Positions 1 to 64,000 of a stretch of 64,000 bases of DNA are shown in pieces. The stretch covers positions 1,488,001 through 1,552,000 of the forward strand of contig NW_026250405.1 of NCBI RefSeq assembly GCF_024521635.1, given 5' to 3'. A program made the position numbers and the translations under genes. This DNA is from Tricharina praecox. Lineage: Eukaryota. Under the pieces are notes generated by a model that ran no database searches, was not told the origin of the DNA, and saw nothing but the letters and a program-made list of their open reading frames with translations. Each line of letters opens with the position of its first letter. Position 1 is the first letter of the stretch.

Positions 1-2
1 AG

Positions 3-746
3 CTGTCCTCTGCCGGTCTGATCTACAAGCACTTCGCACCCGCCCTGATCTCTCTGCGACTGAACCAGCCAGTCTCGCACCCGTCGGTAGAGCTGCTGTA
101 CCAAAAGGTGTACAAGGAGTTTATTGAAGCGCTGGACGCAAACGACAACGGCATCAACGCCTACCCGGCGGATGTTGCGCCCGCGTTCAACACTGGCGGG
201 ATAACGCTCCCCTCCATGGTCGGTGCGCTGAACCCGAACTGGAACACCCCCGTCGACCAGGCGGGCGAGGACGCGCTGTTCCTGCAGGCGTCCAAGCTGA
301 TGGGCGAGACGTTCGCGCGCAAGCTGGACTACTACATCTCTGCGTGGCTGCCGGCCCGCGACTTCGTGGTCGATGCGATCAATAAGCGGTTTGAGCACGA
401 CAAGGACGGACGCATCCTCGTGTTTGCCAGCTCGATCCCGTGGAAGGATCATCTCTTCACCCTCGAGAAGGAATTGGGTATCACCGAGGAGGGGAACAAA
501 CCGTTGTATGTTCTCTACAGCGAGGGCAGTAAGCCGGGCTGGAGAATCCAGTGTGTGCCCGTTTCCAAGGATAGCTTCGAGAGCCGTAAGCCGCTGCCGG
601 ATGTGTGGCGCGGCGTCCGCGATGATGCTCTCAGCGAGGTCTCGGGCATTCCGGGAGGAGTGTTCGTTCACGCCAGTGGCTTCATCGGCGGGAACAAGAC
701 TTTCGATGGCGCGTTGGAGATGGCAAAGAAGGCGTTGGTCATGTAA
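3..746 (+). CDS. MYG1: MYG1/UPF0160 family exonuclease, 3' part (5' end outside window)
   Basis: The frame is open from position 3: LSSAGLIYKHF...EALDANDNGI...PWKDHLFTLE...WRIQCVP...SFESRKPLP..WRGVRD..LS..SGIPGGVFVHASGFIGGN. These are MYG1 family motifs. Stop TAA at 744-746. Confidence 0.93.
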   Translation: MSSAGLIYKHFAPALISLRLNQPVSHPSVELLYQKVYKEFIEALDANDNGINAYPADVAPAFNTGGITLPSMVGALNPNWNTPVDQAGEDALFLQASKLMGETFARKLDYYISAWLPARDFVVDAINKRFEHDKDGRILVFASSIPWKDHLFTLEKELGITEEGNKPLYVLYSEGSKPGWRIQCVPVSKDSFESRKPLPDVWRGVRDDALSEVSGIPGGVFVHASGFIGGNKTFDGALEMAKKALVM

Positions 747-914
747 TCTTCTGTTCTCTATCATACCTAGCTAAAAGCCTGAGGCTTGCTTCATTTCACG
801 TGCACCTTGCCTACTCTACCCCTGTCCCTGCCACGCAACTTAAACCCCCCCAAGTTCCAACCCCACGTGCAACCCCACCATTCTCTACAACGACCGTGAC
901 AAGTTGCCAACACG

Positions 915-1660
915 ATGGCCACCACCACCACCGTGCCAAAAAACCTCTACCACAAACGTCACGTCGCCGACGCCGCCGCAAAGCAGTGCGACATCTGCTA
1001 CCGCCCCAGCACGTGCGTGCTCATCACGCCGGACCAGAATGTACCCCCCACTCCCCATTCCACCCCCGACCGCGACCCTCTCAGCAATCGCACGCACGCG
1101 CGCTAAGACTTGGAGGTTCCTATGTAGGACTGGTTCTATATATGTCCAGGCCACCTGAAAGATCGTGGGTTCTGTAGTCCGGCGGGGGAGGAGAGGAAGG
1201 TGAAGGCGAAGGTGGAGGCGGAGGGCCAGGGCGGGGAGGGCGACGCGGAGAAGGAGAAGAGGGAGAAGCTGGAGAAGGAGAAGGAGGAGATTAGGTTACA
1301 GGTCATTAGGGAGTACGAGGAGAAGTTGGCGAAGAAGGGGAAGGAGAAGGGGAAGGATAAAGACAAGAAGGAGGAGGATAAGAAGGAGGGGGATAAGAAG
1401 GAGGATAAGAAAGACGGGAAGGATAAGGATAAGGAGGAGGACGAAAAGAAGGAGGAGGAGGAGCCGCGGATCTTTGTTTTGCACAAGTACTCCCTCCCCT
1501 CATGCTGCTGTTGGTGGTGGTAGTTGCTGACGATGGCTGTCGCAGGAAAATATTTGATCGCCGCGTCCTCCTTAAGCGGCAGGCAATCGCTGCGAAGCGG
1601 AATCTGGAGAGGATGAAGAATCCCGGATTCTGGCCGAGTGTTCCCAGCGGGCTGCCATAG
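915..1660 (+). CDS. VFA1: VPS4-associated protein 1 (Vfa1/DUF1742)-like, 3 exons (915-1040, 1128-1486, 1546-1660)
   Basis: The spliced product reads NLYHKRHVA..AKQCDICYRPSTCVLITPDQN|DWFYICPGHLKDRGFCSP, then a K/E-rich linker, PRIFVLHK|KIFDRR...FWPSVPSGLP*. Both introns are GT..AG with CTAAG/CTGAC branch points. Confidence 0.85.
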
Positions 1661-1761
1661 CCTTTCATACAATTCAATTCCTCATGATATAGATATTCTA
1701 TTACACAATGCACAATACACAATACACAATACACAATACACGCGCAAAAAACAGTCTATGT

Positions 1762-3360
1762 TTACAACTTCGCCTTCGGCAGCTTCGCCATCTCCTCAGC
1801 GACAATGCGTCTCTGAATCTTCCCGGTGGCCGTCTTGGGCATGTGCTCAGTAAAGAACCACTGAGTGGGGATCTTGAACTTTGAGAGCTTCTCTGAGACG
1901 AAGGTCTTCAGTTCCGCGGCGCTGGCGTTCTGTCCCGGCTTAAGAACCACTGCCGCAGCGACCTCCTGGCCATACATCTCACTCTCGATAGCGAAGCTGA
2001 CAGCCTCGCTGACCTTCGGATGCGCCGAGATGGCGTTGTCCACCTCAATCGGCGAGATCTTCTCTCCGCCGCGGTTGATTAGCTCCTTGATCCTGCCGGT
2101 GATGATGACATATCCATCTTCGTCCATCTTTCCCTGGTCGCCGGTGCGGAAGTAGCCGGATTTCGTGAAGGAGGAGGCGTTGGCCGATGGGTTATTGATG
2201 TATCCCTTGGTGACGTTCACGCCGCGGATACAGATCTCGCCCTCCTTGCCCTGCGGCAGCTCGTTGCCCGCATCGTCGAGGATGGCAACGTCCACGCCCT
2301 GGCCCACTCCGACTGTTCCCGGCTTTCTCTTCGCGGGAGGAAGGGGGTTGGACGTCATTTGGTGGGCTGCCTCGGTCATCGCATAGGCCTCCAGGACGGG
2401 TGCCTTCAGTGCTTCCTCGAGGGCGTGGAATGTAGTCGGTGACAGCGGCGATGAGCACGAGCGGATGAATCTGATCTCTGGGATTGGCGTAGGCAGCGGT
2501 GACTTCAGGAGAATCTGGTGGATCGTCGGCACCGCCGTGTACCAATTTGCCTTGTGCGTGCGAAAGTCGATCCAGAATGTTGACGCCGAGAACTTTGGTG
2601 GGACGATTACTGTGCCACCGGAGGCTAGGGGCGCAAGGAAGCCGGCGAGCAGCCCGTGGACATGGAACAGTGGCATCACCAAGTAGGTCCTGTCGCTAGG
2701 CGTGAGCTGGTAGGTGCGCGTGATATTCTCTGCCACGATCAATCAGCCACCGTCTCCACAGCACCGTCAATTGAAAAACAAACCCATAGTCCTGGTCAGA
2801 TTCTTATGTGTCAACGGCACGGCCTTCGGTCTCCCCGTAGTCCCGCTCGTATGCAACACCAGCGCCACATCCTCCTCCTGCGCGGTCTCCAGCTGCACAG
2901 CGCCTCCCAATCCGCCCCAGACCTTGAGATCCATCACCACCTCGCCCTTCGCCCCATCCCACCAAATCTCCGCCACGCCAGCCCCGAACTTCCGCGCCGC
3001 GCGCACCGCCGGCGCATCCGCCTCTACGGCGCCACGGGGGACAATAATAAGCTTGCTCTTGATATCGTCGATGAAGAACTCGAACTCGGCCTGCTTGTAC
3101 GCGGGATTCAGGGGAGCGGCGATGGCGCGCTGCGCCGCGACCGCAAGGAACGACACGATGAATTCCAAGGTGTTGGGCAGCGCGACCGAGACGGCAGAGT
3201 GCGCGGAGATGCCGATCGACGCGAGTCGCCGCTGGAAGCTCGAAATGTGCTGCTGCAGTTGAGCATAGCTTATCTCGGTGCCCGCGCCGCCGGTCCCCAT
3301 GGGGATGATTATTGCCGGCGTCTGCGACGACGGCGAGAAGGACGTGCTTAGTGTCGCCAT
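1762..3360 (-). CDS. PCS60: Peroxisomal acyl-CoA (oxalate-CoA) synthetase, 2 exons (intron 2730-2783)
   Basis: AMP-binding motifs LHTSGTTGRPKAV, EAYAMTE, YFRTGDQG, GRIKELINRGGEKISP and PKTATGKIQR; also APLNPAYK. The C-terminal AKL is a PTS1 signal. Confidence 0.92.
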
Positions 3361-4146
3361 TGCTGCGTATCGTGTTGTGTGTTGTGTGAGTGGTGGACGG
3401 GAGAGTGGAGGTAGTACAGTGGTGGTGGTACTGGTATGATATATCTCGTTTGTGGATTTGGCCCGAGGTCTCGTGCGATGACGTGAATTTGGGTATCCAA
3501 GGTGCCAGCGAGCCAGCCGGCGGCGCTACGGAAGGAGCGGGAGGTAACCGAGCGCTAAGTATCCAAAGAAAAGCGGTCTCCATCTATGTACTCCACAAAT
3601 GGATCTCGACGATTAACTAAGTGGAGGTACTGTATACAGTATCTACAAGGTCTTCTAGATCTCTCGCCAGTCTCAATCTCCAATTCCTTTACCCTCGACT
3701 CCTCCTTCTTCCACTCCTCCTCATTTTCCACGACTTCTCGTGCACCCCGAACAATCCAGTCCGCCTCGGTGGTACGGATGTGACACAGTTGGCAGTTGCG
3801 CACATACTTCCCATCCGATCTACCCGCCCCAGCGCTGGCCCGAACCCGCTGTGTCATACTTCGCGTAACGTAACGTCAACGGTAACGACTACAACGTACC
3901 CAGTACATATCCTCGAATTAAAGCGGAGCCCCCCACGGAACACGGACATCTCCGATGGACGCATGGCCTTGGGGATCCGTCAAGGCACGTTCATTCCCCT
4001 AAACCTCCCGTTCCACCTGTCCAAGGCCGCTGACCAGGTCTCCGCAGCCCACAGTCTATTAGCACACTTCAGACACCAGCAAGGCCACCACAGCCCTGCC
4101 TCCAAAGACACCTCCACACTCCCGCCGATCCAGATTATACCTTACA

Positions 4147-5569
4147 ATGTCATCGCAACGTAACAAAGCCAGTAAAAAAATGCACTGCCTACGGGCTCTG
4201 TGGGTTCCAATGACCAACGTCGCACTCCCACACATCTGGCCCCCCTCAATCCGGCAATAGGTTACTACCCACAGTTCGCACAGAATACATCTGTACCGTC
4301 CCAGGGTGCCTTCAGTGGATCACTACCAGAACTGCCGATATCCATGGCAAGTTCCACTGACGTCACTCCTCAATCGGTGTCACGTTCGCATAGTCAACAG
4401 AACTCGACCAACATGACACCTGATTCACTGAGAGGGTTTAAATACAACCTCACGCAAAGTCAACTCGCGGCGCCGTCCCGCAATGCAATGCCATCTAGCA
4501 ATGCAATGCCTTCCTCGCTTGCCATGCCAGCGGGCAACAACTGGCAAGTCGAAGGTGATGAGTACGGAAACCCCGGTGAAGAAGGCCCCGTGCAAGACAA
4601 CGAAGATGAAGATGAAGATGACGGTTGCGAGTCTCCACTAGAACCTATGGTAAGCCAGAATCGCAAGCGGAGGTACGGAACTCCCCTCGAAACCACCGAC
4701 ACTCTCTCCCACCAGAAGATGATCGACCGTCAGATGATGTCCGCTGCGAGACGTGTCTACGGCCGATACTTCAACATTAGTGACAGTCACGCGACATGCT
4801 TGTCCACAGGTTCTACCACGACTACCCGTCCAGCCATCCCATGCGCAAGAAGGTGCGTAAACATGTTCTCCAGTGGAAACGGAACTGGCAATGCAACATT
4901 ATCCGCGCCATCCGAGATCATGTCCGGAGCGAAGTGCAACGCCAGCCGAGCCTGCTTCAGTGGGATCAGGATACAGCGCTTACCCACTTCCACAGTATAT
5001 ATGATACGGAAACAATGGAATCGTCAATTCTCACCCCAATTAGCCGGGTCGTCGACGTCAAGGCAATCTGTCATGGTCCTGGGAAGCTTGCAGCTTTGTA
5101 CGTGACTTGGTATATCCATATGTACTGGCTTGTCCTCGCGGAAATAGCCCCGTATCTCACGTTAGATGACCCTGACCAACGTGCATCGATCACGGACCAC
5201 AAGTTCTCGCAGGTATTCTGCCATTCGTTCCGCACGCTTTCGCTTGAGGAGACCTACAACGAAGTTGGTATTGAGGACATTCCGGTCAAGCCTTCCCGCG
5301 GTGATAGTGGTAGTGTGGGGCGTAACAAGAAAGTGAAGAAGAGTCTGCCTGGGCTTAGCCAAATGCATCAGTACTTCAAGTCGTGGGACCCCCTCCAGTC
5401 CACTCGGATCGCGAGCATACGTCTCAAGATGGTGGCCCCCCAACCATGGATGCCGAAGACAACAACACGTTTCCCGGCTAAATGCTTATGCGGGCCAGCT
5501 CCCTTTCGTGGCTATCTCATGCCTTGTGATCTTGGAAGTAGGAGAAGGGGGAGGGGTAGAGGTGGATGA
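4147..5569 (+). pseudogene. Intronless hypothetical gene broken by at least two single-base frameshifts (probably TE-associated)
   Basis: The ATG 4147 frame joins ORF 4200-5105 if one A is added to the A7 run at 4174-4180. That frame joins ORF 4796-5569 if one base is added near 4785-4790. The joined product has an S/P-rich N-terminus, an acidic stretch, an NLS-like RKRR and a helical domain (RFYHDYP..MRKKVRKHVLQWKRNW). Confidence 0.5.
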
Positions 5570-6621
5570 GGAGGAATATGGGGACGAACGGCACGTTAGG
5601 GTTTTATGTTTTGCTTGAGGGAGTTTTGCAATGCGTTTCGGTTTTTTAGTAGTATCTTCAGCTTGATAATGAGATGTGTAGTAATGTGGAAGTTGTACAT
5701 CTACATCCATGAGTGGCAAGCGTATCGAGATGCGTTCTGGAAAGAGCTAGGGTTCATTATTTGTCACTCGTTGTTGGAAGGCGAGGTGTCTGTCGTGTAG
5801 GTACCTGCATAATTGGAGTTGTCGCAGTTAGCGATGATGGTAATATAGTATAGTGTCTTCGGCCCACCAGAACAGGCTGCGTGGTATGTAATAGTCCTGG
5901 GAGGAATTCGGGCACCAAAGAGCGTGGTCGGCTCAAATTTCAATTGATGCAGTCCGAACGGACTAGGTACCTACCTATTCCCCTTCCAAGCTCCAAGGAC
6001 GAGAAAGTGACGAACCACAAGCCGCGTACGGAAATATGGCAAACGTTCTTGAATGTACTCTCGCAAGCGCGCAGATGTATTGTATGGCGAGTGGAATCTA
6101 ACCCAGCCCAGACCTTGGACCACCTTGCCCGCCATAGCGAGTGGAAACGTCCAGGTAGCATCGAATGGCGCAATAGTTTCTTCCGAGCCATTGAGATGGA
6201 TGCCAATAACGGGTGATCTGGCCTCCACCAGCGCCGTCGGTTTCCCGTCATAGTTACCAAACGCCTAGGTACTTCATACATATCACTCGTGGATTGGCTC
6301 CAGACAAGATGACGCCGTGCCCGCACAGCCGCTCATCAGCCACTGGAAGCGGATCTGTCCTGATGGTAAAGATGTAGCCACGGTTGGCGAAGGCTCCAAG
6401 ATCGCCTCCAGCACCGTCCTCGCGGCCCGTGCTGAAGCTTCGACCAGACCCAGGGGCCAGCACACCCAACGGTATCACAGCCATACATCGAGGAAACACC
6501 GTTTGGTGAAAACCATTGCCCATACGTGGGGCCACTTCTCGTTTCGTCTTCACAGCCAGTAGCAGCGCAAAAAAGCGTGTCACGTGAAGTTACTGAGTGA
6601 TATCTAGTGCTCCGCCCGTCT

Positions 6622-6787
6622 TGCCAAAAACAAAAACAAAAACAAAAACCGTCACCACCCCCGGCGGGTGGCTTGGAAACCCCAAGAGCTGAACATAAAG
6701 TTCTTTTACCCGGGCTTGAACTGGGAACTTCGACTCAACTCCCCTCGCCGATTGCATGGCCTATCAAACCACTAGACCACACGGGGG
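6622..6787 (-). ncRNA. tRNA-derived Pol III-type unit (SINE-like head, hairpin and T-tract); not a functional tRNA
   Basis: Minus strand: A box TGGTCTAGTGG (6779-6769) within a D-arm-like stem GTCTA/TAGGC. T-arm/B box CCCAG-TTCAAGC-CCGGG (about 6725-6709). Then GGTTTCCAAGCCACCC-GCCGG-GGGTGG (hairpin) and (TTTTTG)4. The 3' acceptor strand and a clear anticodon arm are missing. Confidence 0.6.
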
Positions 6788-7031
6788 TTTTTCCGTGACA
6801 GAAGAAGCATTCCGCACTTTGTAAACTGGTAATGATGGATAATAGACGAGGTTTCGCGCTGGTGCTCGGTAGAGCACACGGCTACTCCGTGCCTTCCCGG
6901 ATAATGCAATAATAGGTGGCTGTATTTTCCACCATCTTGTCTTATATAAATGCCGTTTCTATGACGGTGCTAATTGCGCTAATATTTTTTGGTTCTATCA
7001 TCCATTGCGTGCGACCTTACTAGACTATGGC
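6622..7031 (-). mobile_element. Composite repeat, copy 1: LINE 3' tail + ~200-bp body + tRNA-like head
   Basis: The reverse complement aligns with 29001-29354. Identical blocks: 34 nt (6890-6923 = 29119-29152), 29 nt (6788-6816 = 29223-29251) and 16 nt (6666-6681 = 29316-29331). Confidence 0.8.
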
Positions 7032-7310
7032 GACCACCAACTTCCCGGCCTTTCCTGCCAGTTCCACGGGGTCTAGAGAGAAAGCTCTACCACCACGGTC
7101 CATTGCTGCGCCGTTGCCTACCAACCAATTTTACAAAGGAAAACATGATCCCACTCATTGTCCACACCGTCCGCAAACGAAATACCCTGTCGGGCACTCC
7201 TGTTCGGCTCCAGAGGCGTCGCTCTCCTCCTCGGCGCCGGTTGGCTACTGGGTGAGAGAGAGAGATCTTCCTGTTTTATTTCGCATGCAACCTATCTAGA
7301 CAATGGCGAA
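7032..7310 (-). mobile_element. Degenerate LINE 3' fragments
   Basis: 7280-7310 TTCGCATGCAACCTATCTAGACAATGGCGAA matches the LINE tail at 7571-7600 (ATTGCGTGCGACCTATCTAGATCATGGCAA). About 7200-7240 translates on minus as GAEEESDASGAE, resembling the LINE's EADEEDTASEASE. Confidence 0.5.
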
Positions 7311-7551
7311 TTGGCTACTGAGTGTGTGAGCGCTAAGTTCTAACTTGCTGCAAAGACCGAGTGACTTGACACATAAGCAATCTTCGCTGCTAACGACGAT
7401 CACCGGTTCGCTTCAGCTGCCCAAACCACCGATTTCAGCACGTTCTGTAGGCTAGGCACCTTAGGTGTGTACCAAAGCCACTGGAAACCCAAGTATGTGC
7501 GACGGACGGCAAGTATGCAACCGCAATATGTATGTTTGAAATCCAAGTCCT

Positions 7552-8982
7552 TTTTTTTGTTCATTCATTGATTGCGTGCGACCTATCTAGATCATGGCAA
7601 TATCATCTACACATGCCCCCCCGTGCACCCCCCCCCCCCGTTTCTACGCCACTGTCTAGCCTAACTATCGTCAGGCGGCCCGATGTGGCTTCCCCTGCCC
7701 TCCGCCCCGGCCGTTCCCAAAGATATGTCTCCGCCGTTCGCACTCGCCCCCGCACCCACACCCGTACTCGACCCCGCCCCCGCCCCCGCGCCCTCGAGTC
7801 GTCCCACCTCCACAGCAACTTTCTAGTCTGCTACTCTGCGCCGCTGAGCTCCTCAGCTTCGGCACCCTCCTCCTCCTCCTCCTCCTCCTCGAGTCGCCTC
7901 AGCTCCGCTCTCTCTTCCCGCTCCCTGAGCTCCCACTCGGATGCCTCACTTGCTGTATCTTCCTCATCGGCTTCTGGCATTCGTCTGTCCATATCGGTGG
8001 TGGAGAGGAACTCTAGAATGGCCTTGCTGCATCGCTCGTCTGCGAAGAGGTCCCGGAGTTTGAAGCGGTCTTTGCCCCTCCTTGTCTGCTTCCGGTCTTC
8101 TGCCCAGAGAGTCTTTTGCTGACTTTTCCATTCAGCGCAATTTTTGAAGAGGTGCTCCCGAGTCTGTGTCTTGTAGCGGCACCAGCCGCAGCGGGCATCC
8201 GGGCGGCTCTTGGTCCACTGTAGGTACTGGCCGGTGAGGCAGTGTCCTGCCTTGAGTTGGTAGAATCTCGAGGCGAGGCGCTTGGGGGCCATCTCCGGAT
8301 TTGGGTCAGGACGCTGGCCGGATTTCCGACTGTTCCGGTACTTCTTATGAGTGATTCGGTTGTCCGCCCATCCCTTGGCTTCTCTCCACTTGGCTTCGGA
8401 GATGCCGCGTTTCAGGTAGGCGAGCGATGGCGGTGGCAGAGGCCGGGTGCCATACTGGTGCAGGTAGCGGGTCCCTTCCACCCCACGGGCGGTGGGGTTG
8501 TCAGCTGCCAGCTTAGCCCATTCATCCGCCTTCTCGTTCCCAGGAACATCCTTGTGTGCCGGGCACCATCTGATCTCAATGGTGATCGCAGGTTCCCTTT
8601 GCCGGAGAGTGGCACTGTGTTTCCGTGCCTGGAGGGCATACTTTTGGCCGGGGCCAGGTTCATCGTGAATCATCCTCCTGATAGTAGCTTGTGCGTCGGT
8701 GTAGATAGTAGCTCTTCTAAGACATAGCGTCGGTTGGCGGCTGCTTTGAGTGCTCGAGCGATTGCTGCACATTCCGCGTCATAGGCCTCCTGTTGGAAGC
8801 CCATATGGACTTTGTGTCCCTTCCATTCGTCGCCGGAGCGCCAGACGACAGCGAAGCCGGCCGCTTTCGAGTCTGTCCGAGATCCGTCTGTGTACATAGA
8901 GAGTCCTGGGGGTTGTGGGCCCAACGTGTGCGCTTTCGCTGCGACTGCCTCGTCCACGGTGACTGTGAAATCAAGTGCTTGG
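7552..8982 (-). mobile_element. 5'-truncated non-LTR retrotransposon (Tad-like LINE: RNase H + CCHC zinc finger) with poly(A) tail and 18-bp TSD
   Basis: RNase H catalytic motifs YTDGS, AYDAECAAI, IYTDAQA and WCPAHKDVPGNEKADEWAK, plus CGWC..HLFKNC. One frameshift near 8718 splits ORFs 8670-8957 and 7831-8772. T-run at 7551-7558. Direct repeat GTTTGAAATCCAAGTCCT at 7534-7551 and 8983-9000. Confidence 0.92.
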
Positions 8983-11900
8983 GTTTGAAATCCAAGTCCT
9001 GGAAAAAGTTGCTGGCGGTGCTATAACCAACGAGTGAGATGTGATGCTATGATGCTCAATAATGTGTTATCAGTCAGTTTTTCGAGCGAGCCCCGTCTCC
9101 AGATTTTCTATCCTGTGTTTGCCCTGACTGAACCCGTGCTATGAACTTGTGAAGAAGCGAGCAACCCCCAATCTCCAGCCTGTACTTCAAGCAACTTACA
9201 TGCCATGTCGATTTTTGTTTTTTTCCTGACTTTGTGCATGTACCCTTCGCACATACCCACGGTATATACCGCAGCCTGCAGGACAGGGCGGGTAGGGCTG
9301 GCAAATCGAAGACTCTTAGGAGTTTCCATCCACGTGCCACAAGGCCCGCCGATCGTGATGTCACGCAGGCTCCGGCGCTCTGCCCGTTGAAGCGGTGACA
9401 CAAGTCACACGACGCCACGGAGGAGGAATGGCAGGTGCAGGCGTGCAAATGGTTTCTCCGCGGAGCGATCAGGTCTCGAGAGGTCTCAGGAAATGAGGTC
9501 CGGAGTCAACACCGACCCTCTACGATATCCGTTTTTTCTTTCTTTCTTTTTTCCTTTTTCTTTCCTTTTCTGCGGTCCGTGGGATGCCGTGGATCTTGCC
9601 GCTGGAAGCTACGATACTCTAATACATACATGCCTCGGCCCAGATGGCTTTGTAAGCTGCGTAAGGCTGGCCCTACAACAACCGGTGCCGCACTACCGGG
9701 GGGCTGGCGACTGGGAAAAGTGACACTTGTATGGAGGGGGGCCCTTCGCGACGGTTGATTTACGCAGGGCTGACTGACTCGCATGTGCTTTTTGGCGCGC
9801 GTACATCGGTGGCGTGAGAGGAAGGCTGGCTGCCTGTTTGACGACAACCGAAACGGTTGTTGGGTCCACACTGCTACATACCATGTTACACCTGCACGCA
9901 GCACAGGCATGATCGCAAGACCTTGTTATGACATGTGCAGAAGAACTCATGGTAGAGTCCCTATGTACCCGGATGATTGGATGCCCAATCCGGGCTGGTC
10001 GTCGTATGTAGAGTAAATAGTTGCTAGATATGGAGCTAGACAGTCAGACGTCACCGGTTCGTGCTCTGACCACGGAAGGTTTCTTAAACTGGACTACGTG
10101 GGGGCCAGCTACGGTCTATGCATGCCTACTCCAGCAAACGCATTTACTTACTTCAGTCGTTTCGTGATTGGCTGATATTCTGCCATCCGTGGACTACCTG
10201 CTCTGGATAGAAGTGACCGCACTGCCACTCGAGCGAGCTCTCGCACCCAAAATTAAGCCGCTGTACTTACATATTTCCCAATGCCACCATATCTCCCCAC
10301 CCTACCGGGCTCCATCTCTCCAGAATCTAGCTCCATCACACCTTCCACAACGCTTCTCTGTCGCCTTATTGCCACGCTACTCCCAGACAAGTCCCGATTT
10401 GTCTATCCATCTTCCCCGGCCTGGCCAGAGCTTCTTGGAAAAGGCGCTACCTAAACCACCAGGCACCTAACTGACGAGCTACTCAAGCGCGCAGACCCGA
10501 TCGAGTACTAGTGCTAGTAGTTTCGTCCTTCTCCCACGACGAACAAACATCCGAGATGCATCCGACAGGACGAGACCCCCATCTCCACACGAACTATAGT
10601 AGTTAGAGTTAGGACCTGCCCTACAAGGCAAATCCATCCAGGTCCCAACCATGATCACGGAATCTCGCTCGGTATTCGCTCCGTCCTTTACCTAATGCCC
10701 AGCCCGGGTATTTACCGGTAATCAAACCAGGTGCATCCGTCTGTGGCCCATCCTACTCTAGAATCCACGCCTCCGCCGGTCCGCGTCCGTACGTACATAG
10801 CCGAAGGAAAAACGGCCGGAAAAACGGATTATCCGCATGCTCGGGGACGAGGAGGAGGAAATGCACCTATGGTAGGTACCTACATATGCGGGTTCGAACA
10901 TTCCTTCCTTCCTTCCTACAAGAGCCCCTACCTACCTATCATAGCAGAATAGAGTAGGTACCTACCGTAGTCTCGATATCCGCGACGTACTTACTAGTAG
11001 TTCCATGTCCGTCCCGAGCAAGCAGAAATCGACATATGTAACCACTACCTAGTTACCTAGTTACCTAGTACTCCACTCTATGCGGGACGAACGTTAAGCC
11101 CACCACCTTCGCATCTCCTATCATTTCCCCGGATGCGAAATCACATCCATAACTGCACCAAAAGAATCCTCCGAACACCCCCCGCGATGGAATGGTTAGT
11201 TACTTGATAGAGTGGTGCTCTAGCAAACAATTCCCCGGAGCACCGGATGTCGAGTCGGGAGGTCCGTGCGCGTGTATGCAGAGTATTGGCGGTCTCGTGG
11301 CCACGCGCCCGCTTCATGTACTACCGGTATAGCCGCCTCACTCCCAGTGGCCACGGCTACTCTACTAAACAGACCACTACCGAGTATCATGTACTCTATG
11401 TAGAGTACATCGCCGGCCAGATCTCTCGACATATCAGATCTATGTATCCAATCCATCATGCCACTGCCACTTGCCACTGCCACTCACTGTCACATTCCGG
11501 TCGATTTCCGTCGCATCGAAGGTGGACGCGAGTGATGGGTGCGCGCGCGGCCCCAAACAACGTACCTACTCCATGTTACGTATGTTACGTACGTAACGTA
11601 AGAACATCCATCCGCCCCCAAACCCTCCCCGAACCCCGAAGGGCGAACCCCTGGCCTTCGCCCTCGCCATCGCCCTACCCGAACGGCCGTCGTCGGGATC
11701 GCCGATATTACGTCGCACAAGTTTGGCGAGCTAAGTAGGGTACTCTACACCTTAGCTATGAAACTACAGCTCGCACGCACGTTTCCTCAGCCCAACCCCA
11801 CCCTACAGGCTACAGGCTACAGGCTACATGCCATCCACCAGAGTCGGCGCCGGATACCTATCGAGGCTATCGATGTGGATTGGACGCTGGATGTAATTCG

Positions 11901-12320
11901 AGTGTCACGGTGGTTTTCGGACCCCCCCCTTCTTTGTCTCGAGTCTCGGGTTTCGTAATCAGGGGCGGCTGTGTGGATCGATTCCCCAAATCCGAATGAT
12001 CATCATGTGTAGGTGGAGTAGAGGTAACCTAGGCATAGGTACCTACCTATGCGATCTCGCATCCGCGACGTCGGCGTACTCTACTACGGTAGGTAGTAGA
12101 TTGGCCAGTCCATCGCCGACTACCAGGTACCTACATATGGTAGAGTATCATATGAAGTAATAGACGGGGACCCACCAGGTACTCTATTCTACTCTACTCT
12201 ACTCCAGTGTCCACCAGCCAGCCAGCAGCTCAACCTTCCGTGGGCCGTGGGGCGAGCGATGAGTGATGTGCAATGCGTGAGCTGAACCCGAACCATGCCG
12301 AATTCCATCCACTTTTTCTT

Positions 12321-12400
12321 TTTCCTTTCCTTTCCTTTCCTTTCCTTTCCTTTCCTTTCCTTTCCTTTCCTTTCCTTTCCTTTCCTTTCCTTTCCTTTCT
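12321..12400. repeat. (TTTCC)n pentanucleotide microsatellite, about 15 copies
   Basis: Directly visible. Confidence 0.95.
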
Positions 12401-14370
12401 TTTCTTTTCCCACCATTTGCCCTACTGTCGTCAGCTGTCCGTCAACCCATCAATCCGTCTGTCCATCCGACCGTCAATCCGTCTGCTCAATCCATCGCAG
12501 CACACCTCCGGTGGATACATAACTACAATAGGTAGTAGAGTATTAGAGTGTCCAATTGGATGGTCGGATCAATCGCCAGATGCTACATATGTAGAAAACG
12601 CAGGAAACGTAGGAAACGCAAGAAACTCACATGGCGGATGAGGGCGCTGCAGCAGTGCCCGCAATTGTTCGCGAACCCCGCCTTGCGCTGCCGCGCCCCA
12701 CCCCACTATACGTCCACTCACGCTCATCTATGATGTGTAATAGGGGACATACCACTATGCCTACTGCTCTATAGTCGAGTATAGCACCCTACTTACCTTG
12801 TAGTACTAGTATAATAGAATAGCTTCGGTCAGTGTGATCGATCACTCCAGCGTCCAAGAGTCCATAAGGCTGGCCCTCTCCCTCCCTCCCTCTCCCACTC
12901 TCACTCTAGCACCGGTAATCTCCGGCGCTCCCACCACCATCCCACCAGCATCTCCGCCACTTTTTTTTCTTTTCTTTTCCTTCCCCCCCCCGGGGGGTTT
13001 TTTATACATATTCGGAGGATTCAGGAACCCGAAACAGCGAGTTTGTTCCGAGCTCGATGGAGTATGGTATCTACTGGTATGGCACTGGTATGATACAGAG
13101 AAGAGACGAGGGGAGACGAGCTGAGCTGGAATGTATAGGTACTCTACCGTAGTACCTATGGACTTTGTTCGTGCTACAATGCTACATACTTCTACATGTA
13201 CATATGATATGATATGAGAAGAGAGGAGGAATAGGATGATGATGATGAGGAGGAGGATGAGGATTGAGCTGGGAAATAGGTTCTCAGGCATTGTTCCAGC
13301 AGATCGAGGAGAGCAATTACGAAAACCCCCTACCTAAGATATGCGAAAACCGACCCAAAGAAACCCCTTCCAGACACAAGCAAGCAAAACACCCAAAAAA
13401 ACTCCGGAGAACCCAAAAAATCCCAAAGTACCTAGCATAAGAGTAGACCGCGGTTGCCAAAAAAAAAAGAGAAACCCTCCCACACGCCACACGACGGTGA
13501 GACATCATTAGAAAGAAGAGAGAGAAAGAATAATGACAAAAAAAATCCAAAAAGGTCTTTTTTTACGCACCCCCCCTCCCCCTAGTTACCCCCCGCCCCA
13601 AGAATCCAAGAATCCAAAAAAAAAAGAAACAAGCAATATTTAAAACGCCCCCAGATAAACCCCCCGACGATAAACACTTGAGGAAAAAAGGGAAAATGAA
13701 AATGAATGCCTGCTCTCTCTCCATATATGGTGTGGTTGGTGAAAGAGAAAGGGAAAAAAAAATGATGCAACCCTCACTCGCTTCGCGTCTCGCCTTGCCG
13801 TCGTGTGCCAGCCGTTCATGATTCGTTCTTGAAAAATCCCAAGAAACCAAAAACCAAAAAAATCAAAATGACACCCTCTTCCATCACCGTTTTAAAAAGC
13901 CAAAGCCCGCCTTCCTCCCCAACCCGACCAAAACACCCGACCGCACCCTACCAGGAATTACCCCACCGATTCTATGCATGCAGCATTCGCAAAAAAGAAA
14001 CGATGGGCAAAAGAACCATGACCAACGTAGAGGGAAAAAAGAAAAGAAAGAGGAGGGCGGTGGTGGTGGGTGGTCGCCCCCGCAATGCGGTGAGAACGGA
14101 GCTGCTGATGATGATTTGCAGGTATGAGAACACCATGCATGAATAGGATGTCAGTCAGCAGCATGCGGCAGGGCTGACCCTCCGGTGAGGTAGCTTGCCG
14201 CATCTCGTCATCACATTGATGCCGTTGCGCACCGTGGCAACCCAGGATCAACATCGTGCTGGCAGATAATGAAGAATTAAGAAGAAAAAAAAAGAAGAAA
14301 AAAACGCATATGAGGAGACCGAGATAAAGCTGTACAAGGTGGCCGTGACGGAAAACGGGTAGGAGTTGAA

Positions 14371-16705
14371 CTAGTCGGAACCTTCGCCGGAGGGGGTCCC
14401 AATGTCGCAGCCGATACTGCTGGTGCTTCCCCGGTTGATGGGCTGCGGAGGTATCTCGTCTCGCATGCATGCGTTCTCAAGAACGTTAGTCCACTTGCCA
14501 CTCGTGCCACTGTGGCTGTGCTTGAGATGCTGCCTGAAGTGGTCGGCACGATAAAACTTTTTGGATTGGTTGCATTCGCCAAACTTGTGTTCTTGGGTGA
14601 GATGTTCGATGCGGAGAGCCCATTGGGCCGGCATCGGGAATTCTTTTCCGCAGTAGCCGCATACGTCTGCAAAATTGGGGCGGTGTGTTGATTGGTGAAA
14701 AGCCGCCTCGTAGTTCCCCGCCAATGATGCACACGACCAGGAGTGTTTCCGCAGGTGAAGCGAGTTCTGGTGTCGCTCGGCCTCGTTCTTGTTTTTGAAG
14801 CGGTTGTTGCAGTACAGGCAGCTGTATTGCTTTTCCAGCTCGTGCAATCTGTGGTCGCCGCGCGTCTGTCAGTCTAAACGTTCGATGAGAGCGGAAGGGG
14901 GTTGGGGTGCGTACTGCAAGTCGCTTCGGTTGTCGAACTTCTTGGGCTTCTTTGGGCAGCATTCGCAGATAAAGATCCCCGTCATCTTGGGCGCCGGATT
15001 GTGTTTCATTGCCGCCAGATCCTTGTCTCTACCGAGAGACGAGATTTCCGGGAGTCGTCCCCGCTCTCCACCGGGTCTGCCTAGGCTGGATGGGGGGAAC
15101 TGTCGATAGAATCCATCTTTCATTCCGTCCGCTTCCATGCTCGGGTTGTACGACGCCACTGGTGACCAGTCCGTTTGTGTGGATAGACTGCTGGTGGCCG
15201 GCGAAAACTGACCCATCGACGTGGACCACATCGTAGTGGCCGAGTTTGTCGACACCGACGCGAGGGAACTGGAGGCCGATCTCGGGAGTGCCAGATTGTA
15301 ATACTTCTGATGTACCCCGGGAGACGCTCTGTGGTGTATGGGGGGTGTTCTCCGGCTGTGGCCGTACATGTCCGGACAGACGCCTTCCAGCATCAGCCCT
15401 TGCTTCGTAGGCTCGGAAGTGCCGGGTGGCTTTGAGCGATGATCGCGTTCGCGCGGCGGCGAAGAAGCCCGTCGCTTGAATCCTACACGTTCGTGCTGAT
15501 GCGGTGGCGTCCTAGCATCGCGCAAGGTTAAGCGGTTCATCTGGGACACATGGGACGACGGAGCGTCCTCCATCTGCATGTCTTCGTCCAGCGAATCATA
15601 GCCCGGTCCGAGATTTGACGCGCTGGCGGATCTTCGCACCCGATTGTCCAGACTTGGCGACATACCGCCATCCGCTGTACGTGACGGAAGGCTTGCAGCA
15701 CATTCCTCGTTTTTCCGAAACTCCGATAACGAAGACGAGAAAATGGGAGGGGTGAATGTCTCCCGTTTCACCCCCAGGTGTATGGAATCGCTTCCCGAAG
15801 CCTTGCCCCACGGATCGAGCGGAGAATCGGACGTCCGGGGCGAGACCCCTGCCGAAGCCGGTAGGTGTCGGTTACCCGATGTCCAAGGAGCTGTTAGTCG
15901 CGGCAGCGACCCAACTTCTTGGGCGGCGGCAAAAGCCCGAATTTCTTGGGGTGGAGTGAGCTTGTGTTGGGTAAATGAAGACGGTTCCGAGGTGCGCGCG
16001 TTAAGCTTTCCCAGAACTGTTTGGTCGTATGCCTGTACTGCCACTCGCATCGTCGCTCGGAGGGACTCGTCACTCAATCTAGAGATCGTCAAACACGTTA
16101 CGTTAGGACTTGGTATTCAAGGTAGAGTGCAAGCGTGGCATCGCCTGGTGAGCTGGACAACAATTGGGGACTTGGGAGGGCACTACTAACTCCTTAACTC
16201 TTCCCTTGTTGTTGTAGAAGTTTTCTCTCCAGTTCCTCTCGTGGGAACCCTCCGACCTCAAGCTGGCACCATCATGGCTTCCGGGCAGGCTTAGCCCATC
16301 CTTAAAACTATTGCATATTGGCGACAGTTTCCATTCTTGCGCCTCTCGTGAACCGAACACAGCTCTTCGTCCCAGCTCTTCACCGTCACTATCATCTCCA
16401 CCAGCCGAACCAATGCTACTCGACTGCCGAAGGTCGCGGTGGCGTGACGGCGGCGGCGGCAGTCCCGGCGCATCTAGAGGTAGTATAGGCGGGACGACGG
16501 TCGTGGACGCATAGGATCCGTGGAAGGAACCACATCGGCTGGACGTCGGGGAGGCACCAAGTCTTGGGATCGGAATCTCGCGAGGCATCGACCTTTGGGA
16601 GAGTGTAGACGAGTGGTGATGGTGGTCGCTGGGTGAGCGGGCGAAATTCTGGTCGTGGATCTGGATTGACGGCAGGTTGTGGGTAGTTAAGCGGTGGAGA
16701 TTCAT
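14371..16705 (-). CDS. Fungal C2H2 zinc-finger transcription factor, 3 exons (introns 16079-16190 and 14849-14914)
   Basis: C-terminal finger cluster CECCPKKPKKF..LQ|LHELEKQYSCLYCNNRFKNKNEAERHQNSLH, CGYCGKEF..HLTQEHKFGECNQSKKFYRADHFRQHLKHSH. Long S/P-rich N-terminus. Introns GTTAGT..CTAAC..TAG and GTACGC..CTGAC..CAG keep the frame. Confidence 0.88.
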
Positions 16706-19700
16706 TGTTGTTTAGGGACAGAAGGCCCGAAGCGCGTAATCGTAAATAACCTCGAAGCAATGACGGCGGCGGCGGTAGCACTTGTAAGATAGATCTCGCT
16801 GCCGATGAACCCTGTAGGGCTTTGTGTTGCGACGTTCTTTTTTTTCTTTTCTTTTCCAATGGGATCAACGACCTGAGACAAAAAGTGGGTGTTTCGGAAA
16901 CGAATCGAAGAAGGATCTCCTTCCTTTCCGTCGGAGGTGATAGGGTTGTTGACCACTCCCTTGATTACCAGGCAGCTCCGTTGATGTCGTCGTGTCTGTG
17001 GCGGGCGCACGAATCGGTCAGCGCTCACATTCGGACCCCCCCAACCACAGCTGAACAACCCGGCAGCGGTGGCGAACTAGTTGCGGATAGTGAACAAGCG
17101 CAGGAGCCCTAATTTTCATAACAACAGTCGACCGCCTTACAGATTGTTCCTCCTCCTGCTCCTGCTCCTACTCATGCTCCTGCTCCTTCTACTCCTCCCT
17201 CCTACTCCTCCTGCTCCTCACCGGGGTCGACTAACCGGACGTTTTTGCGGGCGGCGACGGGAGCGCACGGACCAGTTGAGTGGTGGCCGGGCCGAGTGTT
17301 GGAAGCTTGCGAGCCGTATCCAAAGAATTGGTCCTACGGTTGTTTCACCCCAGCCTTTGACGCGATCGCGTGTGGGTCTCGCAATTCAATCTCGCACCGG
17401 GAGCCCTGACTGGAGGATCGTATTCGTCGGAAGCGTCGCAACATGCAGCGCGGATGGCGAGAGTCGGGGGAGGAAGAGTCGGTGAGTCGGGGATGGCGAG
17501 GGAATATGAGAGTCGAAAGAGAGGATAGGGTGGGGGGGTGAGGGGAGGTATCCGTGTGCGGGAGGATAGTTATGAGGTCAATGTTGCGGGCAGACACGCC
17601 GGCTGGGCCAAGTGACTGCTGGGCGTATGGGCTAAAGTAGCGGACAAGGACAGTCAACGAACACCGGCGGGAAAGCTGGGAGGGCTGCTGCAGGACGAGG
17701 ATTTGACCGATGCAGGCTGTAGCATCAAAGTGAGTGCGGGTTGCGTGTTGTGTGTGTATGTAAGTAAGTACCTTGGTGCTTATGTATAGATTTGTACCTA
17801 TGTCCGGAACAGAGGTGTCGAGGCGCGCGCGGGGCGTGGGGGAAGCAAACCGCGGACCGAGCTGGGACTGGGACTGGGCTGGGACCGGGACCGGGACTGG
17901 GACTGACTGGGACTGGAGGGGGAGGCGAGGGGGGTAGGACAAGCCTTATAAGAGCAAGGGCAGGGAGTTAACGGCGGGAATAGTAGCAGGTTGAGGAGTA
18001 GCTGGTGGGTGACTGGTGAAGCACTGAAGCACCGGCAAGGCAAGTAAGGTCTCTGGCTCTAGGGTGCTGCAATGGGGAGGATGCGAGGAGCACGTATGTA
18101 TCTACGGTAAATGCGCGGGTGAGCAAGCACCAGTGGGCGAGTGGTGGAGGTGGAAGCGGAGGAGGTGGGTATGTAGGAGGAGCTGGCAGAGATGGGGGCC
18201 GTATGTATGGCGGCGGGCAAGTTAGTAATGCAGGTGCACGCTGATCAGCCTCACGGAAGGCTTGAGCGGTGGAGGTGGAGGCGGAGGTGGAAGCGGAGGA
18301 GGAGGTGGCGATATGCGATGGCGATGGTGATATTCAGGAGACCGTTGGCTCTAGAGTAGTTCTGCGTCCAGCGCCCAAGGACTGTGAGAGGAACATCGCT
18401 CTCGAGGGAGGGGGGGTGGGGGGGGGGGGTTGTTGTTGGGGGGGGTTGTTGTTGGGGGGGGTGAGGTGTCTGAAGAAGCGGATACTGTACTATCGACGCT
18501 TATGTGAATATGGGCAGGTGAGATGTAGGGAAACGCACAATGCGGTAGTCTTCCAGAGTAGCCCGCACCCCATAATCCATCATGTATAGAGTAAATCGTC
18601 CGCAGCCTTGCGCACGCCATTTACGGCAGGTGGTGGCAGGCGTTTGACAGTGGAGTTCCGGCAGACCGTCCACGGACGGTGCATGACTGGGTGATGGAAA
18701 TCGGTGCAGTTGGAGCAGGTAAGTTACTGTACATTGGTGAGTAAGTACTTGGGTATCTACCTACTCCAGAGTCCAGAGTGCAGAGTGCAGAGTGCAGAGT
18801 CCAAAGTCCAGTGTCCACAGACACGTCCTCATGGTTGCCAGATCTTATTTTTGGCGGCGGCATAGGGCCAGGTCTGGGGGAGGGAAGAAGGGGCCCGAAT
18901 AGAGATGGCGTATGGCTGTGTAGATATCATGCTAGTAGTCTACATACTCAGTAGAGTACCCGTCTACTCTAGGTTACATACAGGGAGAAAAGTTGGCCGA
19001 ATAGAAAGCCGAATGGAAGCGGCTGTCTCTATGCTACTAGTAAAAAGTAGCGGCTGTGCCTGCCTTGGCCGTCCTGACCACCCATCACCCAACCCGTGGT
19101 AGTGTAGTTACTCTAGAGTATGATATGTGGTGTGTGTGTGCGTATCGCGAGCACATCTGATTCATCCGTCATATTCTCGGCTTGCCGCGCAGCCATACCC
19201 AAGTGAGTATTTACTTACTGACTATAGTACTCTACCTGCTCTAGAGGACGGTGTCGAGGACCGCATCGCATCGATACCTCATTACCTGGAAAAAAGGATA
19301 GCATCAGCATCATGTTCGAAGGGCGACTGGAAACCGCAGAAGAGCCAGGGCCGAGTGCAGGAAAAAGCCAACTGACTAGTGGAAATCGTCCGTTTTGGAT
19401 CCACCACTATGCTAGTAAGTAACACTTACACACAACCGACTGCATGCTCTGTTGAAAATCTCATTTAAAAGAGCAGATGAATATCAGCTAGGTACGGTAC
19501 TCTCCTCTTCTACCTCGACGCATTCTGATTCGTGACTACCAGTAGAGCAACTATTCCGACTCGACTACGGTCCACAAGTCGTGGCAAACTAGAGTAGGAT
19601 GCCATTCATCCATCGCAAGCTGCCCCAAACACCCAAGTTACAAGTTACAAGTATCTAGGGTAGTTATCTAGCTATCGGCATTCTCCTCCTGGCCTGCATG

Positions 19701-22252
19701 CCATGGCCATGCCACGCCGAAAGGGTCTTGGATGGCGGGAATCCCCGTGAGAGATGGATTATGGATATGTAGGGTTGGTTGGTCGGTCTGGTCAAGCCTC
19801 GGCGGACATGGCTGAGACATGAAGTTACATACCTGTGTATGTACATACTCATAGAGTGTGTGCATACCAGCCTACATACCTTTCCACATACCTACATACA
19901 TACGGGCGACGGCGAAATAAAAATCAGGGGAAGCGGTGGGCGGGCTCCCAATTGCTTCATGGACGATGGGAGGGTTGCACGATCTGACAAGCGTCTATGT
20001 ACGAAGCGGTGCGTCACCCCATCATACATATCATACCTACATATTTCGAAGGACAGCGGTTTGATCAAGCCCGCAGCAGCGCATGGCTGGAGTCAGTCAG
20101 TCAGTCAGTGGTAGAGTTCGGCCAAGGACATACCCGATTCCACCGCCTGGGCTGAGTGAAGAGTATGTATCTACATAGTAGTCCGTATGACGAGTTTCGC
20201 GAGCGGAGTAGGTGGGTAAAGTAGGTGACTGTTACCTAGGAGAGGGCTTCGCGAAACACTGGAGCATGGTTGGATTTCATGCAGCAGTGTCTACTACTAC
20301 ATAACTAGTACGGTGTTTGTGAGGAATGGAGCGGACGGGGGATGCGGGGCGGCCAAGGCTTCAGCTTCAGCGAGACACCTCCCCCTCCATCCCCGTCCCC
20401 TCCCCTTCCTCCGCCCCCCCTTCCTCCAGGGTGAGCTGGAGGGCTTCCGTCGATCAGTATCACGCGCGAACCGAGCTCGCAGCCCTGTCGTGAACCCCTC
20501 CTTCGTTCGTGCCTTCTCGAGCTGACCTGGAGGGGAGGGGAGACGTGGAGGGGGGGCGGGGGGAAGGAATCAGGTCAAGTGCTCACTGTCTTCTGCTCAC
20601 TGCTCACCAATTGAACCACAATCCGGCCAGGTTTTATTTATCCCCACACCTGCGAACTGGGTATGTATAAGGGGAGGGGAGGCGGCGGTAAGCCAAGAGA
20701 GCTGATGGCGGTGAATCGGCCTAACAAGTGTCTCTCGCCTGTAAGTACCTGAGATGTTACGTTGGATGCAGCGCAGGCTGCCCACATTCCGTGTTTGCGA
20801 TGGTGGTGGTGGCCTCCTCACAGGGCGGTAATAATAGCCAACAGATATGCCGCTGATGTCTCGTAAGGCTGAAGGGCTGGTTCCGGACGCAGCTGATATG
20901 AGACCGCTGATGCCCGAAACGAAGGACGCGAGTGGGGGTCGGGCGAGGGAGGGAGGGTGAGATCGAGCGAGCGAGGGAAGGAAGGAGTGTTCGTCATCAA
21001 TCTGGCAGAGGAGTATATATTTTTGCGAATCGTTCTTCAGACTTCCAGAGCAGCATAACTAACGATGACGACGAGGGGCTCGCGCGGTTCGTCCATCGAC
21101 GCACGGGCAGCCATAGCCATGGCCATCGTCACGGCCATACCGGTTCTCGGTACTTTTCCGTCGGTCCAGAATGCGGGGGCGCAAAATCAGCCAAAGAGAG
21201 CAGTCGGGTAGATTAAAGGAAATGCGGGCGAGTGGGTTGGCTGGTTGGTTATTCGCGGAAAGGCCCGTCCAGCCCAGCAGTGTTCGATTGCGAAACGGCA
21301 GCCCCATCGAAATCGTCACCGCACCTGTGCATCCTCACCGTCCTCGCCGCCGCCAGAGAGCTAACCACGATGGTCTCTAGACTCTCCGGTAGCTGTGCCC
21401 ACTGCTCAGTACCCAGTGCCCAGTGCCCAGTGCGAACTGCGAACTGTGAACTGCGAACTACGAACTGCCCACTGCCCATACCTATCGGTACATACCATAC
21501 ACCGATACTTTTAGAACATTATTGCACCGTACGTGGTCGGCTTATTCGACGCCCTGCGAAAGTGCGCTTTTTCACCCCAACTGGAACTCTATGGATACTA
21601 AACAGCCTTGTAGGGCAAGTGTCATCCACCATAAAATCCTGCATGGGATAGTGTGCTTGGCGGCATGAGCTGGTGATCCACCAGCGGTAGCCCCTACATG
21701 GAAGATACACGACCGACCAACCCAACCCCAGTCATCACACCCCACAGCCCTCCCGCCTGCCGTACCCCTCCGTACCCCTTCTTCGCGCAGAGTACTTAGT
21801 TTTGTTCGATTTCTCTTCTTCCCTCTGACGAGCCACACACCCTTCCTCGCGTGCTCGTCTGCCTGCCTGCTGTCTCCATCCGGTTCTTGCCCCCGATCTT
21901 TTTTTCTTGAACGCGTCGGTCCTTCTCCCGCGCGGCCCCACTCTACCCGCCAACCCGCCAACCCCCCCCCTGGAGCAGCCGTCTCTCCCAGTGGCCTGAT
22001 CCCGCGATACCCGATAACCGCTGCGCGCCCGTGTCGCCGCCCCCTCCCGCAGCCACAGCAGAGCCCCTCGTCGCGCGCATCCCAACCGTGAGTACCGGTC
22101 CGAACATCAAAATCCCTAATTGCGAAATCCCCCCCTCCCCCCCCCCCCCCCACCCCGCAGCCAAACCCCACCACGCTCACGCGCATACACACACTCACAC
22201 ACTTACACTCACACCCACTCACACTCACACCTCCCAGGCCAACAACAGCATA

Positions 22253-23557
22253 ATGGCCCTCCCTGCGTCCCTCAGGAACCTTATAACCGCAATGGATCAG
22301 ATCCCCGGAGAAAAAGTTTACATTGGCGGGTATATATCATCCACCCTTTGCACACACAAGCCCCCCGGACCCCCCCATGATGTGTTATGCATCGGGGTGG
22401 GGTGTACATGGACGCGTGAAAAGGGTGGCGGTGGTTAATTCATGTGTGGGGAGTGCCATAGGATGTTCGCTCTCCGCGAGAAGACCGACATGAAAGCAAA
22501 GGCCATCACCCATGTGCTCAGTGTACTGCGGCTGCCTATGGACAAGTCGCTCTTCCAGGACTTTGAACATCTGGTGGTCGAGGTGGATGACGTGGAGGAT
22601 GAAAATCTGATCCAGCACTTTGCGTCGACGAATGCGTTCGTGGAAAAGGCCATGGCGAGTGATGGCGCCGTGTTTATTCACTGGTATGTCGGAGAGAGAG
22701 TGTGTGTGTGCGCGGTGTGGTGTGCCAGTTGTGCGCGCTGCTGTGCTATGTGTGCGTTGGGTGCGATTGCTAAATGCTGTTTCGCTCAGTGCGATGGGGA
22801 AGTCACGATCGGCGACCGTGCTGGCAGCCTACCTGATGAAGTCGCGTCAACTTGACCCGAAGGAGGCCGTCCAGCGCATCAAGCAGATCCGGCCGTTCGT
22901 TGAGCCGAACCCCGGCTTCATGGAGCAATTGGAGCTCTACCACCAGGTGAAATACACGACCGACCTGGACGACCATCCCTCGTACAAGCAGTGGCTCTAC
23001 AAGCGGGAATTGGCCGAGAGCAAGGCGGCAAAGATGGCGCCGTCAAACGTCTACTTCCGCGATGCCGAGAAGAATGTCGCGGTGCTGGCGCAGGTCAAGG
23101 AAGGAGAGACACCGGAGCAGGTTGGTCTGACGGAGCTACGGTGCAAGACGTGCAGGTATTGATCGCCTTTCTCTCCCCCCTCCCCGGCTCCCGTGCCCGC
23201 ATGCATGCTAGCCCTGTCTTTTATCCACGGCCGAGAGCTAAACGTGTGGGGCGGGGGGATAGACGTACGCTCGCAAACTCACGGTTCCTGACACCGCACA
23301 TCCCGAAGCCAGCGCAGCCGCCCGCACCACAGACAGCGGTCCCGACGCCATGCTCGCACCATTTCCTCGAGCCCTTGAGCTGGATGAGGCCGGAACTCGA
23401 ACAGCAGAAGCTCGAGGGGAAGCTGGACTGCCCCAAATGTAAGGCCAAGGTTGGATCGTATGCCTGGCAGGGCATGAAGTGTTCGTGCGGGGAGTGGGTG
23501 GTACCAGGAATTAGCATTGCGCGCGGGAAAGTGGACGAGATCAGGGTTAAACTTTGA
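22253..23557 (+). CDS. YVH1: Dual-specificity phosphatase with C-terminal zinc-binding domain, 4 exons (introns 22330-22461, 22684-22788, 23156-23262)
   Basis: Spliced active site VFIH|CAMGKSRSAT, then PNPGFMEQL, LRCKTCR|RTLA and HHFLEPLSWM..LEGKLDCPKCKAKVGSYAWQGMKCSCGEWVVP. This is the Yvh1/DUSP12 architecture. Confidence 0.93.
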
Positions 23558-24589
23558 CACGAGGCTTCACCTCTGATGATACCTACTAGCCCTGAATGAT
23601 CGGCCCTGAAGATGAAGGTTCAGGTTCTTGCTCGCGAAAGTTTGTAGACGAGCATACGCTTAAACGATTGTTAAACCGCGCATGCGCATACACATACTCT
23701 ACTACCTATCCGCATACTCTACTACTCTATACGCACACGCATACGCAATGCATAAGTATGATTTTCACGGCACCGAATCGAGCTGGCGTGCAACCGGTAC
23801 ATACTACTACATACAGCCCCTCCAAACCGCACAAACAGCAGTCGTCAGAGCTGAGGAAACGTGCCCAACGTGAACGTCAGCTCGAAATAAAGTGCACTTC
23901 CCCCCTCGTTCCCGATCCGAAGTCCCGAACAGCTCCTTGGGGCACCTATTCCAGGCTGTCTGCAGCCCACGGTTAGAACTTAGAAGCCCGCACGGCCGGC
24001 GCACGAATCCCCCGGACCAGGACAGAGGTGTGTACATCAGCAAGCAAGTGTATGTACCAGTGTGTATGTACCATAAGCCCCGAGTCTTGAGTCTTGACTC
24101 ACGTACTGCACTGTACGTTACTGTACTGTACATACCCCCCAGGGCCCAATTGCGGATCTCGGTAGGCATATGTAGGTAAGCATGTACGGCCTTACCTAGC
24201 ATAAGGTTCTTACCACCTGACATTGACCCGCCCCGCTTCAACTTTCAACACGTCCATCTATATCTACATATGTATGGTATGTATGGTATCTACCGGTTCT
24301 GTCTCAAGTTTCAACGTTGGCCTGTCCGCTGCAGGAATAGAAATAGGTACCGATATTTCCATCTTGCAGACTTGCAGTCGCCTTGGAAACATACCCCAGG
24401 TTGGGTCAGCTCGCTGCGTACAAAGTACGTCCTGGAGGTGTGTTTTGTTTTTGTTTTTGTGTTTTGTTTTTGGATTTCCCCGTGGTCGATGCCTGCCAGC
24501 TGGGCTGGCTGGCTGCTGGCTGGATGGCCGCGATGTTTTGCTTTGTAACTGGAGTGCATACCTACTTTTTTACCTATCTATCCATCCAT

Positions 24590-24834
24590 CCACCGCTGAA
24601 CCCACCGCTGAACCCACTGCTGAACCCACTGCTGAACCCACTGCTGAACCCACTGCTGAACCCACTGCTGAACCCACTGCTGAACCCACTGCTGAACCCA
24701 CTGCTGAACCCACTGCTGAACCCACTGCTGAACCCACTGCTGAACCCACTGCTGAACCCACTGCTGAACCCACTGCTGAACCCACTGCTGAACCCACTGC
24801 TGAACCCACTGCTGAACCCACCGCTGAACCCACT
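24590..24834. repeat. 12-bp minisatellite (CCACTGCTGAAC), about 20.4 copies
   Basis: Directly visible. Units 1, 2 and 20 are the variant CCACCGCTGAAC; the rest are identical. Confidence 0.97.
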
Positions 24835-27800
24835 ACATGCCGTACGTAAACCCCACTCGCATGTGGCGGGGGTACATAGGGTAGAGTACATACGTGAGAG
24901 GTACCCGTAAGTATCTGCCGGACGATATTCTTAGGCAGTGTACATACATTGCATTGTACTGTACATTGTACTGTACATCCTTCCTAGGTGCAACTGTGCA
25001 ACTGTGCAGGTGTGGCGTGGTATTTGGCGTGGTGTTGAATAATACTGTCGGGGGTGCGACGGGTTAAAGGTTTCATGTTGATGCCAGTCAGTCAGCCAGT
25101 GATCAGCCAGCCATGGAGCCGGCGGTGCATCGTCTGACGGAGGGAGGGAGGGAGGGCTGGGAGACATTTACAGAGGTAGAGACGTGTATTCCGAGGAGGA
25201 GGAGGTGGTGGAGGATGAGCAGGAGGTGGAGGATGAGCAGGAGGAGCAACGTCACTGCAGCTGGCCAGCTGAAAGACACCCAGGATTGGAACATACGTCG
25301 GCGGCGTGCTCGATTCTGCAGGAGGAGGGCGCCTGCGTAAGGGCTGCAAAAAGGGCTGCATCGCCGTCCCGGCTAATACTCTAGAGTACTACATATAGAG
25401 AGGCATGTAACTTATGTAGGTAGCCTGTTGGAACTTGCACTGGCTCAGGCGGTTGACGTTGCCAAGACGCTGGCCCAGCTGGTGGCATGTTCCGGGTTGC
25501 TGCAGGTGTCGACTCCTACATACATGTCTGGGTATAAGAGTGAACCTCTGTATGTACCGGTAGTTAGTGTACTGTGCTGTACTGTGCTGTACCGTATTGT
25601 CCTTGTCCTGTACCCAGTCCCAGCCCCAGCTCGCACACAGTACACACATTCCCGGTCCTACTCTACTCAGTACTCTACGCAGCCTTACCATCACAACCAC
25701 AGCCCTATCCCGAGATGGAACTACATAATACCCATCCACTATATATCCACTCCCACCGCCCCCCTCCCTGGTCGCACTCGGCATCCGATGCACTGCTGTG
25801 GATTCCACGCCCCATCCCCCCCGGCCATCCCCCTGGCACCTGCTGGACCGACCGACCGACCGCCGGATATATCCAGAGTACCTAATACCCATGGTGGTAG
25901 GTAGTTATGTATCTCATTCCATAGTGCTCTCTGCATGTGGGGAGGGGGGGTTCAAGTTGGATATCATCATATGCACCTACGATTCTCACCGCTGCATAGG
26001 TAGCGGCACAAATAGATTAAAGTCCGCAGCATATGTAGGTACTTGGAAGTATCTATGTAGGGTCTTCGCTTTCTCGGCTAACCAACTTTGCTGCTGTTCA
26101 GCTCGAGTTTGTACATTCGTGACGGTTGGCACATACATACATACGATACGATACGATGCGTCACCGCTTCCGGTCACTGTCTCTCTCTCTCTCGCTCCCC
26201 GGTCTGTGGCCACCGCATGGAATCGAGGCTGTGGGGGCTGCAGAGGCTGCGGGGTTGCTGGTGCGAAGTCCAGTACTCGCATCCGAATCGCCATCTGCGT
26301 CCTGCGAGGCCCAATAAAAACCACTGGAGTGGGTGGTTAGCGCGGCAATTGCGCGACTCCGGTGTGCGAAAGCGCGCGGCGACTGCGGCGCCGGCGGCCG
26401 TAACGGCAATTAAGGTGTGGTCTGTGCGCGAGATCCGGTGGTCGGCCTACATACAGTATATACATACATTATACGGTCGTCTTCATCGGAGGAGGAGCAC
26501 GGAGGAGTATGACGGAGGAGCACGAAGGAGCACGTGAATATACATAAATCAATCCGCTGCGCCGACGCCGACAGATCGTCCCCGTCCCCGTCCGCGGAGG
26601 TGTCCCCGCAGTGCATGAGTGCATGGGAAGCGATATTCATAATGGGGGTTCCTCTGATCCGTGAGTGGGGCTTCCCGTCGTATACCCACCTACATACGCC
26701 TACGCTAACAGCCCTACTTCCACGGACTCTGTCGTGTCGGGATTCGTCCTCGGGATTTCGGGATCTCGGGTTGAAGTGGCTCGGCGACCGTCCGATCCTC
26801 TTCGCTCCTCACTCACAGAGGGAAGTTGTGGACTGACAAGTTACAAGTTACCACAGTGCAGGGAGTGAAGATCGCAATACCGGTATTCCCCCCGGGGATC
26901 AACATCAATGATCAACAAGTCGCGCCACGAAAGACGATGGATGGATAGGAGACCGCCGGACGGAATAACACCCCCTCTATACATAGCACGGAAAGCGCCA
27001 TTTCTTTGAAACATAAACGTCGCGCCGCCATCTCATCCCGTGGGTGGAACGCCACGGCGCATAGGTAGCTAAAGGCAGTGCTCCCGAAGGAAGGAAGGAA
27101 GCTATGGCAATGGCGGTAACTGTCCCCTATGTACCTAGGGTAACAACGCTGCCCTGATACATATCAGGTGGAACCAAAACCGGCCAACGGCCCCGCCCGC
27201 CCGCTTACTGTACATACTCGTACATACATACCCGGGAGTCCGAGAAAGCGCTGCCAAGTCGCCGAAATCAGAACCGCAAGGTGAGAGCTTCCCATCCTTG
27301 ATAACTAACAGCTATCCCCAGCCCCCCCGTCCAGCCTCGGTCCTATGTCTGCGGCTTTTAGTAAATGTGATGGGTAGCATCATCCCCCGGCCTATAAGAC
27401 TCATGTTATAGACACACAACTCACATTAGTAGAGTATTCCAGCACCAACCTAGACTCCTGCACCTGTCTTGCGGGGCGAAATGCAACGGCGAGCAGGAGT
27501 GAGTGAGTGAGTGAGTGATATCCCGTGCATGTGTCTACCTATATTAGCGCCCCCTATGTATGATATCATGATTGAGCCCTGCAACGGCCACAACTATCTA
27601 TACATAGATACTCCGATTAGATCTACATACAGACAGACAAGCCGGCTGCCGTAGTTACTCCGCATAGGGATTCCTGAATCCCGATAGCCAACCGAGAATG
27701 GAACAATCCCGAAATAAGACCGACGACCCAAGTTGTCGCCGTGGCCCATCGCCGCAACGGTCCGCCTACATACATACATACATACAGGCGTCGATCAAAA

Positions 27801-29000
27801 CGGCTGCGCGGGGCTCGAGAATTTACCTGCAGAAGCAACGAGGTGGACGTCCTGCGCGCTCTGCGCGCCCGTTGCCATCACGGCCGGAAACGGTTCTCAT
27901 GGTTGGTCACTCGGCCGCAATTCGCGGATCATTAACTGCTCCAGCAGGCCTGCCGGCGCGCGCGCCAATTCATGCGTCGAACTCGACGTATGGGGGCGAT
28001 ATGCGACCCGCCGAAGCAATAGAAGAAGAGGGAGGCAGAAACGGAAACAGTCCATGCGGTTGCGGTTGCTATGCGTATCAGCCCTATGCGGCGGCGGTCG
28101 GTCGCTCGTCTAGCTGCTGCAACCTGCTGCAGCCTGCGGCTGTGTACTCTACTTTATGTAAGGTGCGCGGGCAACGACGTTGCGCTGGATATATGTAGGG
28201 CTAGCCTTACCCCCCCCCCCCCCCCCCCCCCCGCTACGCAGATGCCGCGGCAAGACAAAACGCCGGAACGCGGAACGCGGAATTGACGGATCCCACTCCG
28301 CTCCAGCGGGCGGCAGTCCGACGCACAGGAAAAACAGGGAAAACAAGAAAAAAGCACACACACCGGTAGGTGCTTAGGTGCTCCCCCGCAGATCGGTGCA
28401 AACTCCACTCTTCACGAATCCGGCCAGAACCGGCCCAATCCCCGGAGAAAGAAAATAACTGCCGAACCGCCCCCTCCCACATAACTGGCACAACTGGCAC
28501 CACGATCGGCAACACGACCCGCAACACGATCGGCAGGGGCGGCAGTGGCGGCATCGTGAAACGCAGGATGTGGTGGACGGACGGACGGGCGGACGAGCGG
28601 ACGGACGCTACGTTCACTACCCGTCCGTCTGCGGCCGGGCGGGGCAGCATCGGCATCTGTTGTGGCGCAAAAACCAAAAAATACCTGTACGGGTGGCATG
28701 CGAGTGCCGACTCGGATAGGTAGGGTACTCTATCCGCTCGGTGCTTAGAGCGTCGAGGGCATTCAGGGCTACCCCCATTCTCACGCGAGGACGCAGAGTC
28801 GGCACGGAGTAGAAATAAGCCAGTGCGGGCCGGCTCGCCTGTTGTAGCCCCCAGCTCCGGCCCTCCGGGATCGGGTGGTGAGTGATACGGTAGGACTCCA
28901 TCACTTCGTCCTCATGCGCGAAGTGGGGGGCAAATTTTCCGGCCGTGTGAGTAGATGGGTGTCGGGTTGGACGATAGACAAGGGAACGGTGTGTGTATAT

Positions 29001-29354
29001 TTGCCATGATCCAGATAAGGTCGCACGCAATGAATGATGGAACAAGAAAAATTGCAGCGCAGTTAGCACCTTCATAAAAGCGGCATTTATATAGAAGAAG
29101 GTGGTGAAAAATACAGCCACAGCCACCTATTATTGCATTATCCGGGAAGGCAAAGAGTAGCCGTGTGCTCTGTAGAGCACCATTGCGGCGCCTTGTCTGT
29201 TACCCGTCAACAGTTTATAAGATGCGGAATGCTTCTTCTGTCACGGAAAAAAAACTCGCGTGGCCGAGTGTTCGCGCACCCGGCGGAGGGAACCTGAACA
29301 CCAGTTCGGGTCCCAGGTTTCCAAGCCACCCAATAGGGGGGTGAAGGTTTTTGC
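29001..29354 (+). mobile_element. Composite repeat, copy 2: LINE tail + body + degenerate tRNA-like head
   Basis: LINE tail TTGCCATGATCCAGATAAGGTCGCACGCAATGAATGA, the shared body, an A8 run and an A-box-like TGGCCGAGTG (29261-29270). Ends GGTTTCCAAGCCACCC..GGGTG..GGTTTTTG. Inverted relative to 6622-7031. Confidence 0.8.
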
Positions 29355-29439
29355 CAAAAGTTCAAACCCCACCTCATTACGAACTTTTTTTTTGCTGGAG
29401 TCTAGCACGCCATATCACTCGCCATACGAGTGATCCCAA

Positions 29440-29700
29440 ATGATGCAGGAATTTTACATCGCAATTACACGGAAGCACATCGCCATCCTCATCCTCCGCT
29501 GGGGGGGACCCGAGATCACCATCGAGATCAGATCATACCTGGAACACTGCAAAGACGTTCTCAGAAACGAGAATGCCAACGAATGGGCCAAGTTGGCAAC
29601 CGACAACCCCGCCGCCGCTCGCGAAGTGGAGGGCCCCCGCTACCTACCTGGACCTGTACGGCGCCAGGCCGCACCATGGTCAGATTCACGAGAGAGCTAG
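29440..29700 (+). mobile_element. Degenerate LINE RNase H fragment, same family as 7552-8982
   Basis: PEITIEIRSYLEHCKDVLRNENANEWAKLATDNPAAAREVEGPRYL compared with PAITIEIRWCPAHKDVPGNEKADEWAKLAADNPTARGVEGTRYL. Confidence 0.85.
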
Positions 29701-30990
29701 TTACTCGGCCGCCAAACCCCCGTTGAATACCCCTCCCCCACTTTCCCTCCCCCACCTCCGCTCTTCTTGCTCCAACACACGGCAATCTCAATTTCGTCAC
29801 TCGGTGGATATTTACAACGTGGATAGGATAGGTAGAGTAACTCGTGGATAGTTGGAAGGTGCACCCAGCTAACTAATAGTGTTTCGATTGGCCGCATCAA
29901 CGGCGATGACCCGAAAAGCGCCTAGATGACCACGGCCCGCTCCTCCATCCTCCCATCGAGCTGTCCGCCACTCGCATCCAACATCAATCCGCGGTGTAGT
30001 CTTTATTAGTACATATTACCTACTGTTTCTTTTTCGATATAATACGTCCAGAAGCGCGGAAAAAGAGCCCAAGGCCGCCTAGACCACCGAGCTCGAGTCC
30101 TCCAACATCATGGCCACTGAGATGGTCACTGAGACTCGCACATCCTCCACCCCGAGCTCTCACTGGATGGGTTTCGCACGGAAAAACAAACACCACAGGT
30201 CCACGGCCATAGCCACAACGCAACCCCGCGCAACCCCGCGCGACAAAGGATTATTCCGCGGTCTGGACACTCATCCACGTGGCACGGTGGCAGACGGAAA
30301 ATAGGTGCGGTGAGGGACGGCGGGATAGATCGGGACGCCTACTGGGGTTGCGAAAAAAAACACCGGAGCACACTCCACTTGGAGAATACACGTACATACA
30401 CACGTACATACGCATCCGCGATCTTCCTCTTCCCCCAGAAGGTACGTACGTAGCTACCATATATCTTGATCGTTGCATCGTTCGCCACTAGAGTAGGTAT
30501 ACTCGGAAAGCCTGGTCCCTGGTTTTCTATCTATATAATTGGCTTTCTTGCCACAGCTGGGCCACGTTGTAACTTGTGATGGCTGGATACATACAATCTG
30601 TATTCTTCCGAGACTGCTAGATTTAAACCCGAGCGGTAGTACTACTGGAGACCTCCGGCATCAATCGCACCCCAATATTTTGCTACTATAGGTCTCACAT
30701 GCGTAGGGCTCAGGTGCACAGGCTTGCTGGTGGGCCCCATGGATGCGACAGGTTGAGCTGATTACAAAATATCCGCTTCCGGGCTCACATGGTTAAAGTG
30801 TTCGGGACATAGTACCGTAGGTCATCGGGATCTTCTCGTCGCTGAACTATGTACGTCTAAAAGGTTATTTGAACAGACATCCTCCAACTAATAGCACTAC
30901 AGTAGATTTTTCCCCCTCCCCCCTTGTACTATACAGTATCTGGGTATTTCAGTATTTATATACGGTATATACGCCGCCTCCCCATCCCAT

Positions 30991-33013
30991 CTAAAACTCA
31001 GCCCTATACCCGCCCAGCACCCTCTTACTCCTCTGGACGACAAACGTGCCCCGATCCATCGTATTGACGACGACGTATCCGCTCTTGAACCACCCACCGG
31101 TGTTTGCCCACGTGCCCATGTATTCAGCTACTCCGACCGCATCATCCTCGGGGAAAACTATGATAGGTATATCCGTCAGTCGCTGCAGAGAGAGTCAGAG
31201 ACCTAGGGTAATTCCATCTCACCGTCAAAGTATGCTACTTCCTCGATTCCGGCGCCGGTGGGATCTCGGGGGATTGAGGAGATGTCGAGAATTCGCAGAC
31301 CAGCGGCTTTATGGCACGTTAGAACCCTCACTGGCAACGGTTGGAATGAGGGAGGTGCTTACCGTAGTTGCTCTGGTACGTGAACCCCTTGGCGATATAC
31401 TGGTTGTGGTCGATACTGGTCACCGTGCTCTTGTAGATGCCGGTCTGGAATGGCCGCTCGAGGGACATGATGTTCCAGATGTAGGTTGTGGCCTTTTGGT
31501 CAGCCGCTGCGCCCGCCATCTCGGTCTCGTCTTGTTCGTCGTCCAGCAGGAGGTACTCCTGGTTGGCGGTGTCGAGGACCCAGCCCTGGTGCGTATCTGG
31601 TGGATGGGATTAGCTTACGGCAGCACCTGACAACACAAAAAGGTGGCACATACATGATGCTCCGGGATAAGTGGTGTTGCTGATCAAGGTGGATCTCGCC
31701 TTGTCTGTGATGTCGTAGATGGCGAGGGAGTTCTAATATGGTCAGAGAGCTGTAGGCGTTTTTACTGGCTATGGAGGTGGATGTGTTACCTCGTTGTATC
31801 CGTAGCAGATCTCTCTACCTTCGTATTTCTTGTCCGGGCCATGGTAGATGAGGCATTGCGCACTGTTTCCATATCAATATCAATCCCCAAACGACCATGT
31901 GTGGGAATGTAGGTATGCCATACTCATGAACGTATCCATCCTGATCGTTGCAGCCCGATTGCTTCGGATTGTTGATGTCCGACACATCGATGAAGATCAA
32001 TCCCGAAAGGCACGTAGAGTTCCGCGGCTGCGCACCTATGGGTTTATCAGTTCCGCCCTAGAACGAGGTAATTTCTGGATCGAAAAACTCTCTCTTACCA
32101 ACTGCAATGATGTGCTGGCTGTCCTCCGCAATAACCACATTATGCGACCTTCCCACGGGCAGACCGGTGAACACCGACACATCGGTCGCAATGCTGAAGG
32201 TCCTTGTGGCCCTCGATAGTCGGTCTTTCCTGAGAGCGAGGAGCTTCCTCATGTCGAAGATCTGAATTCCGTGGCCAACGGCTTCCGACCCGATAACTGC
32301 ATAGTGCTTGTAGCTCTTGATTTCCCTCCAGGTTGACGGGAGACTGCCGGCGGGTAGCCGTCCAATGTAGTCGAGCGTACCCGCCTCCTTGCCATGCTTG
32401 TTCCACCAGCCCTTTCCAACGACTTCTGCGAATGCCGCGCCGTCGCTCTGTCCGATCGCTACGAACTCTCGGCCTTCAATGGTTATACCCCAGATGGAGC
32501 TGCCTGTATTCGTCGAGTCGCATTAGCATCATCACCACCATCATCCTCATCATCCTCATGAGTGAAAGCAGCCGGATCGCAGACATAAACATACCGACGG
32601 TGTTGTTGAAAGTGCTCCCCAAGTCCTGGTGGCTAAGGTACCCTAGTGGCGCAGTCAAGATCCACTCCTGCAAGCATGCGGGCTATCGGCCGACAATATT
32701 CGTTCTGCATCTGAGACTTTTATTTACCTGTAACATCCAGGTTCTTGCAGCCATACTCAATGCCAGCAACAGTTGCCTTCCCTCCGGCAGTCGCATTGCC
32801 CGACGATATGCACGGCGAGAACTTATTCGAACTCTTCCATTTCCCCTCCGCAAAATAGCCCTGCGCCCTGTAGTCGGCCCAGGTCCTCTGCTTCGCCGCC
32901 ATGATCGTGTCCATTACTTCGCCGGAGGCCCAGCGGTTGCTCATGTCGAGCTCGTGGGCCATGGCGAGGGCAGGAAGCCCAACGAGGAGGAGAAGTGACG
33001 TGAAGTTCATCAT
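30991..33013 (-). CDS. Secreted choice-of-anchor-B family protein (regulatory P domain-like), 9 exons
   Basis: Manual splicing across 8 GT-AG introns gives an intact frame. Signal peptide MMNFTSLLLLVGLPALAMA, then SHQDLGS, SSIWG..GREFVAIGQSDG, GRLP..STWREIK, GSEAVGHGIQIFDM, GRSHNVV, DGYVHDAQC, ICYGYNE, YTHQGW, LLDDEQDE, IDHNQY, YQSNYAAGLRILD, FDVFPEDD. Stop TAG at 30993-30991. Confidence 0.85.
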
Positions 33014-34934
33014 GCTCGTAAGAGATGTCGTGGAATCGGTAACCAAGGATCGATTTTGCAGGAATCGAAACTTCCGGCTTCTTATATACTGTCGAGAGAG
33101 TGCGGGGAGAGGGGAGAAGATCAATGTTGTTTATTTATCGTCCAGCTGGATGGGTCTCAGCCCCCCGCTCCCAAGGATATGTTCGTTCGTGAATCGAAAC
33201 CTGGGCAATCATACCTCAATCCTCCGACCTATTGGAGTTCAGCAGGGTTCCACAAATACCGTCCAATATGGTCGGCAGCAATTGCAGCAGATCTACTGGA
33301 TCCGGGAGCAGCAGCTGCTGCACGGGAATGGCCGAGACCGGACTAGGATCTGTCGGTATATAGAGTAGGAATATACATGACGATGTAAAGCAAATCTGCC
33401 AGCTGCAGTGTATATAGTATGCGTTTGTTAGCGAATGCCCGGAAACGGCTGCGCATCGTCTTCAGGCACCAAATGGTCGCCATTCGCTCGGAGATAGGAG
33501 GAATGTAGGTACGATAACTATCGTTAATAACTTAAAACAAAGTTGTGATTGAACTGCTGCTTGCATGCTTGATGCAATGGGTAGGTTTACCCCGGCCGGC
33601 TCCGGCGCCGTGACGATCATTGCAGCGTCTTTGCCATGAAGGCACCTACTGTGGAGTAGCTCGCCACACTATACATAGAGTAGTACAATACATACTCTGG
33701 GATCCCGCAGGGGAAGCATGACTGTGTGCATGTATGGCTGTCACCCCGCACCCCATCGGATGGCGGATAACCCTGCATGTAGCCATACTCTAATTCCACT
33801 CATGATCGGTCTTCAGTCCGCCCGCATTTCACGGGCGGATGCAACTCTCGTCGGGAGAGAGCGAGGACAGAACGGCAGTTTATTGTCGCATCAACGCTCG
33901 TCGGCCAGGTCCGCCTGCGCGGATAGTCTGGCATCCGAGTGATTCGGTGTGTGCCACCTTTCCAGGGAACTCTCCGAGCCCCGGCGATCGATATTAGACG
34001 CGGATATCCATATCAAAGCCATTGAGCAGCGATTTTCGATGAGTCGGTTCCTGCAGTCTGGCCGTCGAGAGGTTGGGATATGGAATATGGGAATTAATCC
34101 AACAGTCCAGGGCCCAAGTCGGCTGACATGATATCAACAAGCGAACGCCGAGATGGCCGTTGCGAGCGGCTACTTACCTCGGCTTTGAGCAGTCCATTGG
34201 TCCCACTAGACAAAGTGAGTGCCCTGTGTGAGCCGGCTTATAACCAATGTTGATCCTTAGTGTGTTACTCTACCTAATTGCCTCCCGCCAAACACCAGAT
34301 ATTCGAATCAAGTTGTCTCATTCCCTTCTGACCCCACATTAAGCACAGATGTGGCAGAGTGCACCGCGTGTTGGCATACTTAGTACACCTGTGGGTCCTT
34401 GAGACAAGCCGGTAGAAGGTTTGGCATTGACGGGACCAAGCACGTATGATAGCTAACGGACGGCGGAGCCATCAGCTCGAGTCGGATATTCCTCGTAGTA
34501 CGTCTGACATACGGAAGAAAAGAAGTGGAGGGGCAATGCAAGCCGCAGGTATGGCTTTCACCAAGAGACTGGCTGTTGACAAACATCCAGTACCTAATTA
34601 GCAACTCGAGACGGCATCAATTGCCGCCTTCAAGATACTGTCATTCACTATGGTACTTCTACGTTTGACGAATACCACAACAATCATTGATGTCTTGAGA
34701 TGAAAAGAGGGAGCCACACTCGCAGCCCTCAAGCTGCTCTTCCACGGTATCAACTCCTATCTCGGGTGCTCTTCCCACAGCCCCCTGGAGCTGTAGAATC
34801 ATGAACGCTTCGGTCCTGAACTACGTGGCGTTAGTATCTCGCCACAAATCTGCATGCTGTACGGGACTGACCGTACTCTGGAGATTCGGCTCCGAAGAGG
34901 CCACGAGAATTGAAGGACCGTTTCATGAACAACA

Positions 34935-35096
34935 AGCCATGATGCCAGCAGTATACTATGCCTTCGACATACGGTCATGATGCCAGTAGTATTGTGCCGC
35001 TGACATACAGCCATGATGCGAGTAGCATTGTGCCTCCGACATACAGTCACGATGCCGGGAGTATACTGTGCCTCTGATCTACAATCATGATGCTCC
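34935..35096. repeat. Degenerate 36/38-bp tandem repeat, about 4.4 units
   Basis: Units such as AGCCATGATGCGAGTAGCATTGTGCCTCCGACATAC, with lengths 38, 36, 36, 38 and a partial unit. Confidence 0.85.
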
Positions 35097-36018
35097 ATCT
35101 TCGAACGAGGCCAGGTACACCATCGGCAGGCTTCTCGGTATCACCATATATGACGGAGCCATAATATGGTGCTGACCCAGCAGCGGGATCACTACCGGTA
35201 GAGGGCTGGTAGGTTGCCGGGAAATCGAGGCGGGAAATCGAAGCGGGAAATCGAACGGGAAATCAAGGGTTGGTAAGCTGAGAGAAACAGCATCCGAATG
35301 CTTTTCTTGAGCTCATTTGATATAAAAGATTGTACATCCGCCGGTGTGTCCTCGCGTCATCTCACTGGAGTCTTTCTGCGGTAGACGTTGCCTAAGTTCA
35401 GCCGGCTATTGTCACTCAACCCACTGGCCAATATACCTAACGACTCTTCTTCAATTCCCCGTTCCATAGAATCTCCGTTTCGTCCTTGTTTGATTGTATG
35501 TTGACCTCCGCTATGGAATATAGTTATCTTTGTCCGAGAATGGTCGGTACCTGCAATCGTGTAACACTTGACTTGAGGATCATCATGACTCGATTGAACG
35601 ACTCGGCAACAATTCGAGGCTCGTCGTGACTCGAATTGAATGGCTCGGCAACAATTCAATGTTCCCCCTCCCATCACCGTTGGGACAAGCCCGAGAAGCG
35701 ACGGATACCTCTTCTTCTTTCAATCAGCACTTCCCTTTTCATCCACGCATTTTTTAGTACCACCACCACCAATCCACCCACTAACCGTCTCTCACCAACA
35801 CCAACTCACCTCACCTGTTCTTTCCTCCACAAACCGACCATCACAAGCCGATATCACGGACCGGACCACTCCATCTTTCCTTCCCGGACCGAACATAAGC
35901 CGATATCACCAACGATATTACCAATTATAACCACCCAACCACAGCCTCCACTTCTAACCACCCATCTAACCACAGCGTCCACCTCACCCTCCCCCCCCCC
36001 CCCCCCACCTGCCGTGCC

Positions 36019-36366
36019 ATGGGCGTATGGTACTGCCGTAAGTGCCGCCTGGTGATCAGCGACAGCGAAAAGACATGTATCCGGTGCATCCGCCTGGCGA
36101 AGATCGAATTGATTCCCGAGTGCGTCCTCTCCCCTCCCCCCTCTCCCCTCCCCCCTCTCCCCTCCCTTCCCACCCCTCCCATGCCTGCGTCCTAGCTAAC
36201 AACCCCCAGATCAAAAACAGGAACAAAACCGAAGCAGAAACCGCCGAAGCAGCCGAAGACCTTCTGCTGCATCTGTGACTACGTCGACAGGTTCGAGGAG
36301 TGTCGTAGCTGCTCACATGAGAAAGTGGGGTGCAGCCAGTGTGCGGTCGTGGAGGAGGCGAAGTAG
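36019..36366 (+). CDS. Small Cys-rich putative zinc-binding protein, 85 aa, 2 exons (intron 36120-36209)
   Basis: GCCATGG start context. Intron GTGCGT..GCTAAC..CAG preserves the frame. Product MGVWYCRKCRLVISDSEKTCIRCIRLAKIELIPESKTGTKPKQKPPKQPKTFCCICDYVDRFEECRSCSHEKVGCSQCAVVEEAK. Confidence 0.72.
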
Positions 36367-37633
36367 CCGCTCGGGCCGGTGGGCGAGGTGATTGAGGCTC
36401 TTGCCGGTGTAAGCCGGCGGCTTTCGTTGCAACTTGCAACTTGCAGGGCCATAGGTATGCTTCCGGTAGGTACGAGGGCGAGCACGGATCTGCGGGGTTG
36501 CCGGTAAGTTCACGGCGGGATGGGAAATGCACATCTCGGGATTGCTCGTGATCCTACTGGTAGCACTGCCGATGCTATTTGAATATGGATTTGTTGCGCT
36601 ATCTACATATGGCTGCTAGATTGAGTTTGTTAATCGATTTTGTTCTGTTCAATCATCTTTGCATTTAAACATGGCAGTGACATTTCTCCCCCCACTCTCT
36701 GCGGCCAGCTCGATGTGGGTTCCCCGTTACCATCCACCCCACCCCATCTCGGCCCAATCGGTCAATTGATTATGAAACTAAGCCCTGGCGAAACAAGATC
36801 TGCGAGCCATAAGCCATGACGAGGCCAGAGCGCACCACCACGAATTACCCACACAAAAATCTCCCCAAGTACTATATAGTATATAAGTGCCCACATGATT
36901 CTCTGCTGCCGTTGCAACTCCTCCAGAATCGGCAGGAAGCCGATACATTTTTATGTATCTAGCGACGGATCGAGTGAGAGTGCATGTCGGATAGAAACTC
37001 AAAACGTTTTGTTTAGTACATATGGGAGGTCGACGGGTCTCAGTGATGGCCTCTAGAGTACGTACAGCCCTTCGGTGGGTAATTGTCGCTTTGCTCCAGA
37101 TCTCTCGTGCACAACGGCTCCCCTACGCGGTGATGGACCACAGTTACACTCGAGAGGAGGCACAGATAGTACCACAAAGATCGGTGCTCTAGATAACTAC
37201 GGTGTTGAATCGAGTGAGCAACGTCAGCCTGCTGCTTCTCCTCGTATCAATCGAGGTAGATGCGGAGGATGTCACTCGAAGGGGAAACAATTGCCGTCAT
37301 GCCTCTTCTTTGCTCTAGTGCGGCCAACCCTGGTCAAGCATCTAGTTACCGTACGCGTGCCTCTTCCCTACGCCACCGAATCGAGCTTGTACGCATGGAG
37401 ATATCGACATTTCTCTACACGCCCCGACATGAGCACGGATGAATTACAACTGAATCATAACTCTTGCGAGGGGGGGAGGGGGTGGAGGCCCAGGCTGGTG
37501 GTACATGGTAAAGGGACGGACGGACGGTATGAGACACCAGCCCCTTGAGGCATCTAGCGGAGGAAGCATATCAAGTGCTCCTTACCACCTCCTCTAGCTC
37601 GAGCTCTCCCGTCGCAACAAACACCACAGCAAT

Positions 37634-38759
37634 ATGACACCCAAATTTCTCCCCGACGACGTTCCCAACCTCACAGGCAAAGTCGCGATAGTGACGGGGT
37701 GAGTTTTTGCATCCTGCCGCCACGCTCCCGTGCTCCATCTGATCCCTCCGCAACACAGTCCCAAACGCGGTCTCGGCCTCGAAACCGTGCACCTCCTCGC
37801 GCGCCGCGGCTGCACCGTGTACCTCGCCGGACGCGGCGACCTGGTGCAGACGATTGCGGACCTCAAGAAGGCGCGTCCGGACGTTGCGAACGCAGAGCTG
37901 TACCCGCTCGAGCTCGACCTCTCTTCGATCACCACTGCGGCCGCCGCCGCAGACCGCTTCCCCGGCGAGCGCCTCGACATCGTCATCGCGAACGCGGGGA
38001 TCTCAATGAACAACTCCGTCGCGCCCAGCCCTGAGGGCTGGGAACACCACTTCCAGACGAACCATCTGGGACACTTCGCGTTCATAGAGGGCCTCCTGCC
38101 GCTGCTGGTTGAGAGTCCCGAGGCCCGCATCGTCGTCACGAGCTCGGAGGCGTACAAGTTCGCTACGAAGGGCATCGATTTCGACTCGCTCAGGAAGGAT
38201 GTGGATCCGTCCCTGCTGGGGCTGATGGGCTGCATGAAGAGGTATGGCCAGAGCAAGCTGGCGAATACACTGTATGTGAGGGAGCTCCAGCGGAGACTGC
38301 TGGAGAAGGGTGTTAAGAATGTTTATGTTAATGCTGCGAATCCCGGTGAGTTCCCCCCTCCTCCCCGGGGCGACGGTGACGGTTGAGCGGGCCATACTGA
38401 TGGTTTTGAAAGGTGTAATTGCTAGTACTGGACTCGGCGGCGACGGTTCGCAGTTTGGCTTGCCGAAGTTCGTGCCGGTAGCCCTGAGGAAGGTGGGAGG
38501 GGCATTAATAGGGTTCAATCTCCAGGGCGGGGCGATGACGCAGGTGTGGGCAGCTACGGCGAGGAATATCGTCGACGAGGATATCCGGGGACAGTATATA
38601 ATGCCCGCCATGGGCTGGTCCGGTGGATATCACCATTCGAAAGTGGCAGATCCATTGGACCACGCGAAGGATGATGAGGCGGCAAAGAAGCTGTGGGAGG
38701 TGAGCGTGAAGGCTGTCACTGAAGCCGAAGCTAAGGCAGGACATGGTGGATTGAACTGA
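37634..38759 (+). CDS. Short-chain dehydrogenase/reductase (retinol dehydrogenase-like), 3 exons
   Basis: VPNLTGKVAIVT|GPKRGLG fits TGxxxGxG. Also LELDLSS, DIVIANAG, FQTNHLGHF, YGQSKLAN (YxxxK) and AANP|GVIAST. Confidence 0.9.
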
Positions 38760-40297
38760 ACTGATCGGCGAGACTGGGGGGGTGCTTTGTATGTAAGATA
38801 TGTGATGTGGGGACGGGATGCTACTATACACTGCGTGATGGGACGCACATGGGAAAGCTGAGGAGTCATCGTAGAATGTTTCTATCCCAAGTGGATTCTG
38901 TATCGCAGTCAGCTCTGCATCTGCAATGGAAGCTGTCGTTGTCATATCGGTTCGTGTCATCAGCGTTTCCGCATGGAACCGAACATGCCGATGCTGACGC
39001 GGCCGGCAATTCTCAAACAAAAGACTGGTGATACTCACTTTAACCAGTACATGCCAACGAAATATATTGCCGCGACGGACCTCAACACCCATGATATCTA
39101 CCCAAGCCAGCGGGGCTGCGACCGCAGACTCGGCAACCAACAGCGTGGACGGTGGACCTGAACTTTTGCACAAAGGGAATTGAGTTCGACCGCGGGCAGC
39201 CCATCGCCTTGCGAGGAATACCCACCTCTTGCCTATCTAACGTGAAACTAATTCCGCGTGGACACTGGACGGACGCCAGAGACCTCTAGGTAGAGCACTA
39301 GGAATAGAGTAGAACATCTACACAGCTCAAAATCCCCTCGTTGCCTTGGCGGTTACACGGACTGATTGCTCCCCGAGGTGAGGCTTTCCATGTTGCTCGG
39401 TAACAGCCGTTCTACGGCACTCTAGCCACACGCGCGCAGCGGCAACTTGGGGGATATCGAGGCGACTGGCTGCTTGGCTGCTGGCCAAAACGAAAGGTCG
39501 ACTCTGTACGGTATTCTACCCAGTACAGTAGTTACCGGTACACCCAGCTCTGCTTACCGCGCCTGGCCCTACCTATTAACTGTTCTCCATCTGTATCTGT
39601 CGGCTTCAACCTCAAGTCCTACCTACCGGTGTCTCGCGTTCCTTGCACGTTTTGGTCCCCTTATCCGGTGCTCGACCTGGCCGCTCCTGCGTACTCTAAC
39701 ATCGCCGCTCCACCCGCTCCACCCGCTCCCCCCTCCCCCTCCCCCTCCCCGCTCTCCTACTCCTCCCGCCCATATTGCGGACCCGCCATCTCATCCCTTT
39801 AGTTCGTCTGCCTTATCGGAAAGAGTCCTGCCTGCCGTTCGTTTTTATTTTTATTTCTGGCTCACCATCAACCCTAGCATCAATCCCAAATCCTTCTCGG
39901 TTAGCTCCGTTCCGTAATCTTACTGCCTTCGGTTGTCAGGGGTGAGAAGAGAGAAGGAAGGGAACATCGTCGAACGGAACCTAGACCATCCCGACTCGAC
40001 CTGTCTGTCGACCTTCCATCCCAAATTTTGGTTCCCCTTCACCACGCTTCATATTATCTTCATTCCTCACCTTTCCTTCCCGTTCCCCTTATTCAGTTAA
40101 TCCGGACGAACGAAACGACCGGAACGGACCGACAAGTGGCAACCCAAAACCCCCCCCAAGAAAAACCCGCATACGGAGAAAAACGCGTGCGGAACACACA
40201 CACATACACACACACCTATCCTCCCCTCCTTTTTGGATATCTTTCCTCTGTCTGCTAGAGGTTTACATTTTGGTTATACGACAAACTACTGGCAACG

Positions 40298-41904
40298 ATG
40301 TTGACGCTCAAGGGGATGTCGGTCAAGACGGTTCGGAATAGACTGCCGCCACTGCGGGCCGTAGCGAGCATTTTTTCGAGGACGAGGTTCTGGTTTTTGG
40401 TGTTTCTGTCGGCGTTCATCGTCATATTATGGCGAGGCGTGAATTCCTCGGCTGCGAATATGCAAAAGTGAGTACATGCCTTCCCCCTTACTCCTTGCGT
40501 GGGTTGGCTGTATTGTGGTCCGTGGTCCGTGGTTCGTGGTATCGGAGCATTGGATCTAAGGGGGTTGTTTGTGGGGCGGGTGGAATGCGGTAATGGGGGG
40601 GACACGGAGACAGCTTTCAAACCCCCCCCCCCCCCCCCCCCCCCAACATGAAGCTGGACCCAACACGAGACACAAGAAGCCAAGTGCTAACGATCTGCTC
40701 CCCCGCCTACCAAGATATTACTGCTTCGGACCCGCAAAGTCACCACTAGAGATCTCACAGAACGAGCACGCAAAATGGCACATGCATCACCAGACACCGG
40801 TACTGTTCAACCACCACAAGCCGATCGAGGTCAATGCGAGCACGATCCAGTACATCGACCTGAACAAAGTCTCGTCCACCACCGACGCCATCAAGAACAA
40901 GGAGCGGATTCTGATACTCACCCCCCTCCGCGACGCCGCATACTACCTGCCCAAGCACTTCGAGCTCGTTGCGCAGCTGACGTACCCCCACGAACTCATC
41001 GACCTTGCGTTTTTGGTCTCTGACTCCACCGATGATACCCTCGCCGTTCTCGCCGCGGAGTTGGACCGCGTCCAGAACCAGCCCGATCCGAAGCTCGGCG
41101 GCCCATTTCATAGTGTCACCATCGTGCAAAAGGATTATGGCGTCGCCGAGAGTCAGGATGTTACCGTGCGGCACTCGTTCGAATTCCAAGGCCCCCGGAG
41201 AAAGGCTATGGGCATGGCCAGGAACTTCTTGCTCAGTGCCACGCTGACAGCGGAGCACTCGTGGGTGTACTGGAGAGATGTGGATATCGTCGAGAACCCC
41301 AAGAGCATCATCGAGGACTTCATCAAGCACGACAAGGATATTCTCGTCCCGAGTAAGCCCCACATCCCATCATTTCCTCCCTCACTCCCCCGCTGACCAG
41401 CGAAAAGACATCTGGTTCCACCGTTATGAGGGCAACCACGACATTGAGGGCCGCTTCGACTACAACTCGTGGCAGGAGTCTCCCGAGGCTCTCAAGCTTG
41501 CAGCCAGCCTTCCCAAGGACACTGTTCTCGCCGAAGGCTACGCACAGTACGATACCAAGCGCAAGCACATGGCCATGATGGGAAGCCGCGGCGATAACCC
41601 CGACGAGGAGATTGAGCTCGATGGTATCGGAGGTGTCAACATCCTCGTCAAAGCGGATGTCCATCGTGCCGGTACTGCCACCCCCTCCTCCCTCTCCTCC
41701 CCCAATTCGTCACCACTATGATAACTGACTGTACCCGCAGGCATCAACTTCCCCTGTTACGCCTTTGAGAATCAGGCGGAAACTGAGGGCTTCGCAAAGA
41801 TGGCCAAGCGTGCGGGCTACCAGGTCATCGGTCTGCCTAACTATGTCGTGTGGCACCTCGACACGGACGAGAAGCCCGGCAACCTTAAGGGCAGACCTGC
41901 ATAG
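40298..41904 (+). CDS. ANP1: GT62 mannan polymerase subunit (Anp1), 4 exons
   Basis: N-terminal TM segment, then YYCFGP, ERILILTPLRDA, LTYPHELIDLAFLVSDS, RRKAMGMARNFLL, VYWRDVD, RFDYNSWQES, LDGIGGVNILVKADVHR and FPCYAFENQAETEGFAKMAKRAG. Confidence 0.92.
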
Positions 41905-43041
41905 AATTATTTCATTTCGCGAGGAGTAAAAATTGGATGGATGGATGGAAGGATGGATGGAAGGATGGATGGAAGGAGGGATGGACGGGAGGAGATACAG
42001 CTAATGACACTACCACCACCCTCCCTCCTCCTCCCCCCTCCCCATCCCCCCTCCCCCTCCCACTCCAACTCGACAACCCCCACAGCAACCTTTTAGAACG
42101 TTTGGCTATTTCTTTTCTATCATGTTACTCCCCTTTTTTGTTCATTATTGCAGGCGTAGGGTAGGGCAGTGTAGGTTTTGGAATCGATGGAGAGGGAGGA
42201 TACGATACTTTGTAGGCGGGGAGGATGGGGGGAGACGGGGTTCAACTTTTTTTTTGGTTTTTATATATTTTATATAACTTATTTACTTTTTGGTTCGGTG
42301 GTGTTCTGGCATCTCACTGATTGAGCTTTTGGGAGACACAGACACTGAGAGAATGGGATGGGATGGGGTACAAAATGTCGTGACCTTCGGATGGCGACGG
42401 ATGGATGGACGGTTGGGTGGGTGGGGATGGGTGGGGGCGTGGCGTAAGCATGAGCATACCGGTGAAGGGGAGAGGGACGATGGACTTCCCTTCTCCTTCC
42501 TTCTCCTTCTCCTTCTCGTGTAGAGTAGAGTATGTAGAGTAAGCATCCCCACACTCACTCATCAGATCAGTTCGGGATCGGATCAGTTCCGCGTCATATG
42601 CATCCATCCATCCAAAACACATCGCAGGACATTAGGAAAACAAAAGAAAAAACAAAACAAAACAAAAGATATAGAACTGGATTGAGGAGAAAAAAAAGAA
42701 TTTTTTTTAAAAAATGTCCACGGAGTGATGTTTCCACTTTCACTCAGTTGATGACAAGCCATACACACAGCTCTTCTAAGAAATTCTCGACGACGACGAC
42801 CAATAGGTACGACAGCAGACAGCTCGCTCTCAAAAACTCGACGACAAACAGGATAAGCAATAAGCAATAAGCAAGAAGAAGAAGAAGAAGAAGAAGAAGA
42901 AGAAGGAGGAGAAGGAGAAGGAGAAGAAGAAGAAAAAGGAGAAAAAGAAGCATAAAAAGAAGTTCATACAACGCCACCCATCAATCAATCGGCACATACA
43001 ACATTACTAACCCATCCCCCTTCCGCCTCCCACTCCGTCCA

Positions 43042-44249
43042 CTAATATTGCCGTTTCCTGGGCAAACCCAACTGCTCCAATTTCCTGCAATTGGGGAGCA
43101 CCTTATCCTTCGCCCTCTTGATAGCCTCGCGATCGGTAGTGAAGAACCCGTGCGCGTCCTGTATCTCCTGCTGCCTTAGGAGCTCCTCGCGGTTGCAGCC
43201 GACATTGTACTTATTGATTATGGCAGCTTCTGCGCGCATGCCCAGCTTCGTGACGTCGCGCATAGCCATGCCGTCGATATCCGCGGGGTTGACCCAGAAG
43301 GGGATGTGGTGGTTAGGTGTGGAGCGCATGCTGGTGTAGGGCGGGGTTCTCTCGAGCGAGAACTTGGGGCCGCGCAGGGACTCGCCGCCATCGCCGCCGA
43401 ACAGCCCGCTCAGCAGCGGCAGCAGGAAGAACAGTATCAGCGGTAGCAGCTGCCAGAACATGCGCGTGAGATTTGCCGGCTGCGCTGCCTCGCCGTCGGC
43501 GGCCGCGTGCTGCGCCGGTGGTGCTCGCCGTCGCATCCGTGGGCCGCCGCCGCCGAACTGGTGCACGCGGATCCCGGGGCCGCCGAATGTGAAGCCGGCA
43601 CCGTCGCCGAAAATGCCGCCGCCCCCTCCGCCCCCCATTCCGCCGCCGCTGAAGAACATGTTGAATAGATCCTCGGGTGAGATCTCGGGGCCTTGGAAGC
43701 CGCCGAATGGCGTGCCCCGTGCGCCGCCAAATCCAGCGGGGAACCCACCCATGCCGCCGCCTCCACCTCCGCCTCCACCGCCACCTCCGCCGCCTCGTGA
43801 GTCCGGGTCCGAGCCGGTTTGGTCGAAGATCTGCCGTTTCTGCGGGTCGGAGAGAACCTGGAACGCTTTCGCAACCACTGTGTAATCGCCGTCCGCATCA
43901 GCCCTCTTATCTCCTTACATCTCCTTACATCTGATCTCACCCCGCCCTGCGCCCCCGCGTAATACGTACATTTAAAAGCCTCATCCGCGCCGGGAGCCCC
44001 ATTCTTGTCCGGGTGTGTAGCCAGCGACAATTTATGGTAAGCCTTCTTTATCTGCGAGTCGCTGGCAACCTTCTCGACCGCCAAGATCTCGTAGAATTTT
44101 GTTGCGCCGCAGCGCCGGATCCGCTCCACGGCCGCTTTCTGCTCCACAGTGTACTCGCGGTCTTGTCGCCCGTGACTGTGTTCGCGGAACTTCGCTGAGC
44201 CCCCCGTGCTCCCCGTGCCCGTGGCGTTGGCGCCCGTGCTTGATGACAT
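43042..44249 (-). CDS. HLJ1: ER membrane J-protein (Hlj1/DNAJB12-like with DUF1977), 2 exons (intron 43878-43969)
   Basis: J domain [42 protein letters not shown], a G/F-rich region, [11 protein letters not shown], a TM helix and a lumenal domain. Confidence 0.9.
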
Positions 44250-44735
44250 CGCGAGGTCGGAGGTCGGAGGTCCGGGGGAGGGAAGAGGGGGAGGGGATGC
44301 TCGTGGGCCGGAAATTGGGCGGTGGGATACAGATGGGTTGAAGCTATGCCCGTTGAAGCTTCGATTCGTGGGATGATGGCTAAGGTGTTTTGTCGCGAGT
44401 GGATGATTGACGGGGTTGGTGTTGTTATTGCGGTGCTATGCGTTGTGGTGGTGGTGGTAGTGGTGGTGGTGGACGTTGGCGGTGGCCGGTGGTGGACGTT
44501 GGCGGTGGCCGGGCTGGACTGGCTGGCTTCTTTCTTCTTCTTCGCGATGTTGTTCTGGTGTCCTTTCAGAAAGGGATCCCAGACCAGAAACATGGGAGTC
44601 GCAGAGCCGAGCATTCCTACCATTAGTAGTGGCTTGGCGAGCAGGCAAAGTTCATGTCGTCGAGAGTTCATGAATTCCATAGATATCGACCACATAAACT
44701 CTATCTCTCCCCACACCACACAGGAGCGACCAAAA

Positions 44736-45831
44736 ATGCGTGCCAGAAAGGAACAGAAAAAACCCGCCGACCTGCTGGCTCTTGCCGAAGACAGCGGCGA
44801 GGAGGGCCATGTGAGCGACAGCGACGCCGACGAGCGCTCAAAAAAACTTACGCAGCACCGCGCGAAACGGAGGAAGGTCCAACGCACCGACAACGACGAG
44901 AGCGACGATTCTGAGGACGACGATGACGACGATGAGGAGGGTGGTGCGGCCATAGACCCACGATTTGCGGGCAAATTCAACGATCCCACACCAGCACCGG
45001 CCAAAGACGACGAGGACGACGACGGCGCAGAAGGCGAAGAAGAAGAAGAGGCCGAAGGAGAGTCCTCGAAGCTTATCACGCACCCGTCGGCATTGAAGCC
45101 CCTCACGCCTGCGCAACTTGCGCTGTCCAAAGAAGCGACGCACAAGACGGGCGTAGTGTACCTCTCGCGGATCCCGCCGTTCATGAAGCCACAGAAGGTG
45201 CGGGACCTTTTGAGCCGGTTCGGCGCGATCAACCGGGTTTTCCTGGCGCCGGAAGATCCAAAGGCACATGCGAAGCGGGTCAAATTCGGTGGGAACAAGA
45301 AGAGGAACTTTGTCGAGGGCTGGATCGAGTTTGTGGATAAGAAGGAGGCAAAGCTGTGTGCCGAGACGTTGAATACACAGAATATCGGAGGGAAGAAGGG
45401 AAGCTACTACTACGATGACGTGTGGAATATCAAGTATCTCAGGAAGTTCAAGTGGCATCATTTGCAGGCGCAGATTGGTAAGTCCTTCCCCCTTCCCTCG
45501 GAATGGATGGTAGGAGGCTGACAGGATCACAGCGTATGAGAATGCTTCGAGACAGGCAAAGCTCAGGGCCGAGATTGCGCACGAGACGAGGGTCAACAAG
45601 ACATATCTGCGCAACGTCGAGAGAGCAAAGATGGTGGAGACCATGCAGGAAGCGAAGAAGAACAAGCGGAAAGCGGAACAAGGCGGTGCTGGTGGAGAGA
45701 GTGCGGAGCCCACAAAGGTTGAGGTGCGAAGACAATTCCGACAGCACAAGGTCAAGGGCCGGGCGATGGAGAAGACAGAAGGCAGGGACCAGAGCGACAA
45801 GGTCAAGAGCCTGCTCAGCAAGGTGTTTTAA
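44736..45831 (+). CDS. ESF2: Pre-rRNA-processing protein (RRM, ABT1 family), 2 exons (intron 45478-45532)
   Basis: TGVVYLSRIPPFMKP, RVFLAPED, EGWIEF, IGGKKGSYYYDDVWNIKYLRKFKWHHL, plus an acidic N-terminus. Confidence 0.93.
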
Positions 45832-46278
45832 TAGATCAACAGAAGGGAGCTGTTGGGCGTTTTGCGGGAATCTTTGGTCTTGTCTCAGTGCGCAACTCAT
45901 ACCTGCGCTACATCGTGAACTTCACCCATCCGTGAGCAAGTGAGTAAGAAATGAATGAGATTTTGCATTCCCAGCAGTCATCTACAATCCCCGCTTTTTT
46001 TTGCTCCACCAATGCCGCGCGGAAACGATGTACTCTATTTGGATCGAACAGGAGGAGGATCCTCCAACCACAGAAAAGAAGGAAAAAAATCACACTCATC
46101 ATGAAGACTTCGCAATGACAATAGCAGAAGCAACAGCAACAGCAAAGCCGTGGGCAGCAGTTTGCACCAGGATACGGCAACATGGGTATATCGCAATATC
46201 TTGAGCAACCGCAGCACCTCCCCCTCCTCCCTCCGTATTCTTTCCTCTTTGACTCAAACGCATGGGCTTTGTTTTGGC

Positions 46279-46851
46279 TTATTTGCTCTTGGTCAAAGAG
46301 TCTAACTCCTTGCGCTCAGCCATCTCGCGCTCGATCTCCTCAATGTACGGCCGGAGGTAGTTGATGTCCTGTTGTCCCCCGATATATCAGTCGATGCCCT
46401 TCCCCGCATCGGGACGAAAAAGTCTCACCTGCTCAGGCTTTGTCTGCTCGTTCAGTGGCAGCAGCTGGTGGGAGAGCGAGCACTGCATGGCGCGGCGGTG
46501 ACGGAACATGCGGTCGTAGGCGAGACGGGGCGGCAGGCGCTTCAGGGCCTTCTGCACAATCGGGTTCTCCTCGGCGAGGATGTCGTCGTAGCTGTTCCCC
46601 CACCAGCAAAGTCAGCATACTCCCGGAATCACCCGATGGGGGACAGTTGGAGTGGCGATGTGTCGGCAGGTTTGCAGTCGGAGAGAGGCAAAAGACAGGA
46701 ATTGATGCAGCGGGTGAAGAGAGCCGTACAGAAGTCCGAGCTTACGGTATCCCGCAAGATCCATGTACTTGTTCGCGATCGGCTTCATCATGTTATCGAG
46801 AGCCGGACGGCTCTGGATGAACGCGGTCACACGCTTAGCGATAGCTGACAT
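46279..46851 (-). CDS. QCR7: Cytochrome bc1 complex subunit 7, 3 exons
   Basis: LAGYRKLGLL|YDDILAEENPIVQKALKRLPPRLAYDRMFRHRRAMQCSLSHQLLP..TKPEQ|DINYLRPYIEEIEREMAERKELDSLTKSK*. Confidence 0.93.
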
Positions 46852-49737
46852 TTTTGCGTAACGATAGTAACGACGGCTGGTAGGTGTCGTGAACGAGAGT
46901 TGGTTGGCTGAAAGTGGATGTGTGGTGATGAGTGTGGTGGAGGTGGTTGTGGTGTTGAGAAGTGAGCGAAACGAATGCGGGATGAATTATCGGAAGTTGC
47001 CCGGCATCAGCCCTCATCAAGTACCCTCTCATTGGCTAACGGCCACGCTGCGTATTTTGTGGAACAGGGATTTTTGTCCCGCGAGCAGCAACAACACCAC
47101 AGAAATCATTTTTTTGATAAAAATGGGCATGATTTCCGTGGGACTTCTAGAAAACATGAAAATCCGGAAGCAGGCATCGGATTGAGATTGTGCGAAATGA
47201 AGGGTTCACATTCACGATTTCAGGGAACATGCAGGGAAATTGACATTTCTAACGTTTAAATCCAACCTTATTCGCACTCGCCGTGGCACAAATGTTGGCC
47301 ACTGCACCTACATACCTCATTCTCTGCTGTCATAAGGGTTTCCACGCTGGCGACCATTGGGACCATGCGCGGAGACGCGGACAAAGATTCACGGCGACAA
47401 CCGCCCGGTTCCGGCGGCAAGGGCAACGGCAACGTCTGGCCTGTAGCCGAGTGTCACAACTATCGCACCTAGAACTTTCTCAGGAGAAGGATCTCACCAA
47501 GCAAGCAGCAACGAACGGCTTAAGCCGCCACGCATCCGGTTCCTGGGCCTGGAGTTAACACACCGGCCAAAATAGGGCTATCCTCCTATGTAAGTAAGGT
47601 GAACCCGAGGCGATGAGTACCGCATGTTGATTCTAGAATAGAACCGTACCGGGCACTGTGTTCCTCGGCCTCGGAGACCGTTCAAAACAGAATGAAAGAA
47701 TGAAGATGTCTGCTTCTTGGTGATAACGTCATGCTCGGATAAGCCAGTCACATGACGACCCCGCGTTTTGACACTGCAGAGCCATGGTAGATCTGCGAAG
47801 CAGAAAGCAAAAGGCTTCCATCCACATGCAACCTTCCATCTTGCCAATCCGCCGCAGCTTAGCTGGCTGGATGCGTTTCCCCCAAGCAACTGATGATGTT
47901 TCAGACTCGAACCACTCGGGAACTGCTAAACGCGGAAACGCCGTTCATCCGAAGGTGATGACGATGGACTTCCACCAGCTCAAAACCGCCGGCGCCGGGG
48001 GCGCAAGCTGCATTTGCAGGTGTCAAGTCGCCCCGCACCACATCACTTCCACATCCTCGGCAGTTTCAAATGCTGCCGACAAGGATAGGAACATCTCCCA
48101 ACCTTATTATGGAGCCGCTGCCCCGCGCCGCCAGAATGCGGGCGCGCAGTGTCTCGGCGCATCCGTCCATATGGCCGAACCGGTGGACCGCGCGATTGAG
48201 GCGGTTGGTGGATCGGCGGACTGCACTGTCGCGACGCATCCGCGAGGTGGTTTCGGGATTCCGGTGGGGATATCCACGCTGCAACGGTGAAGCTGGAGAA
48301 TTTGCGGTCGCGCTCGTCGTTGAGGAGGATGGACCACGGTTTCGACGGCCGGATGTCAGTGGAGTGAGCGAGCGGATGTGCGATGCGGCCGGGAAGCTGG
48401 GAGGTCGCGAGGATATGTAGGCGACTGTTGCGCGCAGAGCGATAAGTTCACCTACAGAATCAACCCTTGCGCATCTGCGTGGGGTGCAGCCGTAAATATT
48501 GCCCTGCCAAGAGATATTGTTTGTCGATCACGGAGGGCAGGCGTCCGGTCGTGCTGCGGGAATGAATTGATCCCGGAGACCCGCAGAGTGGTGGTAGAGT
48601 GGGGGGATACATCTTCCTAAGCATGGCAGTACTTTGATGTGGAGAAGGTGAGGATTAGCCAAGCGGAAATGGCCCGCAAAAGCAGGAATGTCTCTACGGG
48701 GGAAGCGGGAGTGGGATGAGGTACCTACCTAGGAATACCGTTGGTGCATAGCGGGGGTGTACCGGCACTGATAAGGCTGCCAGTCCATGGAGCGTGGTGG
48801 TGGTGGTGGGGAACCTCGTGACTGACAGCCTCAGGAGCAATTCTAAGGCCGATGTGGAGATTATTTCTTGGTCGATGATCATGATGGAGGTGATGATGCC
48901 GGACCCTTCGCCAGTTCCCGTGTTTTTCTAGCAGGTTTCAGGAAAAAGTAAAGAGCTTGTGTGAGGCGATAACTACCCTAATCCTTTGCCGGATAACGAT
49001 TGGCTTGGAGGGGATCGCAACGACCACGGTAAAAAAGTTTATGTAGGATTCTAGGATTCCTGAGCCTCTTTCTGTGAATCTTCTCTCGATCACCAATTCT
49101 ATACAATTTCTCTTGCTCGTCTTCCCTTTCACTGCAATCCACACTCATTCAATCTCTCGATCAGTTTGAGCCGCATATGTGGGGCAAGTGGCGGCCGATA
49201 GTGCGAGCGGGAGTGTGGGTCGAAGTGAGGGTTCAGAAAGGTACTTGTGCATCAGCTTCGTTCCTACCTACTGTGTACCTTCTCTCCCTTCCCACTTCCA
49301 CTTCCTTCACCACCCCCCCTACCTTCGGTATCTCTCCTCCTTCCCCCCATCCCGACCACAGCACTGAGGAGGCTTGAACACGAGAAGCCGACCCCCCCTC
49401 GAGTTGTTGTGCGTTGTTTCGTCCACCCTTCCTCCACCGCTTTCTCTTTCTACCGAATCGAGAACTTCCCCCACCATACCCAACTACCACCACCACCACC
49501 GACCACACGACACTCACCCACCACACCCTACACCTGCTCCACTCCTCTCATCGCTCCCTTCCCGTCGCGTAACTGCAGCGGACACAATCCTAGCTCCGAT
49601 TCTCCCGTGGGTCGCTGACCTGGTACAATTACCGTTCGCTGTTTCCCGGTGTTGCCGTCGCAGCACACCCATACACCACCACCAAAAGCGCCGACAACAC
49701 CCCCGAAAAGCCACACCAAAACCCAGAACGACCAACC

Positions 49738-51084
49738 ATGTCCCGTTCAGCTTCAAATTCGTCCTCGGGAGAGTCCGACACCCCTCCGCCGCCTCCACCC
49801 AACACTCCGACCGAACCGACTTCGGGAAATGGCCATGCTCATTCCCGACTACCGGGAGTGCCGGGGGGCAATGACTGGAGGAGGGGAATCGTAGCTAAGA
49901 TTCTTCCTCACTGGAACGCTTCGTCCATCAACCCTGGCTGGACTCCGGCAATTGCGGGTGGCACCGCGGGATTTGTGTCGGGAGTCTTCACTTGTCCGCT
50001 CGATGTAGTCAAGACGAAGCTACAGGCCCAGGCTGGATGGTCGCGCACTACTCCGCGTCCTCGTGGCGCGATAGGCGCTGGTGAACTCAAGTACCGCGGG
50101 TTGATAGGAACAACCAAGACGATCCTTCGCGAGGATGGCCTCCGCGGAATGTACAAAGGCCTCGGCCCGTTGATTCTCGGATATCTCCCCACTTGGACGG
50201 TGTACTTCACAGTCTATGAGAAAGGAAAGGTTGAGTTGAAGCCATGTTAGTTATTCCCAGTGATCCCCGCGTACGAGCCAACGTGTGATATGATGTGCTA
50301 ATTATGCGTATGTGTTCCCTGCAGACATCGAGACCGAAAGCTTCGTCCAGATGGGTGCTGCGGTTCTCGCTGGCGCTTCGAGCACTTTGTGCACCAACCC
50401 CATCTGGGTCATCAAGACGCGCTTGATGTCGCAGCCGCCAGCCGCTAGCAGTACTGCGGCGGTGAGATCGTCTGCGTACTTTTACTACAATACGTGGGAT
50501 GCCGCCAGGAAGATGTACCGTTACGAGGGACTCAAATCCTTCTACTCCGGCCTCTCGCCCGCTCTTCTCGGTCTTACCCACGTGAGCGTCCAGTTCCCGG
50601 TGTACGAGTTCCTGAAGAAACACTTTACCGGCGGAATCGAGCTTGGAAAGCAAGATGCAGACGGCAACAGCAATTTCAGCGGAATTCTGGCAGCCAGTTG
50701 CCTCAGCAAGATCTGTGCCTCTTGTGCCACCTACCCCCACGAAGTCCTGCGCACTCGTCTGCAGCGCCAGAGGATTTTGAGTGGTATTGCCGAGACTGCA
50801 GGAGCGAAGCGCGAGGTCACCTTTCCTAAATACCGCGGTATCTTCCCCACCTTGTTCACCATTATAAGGGAAGAGGGAGGACGTGCTCTGTACAATGGAA
50901 TGGGAACGAACCTGGTCCGCGCTGTGCCTAGCAGTGCTATGACCATTCTCACCTACGAATGTATGTCTCCTTTTCCCCCACCCACCCACCCTACTAACGA
51001 GGCCGCAACCTAGTTGTCGCCGGCCTTCTGTCGCGCCTCCGCGAGGAGAGCATCAACCATTACGGCAGCGGAGGCAGGTTTTAA
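49738..51084 (+). CDS. NDT1: Mitochondrial carrier, NAD+ transporter type, 3 exons
   Basis: Three carrier repeats PLDVVKTKLQ, PIWVIKTRLM and PHEVLRTRLQ. GYLPTWTVYFTVY is typical of the Ndt1/Ndt2 subfamily. Confidence 0.85.
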
Positions 51085-52179
51085 CCGCCAGCCAGCTAGC
51101 CACGACGAACGAACGAACGATGATGACCACCACGACGACGGGAATCTTTTTTTCTCCTTTTACATTTCCATCTCGACGCGAATACTAGAACTGTTACAGC
51201 TTACATTAGAGGTGTGGTGGTCTGGGGTGTTGTGCTTTTACGGTCTTACAATGCTTTTACCCTTTACTGCTTTCGCGATGATATCTTTGCTAGCTACACT
51301 TCGGTGCATCATGGCTTTTTTTCTTCTGGTCTCATTTTTTTCTTTTCTTTGACTTTGACTTTTTCTTTCTCTTTTACCGGTCATTCATCATCATCATCAT
51401 AGGGGGGGGGTGGGGGTTGGGGGGGTGGCGCTCTGCTTTGCTTTGCTTTTCAAGGGGATCTGTTTTTTTTACGCTGGTTCTTTTTACAATTGCTTGTTAC
51501 TGCTGGTTTCGGACCCGGGTATGGTCTTAGTTTTGGGGCGGTTGTCTGTTTCTTTCCATTTCTTTTCATTTCTTGTTTCTTTTCATTTCCTCTAATACTT
51601 CTTACAGTTGCCGATTTGTTGTTTGTTTTCCTTTTCTTTTCCTTTTCTCGTTCTCCTAACATTTCGACCTCCATTTCGACGATTGATACATGGAGATGAG
51701 ATGATGGGATGGGATGAGATGCGATGATGAGATGCGATGGGATGCGATGTGCTGATGATTGTTTTTGCGGATCGATGTCGATGTTCTATGCATGGCTGCA
51801 TGGCTGGCTGGCTGGATACATGGCTGGATGGATAGATGTCGATTGATAGACGGGGGACTGCTGTGAAGTAGATTCTCATGTTTGCCCGTCTTTCTGTCTA
51901 TCTGTCTGTTACTCCGGGTTTGACGATACCTACCTAGATGATGGTATCTACAGGAGGTATGTACAACTTCCTGTCTGTTGGATCTGGAATCTTTACATAT
52001 GACGCTACATTTCGATCAATGATTCGGGCTGGACTTTATTGGGCTGTGCTGGGCTAGGCTGTATACTAGATACTGGTAGAGGGAACAAACGATGTGAATA
52101 CCATTCCACACGCCATGCAGTCGGGGAGACGTGACTTTAGCAGTGTCTATGTATCACCACTACTTTCACCATTACCATA

Positions 52180-52587
52180 GGGCCCGTTTGGATGGCCTCA
52201 ATTTTAGCGAAACCTGTCAGTTTTTCGAGAAACTGAGCAAACAAAACTGAAACTGTGCGGCTCCGGCGATGAAACGGGAACAGACCTCTGGAGGTCTTTT
52301 CTCCACCACCACTACCAACTCAGTACCGCATTTTAACTTCAACCATGGACTCCCCTTCCGATAAGCGGGACTACAATGTGTCTACTACCTATTAAAGTTC
52401 TGGTGAAGCCTATTATTGTATTTACGGATGAGTACATATACTTGTTGCTGAGAACCGCCAAACACTCTGTTCACCTCACGGTTTTCCAGAAACTGAAACT
52501 GAAACTGGACAGTATTCGGTGTCCCGGCGGGGAATTGAATTTGGCTCTAAAACTGGAACTGAAAACTGGGGCCATCCAAACGGGCCC
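52180..52587. mobile_element. 408-bp MITE with PIF/Harbinger (Tourist)-like TIRs
   Basis: Perfect 18-bp TIR GGGCCCGTTTGGATGGCC (52180-52197) / GGCCATCCAAACGGGCCC (52570-52587), extendable to 26 bp with 2 mismatches. TA on both sides. Internal AAACTG repeats. No transposase ORF. Confidence 0.88.
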
Positions 52588-52726
52588 TAGGCATTGTCTA
52601 TGAATCACCACTGTCTACTTCTACTGCAAGATCCACCCACAAAATAAAAAACCGAGTGATACCCCGCACACGCGATATCGGCCCACACCACCACCACCAC
52701 CACCCCCACTCTAAGTTACTCTACTC

Positions 52727-52733
52727 TATATAA
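52727..52733 (+). promoter_or_regulatory. TATA box candidate upstream of the 58-aa ORF
   Basis: TATATAA about 125 bp upstream of ATG 52854, followed by a C/A/T-rich leader typical of fungal 5' UTRs. Confidence 0.45.
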
Positions 52734-52853
52734 CCCCAGCCCATCACCTTATTTCCCATCAGCTTACTTTCCCTTCCCATCCCTTCCCAACTCTACTCCA
52801 GCATCACTTCACCTTCAAGTATCTCACTCCACCACGACCAAAACCCAAGACCC

Positions 52854-53030
52854 ATGAAGATAACAGGCCGCACCATTGCCGCGCCCGCGGCCGCCGCAAC
52901 GATGGCGCTTCTGCTGCTCGCGTACACGCGCAGCTCCATCGCCGCCGCGCGTGCGGCGCCGGGGGGGAGTCTCAAGACTGCTGGTACTCATGGACGGAAA
53001 GTGGAGGGGGAGGGGGAGGGGGGGAAATAG
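52854..53030 (+). CDS. 58-aa microprotein with a single hydrophobic segment
   Basis: MKITGRTIAAPAAAATMALLLLAYTRSSIAAARAAPGGSLKTAGTHGRKVEGEGEGGK. GC-rich codons like host genes and an upstream TATA. It falls below the ORF-track length cutoff. Confidence 0.6.
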   Translation: MKITGRTIAAPAAAATMALLLLAYTRSSIAAARAAPGGSLKTAGTHGRKVEGEGEGGK

Positions 53031-53192
53031 AACACTGGGGAGGGGGAGTGGAGAAGGAGGGGATGATTGATTTTTTTGTTTTGTGGGGTAGCTATGAAAT
53101 GGAGGATGGATGGAAGGATGGATGGATGTATATGTGCCTGCGGACTGTCGACTATCGAGTGAGATATGATGTAATGTGATGAGTACTTTACT

Positions 53193-54497
53193 TTACTTTG
53201 TGGTTGTGGCTGTGGTTGTTGTCGTCGTAACGTCCCCCATCGCATCGATATCAGTCCCCTCGCAGCGCCACATGTACCAGCAAAACAGGGCTGCCACGGG
53301 TGCACATTAGCCATCTCCACTTCCAAGCCCAGTCCCGAGCCTCGTCGAGTCGATAGTGAAGTAAGTACTTACTCCGATACGGCGCAAACGGCTCCGCGAG
53401 CTCCCTCATCTCTTGTTCCGCCATATACTTCCACTTCTTACCACTCTTCCCACCCTTCCCGCCGCTCCCAGTCCCGCCCGCTTTTTTGAGGGCGTTAACA
53501 TCCCGCCCCGCCCACGCAGCCATACCCCTCTGCACGCCCAGATCTCCCACGGTGAAGACATCCCACCTCTTCAACGCAAACATGAGAAACATTTCCGCGC
53601 TCCACTGTCCAATACCATGGATCTTCGTGAGCTCTCTTACAATCTCGGCATCCGACGCGGTGGCCAGGAACTGCGGCGTGATGGTTGCGGTCTCGGCGGT
53701 GAACGCCGTGGCAAGAGAGTGCAGGTACGCCGCTTTGCGCGCGGAGACGCCGGCGGTCTGTAGGGTCGCCAAGGGGAGAGAGAGTACTAGCGATGGCGAA
53801 GGGAAGCGCAGGGACTCCAAGGTCAAATTGGGCTCGAAGAGGGAGATGAATTTGGCCTGCGCGCTGTCAGCTGTGTTGATGAAAACAGAGGGCGGAGGAG
53901 GGGTGGGGGGACCTTGATGCTCCGCGCAGCCGCCCCAGATACCTGCTGCGAGATTATCCCGCTCGCGAGGGAAGTAAACGGGTCCACCGCCTCCGCCAGC
54001 CCCACGGAAGTAAACAGCGGGCACGTGTGTGCGGCCACTAGTGGTGCGAGCGACGGCGACACGGAGAGGAGGTGCGCTTCGGCGTGCTGGAGGAGGGTGC
54101 CTTTAGGCGGGGCGGCGGGGGCGGTGGCGGTGGCAGTGTCGTCGTCAGTTTCAGCTTCGGCTTCAGCTGCAGCAGCTGAACTCCTCGACCTGCGCTTGGG
54201 CTTCGACTTGGGCTTGGACTTTACTCCGCCGGGAGTAGCGGTGGTGCTCTCGGTGGCAGCACCGCCCGCCATCGCAGCACCACCCGCCACCCCCACCACC
54301 GCCCTTCTACCAGTTCCAGCAGAGGCCACCCTGCTCTTGCTCTTGCTCTTGACCACGCCGACCGGTTTCGAGGGGTTCAAAGGGTTCGCAGGTTTCGAAG
54401 GTTTGAAGCTCCCCAGGAGCTTCCCCAGCGCTTGGTTCGCGACCGTCGCCGCCGCCACTGCCGCCGCCGCCGCAGTTCGTCGCGTAGTTGGCGCCAT
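53193..54497 (-). CDS. MAG1: DNA-3-methyladenine glycosylase (HhH-GPD), 3 exons
   Basis: DPFTSLASGIISQQVSGAAARSIK|AKF, AGVSARKAAYL, LTKIHGIGQWSAEMFLMFALKRWDVF.VGDLGVQRG and PFAPYR|TLFCWYMWR. Confidence 0.92.
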
Positions 54498-56786
54498 GGG
54501 TGCTGTAGTACGGTATAGTAGGCTAGGTATAGTACTTTCAGCTGCGAGAGTTGCTCGTGCGGGGCGATGGTGTGGGAAGACGCGACGAGGGGTGAGGGGA
54601 GCGTTGTCATAAGCAGAGTAGCTGTGGTGGGGCAGCGAGAGGAGGCGCGGGCGGGGCAGAAGGGAAACACAAACGAAACGGAAACATCACTCGCTCGCCT
54701 CCTCGCCCCCTGTGCCCTGCTCCTGAGCCCTCCACCCCGAGGCTCCCGTGCTTCAGGTGTGTGTCATCCGTGCGTGTGCGCGTGTGTGTGTGTGTGTGTG
54801 TGTGTGTGGGCGTGTGTGGCAGCTATGAATGATGACCTATCATCAATGCATATACTCGAGTAGTAATCGAATGCTACAGTGTGATATGATGTTTAAACAA
54901 ATAAATCCGTGCGTACTCTACTTGTGGAGGGGGGGAGGGAGGGCAGCGGGCACGCGTGCGACCAATCGCGCTGCCCGCTTCACACTGCTGCTGCCCGCCG
55001 TCGCAGCTGCCCGCTCCACGCTCCTCGGCGGTCCGCAGACAGGCTGGTAGGCTGGCAGCAGTCTGCGGGAGCGTTTTGTTGTAACTTGAAAAAGATTGCT
55101 ACTTATGTAGATATTATACACATGCTCAGATACATATACGAGTAGTTATCACGACGACAACGACTCCGGAGTAGGTAGCAGAGTAACAGAGAGCTCGGGA
55201 TCCGGCATCAGCAGCAGGGTGGGGGATTCGATACGATACGATGCGATTACAAACGACTCGGTTACCCTTTCTCTATCGTTCTCGCTTTCCTTCTCTCACG
55301 GCGGCCACTCACGGCGGCCCACTGACTCTGCTCTGCTAGCAGGTACATGAGCACATGAGATCCCAAGATCGACGAGAAATCGACGCGAAATCGGCGAGCG
55401 ATGGATGGACGCGATGAGTGGATGGCGATGTCTGAAGTGTTGTCACGACTCATGTAGCACCAGCATCAGCGCCGGCAGACGTTCCGGGGGAAGGGGGAGG
55501 GGGGGGGATGGGGGTTTGAGATGACGACTGCCCAGCAGCAGGTAGGTAGTGCACAATGCACATGCTACCTCAAAATATGTACACATGTACACGGAAAGAT
55601 CATCTACGATCTGGAACGCACAACTTGTAGGTAGCTTGCAGTCGCAGCAGTTGCAGTCGCAGTCGCATCACAGAGCAGAGGTAGCAGAGGTAGCAGAGGA
55701 TGATTCGGCGAGCTGGCGGTCATGGCCGAGCTCTCGAGTCTCGTCCACTCTTGCCCGCTCGTGTCTCGTAGGCTGCTTCTCTCATGTCTCGTCTCCTTGA
55801 ATTTTTTGCATGAGCTGAGCATGTGAGAGGTGTGTTTCCATGTTCCCATGTAGAGGGGGGGACGGGGGGACAGACGGCTTTATGCTTCAATTGAATTTGC
55901 CTTTGCCAGCTGTGGGACCACTCACCACCGACCACTGCCCACCAACCACAGACGCGTCGGGCCGTCCGAGGCTCGCTCGCTCGCTCGTTCGCGGGTTAGA
56001 CGGATTTGTAGATATGTCGCGAGCGAGCGAGCGGGAGAGAAGGGAGTCAACGAGAAGGGAGGGAGTCAACGGAATTGCGATCCGTGAGATAGGTAATTCA
56101 TATGAGTACCTGAACACTCTACTTCCTATGCATACTAGTACCTACTCTAGATACAGCTCATCCTCCCTCTAGCTAAGCAGAGCTCGGTGGTTTCGATTTG
56201 GAAGCCACTCGCGCCCGCCGCGCTCGCCCAACGCCGCAAAGCACCGCGCCGAATCGAAAGTGGAACTTCGAATTTCGAATTTGAATGGTTAGGTTGGGTT
56301 AGGTTAGGTAGGGGGGTGTGTCTGTGTCTGTGTGGGTGTGTGTGGATGTGTGGATGTGGATGTGTGTGGGTGCGTGGGTGGGTGCGTGGGTGGGTGCCGA
56401 ACGGAACGGGATCAGGTTTATTGGCGAGCCAAGGATTGCTCAGATGCTCAGATCAAGCAATTGCAAGTGTGCAAGTGAGTACTCTGCGGCAGGGGGGTGC
56501 GGAGAGTGCGTGCTCAGAGTGGAGAAAAAAGGCAAGAAGGGAGGAAGGATGGGAAAGGGAACGAAAAGGAAGAAGAAGAAGGGAAAGAAGAAGAAAGAGA
56601 CACAGACACACGATCGAGGTCGGCGGACGGAACGGCGCTCGGGGAGGGAAATGGGTGCCCGGCGGCATGTGGGTTGGTAATTGGGGTTCTCAAGTTGAAA
56701 CTTGAAACGTCGGCCGCCCGTGGAGGAGTTTGGTGCAGATATGGGGGTGCGTGTTTGGGAGTGGGGAGGAAATAATGGCTTTGATG

Positions 56787-56871
56787 GTGAGGAATGGCTG
56801 GCTTCGTTGTGAGGAATGGCTGGCTTCGTTGTGAGGAATGGCTGGCTTCGTTGTGAGGAATGGCTGGCTTC
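56787..56871. repeat. 22-bp tandem repeat GTGAGGAATGGCTGGCTTCGTT, about 3.9 copies
   Basis: Directly visible; the copies are perfect. Confidence 0.95.
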
Positions 56872-58538
56872 CATCATCCGGACAGCGAGACGACGACGAG
56901 ACGGCGACGAGAAAGAGACAGAGTCCTGTTTGCGCTCAATTGCTATTCCAGAGCCACGATTGTCACGCTCGGGGTTTGAGGAAGCTCCGGAGTGTGCCAG
57001 CAGCCGCCCGCGTCCACTGCGATGGCGCACTGCAAAGAGGTGGTGCCGACTAGTTCCTGTGTGTGTGCTCGTCTGTCTTTGCGCACAAATTCAATGGTCC
57101 GGCCCCATGCATGCCATGCCATGCCATGCCATGCCATGCCATGCCGGCCATGATGCTACTCTGCTTTGCTTTACCGCCGCCGCCCTCGCTGATGGATGGA
57201 TGGATGGCGATGTTTCTTAGCGATGGCAACTGTGGTGCCCCTGTCCTGGCCGCCGCCGCTGCTGCTGTGCTGCTGCTGAGTTCCGGCGAGTCAGGAACAA
57301 CCCCACACACACACCTCGACGCGTGTTTCTTGCCTCTCGCCTCTCTCGTCCGCACTGGGGGGGTGGGGGGATCGATGACGATGACGGCCACCACCACGTC
57401 TGTAACCAAGTATCTGGGGTGTGCTATCTCTCCATCTCTGTCCGCTCCGTCTGCTCCGTCTGCTCCGTCTGCTCCGTCTGCTCTGTCCGCTCTGGCCACT
57501 AGCATCATGCCTCACTCCTCCACTCTGTCCCCCGTCCGTGGCTCGGTCGGTCGGTTGGTTGGTCTTGGCTGGTCCTCCCCTTTCCCAGTGCCCACACGAA
57601 GAAGCCGTCCGTGGCTCAATCTGGTAGATATCTCCAGACTAGGCGTTGTCTGTCCCGCCGTGCCCGACCCAGGCCCTTCCCTCCAAATTATTGCTCCTTG
57701 CCAATGAAATGGCAGCTTGATAAGGTCCGAGCCACACCTCTTTCCGCGTGCTGTTCTCGCGTCTCGTGTGGATCCGCTGCGCTGCAGAGCAGAGTCGCAG
57801 AAGACTTCATAGAAAGAAAGAAAAAACAAAAAAAAGAAAGAAAGAAAGAGAAAAAAAAGACGTGAAGCATCATTGAAAACCGCACACCCCTGCCCAGCAA
57901 ATCTAACGGGCAGAGTGCTTTCCGCAATCGAGCATGGTGTCGATATCTTTCTTGGATACTCTAGCCACTCTGCTCTTCCGCCGCTGGGAAAAAACCAACC
58001 GACCGACCAGTAAAGGCACCGTTCCTGCCCCTTTCCCACCCCCCCCCCCCCCCCGGAAACTAAACACAATCCACAACCCCCCGACCCTGAAGTCCTATCC
58101 TACTGCCACACGACCCTCCACTCACACTCCCACCCCCGACCTAAATATCCCTTCACTCTCGGTTTTCCCGTCCTTTCCCTTTCTGAGCCCAATCGCCACA
58201 CACCCTAACGCTCCCGCTAGCTCCCAATCCGATCGCGCGCATCTCTCCCAACCGACCGCCTTTTGAACGTCCGTCCGCCTCCTTCTCTCTTCTACTTCTC
58301 TTCTGCTCCTCTTTCCCTCTTCCTCTTCCTCTTCTCTCTTCAGTCTCTCGTTGATCATCTCACCCGCTTAACTTGCCAACCTTCTCCTCCTCCTCCTCCT
58401 CCTCCCAACATCTCTCCACCTACACCTCTCCAACACACACCTCGAGAGTAAACACGTCGGCCTCACCTCGCCAACCCCCCTTGCATCACTCATACACCTC
58501 TTGTAATTAATCCGGCTCGAAAACTACACACAATCACA

Positions 58539-60012
58539 ATGCTCAACATCAAGAGACTGTTGTTCGCCGCCCTGGCCGTGGGAATGGTTGCTGGTATGTT
58601 TGTTTTTCTACTTTGCTTCATCTGCACACCTGCCGATCCTGCCTCTGCTCCTGCTCCTGCAGCAGTAGCTGCTGCTTCTACGGTTCATCACAATCACATT
58701 CTCCGATCTGATGGTCGTTCCTGAATGTTGATCGAACCCAATCCCGCTATCCCCCCCTTTTCGCCTAACACTACGAACTATCTCTTCGTCGGAACGAGCA
58801 ACAGAAAGCTAATACCACCGCTTAACAGCCCAGTGTGACGAGGATATCGAGATCCAGAGCGATGGAGACGTCAGCCAACTCGACAGCTGCTCGCGGTTCG
58901 ACGGGTCGATCAACATCAAGAAGGGTGTCGCGAACATCATTTTCCCGACCAGCGTGTCCAGCATCACCGGTGACTTGATCATTGACGGTGCCGTCGGCCT
59001 CACCGGCTTCTCGGCTCCCGGCCTGAAGACCATCGGTGGATCCTTCAAGCTCAACGGATTGACCGTCCTGTCCACCCTGTCTTGCCCCGAGCTCGTTTCC
59101 GTCGGTGACATCGCATGGAGCACCCTGCCTGCCCTGCAGTCGCTTTCTTTCACCAAGAAAGTCAGCAAGGCCAACACCGTCCTGATCACGGACACCTTGT
59201 TGACCTCGCTCGAGGGCATCAACCTGGTCACTGCTGAGCGTTTCAACATCAACAACAACCGTTACCTGAGGAGTGTCAACGTTGCTCTCGGTAACGTCAC
59301 GGATGTGTTGATCATCGAGGCCAACGGAAAGGGTGTCAACGCTTCGTTCCCCAACCTCAAGTGGGCCAACAACATCACTGTCCGTGATGCTGGTGATGTC
59401 TACTTCCCCGTCCTCGAGGAGGTCAAGAGCACCGCTGCCTTCGTCAACAACACCTTCGAGACCGTTTCGTTCCCTGAGCTCACCCAGGTTGGCGAGTCGC
59501 TGGCTTTCGTCTCTTGCTCTCGTTTGACCAAGATCTCGGCCAACGAGCTCGAGGAGGTTGGTGGTACTTTCCAGCTTGCCAACAACACCAAGCTCGCCGT
59601 TGTCGAGGACTTTGACAAGCTCGCCGTTGTCGGTGGTGCCGTCGATATCTCCGGTGTTGTCACCAAGTAAGTACTTTCCGTGTTTCCGAGAAATATCCTC
59701 TTTCGTGCATGTACTAATGTTTTTTTCTCCTTCAGCGTCACTCTTCCTTCCCTGGACGACGTTCGTGGTGGCTTCAACCTCCAGTCTACCGAGGATGTTT
59801 CCTGCGACGAGTTCAACGATCTTAAGAGCTCTGGCGTGATCAAGGGAGACGACTTCACCTGTGCTGGAAAGAAGGAGACTGCTGAGTCCAAGACCGGTGG
59901 CCTCGGAACTGCCGGATCCGGTAGCACTGACAACGAATCTGCTGCCGCCACTTTCGGTGCCAGCATGCTCGTCGCCTTCGTCGCTGGTGTCGCCGCGATG
60001 GTTGCTTTGTAA
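58539..60012 (+). CDS. ECM33: GPI-anchored cell wall protein of the Ecm33/Pst1/Sps2 family, 3 exons (introns 58594-58828 and 59667-59735)
   Basis: Signal peptide, receptor-L-domain-like repeats (LKTIGGSFKL, WSTLPALQSL, LTSLEGINL, FNINNNRYL, FPNLKWANNIT, LDDVRGGFNLQST) and a hydrophobic GPI signal after NESAAA. Confidence 0.92.
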
Positions 60013-60037
60013 ATGTAATCCGCTGGGGTTTTGTTTC

Positions 60038-60069
<32 letters not shown>

Positions 60070-62133
60070 TGCTGGGAGCTATCTTGTGCTTTTGCTCAAT
60101 TCATTGTTTGGCCCCCTCGGTTGTTTTTCTCGGGAGTTCACGCTCTGGCTTGCTTCGGGTTGGTCTTCTCAAAAGGAAAGAAAGACCTCTCTCTTAGCAC
60201 TTGTTTTTTTATGTCTTGTCAGGTGAAGAACGAACGATGTGGAACCCTCCGGTCACAAACGCGCATGGGAAAGTGACCGATTACTACTACTTTAGACGGA
60301 GAAACGTTGTTTTTTGCTTTTTGCTTTTTTTTTGTCTCTTTGCTTCTTTCTTATTATTTCCCGAACGAACGAAGCGAATAATTACGGGTTAATGGGGTGT
60401 TTTTTTTGTGCGTGTTTTTTACCTTTGACTTTGAGCTTGACTTTTACCACTCATGTATGTCTTTGTAGTCGTCGGGTCTGTGTAGCTTTTTCGTTTCGAT
60501 CCGGTACTCTGGTATGTTTGTGTGATGATGGTGAAGGTGGAGGTGGAGGTGGAGTGAACTGTAGGATGTTAGAGGTGGAGGGTTGTGGGTGGTGGTGAGT
60601 GGGCAGTGGGGAGAGGGCACTGGGGGGTTGATGGCAGTGAGAAGATTGTACTTGATTATGCTTGTATGTTTTGAATTGCAATCGCATTGACCGATAATCC
60701 GTTCCATGGTAGAAGTTGAGTGAAGATTGGAGAGTGAGGAGGGGAGAGTGATATCATGTGCCAGGGCGGAGCGGGAGGGCGGAAGGCGGACGATGACGCG
60801 GCTGCATATGTACTCATACTCGTACATAGATACCGGTGCTGGGTAGAGTAGGAGCAGGGTACCTACTGTAGAGTACATAAGGTACATACAGGTAGAACCG
60901 TGAGCGTGGGGAGTGGAGGGTCGGTCGGCAAGCATGGGTACATGTGAGTGGAGGATGATGGGGTGTCGCGGGTTTATTGCCGGTTCGCTCGGTATTGCGT
61001 ATTATACCGGTAGGGCGAGTCGGGAGAGTATGAAGGGAGAGTAGGGACTGAGGGCGGGCATGGACACGGAGAAGGGCAGGGGCAGTATATTCCGCGCATA
61101 TGTGGGTATTAGGTAGGGCCTGCTATGCTCACTGCCCGCGCTCACTGCCCAAGAGTACTGGCCACTGCCATGCCCGCAGCACACTGCTTACTGCAAACCG
61201 CCCAAGCTATCCGTGATTCCGAAACGTCGTAGGTACCGTAGAGTACGGTAGTAGGTGGAAGAGATGGAAGAGTATTCAACCCTCCCGCCCCGCCCGCCAG
61301 TCGGCCGCTGGTAACTATCACTACCTAGTATCTACATACTACGGGAGTACATACTCGTGAACAAAGCCAGGTGCTACATACGGTTCGGGTCGGTTCGGTT
61401 TGCTATGTAGAGGGTCTGGAGGGTACGGACTCCGGGGCTCTGGGACTCCGGGCTGTACTGGGTACACTACCGGAGGATGCTGCCGTAATAATACCGGAGG
61501 ATACTGCCGTAGCATATCGGTATTATTCTATGCATACCGTATCTACCGTGCCTACCGGTACTCTACCTACTCTAGAATACGGTACTCGGCAGACAGCAAT
61601 GCCATCACGACCTCACACTCGCATTCGGCTGGGAGTCGGCCGGGAGTCGTGCTCGGCTCTGCGCGAAATATCACTGCAGGTGGTCGCCGTAGGCTAGCAA
61701 AGGCCGCATGCGACAATAAATTGATGTTCTCTCTCTGTGACTGCACGATGAGTTGCGTGAGTTGCGTGACTGAGTACGTAAGTGCGTGCGGCTTCTCAGT
61801 CTACCAGTATGGCTGGAAGGGTGGGGAGGAAAGGAATAGCATGGACGAAAACACTGTCTGCTATTGTCTTTGCCCAGTGGCTCCATTCCTGCAATCCTAA
61901 CCGCCGCTAGGTATGGTAGAGCTGCCCATCCTCTTCCGGGTTCACTCGCCGCCATCACGCAGTAGTAGTCCTTCATCTGCTGCACATCGCAGTGTTATAT
62001 CACGGTTTTATGATTCCTGATCTCCAGCATACGGCACGCAGGCTCACAATGAAAAGATTGATATTCGCTAAAACCAATAGTAGTACGCAACACACACTCC
62101 ACATCCCCATCCGCAATCCATCCGTGTAACATT

Positions 62134-63976
62134 TCACTCAAACACCAACGCCTCAAACTTCTCCTTTGGATAAAACGCGGCCTCCGTCTTGTTCCCCTCA
62201 AAGATCTCCCGTCTCTGTAGTCCATTGACGGCCTGTGTCCCACCAGTATCAGTATCAGTATGAGTAACCCTCGCACGTTCAACCCGAGAGCAAAAGCAAG
62301 GAGCAAGAGCAAGGGAACATACCATCTGCGCGCTGCCCACGTCCGCAAACAAGACATAGACCCTAGCGGTCTCGGGGTCCTCCTCATCCCAGCAAATCTT
62401 GATCTGCACGACCCTTCCGTAGCGTTTATACTCGTCGCCGATTTTCTGCATGAGCTCCGCGTCTTCGAGCCTTCTCTTTCCATCGACGATACCGCGCATG
62501 ACCACGACCTCGGAGCGGTCCGCGTCGGCGGTGGCGCGCTTCTTGTTCTTGTCGACGATCTTGCCGCGCCCCGGCTGGCCCTTCTTGCCAGAGGACACCA
62601 TCTGGATCGCCTTCGTGATGCCTTTGCCGTCGCGCCCGAGGCCCTGCCCTGCTTTCCAGCCTTGGCGCTCCATCAGCCGCTTTGCGAAGCCGGCTTGGCC
62701 CGGGCGGGAGGAGGCTTCGGGCTCCGGGGAGGGCTCGGCGTACGGGTTTATGAGGTCGGACGACGGGGATTCGGTGGCAGCAGATTGGGTGTAGAGGACT
62801 GGCGCGCGGGAGATGGTCAGGTCGGCTGTCGAGGCCGGAGCAGTGGCTGCGGGAGGAGGTGGCGGCGGAGGTGACTGCGGGACGTGCGTAGGTGACTGCG
62901 GGACGTGCGTAGGTGCCGCTGCGTAGCCGACTTGGCCTCGCTGGGACATTCGCATTCGGCGGGCAAACGCGTCTTCTCCCGAGGCGTCGTCGGGTATCTC
63001 GATAGCTGGTGTCGGTGGTTTATTAGAAGGAGGAGGGGGAGGCGCGAACTGCGGCGGTGGAGCGAACGAGTAATTGGTGGGGGGTGCAAAGCGGCCTATA
63101 AACCAAAGTCAATCTCCGATTGACCCTTAGCAGGAAAGGAAGAAATACCTCCTACGGCAGGGCGCCTTTCGTCCTCGGAGTCACTGCTGTCGCTGTAACG
63201 GCTCCTCCGCTTCTTGCCGTATAGCCTCTCCCGCCAATCCTCCATCTCGCGGATCTTCTCGTCTCCTTCCTTGTACTCTTCGTAGCTATTGGGTCTGAGC
63301 GGATCATAGATGTCGTCCCAGTTTGTCGGCGGCGGCGGAGTGGCCTTATTCTTCTTCCTCTTCTTTCTTCCAGCACGCTGCCGTTCCTTATTGGTGCTGT
63401 TGTAGAAGCCATTGACATCCTCATCATCGCCGACCCAATCCTCGAGGGTAGTCTTGACCACTGGCTTTGGCGCTTCGGGCTTCACCTGTGGCGTCGTCGC
63501 GGAATCCTCACCGGTGGTGGTGGTGGCGCCCTTGATCGCGGCGCCGCCAATTGGCTTAAAGTTCATTCCCTTCTTCTGCTGCGGGGGCGCAGGGCGTTTC
63601 GTAATGGTGGGCTGAAATCGTAGCGCAGCTGTATAATATCCCTTGCAAGAAACACCTCGCAACGTACCCGTGAGCAAAGCTTCATTCACAAAAAAATAAC
63701 AAATGCACAACCCGGCCAGGCAAGGAAAATGGTATGCGCGTGACTACCGGCATTAATCTTTTTCTGTGTGCTTGTGTTGCTGCTGCCACTTGTAGGGTCC
63801 TCCGCCGTCGGAGTCGCCGCTGGTCCAGACGTGCCGCCGGATGGCTTTGCGAATACTACGGGCGCTTTCGAGATCGTCGCCGAGGAGCTCTTGGACGTCG
63901 ACGCAGTCGTGTCGCCGAGGAGGTTGGCGTAGAGTCCGGACATGCCGCCGCCGGGGCGCGCGGGCGGCTGCGACAT
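62134..63976 (-). CDS. SPF45: G-patch + UHM/RRM splicing factor (SPF45/RBM17/DRT111-like), 4 exons
   Basis: LYANLL, AALRFQP, WDDIYDPLRPNSYEEYK, DDASGEDAFARR, the G-patch FAKRLMERQGWKAGQGLGRDGKGI and a C-terminal UHM (YGRV..VYVLF..AVNGL..IFEGN). Confidence 0.85.
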
Positions 63977-64000
63977 AGTTGCTTCTGTTGTGTGGTGGTG

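Follow-up and report, generated by a model that had tools for sequence, protein, structure and literature searches.

Fungi harbour tRNA-derived SINEs that carry a LINE-derived tail at their 3′ end, among them Mg-SINE and the AfuSINE families. Retrotransposons are also known to pile up upstream of Pol III genes, as in the case of TRE5 (a Pol III-targeting LINE of Dictyostelium) and Ty3 in yeast. A further relevant class is that of the chimeras formed by template switching, for which PMC2104539 describes WEIRD, Mg-SINE and MGL in Magnaporthe, and B2-U6-L1 in mouse.

An earlier note on the DNA analysed here (a stretch of 64,000 nucleotides, referred to as the window) had interpreted a two-copy composite unit with the look of a 'reversed SINE', in which the LINE tail comes first and the tRNA-like head last, as either a propagating 3′-transduction module or an undescribed non-autonomous family dependent on the local LINE. 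Such a unit would constitute a new non-autonomous retroelement architecture, but the evidence says otherwise. The likeness to tRNA-derived SINEs consists of a multi-copy tRNA-related segment with A- and B-box-like motifs beside the tail motif of a partner LINE. Unlike in these SINEs, the LINE tail lies upstream, a T5-6 terminator stands directly behind the head, and the tRNA-like part is not 5′ in the repeated unit, since the conserved unit reaches, with few exceptions, 45-165 nt upstream of the box-like motifs. None of the canonical traits of a tRNA-derived SINE (5′ head, LINE-derived 3′ tail, target-site duplications and many copies of the whole unit) is found in the composite.

The other systems are similarly imperfect matches. 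As with TRE5 and Ty3, retroelement ends of the same orientation are stacked upstream of a Pol III-type unit, and the nearest of them abuts the predicted start; however, the window has no real tRNA gene for comparison, an antisense LINE often lies to the left of the module in related loci, and nothing here shows that the LINE targets Pol III genes. L1-type 3′ transduction would likewise produce a LINE 3′ end and an A-run followed by non-LINE sequence, but here the LINE sequence common to the copies is confined to the last ~45 nt, a second poly(A) and a target-site duplication are absent, and the 'body' occurs only twice. The template-switch chimeras consist of transcript copies fused directly end to end, with defined junctions, and in a fungus these copies include both a LINE and a SINE of tRNA type (PMC2104539); the composite may resemble them in this respect. 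Those chimeras have their 3′ end in the 3′ end of the LINE itself, with poly(A), and are flanked by direct repeats of 14-16 bp (PMC2104539), whereas here the LINE tail is the 5′-most piece and flanking repeats were not found.

Two inverted copies and the resident LINE

The window has ORFs of ordinary eukaryote type and looks like a segment of a fungal chromosome. Two copies of the unit, inverted relative to each other and ~22 kb apart, are indeed present in it: copy A, which reads along the minus strand, occupies 7031->6622, and copy B, which reads along the plus strand, 29003-29353. Both have the order that had been described, namely LINE tail, A-rich joint, a body of ~200 bp, A-run, tRNA-like segment, GC hairpin and T-tract. 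The coordinates given for them were essentially correct, except that the GCCAT of copy B starts at 29003 and not at 29001 (that of copy A starts at 7031), and the homology between A and B reaches ~30-70 bases past the earlier 3′ limit. Self-BLASTN of the window returned 6788-7031 against 29251-29003 (81.3% identity over 252 columns) as the sole repeat pair of at least 60 bases, and a separate repeat search of the window found the same inverted arms. When up to two mismatches are allowed, AGGTCGCACGCAATG has three matches (7003-7017, 7570-7584 and 29018-29032) versus 0.14 expected from shuffled controls; the 23-mer GCGGAATGCTTCTTCTGTCACGG has two matches in the window versus none expected from such controls, and the 16-mer GGTTTCCAAGCCACCC exactly two.

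In copy A, all of whose parts lie on the minus strand, the LINE tail (7031->6991) is formed by the last 41 nt of E3, a repeated LINE-tailed element located upstream (6985..7269) and delimited by sequence, repeat search and contig depth; the tail is followed by A6 (6990->6985). Next come the two-copy part of the body (6837..6984), which is 83% identical to 29052-29205, and a leader (6788..6836, …CAGTTTACAAAGTGCGGAATGCTTCTTCTGTCACGG) ending in A5 (6792->6788), at which homology with a multi-copy family starts. The putative tRNA-derived segment (6682..6787) is recognised by motifs, specifically an A-box-like GTGGTCTAGTGG and a T-arm/B-box-like CCCAGTTCAAGCCCGGG, and has no tRNA call. The conserved end (6625..6681) contains the 16-mer (6681->6666), a hairpin CCACCC/GGGTGG (6671->6655) and (TTTTTG)4 (6648->6625), and the sequence past the T-tract (6572..6624, …GAGCACTAGATATCACTCAG…) is homologous both to copy B and to related loci.

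In copy B, all of it plus-strand, the first part is a LINE tail (29003-29043), preceded from ~28970 by sequence resembling a LINE 3′ UTR, and an A-rich joint (29044-29051). Its body, including the leader and A8 (29247-29254), extends over 29052..29254 according to the alignment to copy A, and is followed by a short head without a T arm (29255..29353), which has the 16-mer (29316-29331), the hairpin and T5, and groups with the related locus L021. Past the first T-run (29354..29434) there are a 31-nt insert, T9 (29385-29393) and a ATATCACTCG block, with a hairpin ATCACTCG/CGAGTGAT at 29414-29434 that is similar to one in the related locus L015. Just downstream lies a short LINE fragment in sense orientation (29467..29682, plus strand), corresponding to the second half of RNase H (E 2.6e-11; profile positions 231-295) and lacking a LINE 3′ end. 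Copy B therefore does not look like a simple TPRT product.

Identity between the two copies varies along the unit: 87% in the tail and joint, 83% in the body (where 17 of the 25 mismatches are transitions), 89% in the last 45 nt of the body with the A-run, 72% over aligned letters in the tRNA-like part (with 45 gap columns), and 87% in the 16-mer, hairpin and first T-run. Past the T-tract it is 58%, with a common ...ATATCACTC... block (6604-6593 / 29412-29421).

The tail had been attributed to the 3′-terminal motif of a local LINE, and this attribution is borne out by LINE W, a 5′-truncated LINE copy on the minus strand (7551..8982) with an RNase H domain, a zf-RVT-like C-terminus, a 3′ UTR, ORFs and profile matches at 7882-8987. 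LINE W ends with the same motif, GCCATGATCTAGATAGGTCGCACGCAATCAATGAATGAAC (7598->7559), followed by A8 (7558->7551). On either side of it stands a target-site duplication of 17 bp without mismatch, GGACTTGGATTTCAAAC (left 8983..8999, right 7534-7550), that has exactly two matches in the window and none in 100 shuffles. In Pfam, LINE W matches RNase_H (E 3e-5 and 1.5e-3, under the curated cut-off) and zf-RVT, also under its cut-off, whereas in P0003, a homolog of full length (1302 aa), Exo_endo_phos, RVT_1 and RNase_H all score above the Pfam cut-offs; the sole named homolog of the window LINE protein comes from a Pezizomycete. Taken with P0003, LINE W has the hallmarks of a non-LTR retrotransposon (APE, RT, RNase H, A-tail, 5′ truncation and target-site duplication). 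From the ending of LINE W and the domains of P0003 it follows that the tail is the 3′ terminus of the resident non-LTR retrotransposon, for which 'Tad1/I-like' may serve as a provisional label.

Judged by their identities, the tails of copies A and B are ordinary members of the LINE family and not sister sequences: A and B are 83% identical, B and LINE W 88%, and A and LINE W 78%, and the 100 nt upstream of the tails show 46-49% identity in every pair. For A and B this upstream value is 46% over columns, in agreement with the difference that had been claimed. Because the tails are not specifically related and the sequences upstream are unlike, the homology confined to this pair sets in exactly with the body, behind two different LINE A-tails. 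The identical position of the tail/body junction, despite unlike upstream sequence, is thus a correct observation, but it is better explained by a fixed 5′ end of the body behind two LINE A-tails. Against the suggestion of 3′ transduction from one source LINE stand the same low upstream identity, the B tail being nearer to LINE W than to the A tail (88% vs 83%), and the lack of a second poly(A) or target-site duplication around the copies.

Stacking can be seen around copy A, where several ends follow one another along the minus strand: first the tail of LINE W, closed by A8 at 7551, next an older end resembling a tail at ~7270, then the tail of E3, closed by A6 at 6985, and the body, closed by A5 at 6788, which is followed by the head. 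The older end is a degenerate third LINE-tail-like motif (7270..7322, minus strand, …GCCATTGTCTAGATAGGTTGCATGCGAAATAAAACAGG), read as the end of an older element interrupted by LINE W; because its identity to the other tails is only 45-48% (global alignment), calling it LINE-tail-like rests on the sequence itself.

Independent occurrence of tail, body and head

Stacked retroelement ends can mimic composite elements in annotation, and the test that separates the two is whether the modules travel together. Contigs of four public sequencing runs (X1-X4) were aligned to 6000-9100 at 80% likeness, and X1 covered this stretch best, with 69% of its words. The contig depths come partly from soil metagenomes and therefore are not copy numbers; in X1 they amount to 6.7 in the single-copy flank, 12.8 in the body bin (6832-6935), 180-252 in the head bins and 140-211 in the tail and its upstream sequence, with 140-210 across 6936-7143 (the E3/tail region). 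In X2 and X3, which we guess to be RNA, the body has a depth of 0, and head and tail are present. The contrast is large all the same: in X1 the body is found at about twice the single-copy depth, and LINE tail and head are independent of it and far commoner.

Some contigs join 7043 to 7255 within E3, and the 7254-7310 piece has very high depth in all four runs. Where the head varies at individual positions, 18 contigs of X1 and 12 of X4 have a letter other than that of the window. Directly after the LINE A-tail at 7551, 28 X1 contigs diverge, with low agreement.

Scanning of metagenome contigs with a hairpin-motif pattern yielded 34 loci, 31 of which are members of the family and three unrelated, each related locus being seen within ±1 kb of contig. 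All of the 31 members match copy A, but in none does the match pass 6836; the body beyond its last ~45 bases was found in 0/31 related loci, and the window LINE tail in front of the unit equally in 0/31. Many dispersed copies of the whole unit were not seen, either in X1 (where body depth is ~2x single-copy) or among the 31 related loci, none of which carries the full body. A propagating unit of three modules is not supported by these results: the body has about twice the single-copy depth and is absent, beyond its last ~45 bases, from 31/31 loci, and tail and head occur independently. These are outcomes that the earlier note had itself named as refuting its interpretation.

The view of the earlier note amounts to a non-autonomous element, or 3′-transduction module, that truly starts with the LINE tail, for example through transcripts running from ~45 nt before the poly(A) site into the Pol III unit. 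HeT-A elements do carry a 'tag' from the 3′ end of the upstream element. Homology of both copies starts at a fixed point (GCCAT), the unit in related loci opens at ~-165 with tail-like sequence (…CCAGGGTCGC…ATGAAC…), and every internal piece ends in an A-run. Nevertheless this origin is very unlikely: the body is practically two-copy and found in 0/31 related loci, tail and head each reach high depth on their own, the two tails are not sisters, and there is neither a 3′ poly(A) nor a target-site duplication. Moreover, Pol III would terminate at the T5-6 runs behind the head, and there is no sign of read-through by Pol II.

A multi-copy module with a tRNA-like head

The multi-copy segment comprises the ~45-nt leader, the A-run, the tRNA-like part, the hairpin, the T-run and a further ~15-60 nt, and it is also present in many contigs of the four sequencing runs. 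Relative to the start of the hairpin, the family core extends from about -165/-136 to +50/+60. Its 5′ part consists of the leader (…CAGTTTATGAACGTCGAATCC…CACGG), A6-8 and CCCCCGCGTGGCCTAGTGG…, a perfect A-box consensus; a T-arm/B-box-like GGTTCTGGGTTCGACCCAGG and then CTCTTGGGGTTTCCAAGCCACCC-loop-GGGTGGTGAAGG form the middle, and one to four TTTTTG units followed by GCYACGGCGTTYACG and further sequence the 3′ part. The conserved end is invariant in 23/23 aligned copies, 21 of these being metagenome rows that had been selected by this very motif. Leader, A-run and head occur together in all but a few related copies, and the A-run there is a part of the repeated unit and not a fresh junction.

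The putatively tRNA-derived part, together with the A-run in front and the terminator hairpin behind, thus constitutes a genuine family of many copies, which at least two fungal genomes have in common. The earlier note's proposal of an undescribed family is supported in part, for the leader and head, which are multi-copy and for which no description was found, but not for the three-part unit. Specifically, 14-15-mers of the hairpin and of the tail motif, on both strands, had no match in the literature text searched, and the family is provisionally taken as undescribed.

Two subfamilies can be distinguished, a main one that includes copy A and a short one, without the T arm, that includes copy B, L021 and L015. 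Head B has derived states and the missing T arm in common with L021, and head A falls into the main family. In body and leader the two copies are sisters (83-89% identity), but their heads come from two different old subfamilies, a mosaic that a simple duplication would hardly produce. A more elaborate version, in which a ~460-bp mosaic of tail, body and head was copied once at the DNA level, inverted and 22 kb away, and then decayed, with one head overwritten by gene conversion, is on balance unlikely. Such a duplication would be in keeping with a body seen in two copies only, the identical order and junctions in A and B, the predominance of transitions among the body mismatches (17/25), as expected for old duplicated fungal DNA, and the lack of both target-site duplications and poly(A). 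On the other hand, the left edge of the A-B-specific similarity coincides in both copies with the end of the LINE A-tail, the likeness of the two tails does not exceed that between unrelated LINE tails, the sequence before them is unrelated, and the subfamily-level indels that the head of copy B has in common with L021 need an extra conversion event.

The word 'tRNA' has to be used with caution for the head: A-box- and B-box-like motifs are present, but neither ARAGORN nor Rfam calls a tRNA. ARAGORN predicted 0 tRNAs in the window and 0 in 17 related loci, and Rfam gave no tRNA match at E<=10 in two window regions and none at E<=1 in 8 loci. Some LINEs carry self-cleaving ribozymes; no known RNA family, these ribozymes included, was found. 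The predicted fold has a closing helix AAACCC(C)/(G)GGGTTT, after which comes CCA, and the last A's of the A-run may pair with TTT. The consensus fold comprises 26 pairs, and pairing holds in 97% of the cells. Both partners change at three pairs of a single helix, amounting to 4 cells vs 1.3 in shuffles, a value that 11/500 shuffles reach; this covariation hints, weakly, at a modest conservation of the module at the RNA level. The motifs and the predicted helix suggest that the module may be derived from a tRNA.

A functional role for this module can be imagined. It may be an undescribed fungal Pol III-type element that is involved in retroelement biology, either as a landing pad for LINEs or as a tRNA-like processing or priming signal, and it would then be composed of the A-run, a tRNA-derived AAACCC/GGGTTT fold, an encoded CCA, the invariant GC hairpin and the T-run; we consider this distinctly unlikely. 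In the first case this LINE lineage would integrate at the start site of the module, and a filamentous fungus would thus have a LINE that targets Pol III units. In the second, cleavage by RNase P would release an upstream RNA with A's at its end, or the CCA end would start reverse transcription, which is how the mitochondrial retroplasmids of Neurospora start theirs. The 'reversed SINE' look would be the footprint of whichever mechanism applied, and a module acting as LINE target or processing signal would offer a tractable fungal case of coupling between a LINE and a Pol III unit. Otherwise, the module is a further SINE- or TRIM-like family for repeat libraries.

On the left of the module, related loci often carry antisense LINE fragments at varying LINE positions, with at least six junction types, and on its right some carry LINE sequence in sense orientation. 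Several have long direct repeats, with a period of ~605 in L014 and ~1007 in L017, as well as a set of deletions that have one edge in common, which lies at the module. The sequence between the repeats varies by deletions, and the module is conserved. Twin-priming, inversion and tandem units are candidate readings of these loci, on the ±1 kb seen per contig.

Antisense LINE neighbours raise the question of whether the module is itself a diverged antisense segment of LINE ORF2 (the linker that joins RNase H to the zinc-binding C-terminus) and not derived from a tRNA at all, the copies being LINE fragments read backwards. At -140..-199, L004, L007, L010 and L022 do have antisense LINE coding sequence (…REYYGHFRLKPDK…, E ~1e-7 against the LINE ORF of L001), the antisense stretch continues leftwards into a zinc-binding domain of the QLRTGH type, the length of the module is about that of the missing linker, and the LINE fragments to its left are antisense throughout the junction types mentioned above. 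For the core itself, however, profile search, BLASTX/TBLASTN, local DNA alignment, open-frame comparison and protein search were all negative. Compared with LINE DNA in either orientation, the core (-100..+60) has z-scores of -1.3 to -0.2 against shuffles, its BLASTX matches have E>=0.1 at inconsistent positions, and a protein search with the antisense ORF returned only one short ORF, on a contig equal in length to that of L025. Open frames are equally long on the two strands, with fully open ones in 8 of 22 sequences on the strand on which the unit had been read vs 4 on the opposite one, and it is on the former strand that box-like motifs with tRNA-type spacing and an acceptor-like helix occur. 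An antisense LINE origin of the module is therefore highly improbable. Colinear alignments of core and LINE made by eye gave three mutually incompatible mappings and were not relied on.

The direct repeats invite a comparison with Helenus and TRIMp3. According to PMC10886601, Helenus elements occur in fungi and their LTRs contain tRNA-like sequences with A and B boxes, so that the module would share with them a degenerate tRNA-like sequence within a non-SINE repeat. Each copy in the window would then represent a solo LTR, or a fragment of one, together with neighbouring internal sequence. As in these elements, direct repeats enclose variable internal sequence in related loci, the module lying within the long repeats (~1007 in L017, ~605 in L014) and remaining conserved where the sequence between the repeats is deleted; a purine-rich run is located just upstream, and the unit starts with TG in several copies. 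This interpretation has little probability all the same. On the short contigs at hand, paired LTRs, a recognisable primer-binding site, TG...CA ends (in particular a consistent ...CA end) and 5-bp duplications were not seen. The leader precedes nearly all copies that have enough upstream sequence, vs half expected for 5′ LTRs, and the window copies, being inverted and 22 kb apart, are not an LTR pair. The reported taxonomic range also differs, as PMC10886601 places Helenus in Pucciniales and a few Agaricomycetes, and not in ascomycetes.

Origin of the reversed order

The best explanation, which we favour tentatively and give somewhat less than an even chance of being right, is that the unit is a head-to-tail stack of separately evolving, A-tailed retro-copies in front of a Pol III-type module of putative tRNA origin, located in a LINE-rich part of what is apparently a fungal genome. 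More specifically, the stack would consist of (i) the last ~45 nt and A-tail of a LINE-tailed element, with a different subfamily upstream in each copy, (ii) a piece of ~200 bp with a fixed 5′ end and an A-run at its end, present only at these two places, and (iii) a member of the multi-copy module family, which is found in more than one species. The body with its leader would have landed twice after the A-tails of different LINE-tailed elements and before different members of the head family. The order would look reversed because A-tailed retro-copies were laid directly upstream of a tRNA-like module, and not because a SINE was assembled backwards. In favour of this reading are the tails that are not specifically related, the contrast in depth between the modules, the existence of the module family, the mosaic relationships of body and head, the chain of ends around copy A, the very short insertions made by the LINE, and the modest RNA-level conservation of the module.

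Stacking may have proceeded either through end-to-end template jumps by the LINE reverse transcriptase or through a series of insertions that the LINE mediated at the A-run or at the Pol III start, and the module would be transcribed by Pol III. Each piece has an A-run at its end and directly adjoins the next, and the pieces may originate from separate transcripts. Precedent is provided by the bipartite and tripartite chimeras that LINEs have made in a fungus (PMC2104539).

Several observations argue against stacking, or complicate it. Known template-jump chimeras have both a target-site duplication and a terminal poly(A), and neither was found around copies A and B or the head module. The 3′ flank of copy B is the LINE fragment without a LINE 3′ end. 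The occurrence of the same three-piece order twice needs either a coupled mechanism or a common ancestor with later exchange of the head. In related loci the A-run belongs to the repeated unit, and possibly to the fold, and what often lies left of the module there is antisense LINE and not a sense LINE tail. Finally, the depths that separate the modules were obtained from soil-metagenome contigs and are not copy numbers, and tRNA derivation is based on motifs and a predicted helix, with no call by ARAGORN or Rfam.

Around copy A, comparison of the flanks with 12-mers at <=1 mismatch gave no target-site duplication. Two near-repeats of 15-18 nt around copy B were rejected as target-site duplications: that at 28712/29824 brackets no A-tailed end, and that at 28917/29620 is itself LINE sequence that occurs on both sides of the unit. 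The tail motif is found only 5′ of the unit, with none downstream of copy A or B, and T-runs stand on the 3′ side.

In L001 there is a 17-nt insert consisting of the LINE tail only, with a 13-nt duplication, and in seven related loci short pieces of tail plus poly(A) are located directly behind the module. The resident LINE makes very short tail-only insertions in or beside existing repeats.

Nested and tail-only LINE insertions

The non-LTR retrotransposon copy on the minus strand (8982->7551), which is 5′-truncated and ends in the tail motif followed by A8, is bracketed by a perfect target-site duplication of 17 bp (7534-7550 and 8983-8999). It splits an older element that has a degenerate tail of its own at ~7270-7322 of the window, and the insertions are therefore nested. 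A far shorter insertion is found in L001, a metagenome-contig locus related to the family of the module (the tRNA-derived segment with a leader and A-run in front and a GC hairpin and T-run behind). Here, at ~+95 to +125, counted in module orientation from the start of the hairpin, 17 nt consisting only of the LINE tail end and A10 are flanked on both sides by a 13-nt duplication (CATTATCACTAGA); this tail-only insertion is a case of extreme 5′ truncation by the same LINE family.

Contig depth along the LINE stretch

Contig depth over 6000-9100 was taken at 80% likeness in four public sequencing runs (X1-X4), and is not a copy number. In each of the four runs the peak of the stretch, far above every other value (1721 in X1), falls on the 56 bp at 7254-7310. 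This segment, with loose ends on both sides, is made up of a degenerate LINE-tail-like motif and a CT repeat, and may represent either a short repeat of very high abundance or recruitment by low-complexity sequence. In X2 and X3, small runs whose kind is only guessed, depths reach thousands at 7560-7663 (the end of the LINE 3′ UTR) and 7872-8079 (part of the C-terminal region), and only tens in the remaining LINE sequence; the two segments are either highly repeated or abundant as RNA.

Surroundings of the module and simple repeats

In L014, L017, L022 and other related loci the module lies within larger direct-repeat units (periods of ~605 and 1007 nt), and in their series of internal deletions every deletion stops at the left edge of the module. 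Judged from the ±1 kb context, the arrangement is either tandem or LTR-like. A small second hairpin (ATCACTCG-loop-CGAGTGAT) 3′ of the T-run is common to copy B, the plus-strand composite (hairpin at 29414-29434), and L015 (hairpin at ~+75 to +95), with differing loops, and is weaker in copy A, the minus-strand look-alike of copy B.

Elsewhere in the window, 24542-24889 holds a tandem array of ~29 units of 12 bp, with 98% likeness among the central units. A 22-bp motif (GTGAGGAATGGCTGGCTTCGTT) is repeated in tandem at 56765-56871, in 4-5 units of which the last three are identical. There are also four long intergenic poly-C tracts of ~15-24 C (22126-22171, 28203-28248, 40619-40664 and 58024-58069), one of them ~750 bp upstream of copy B.
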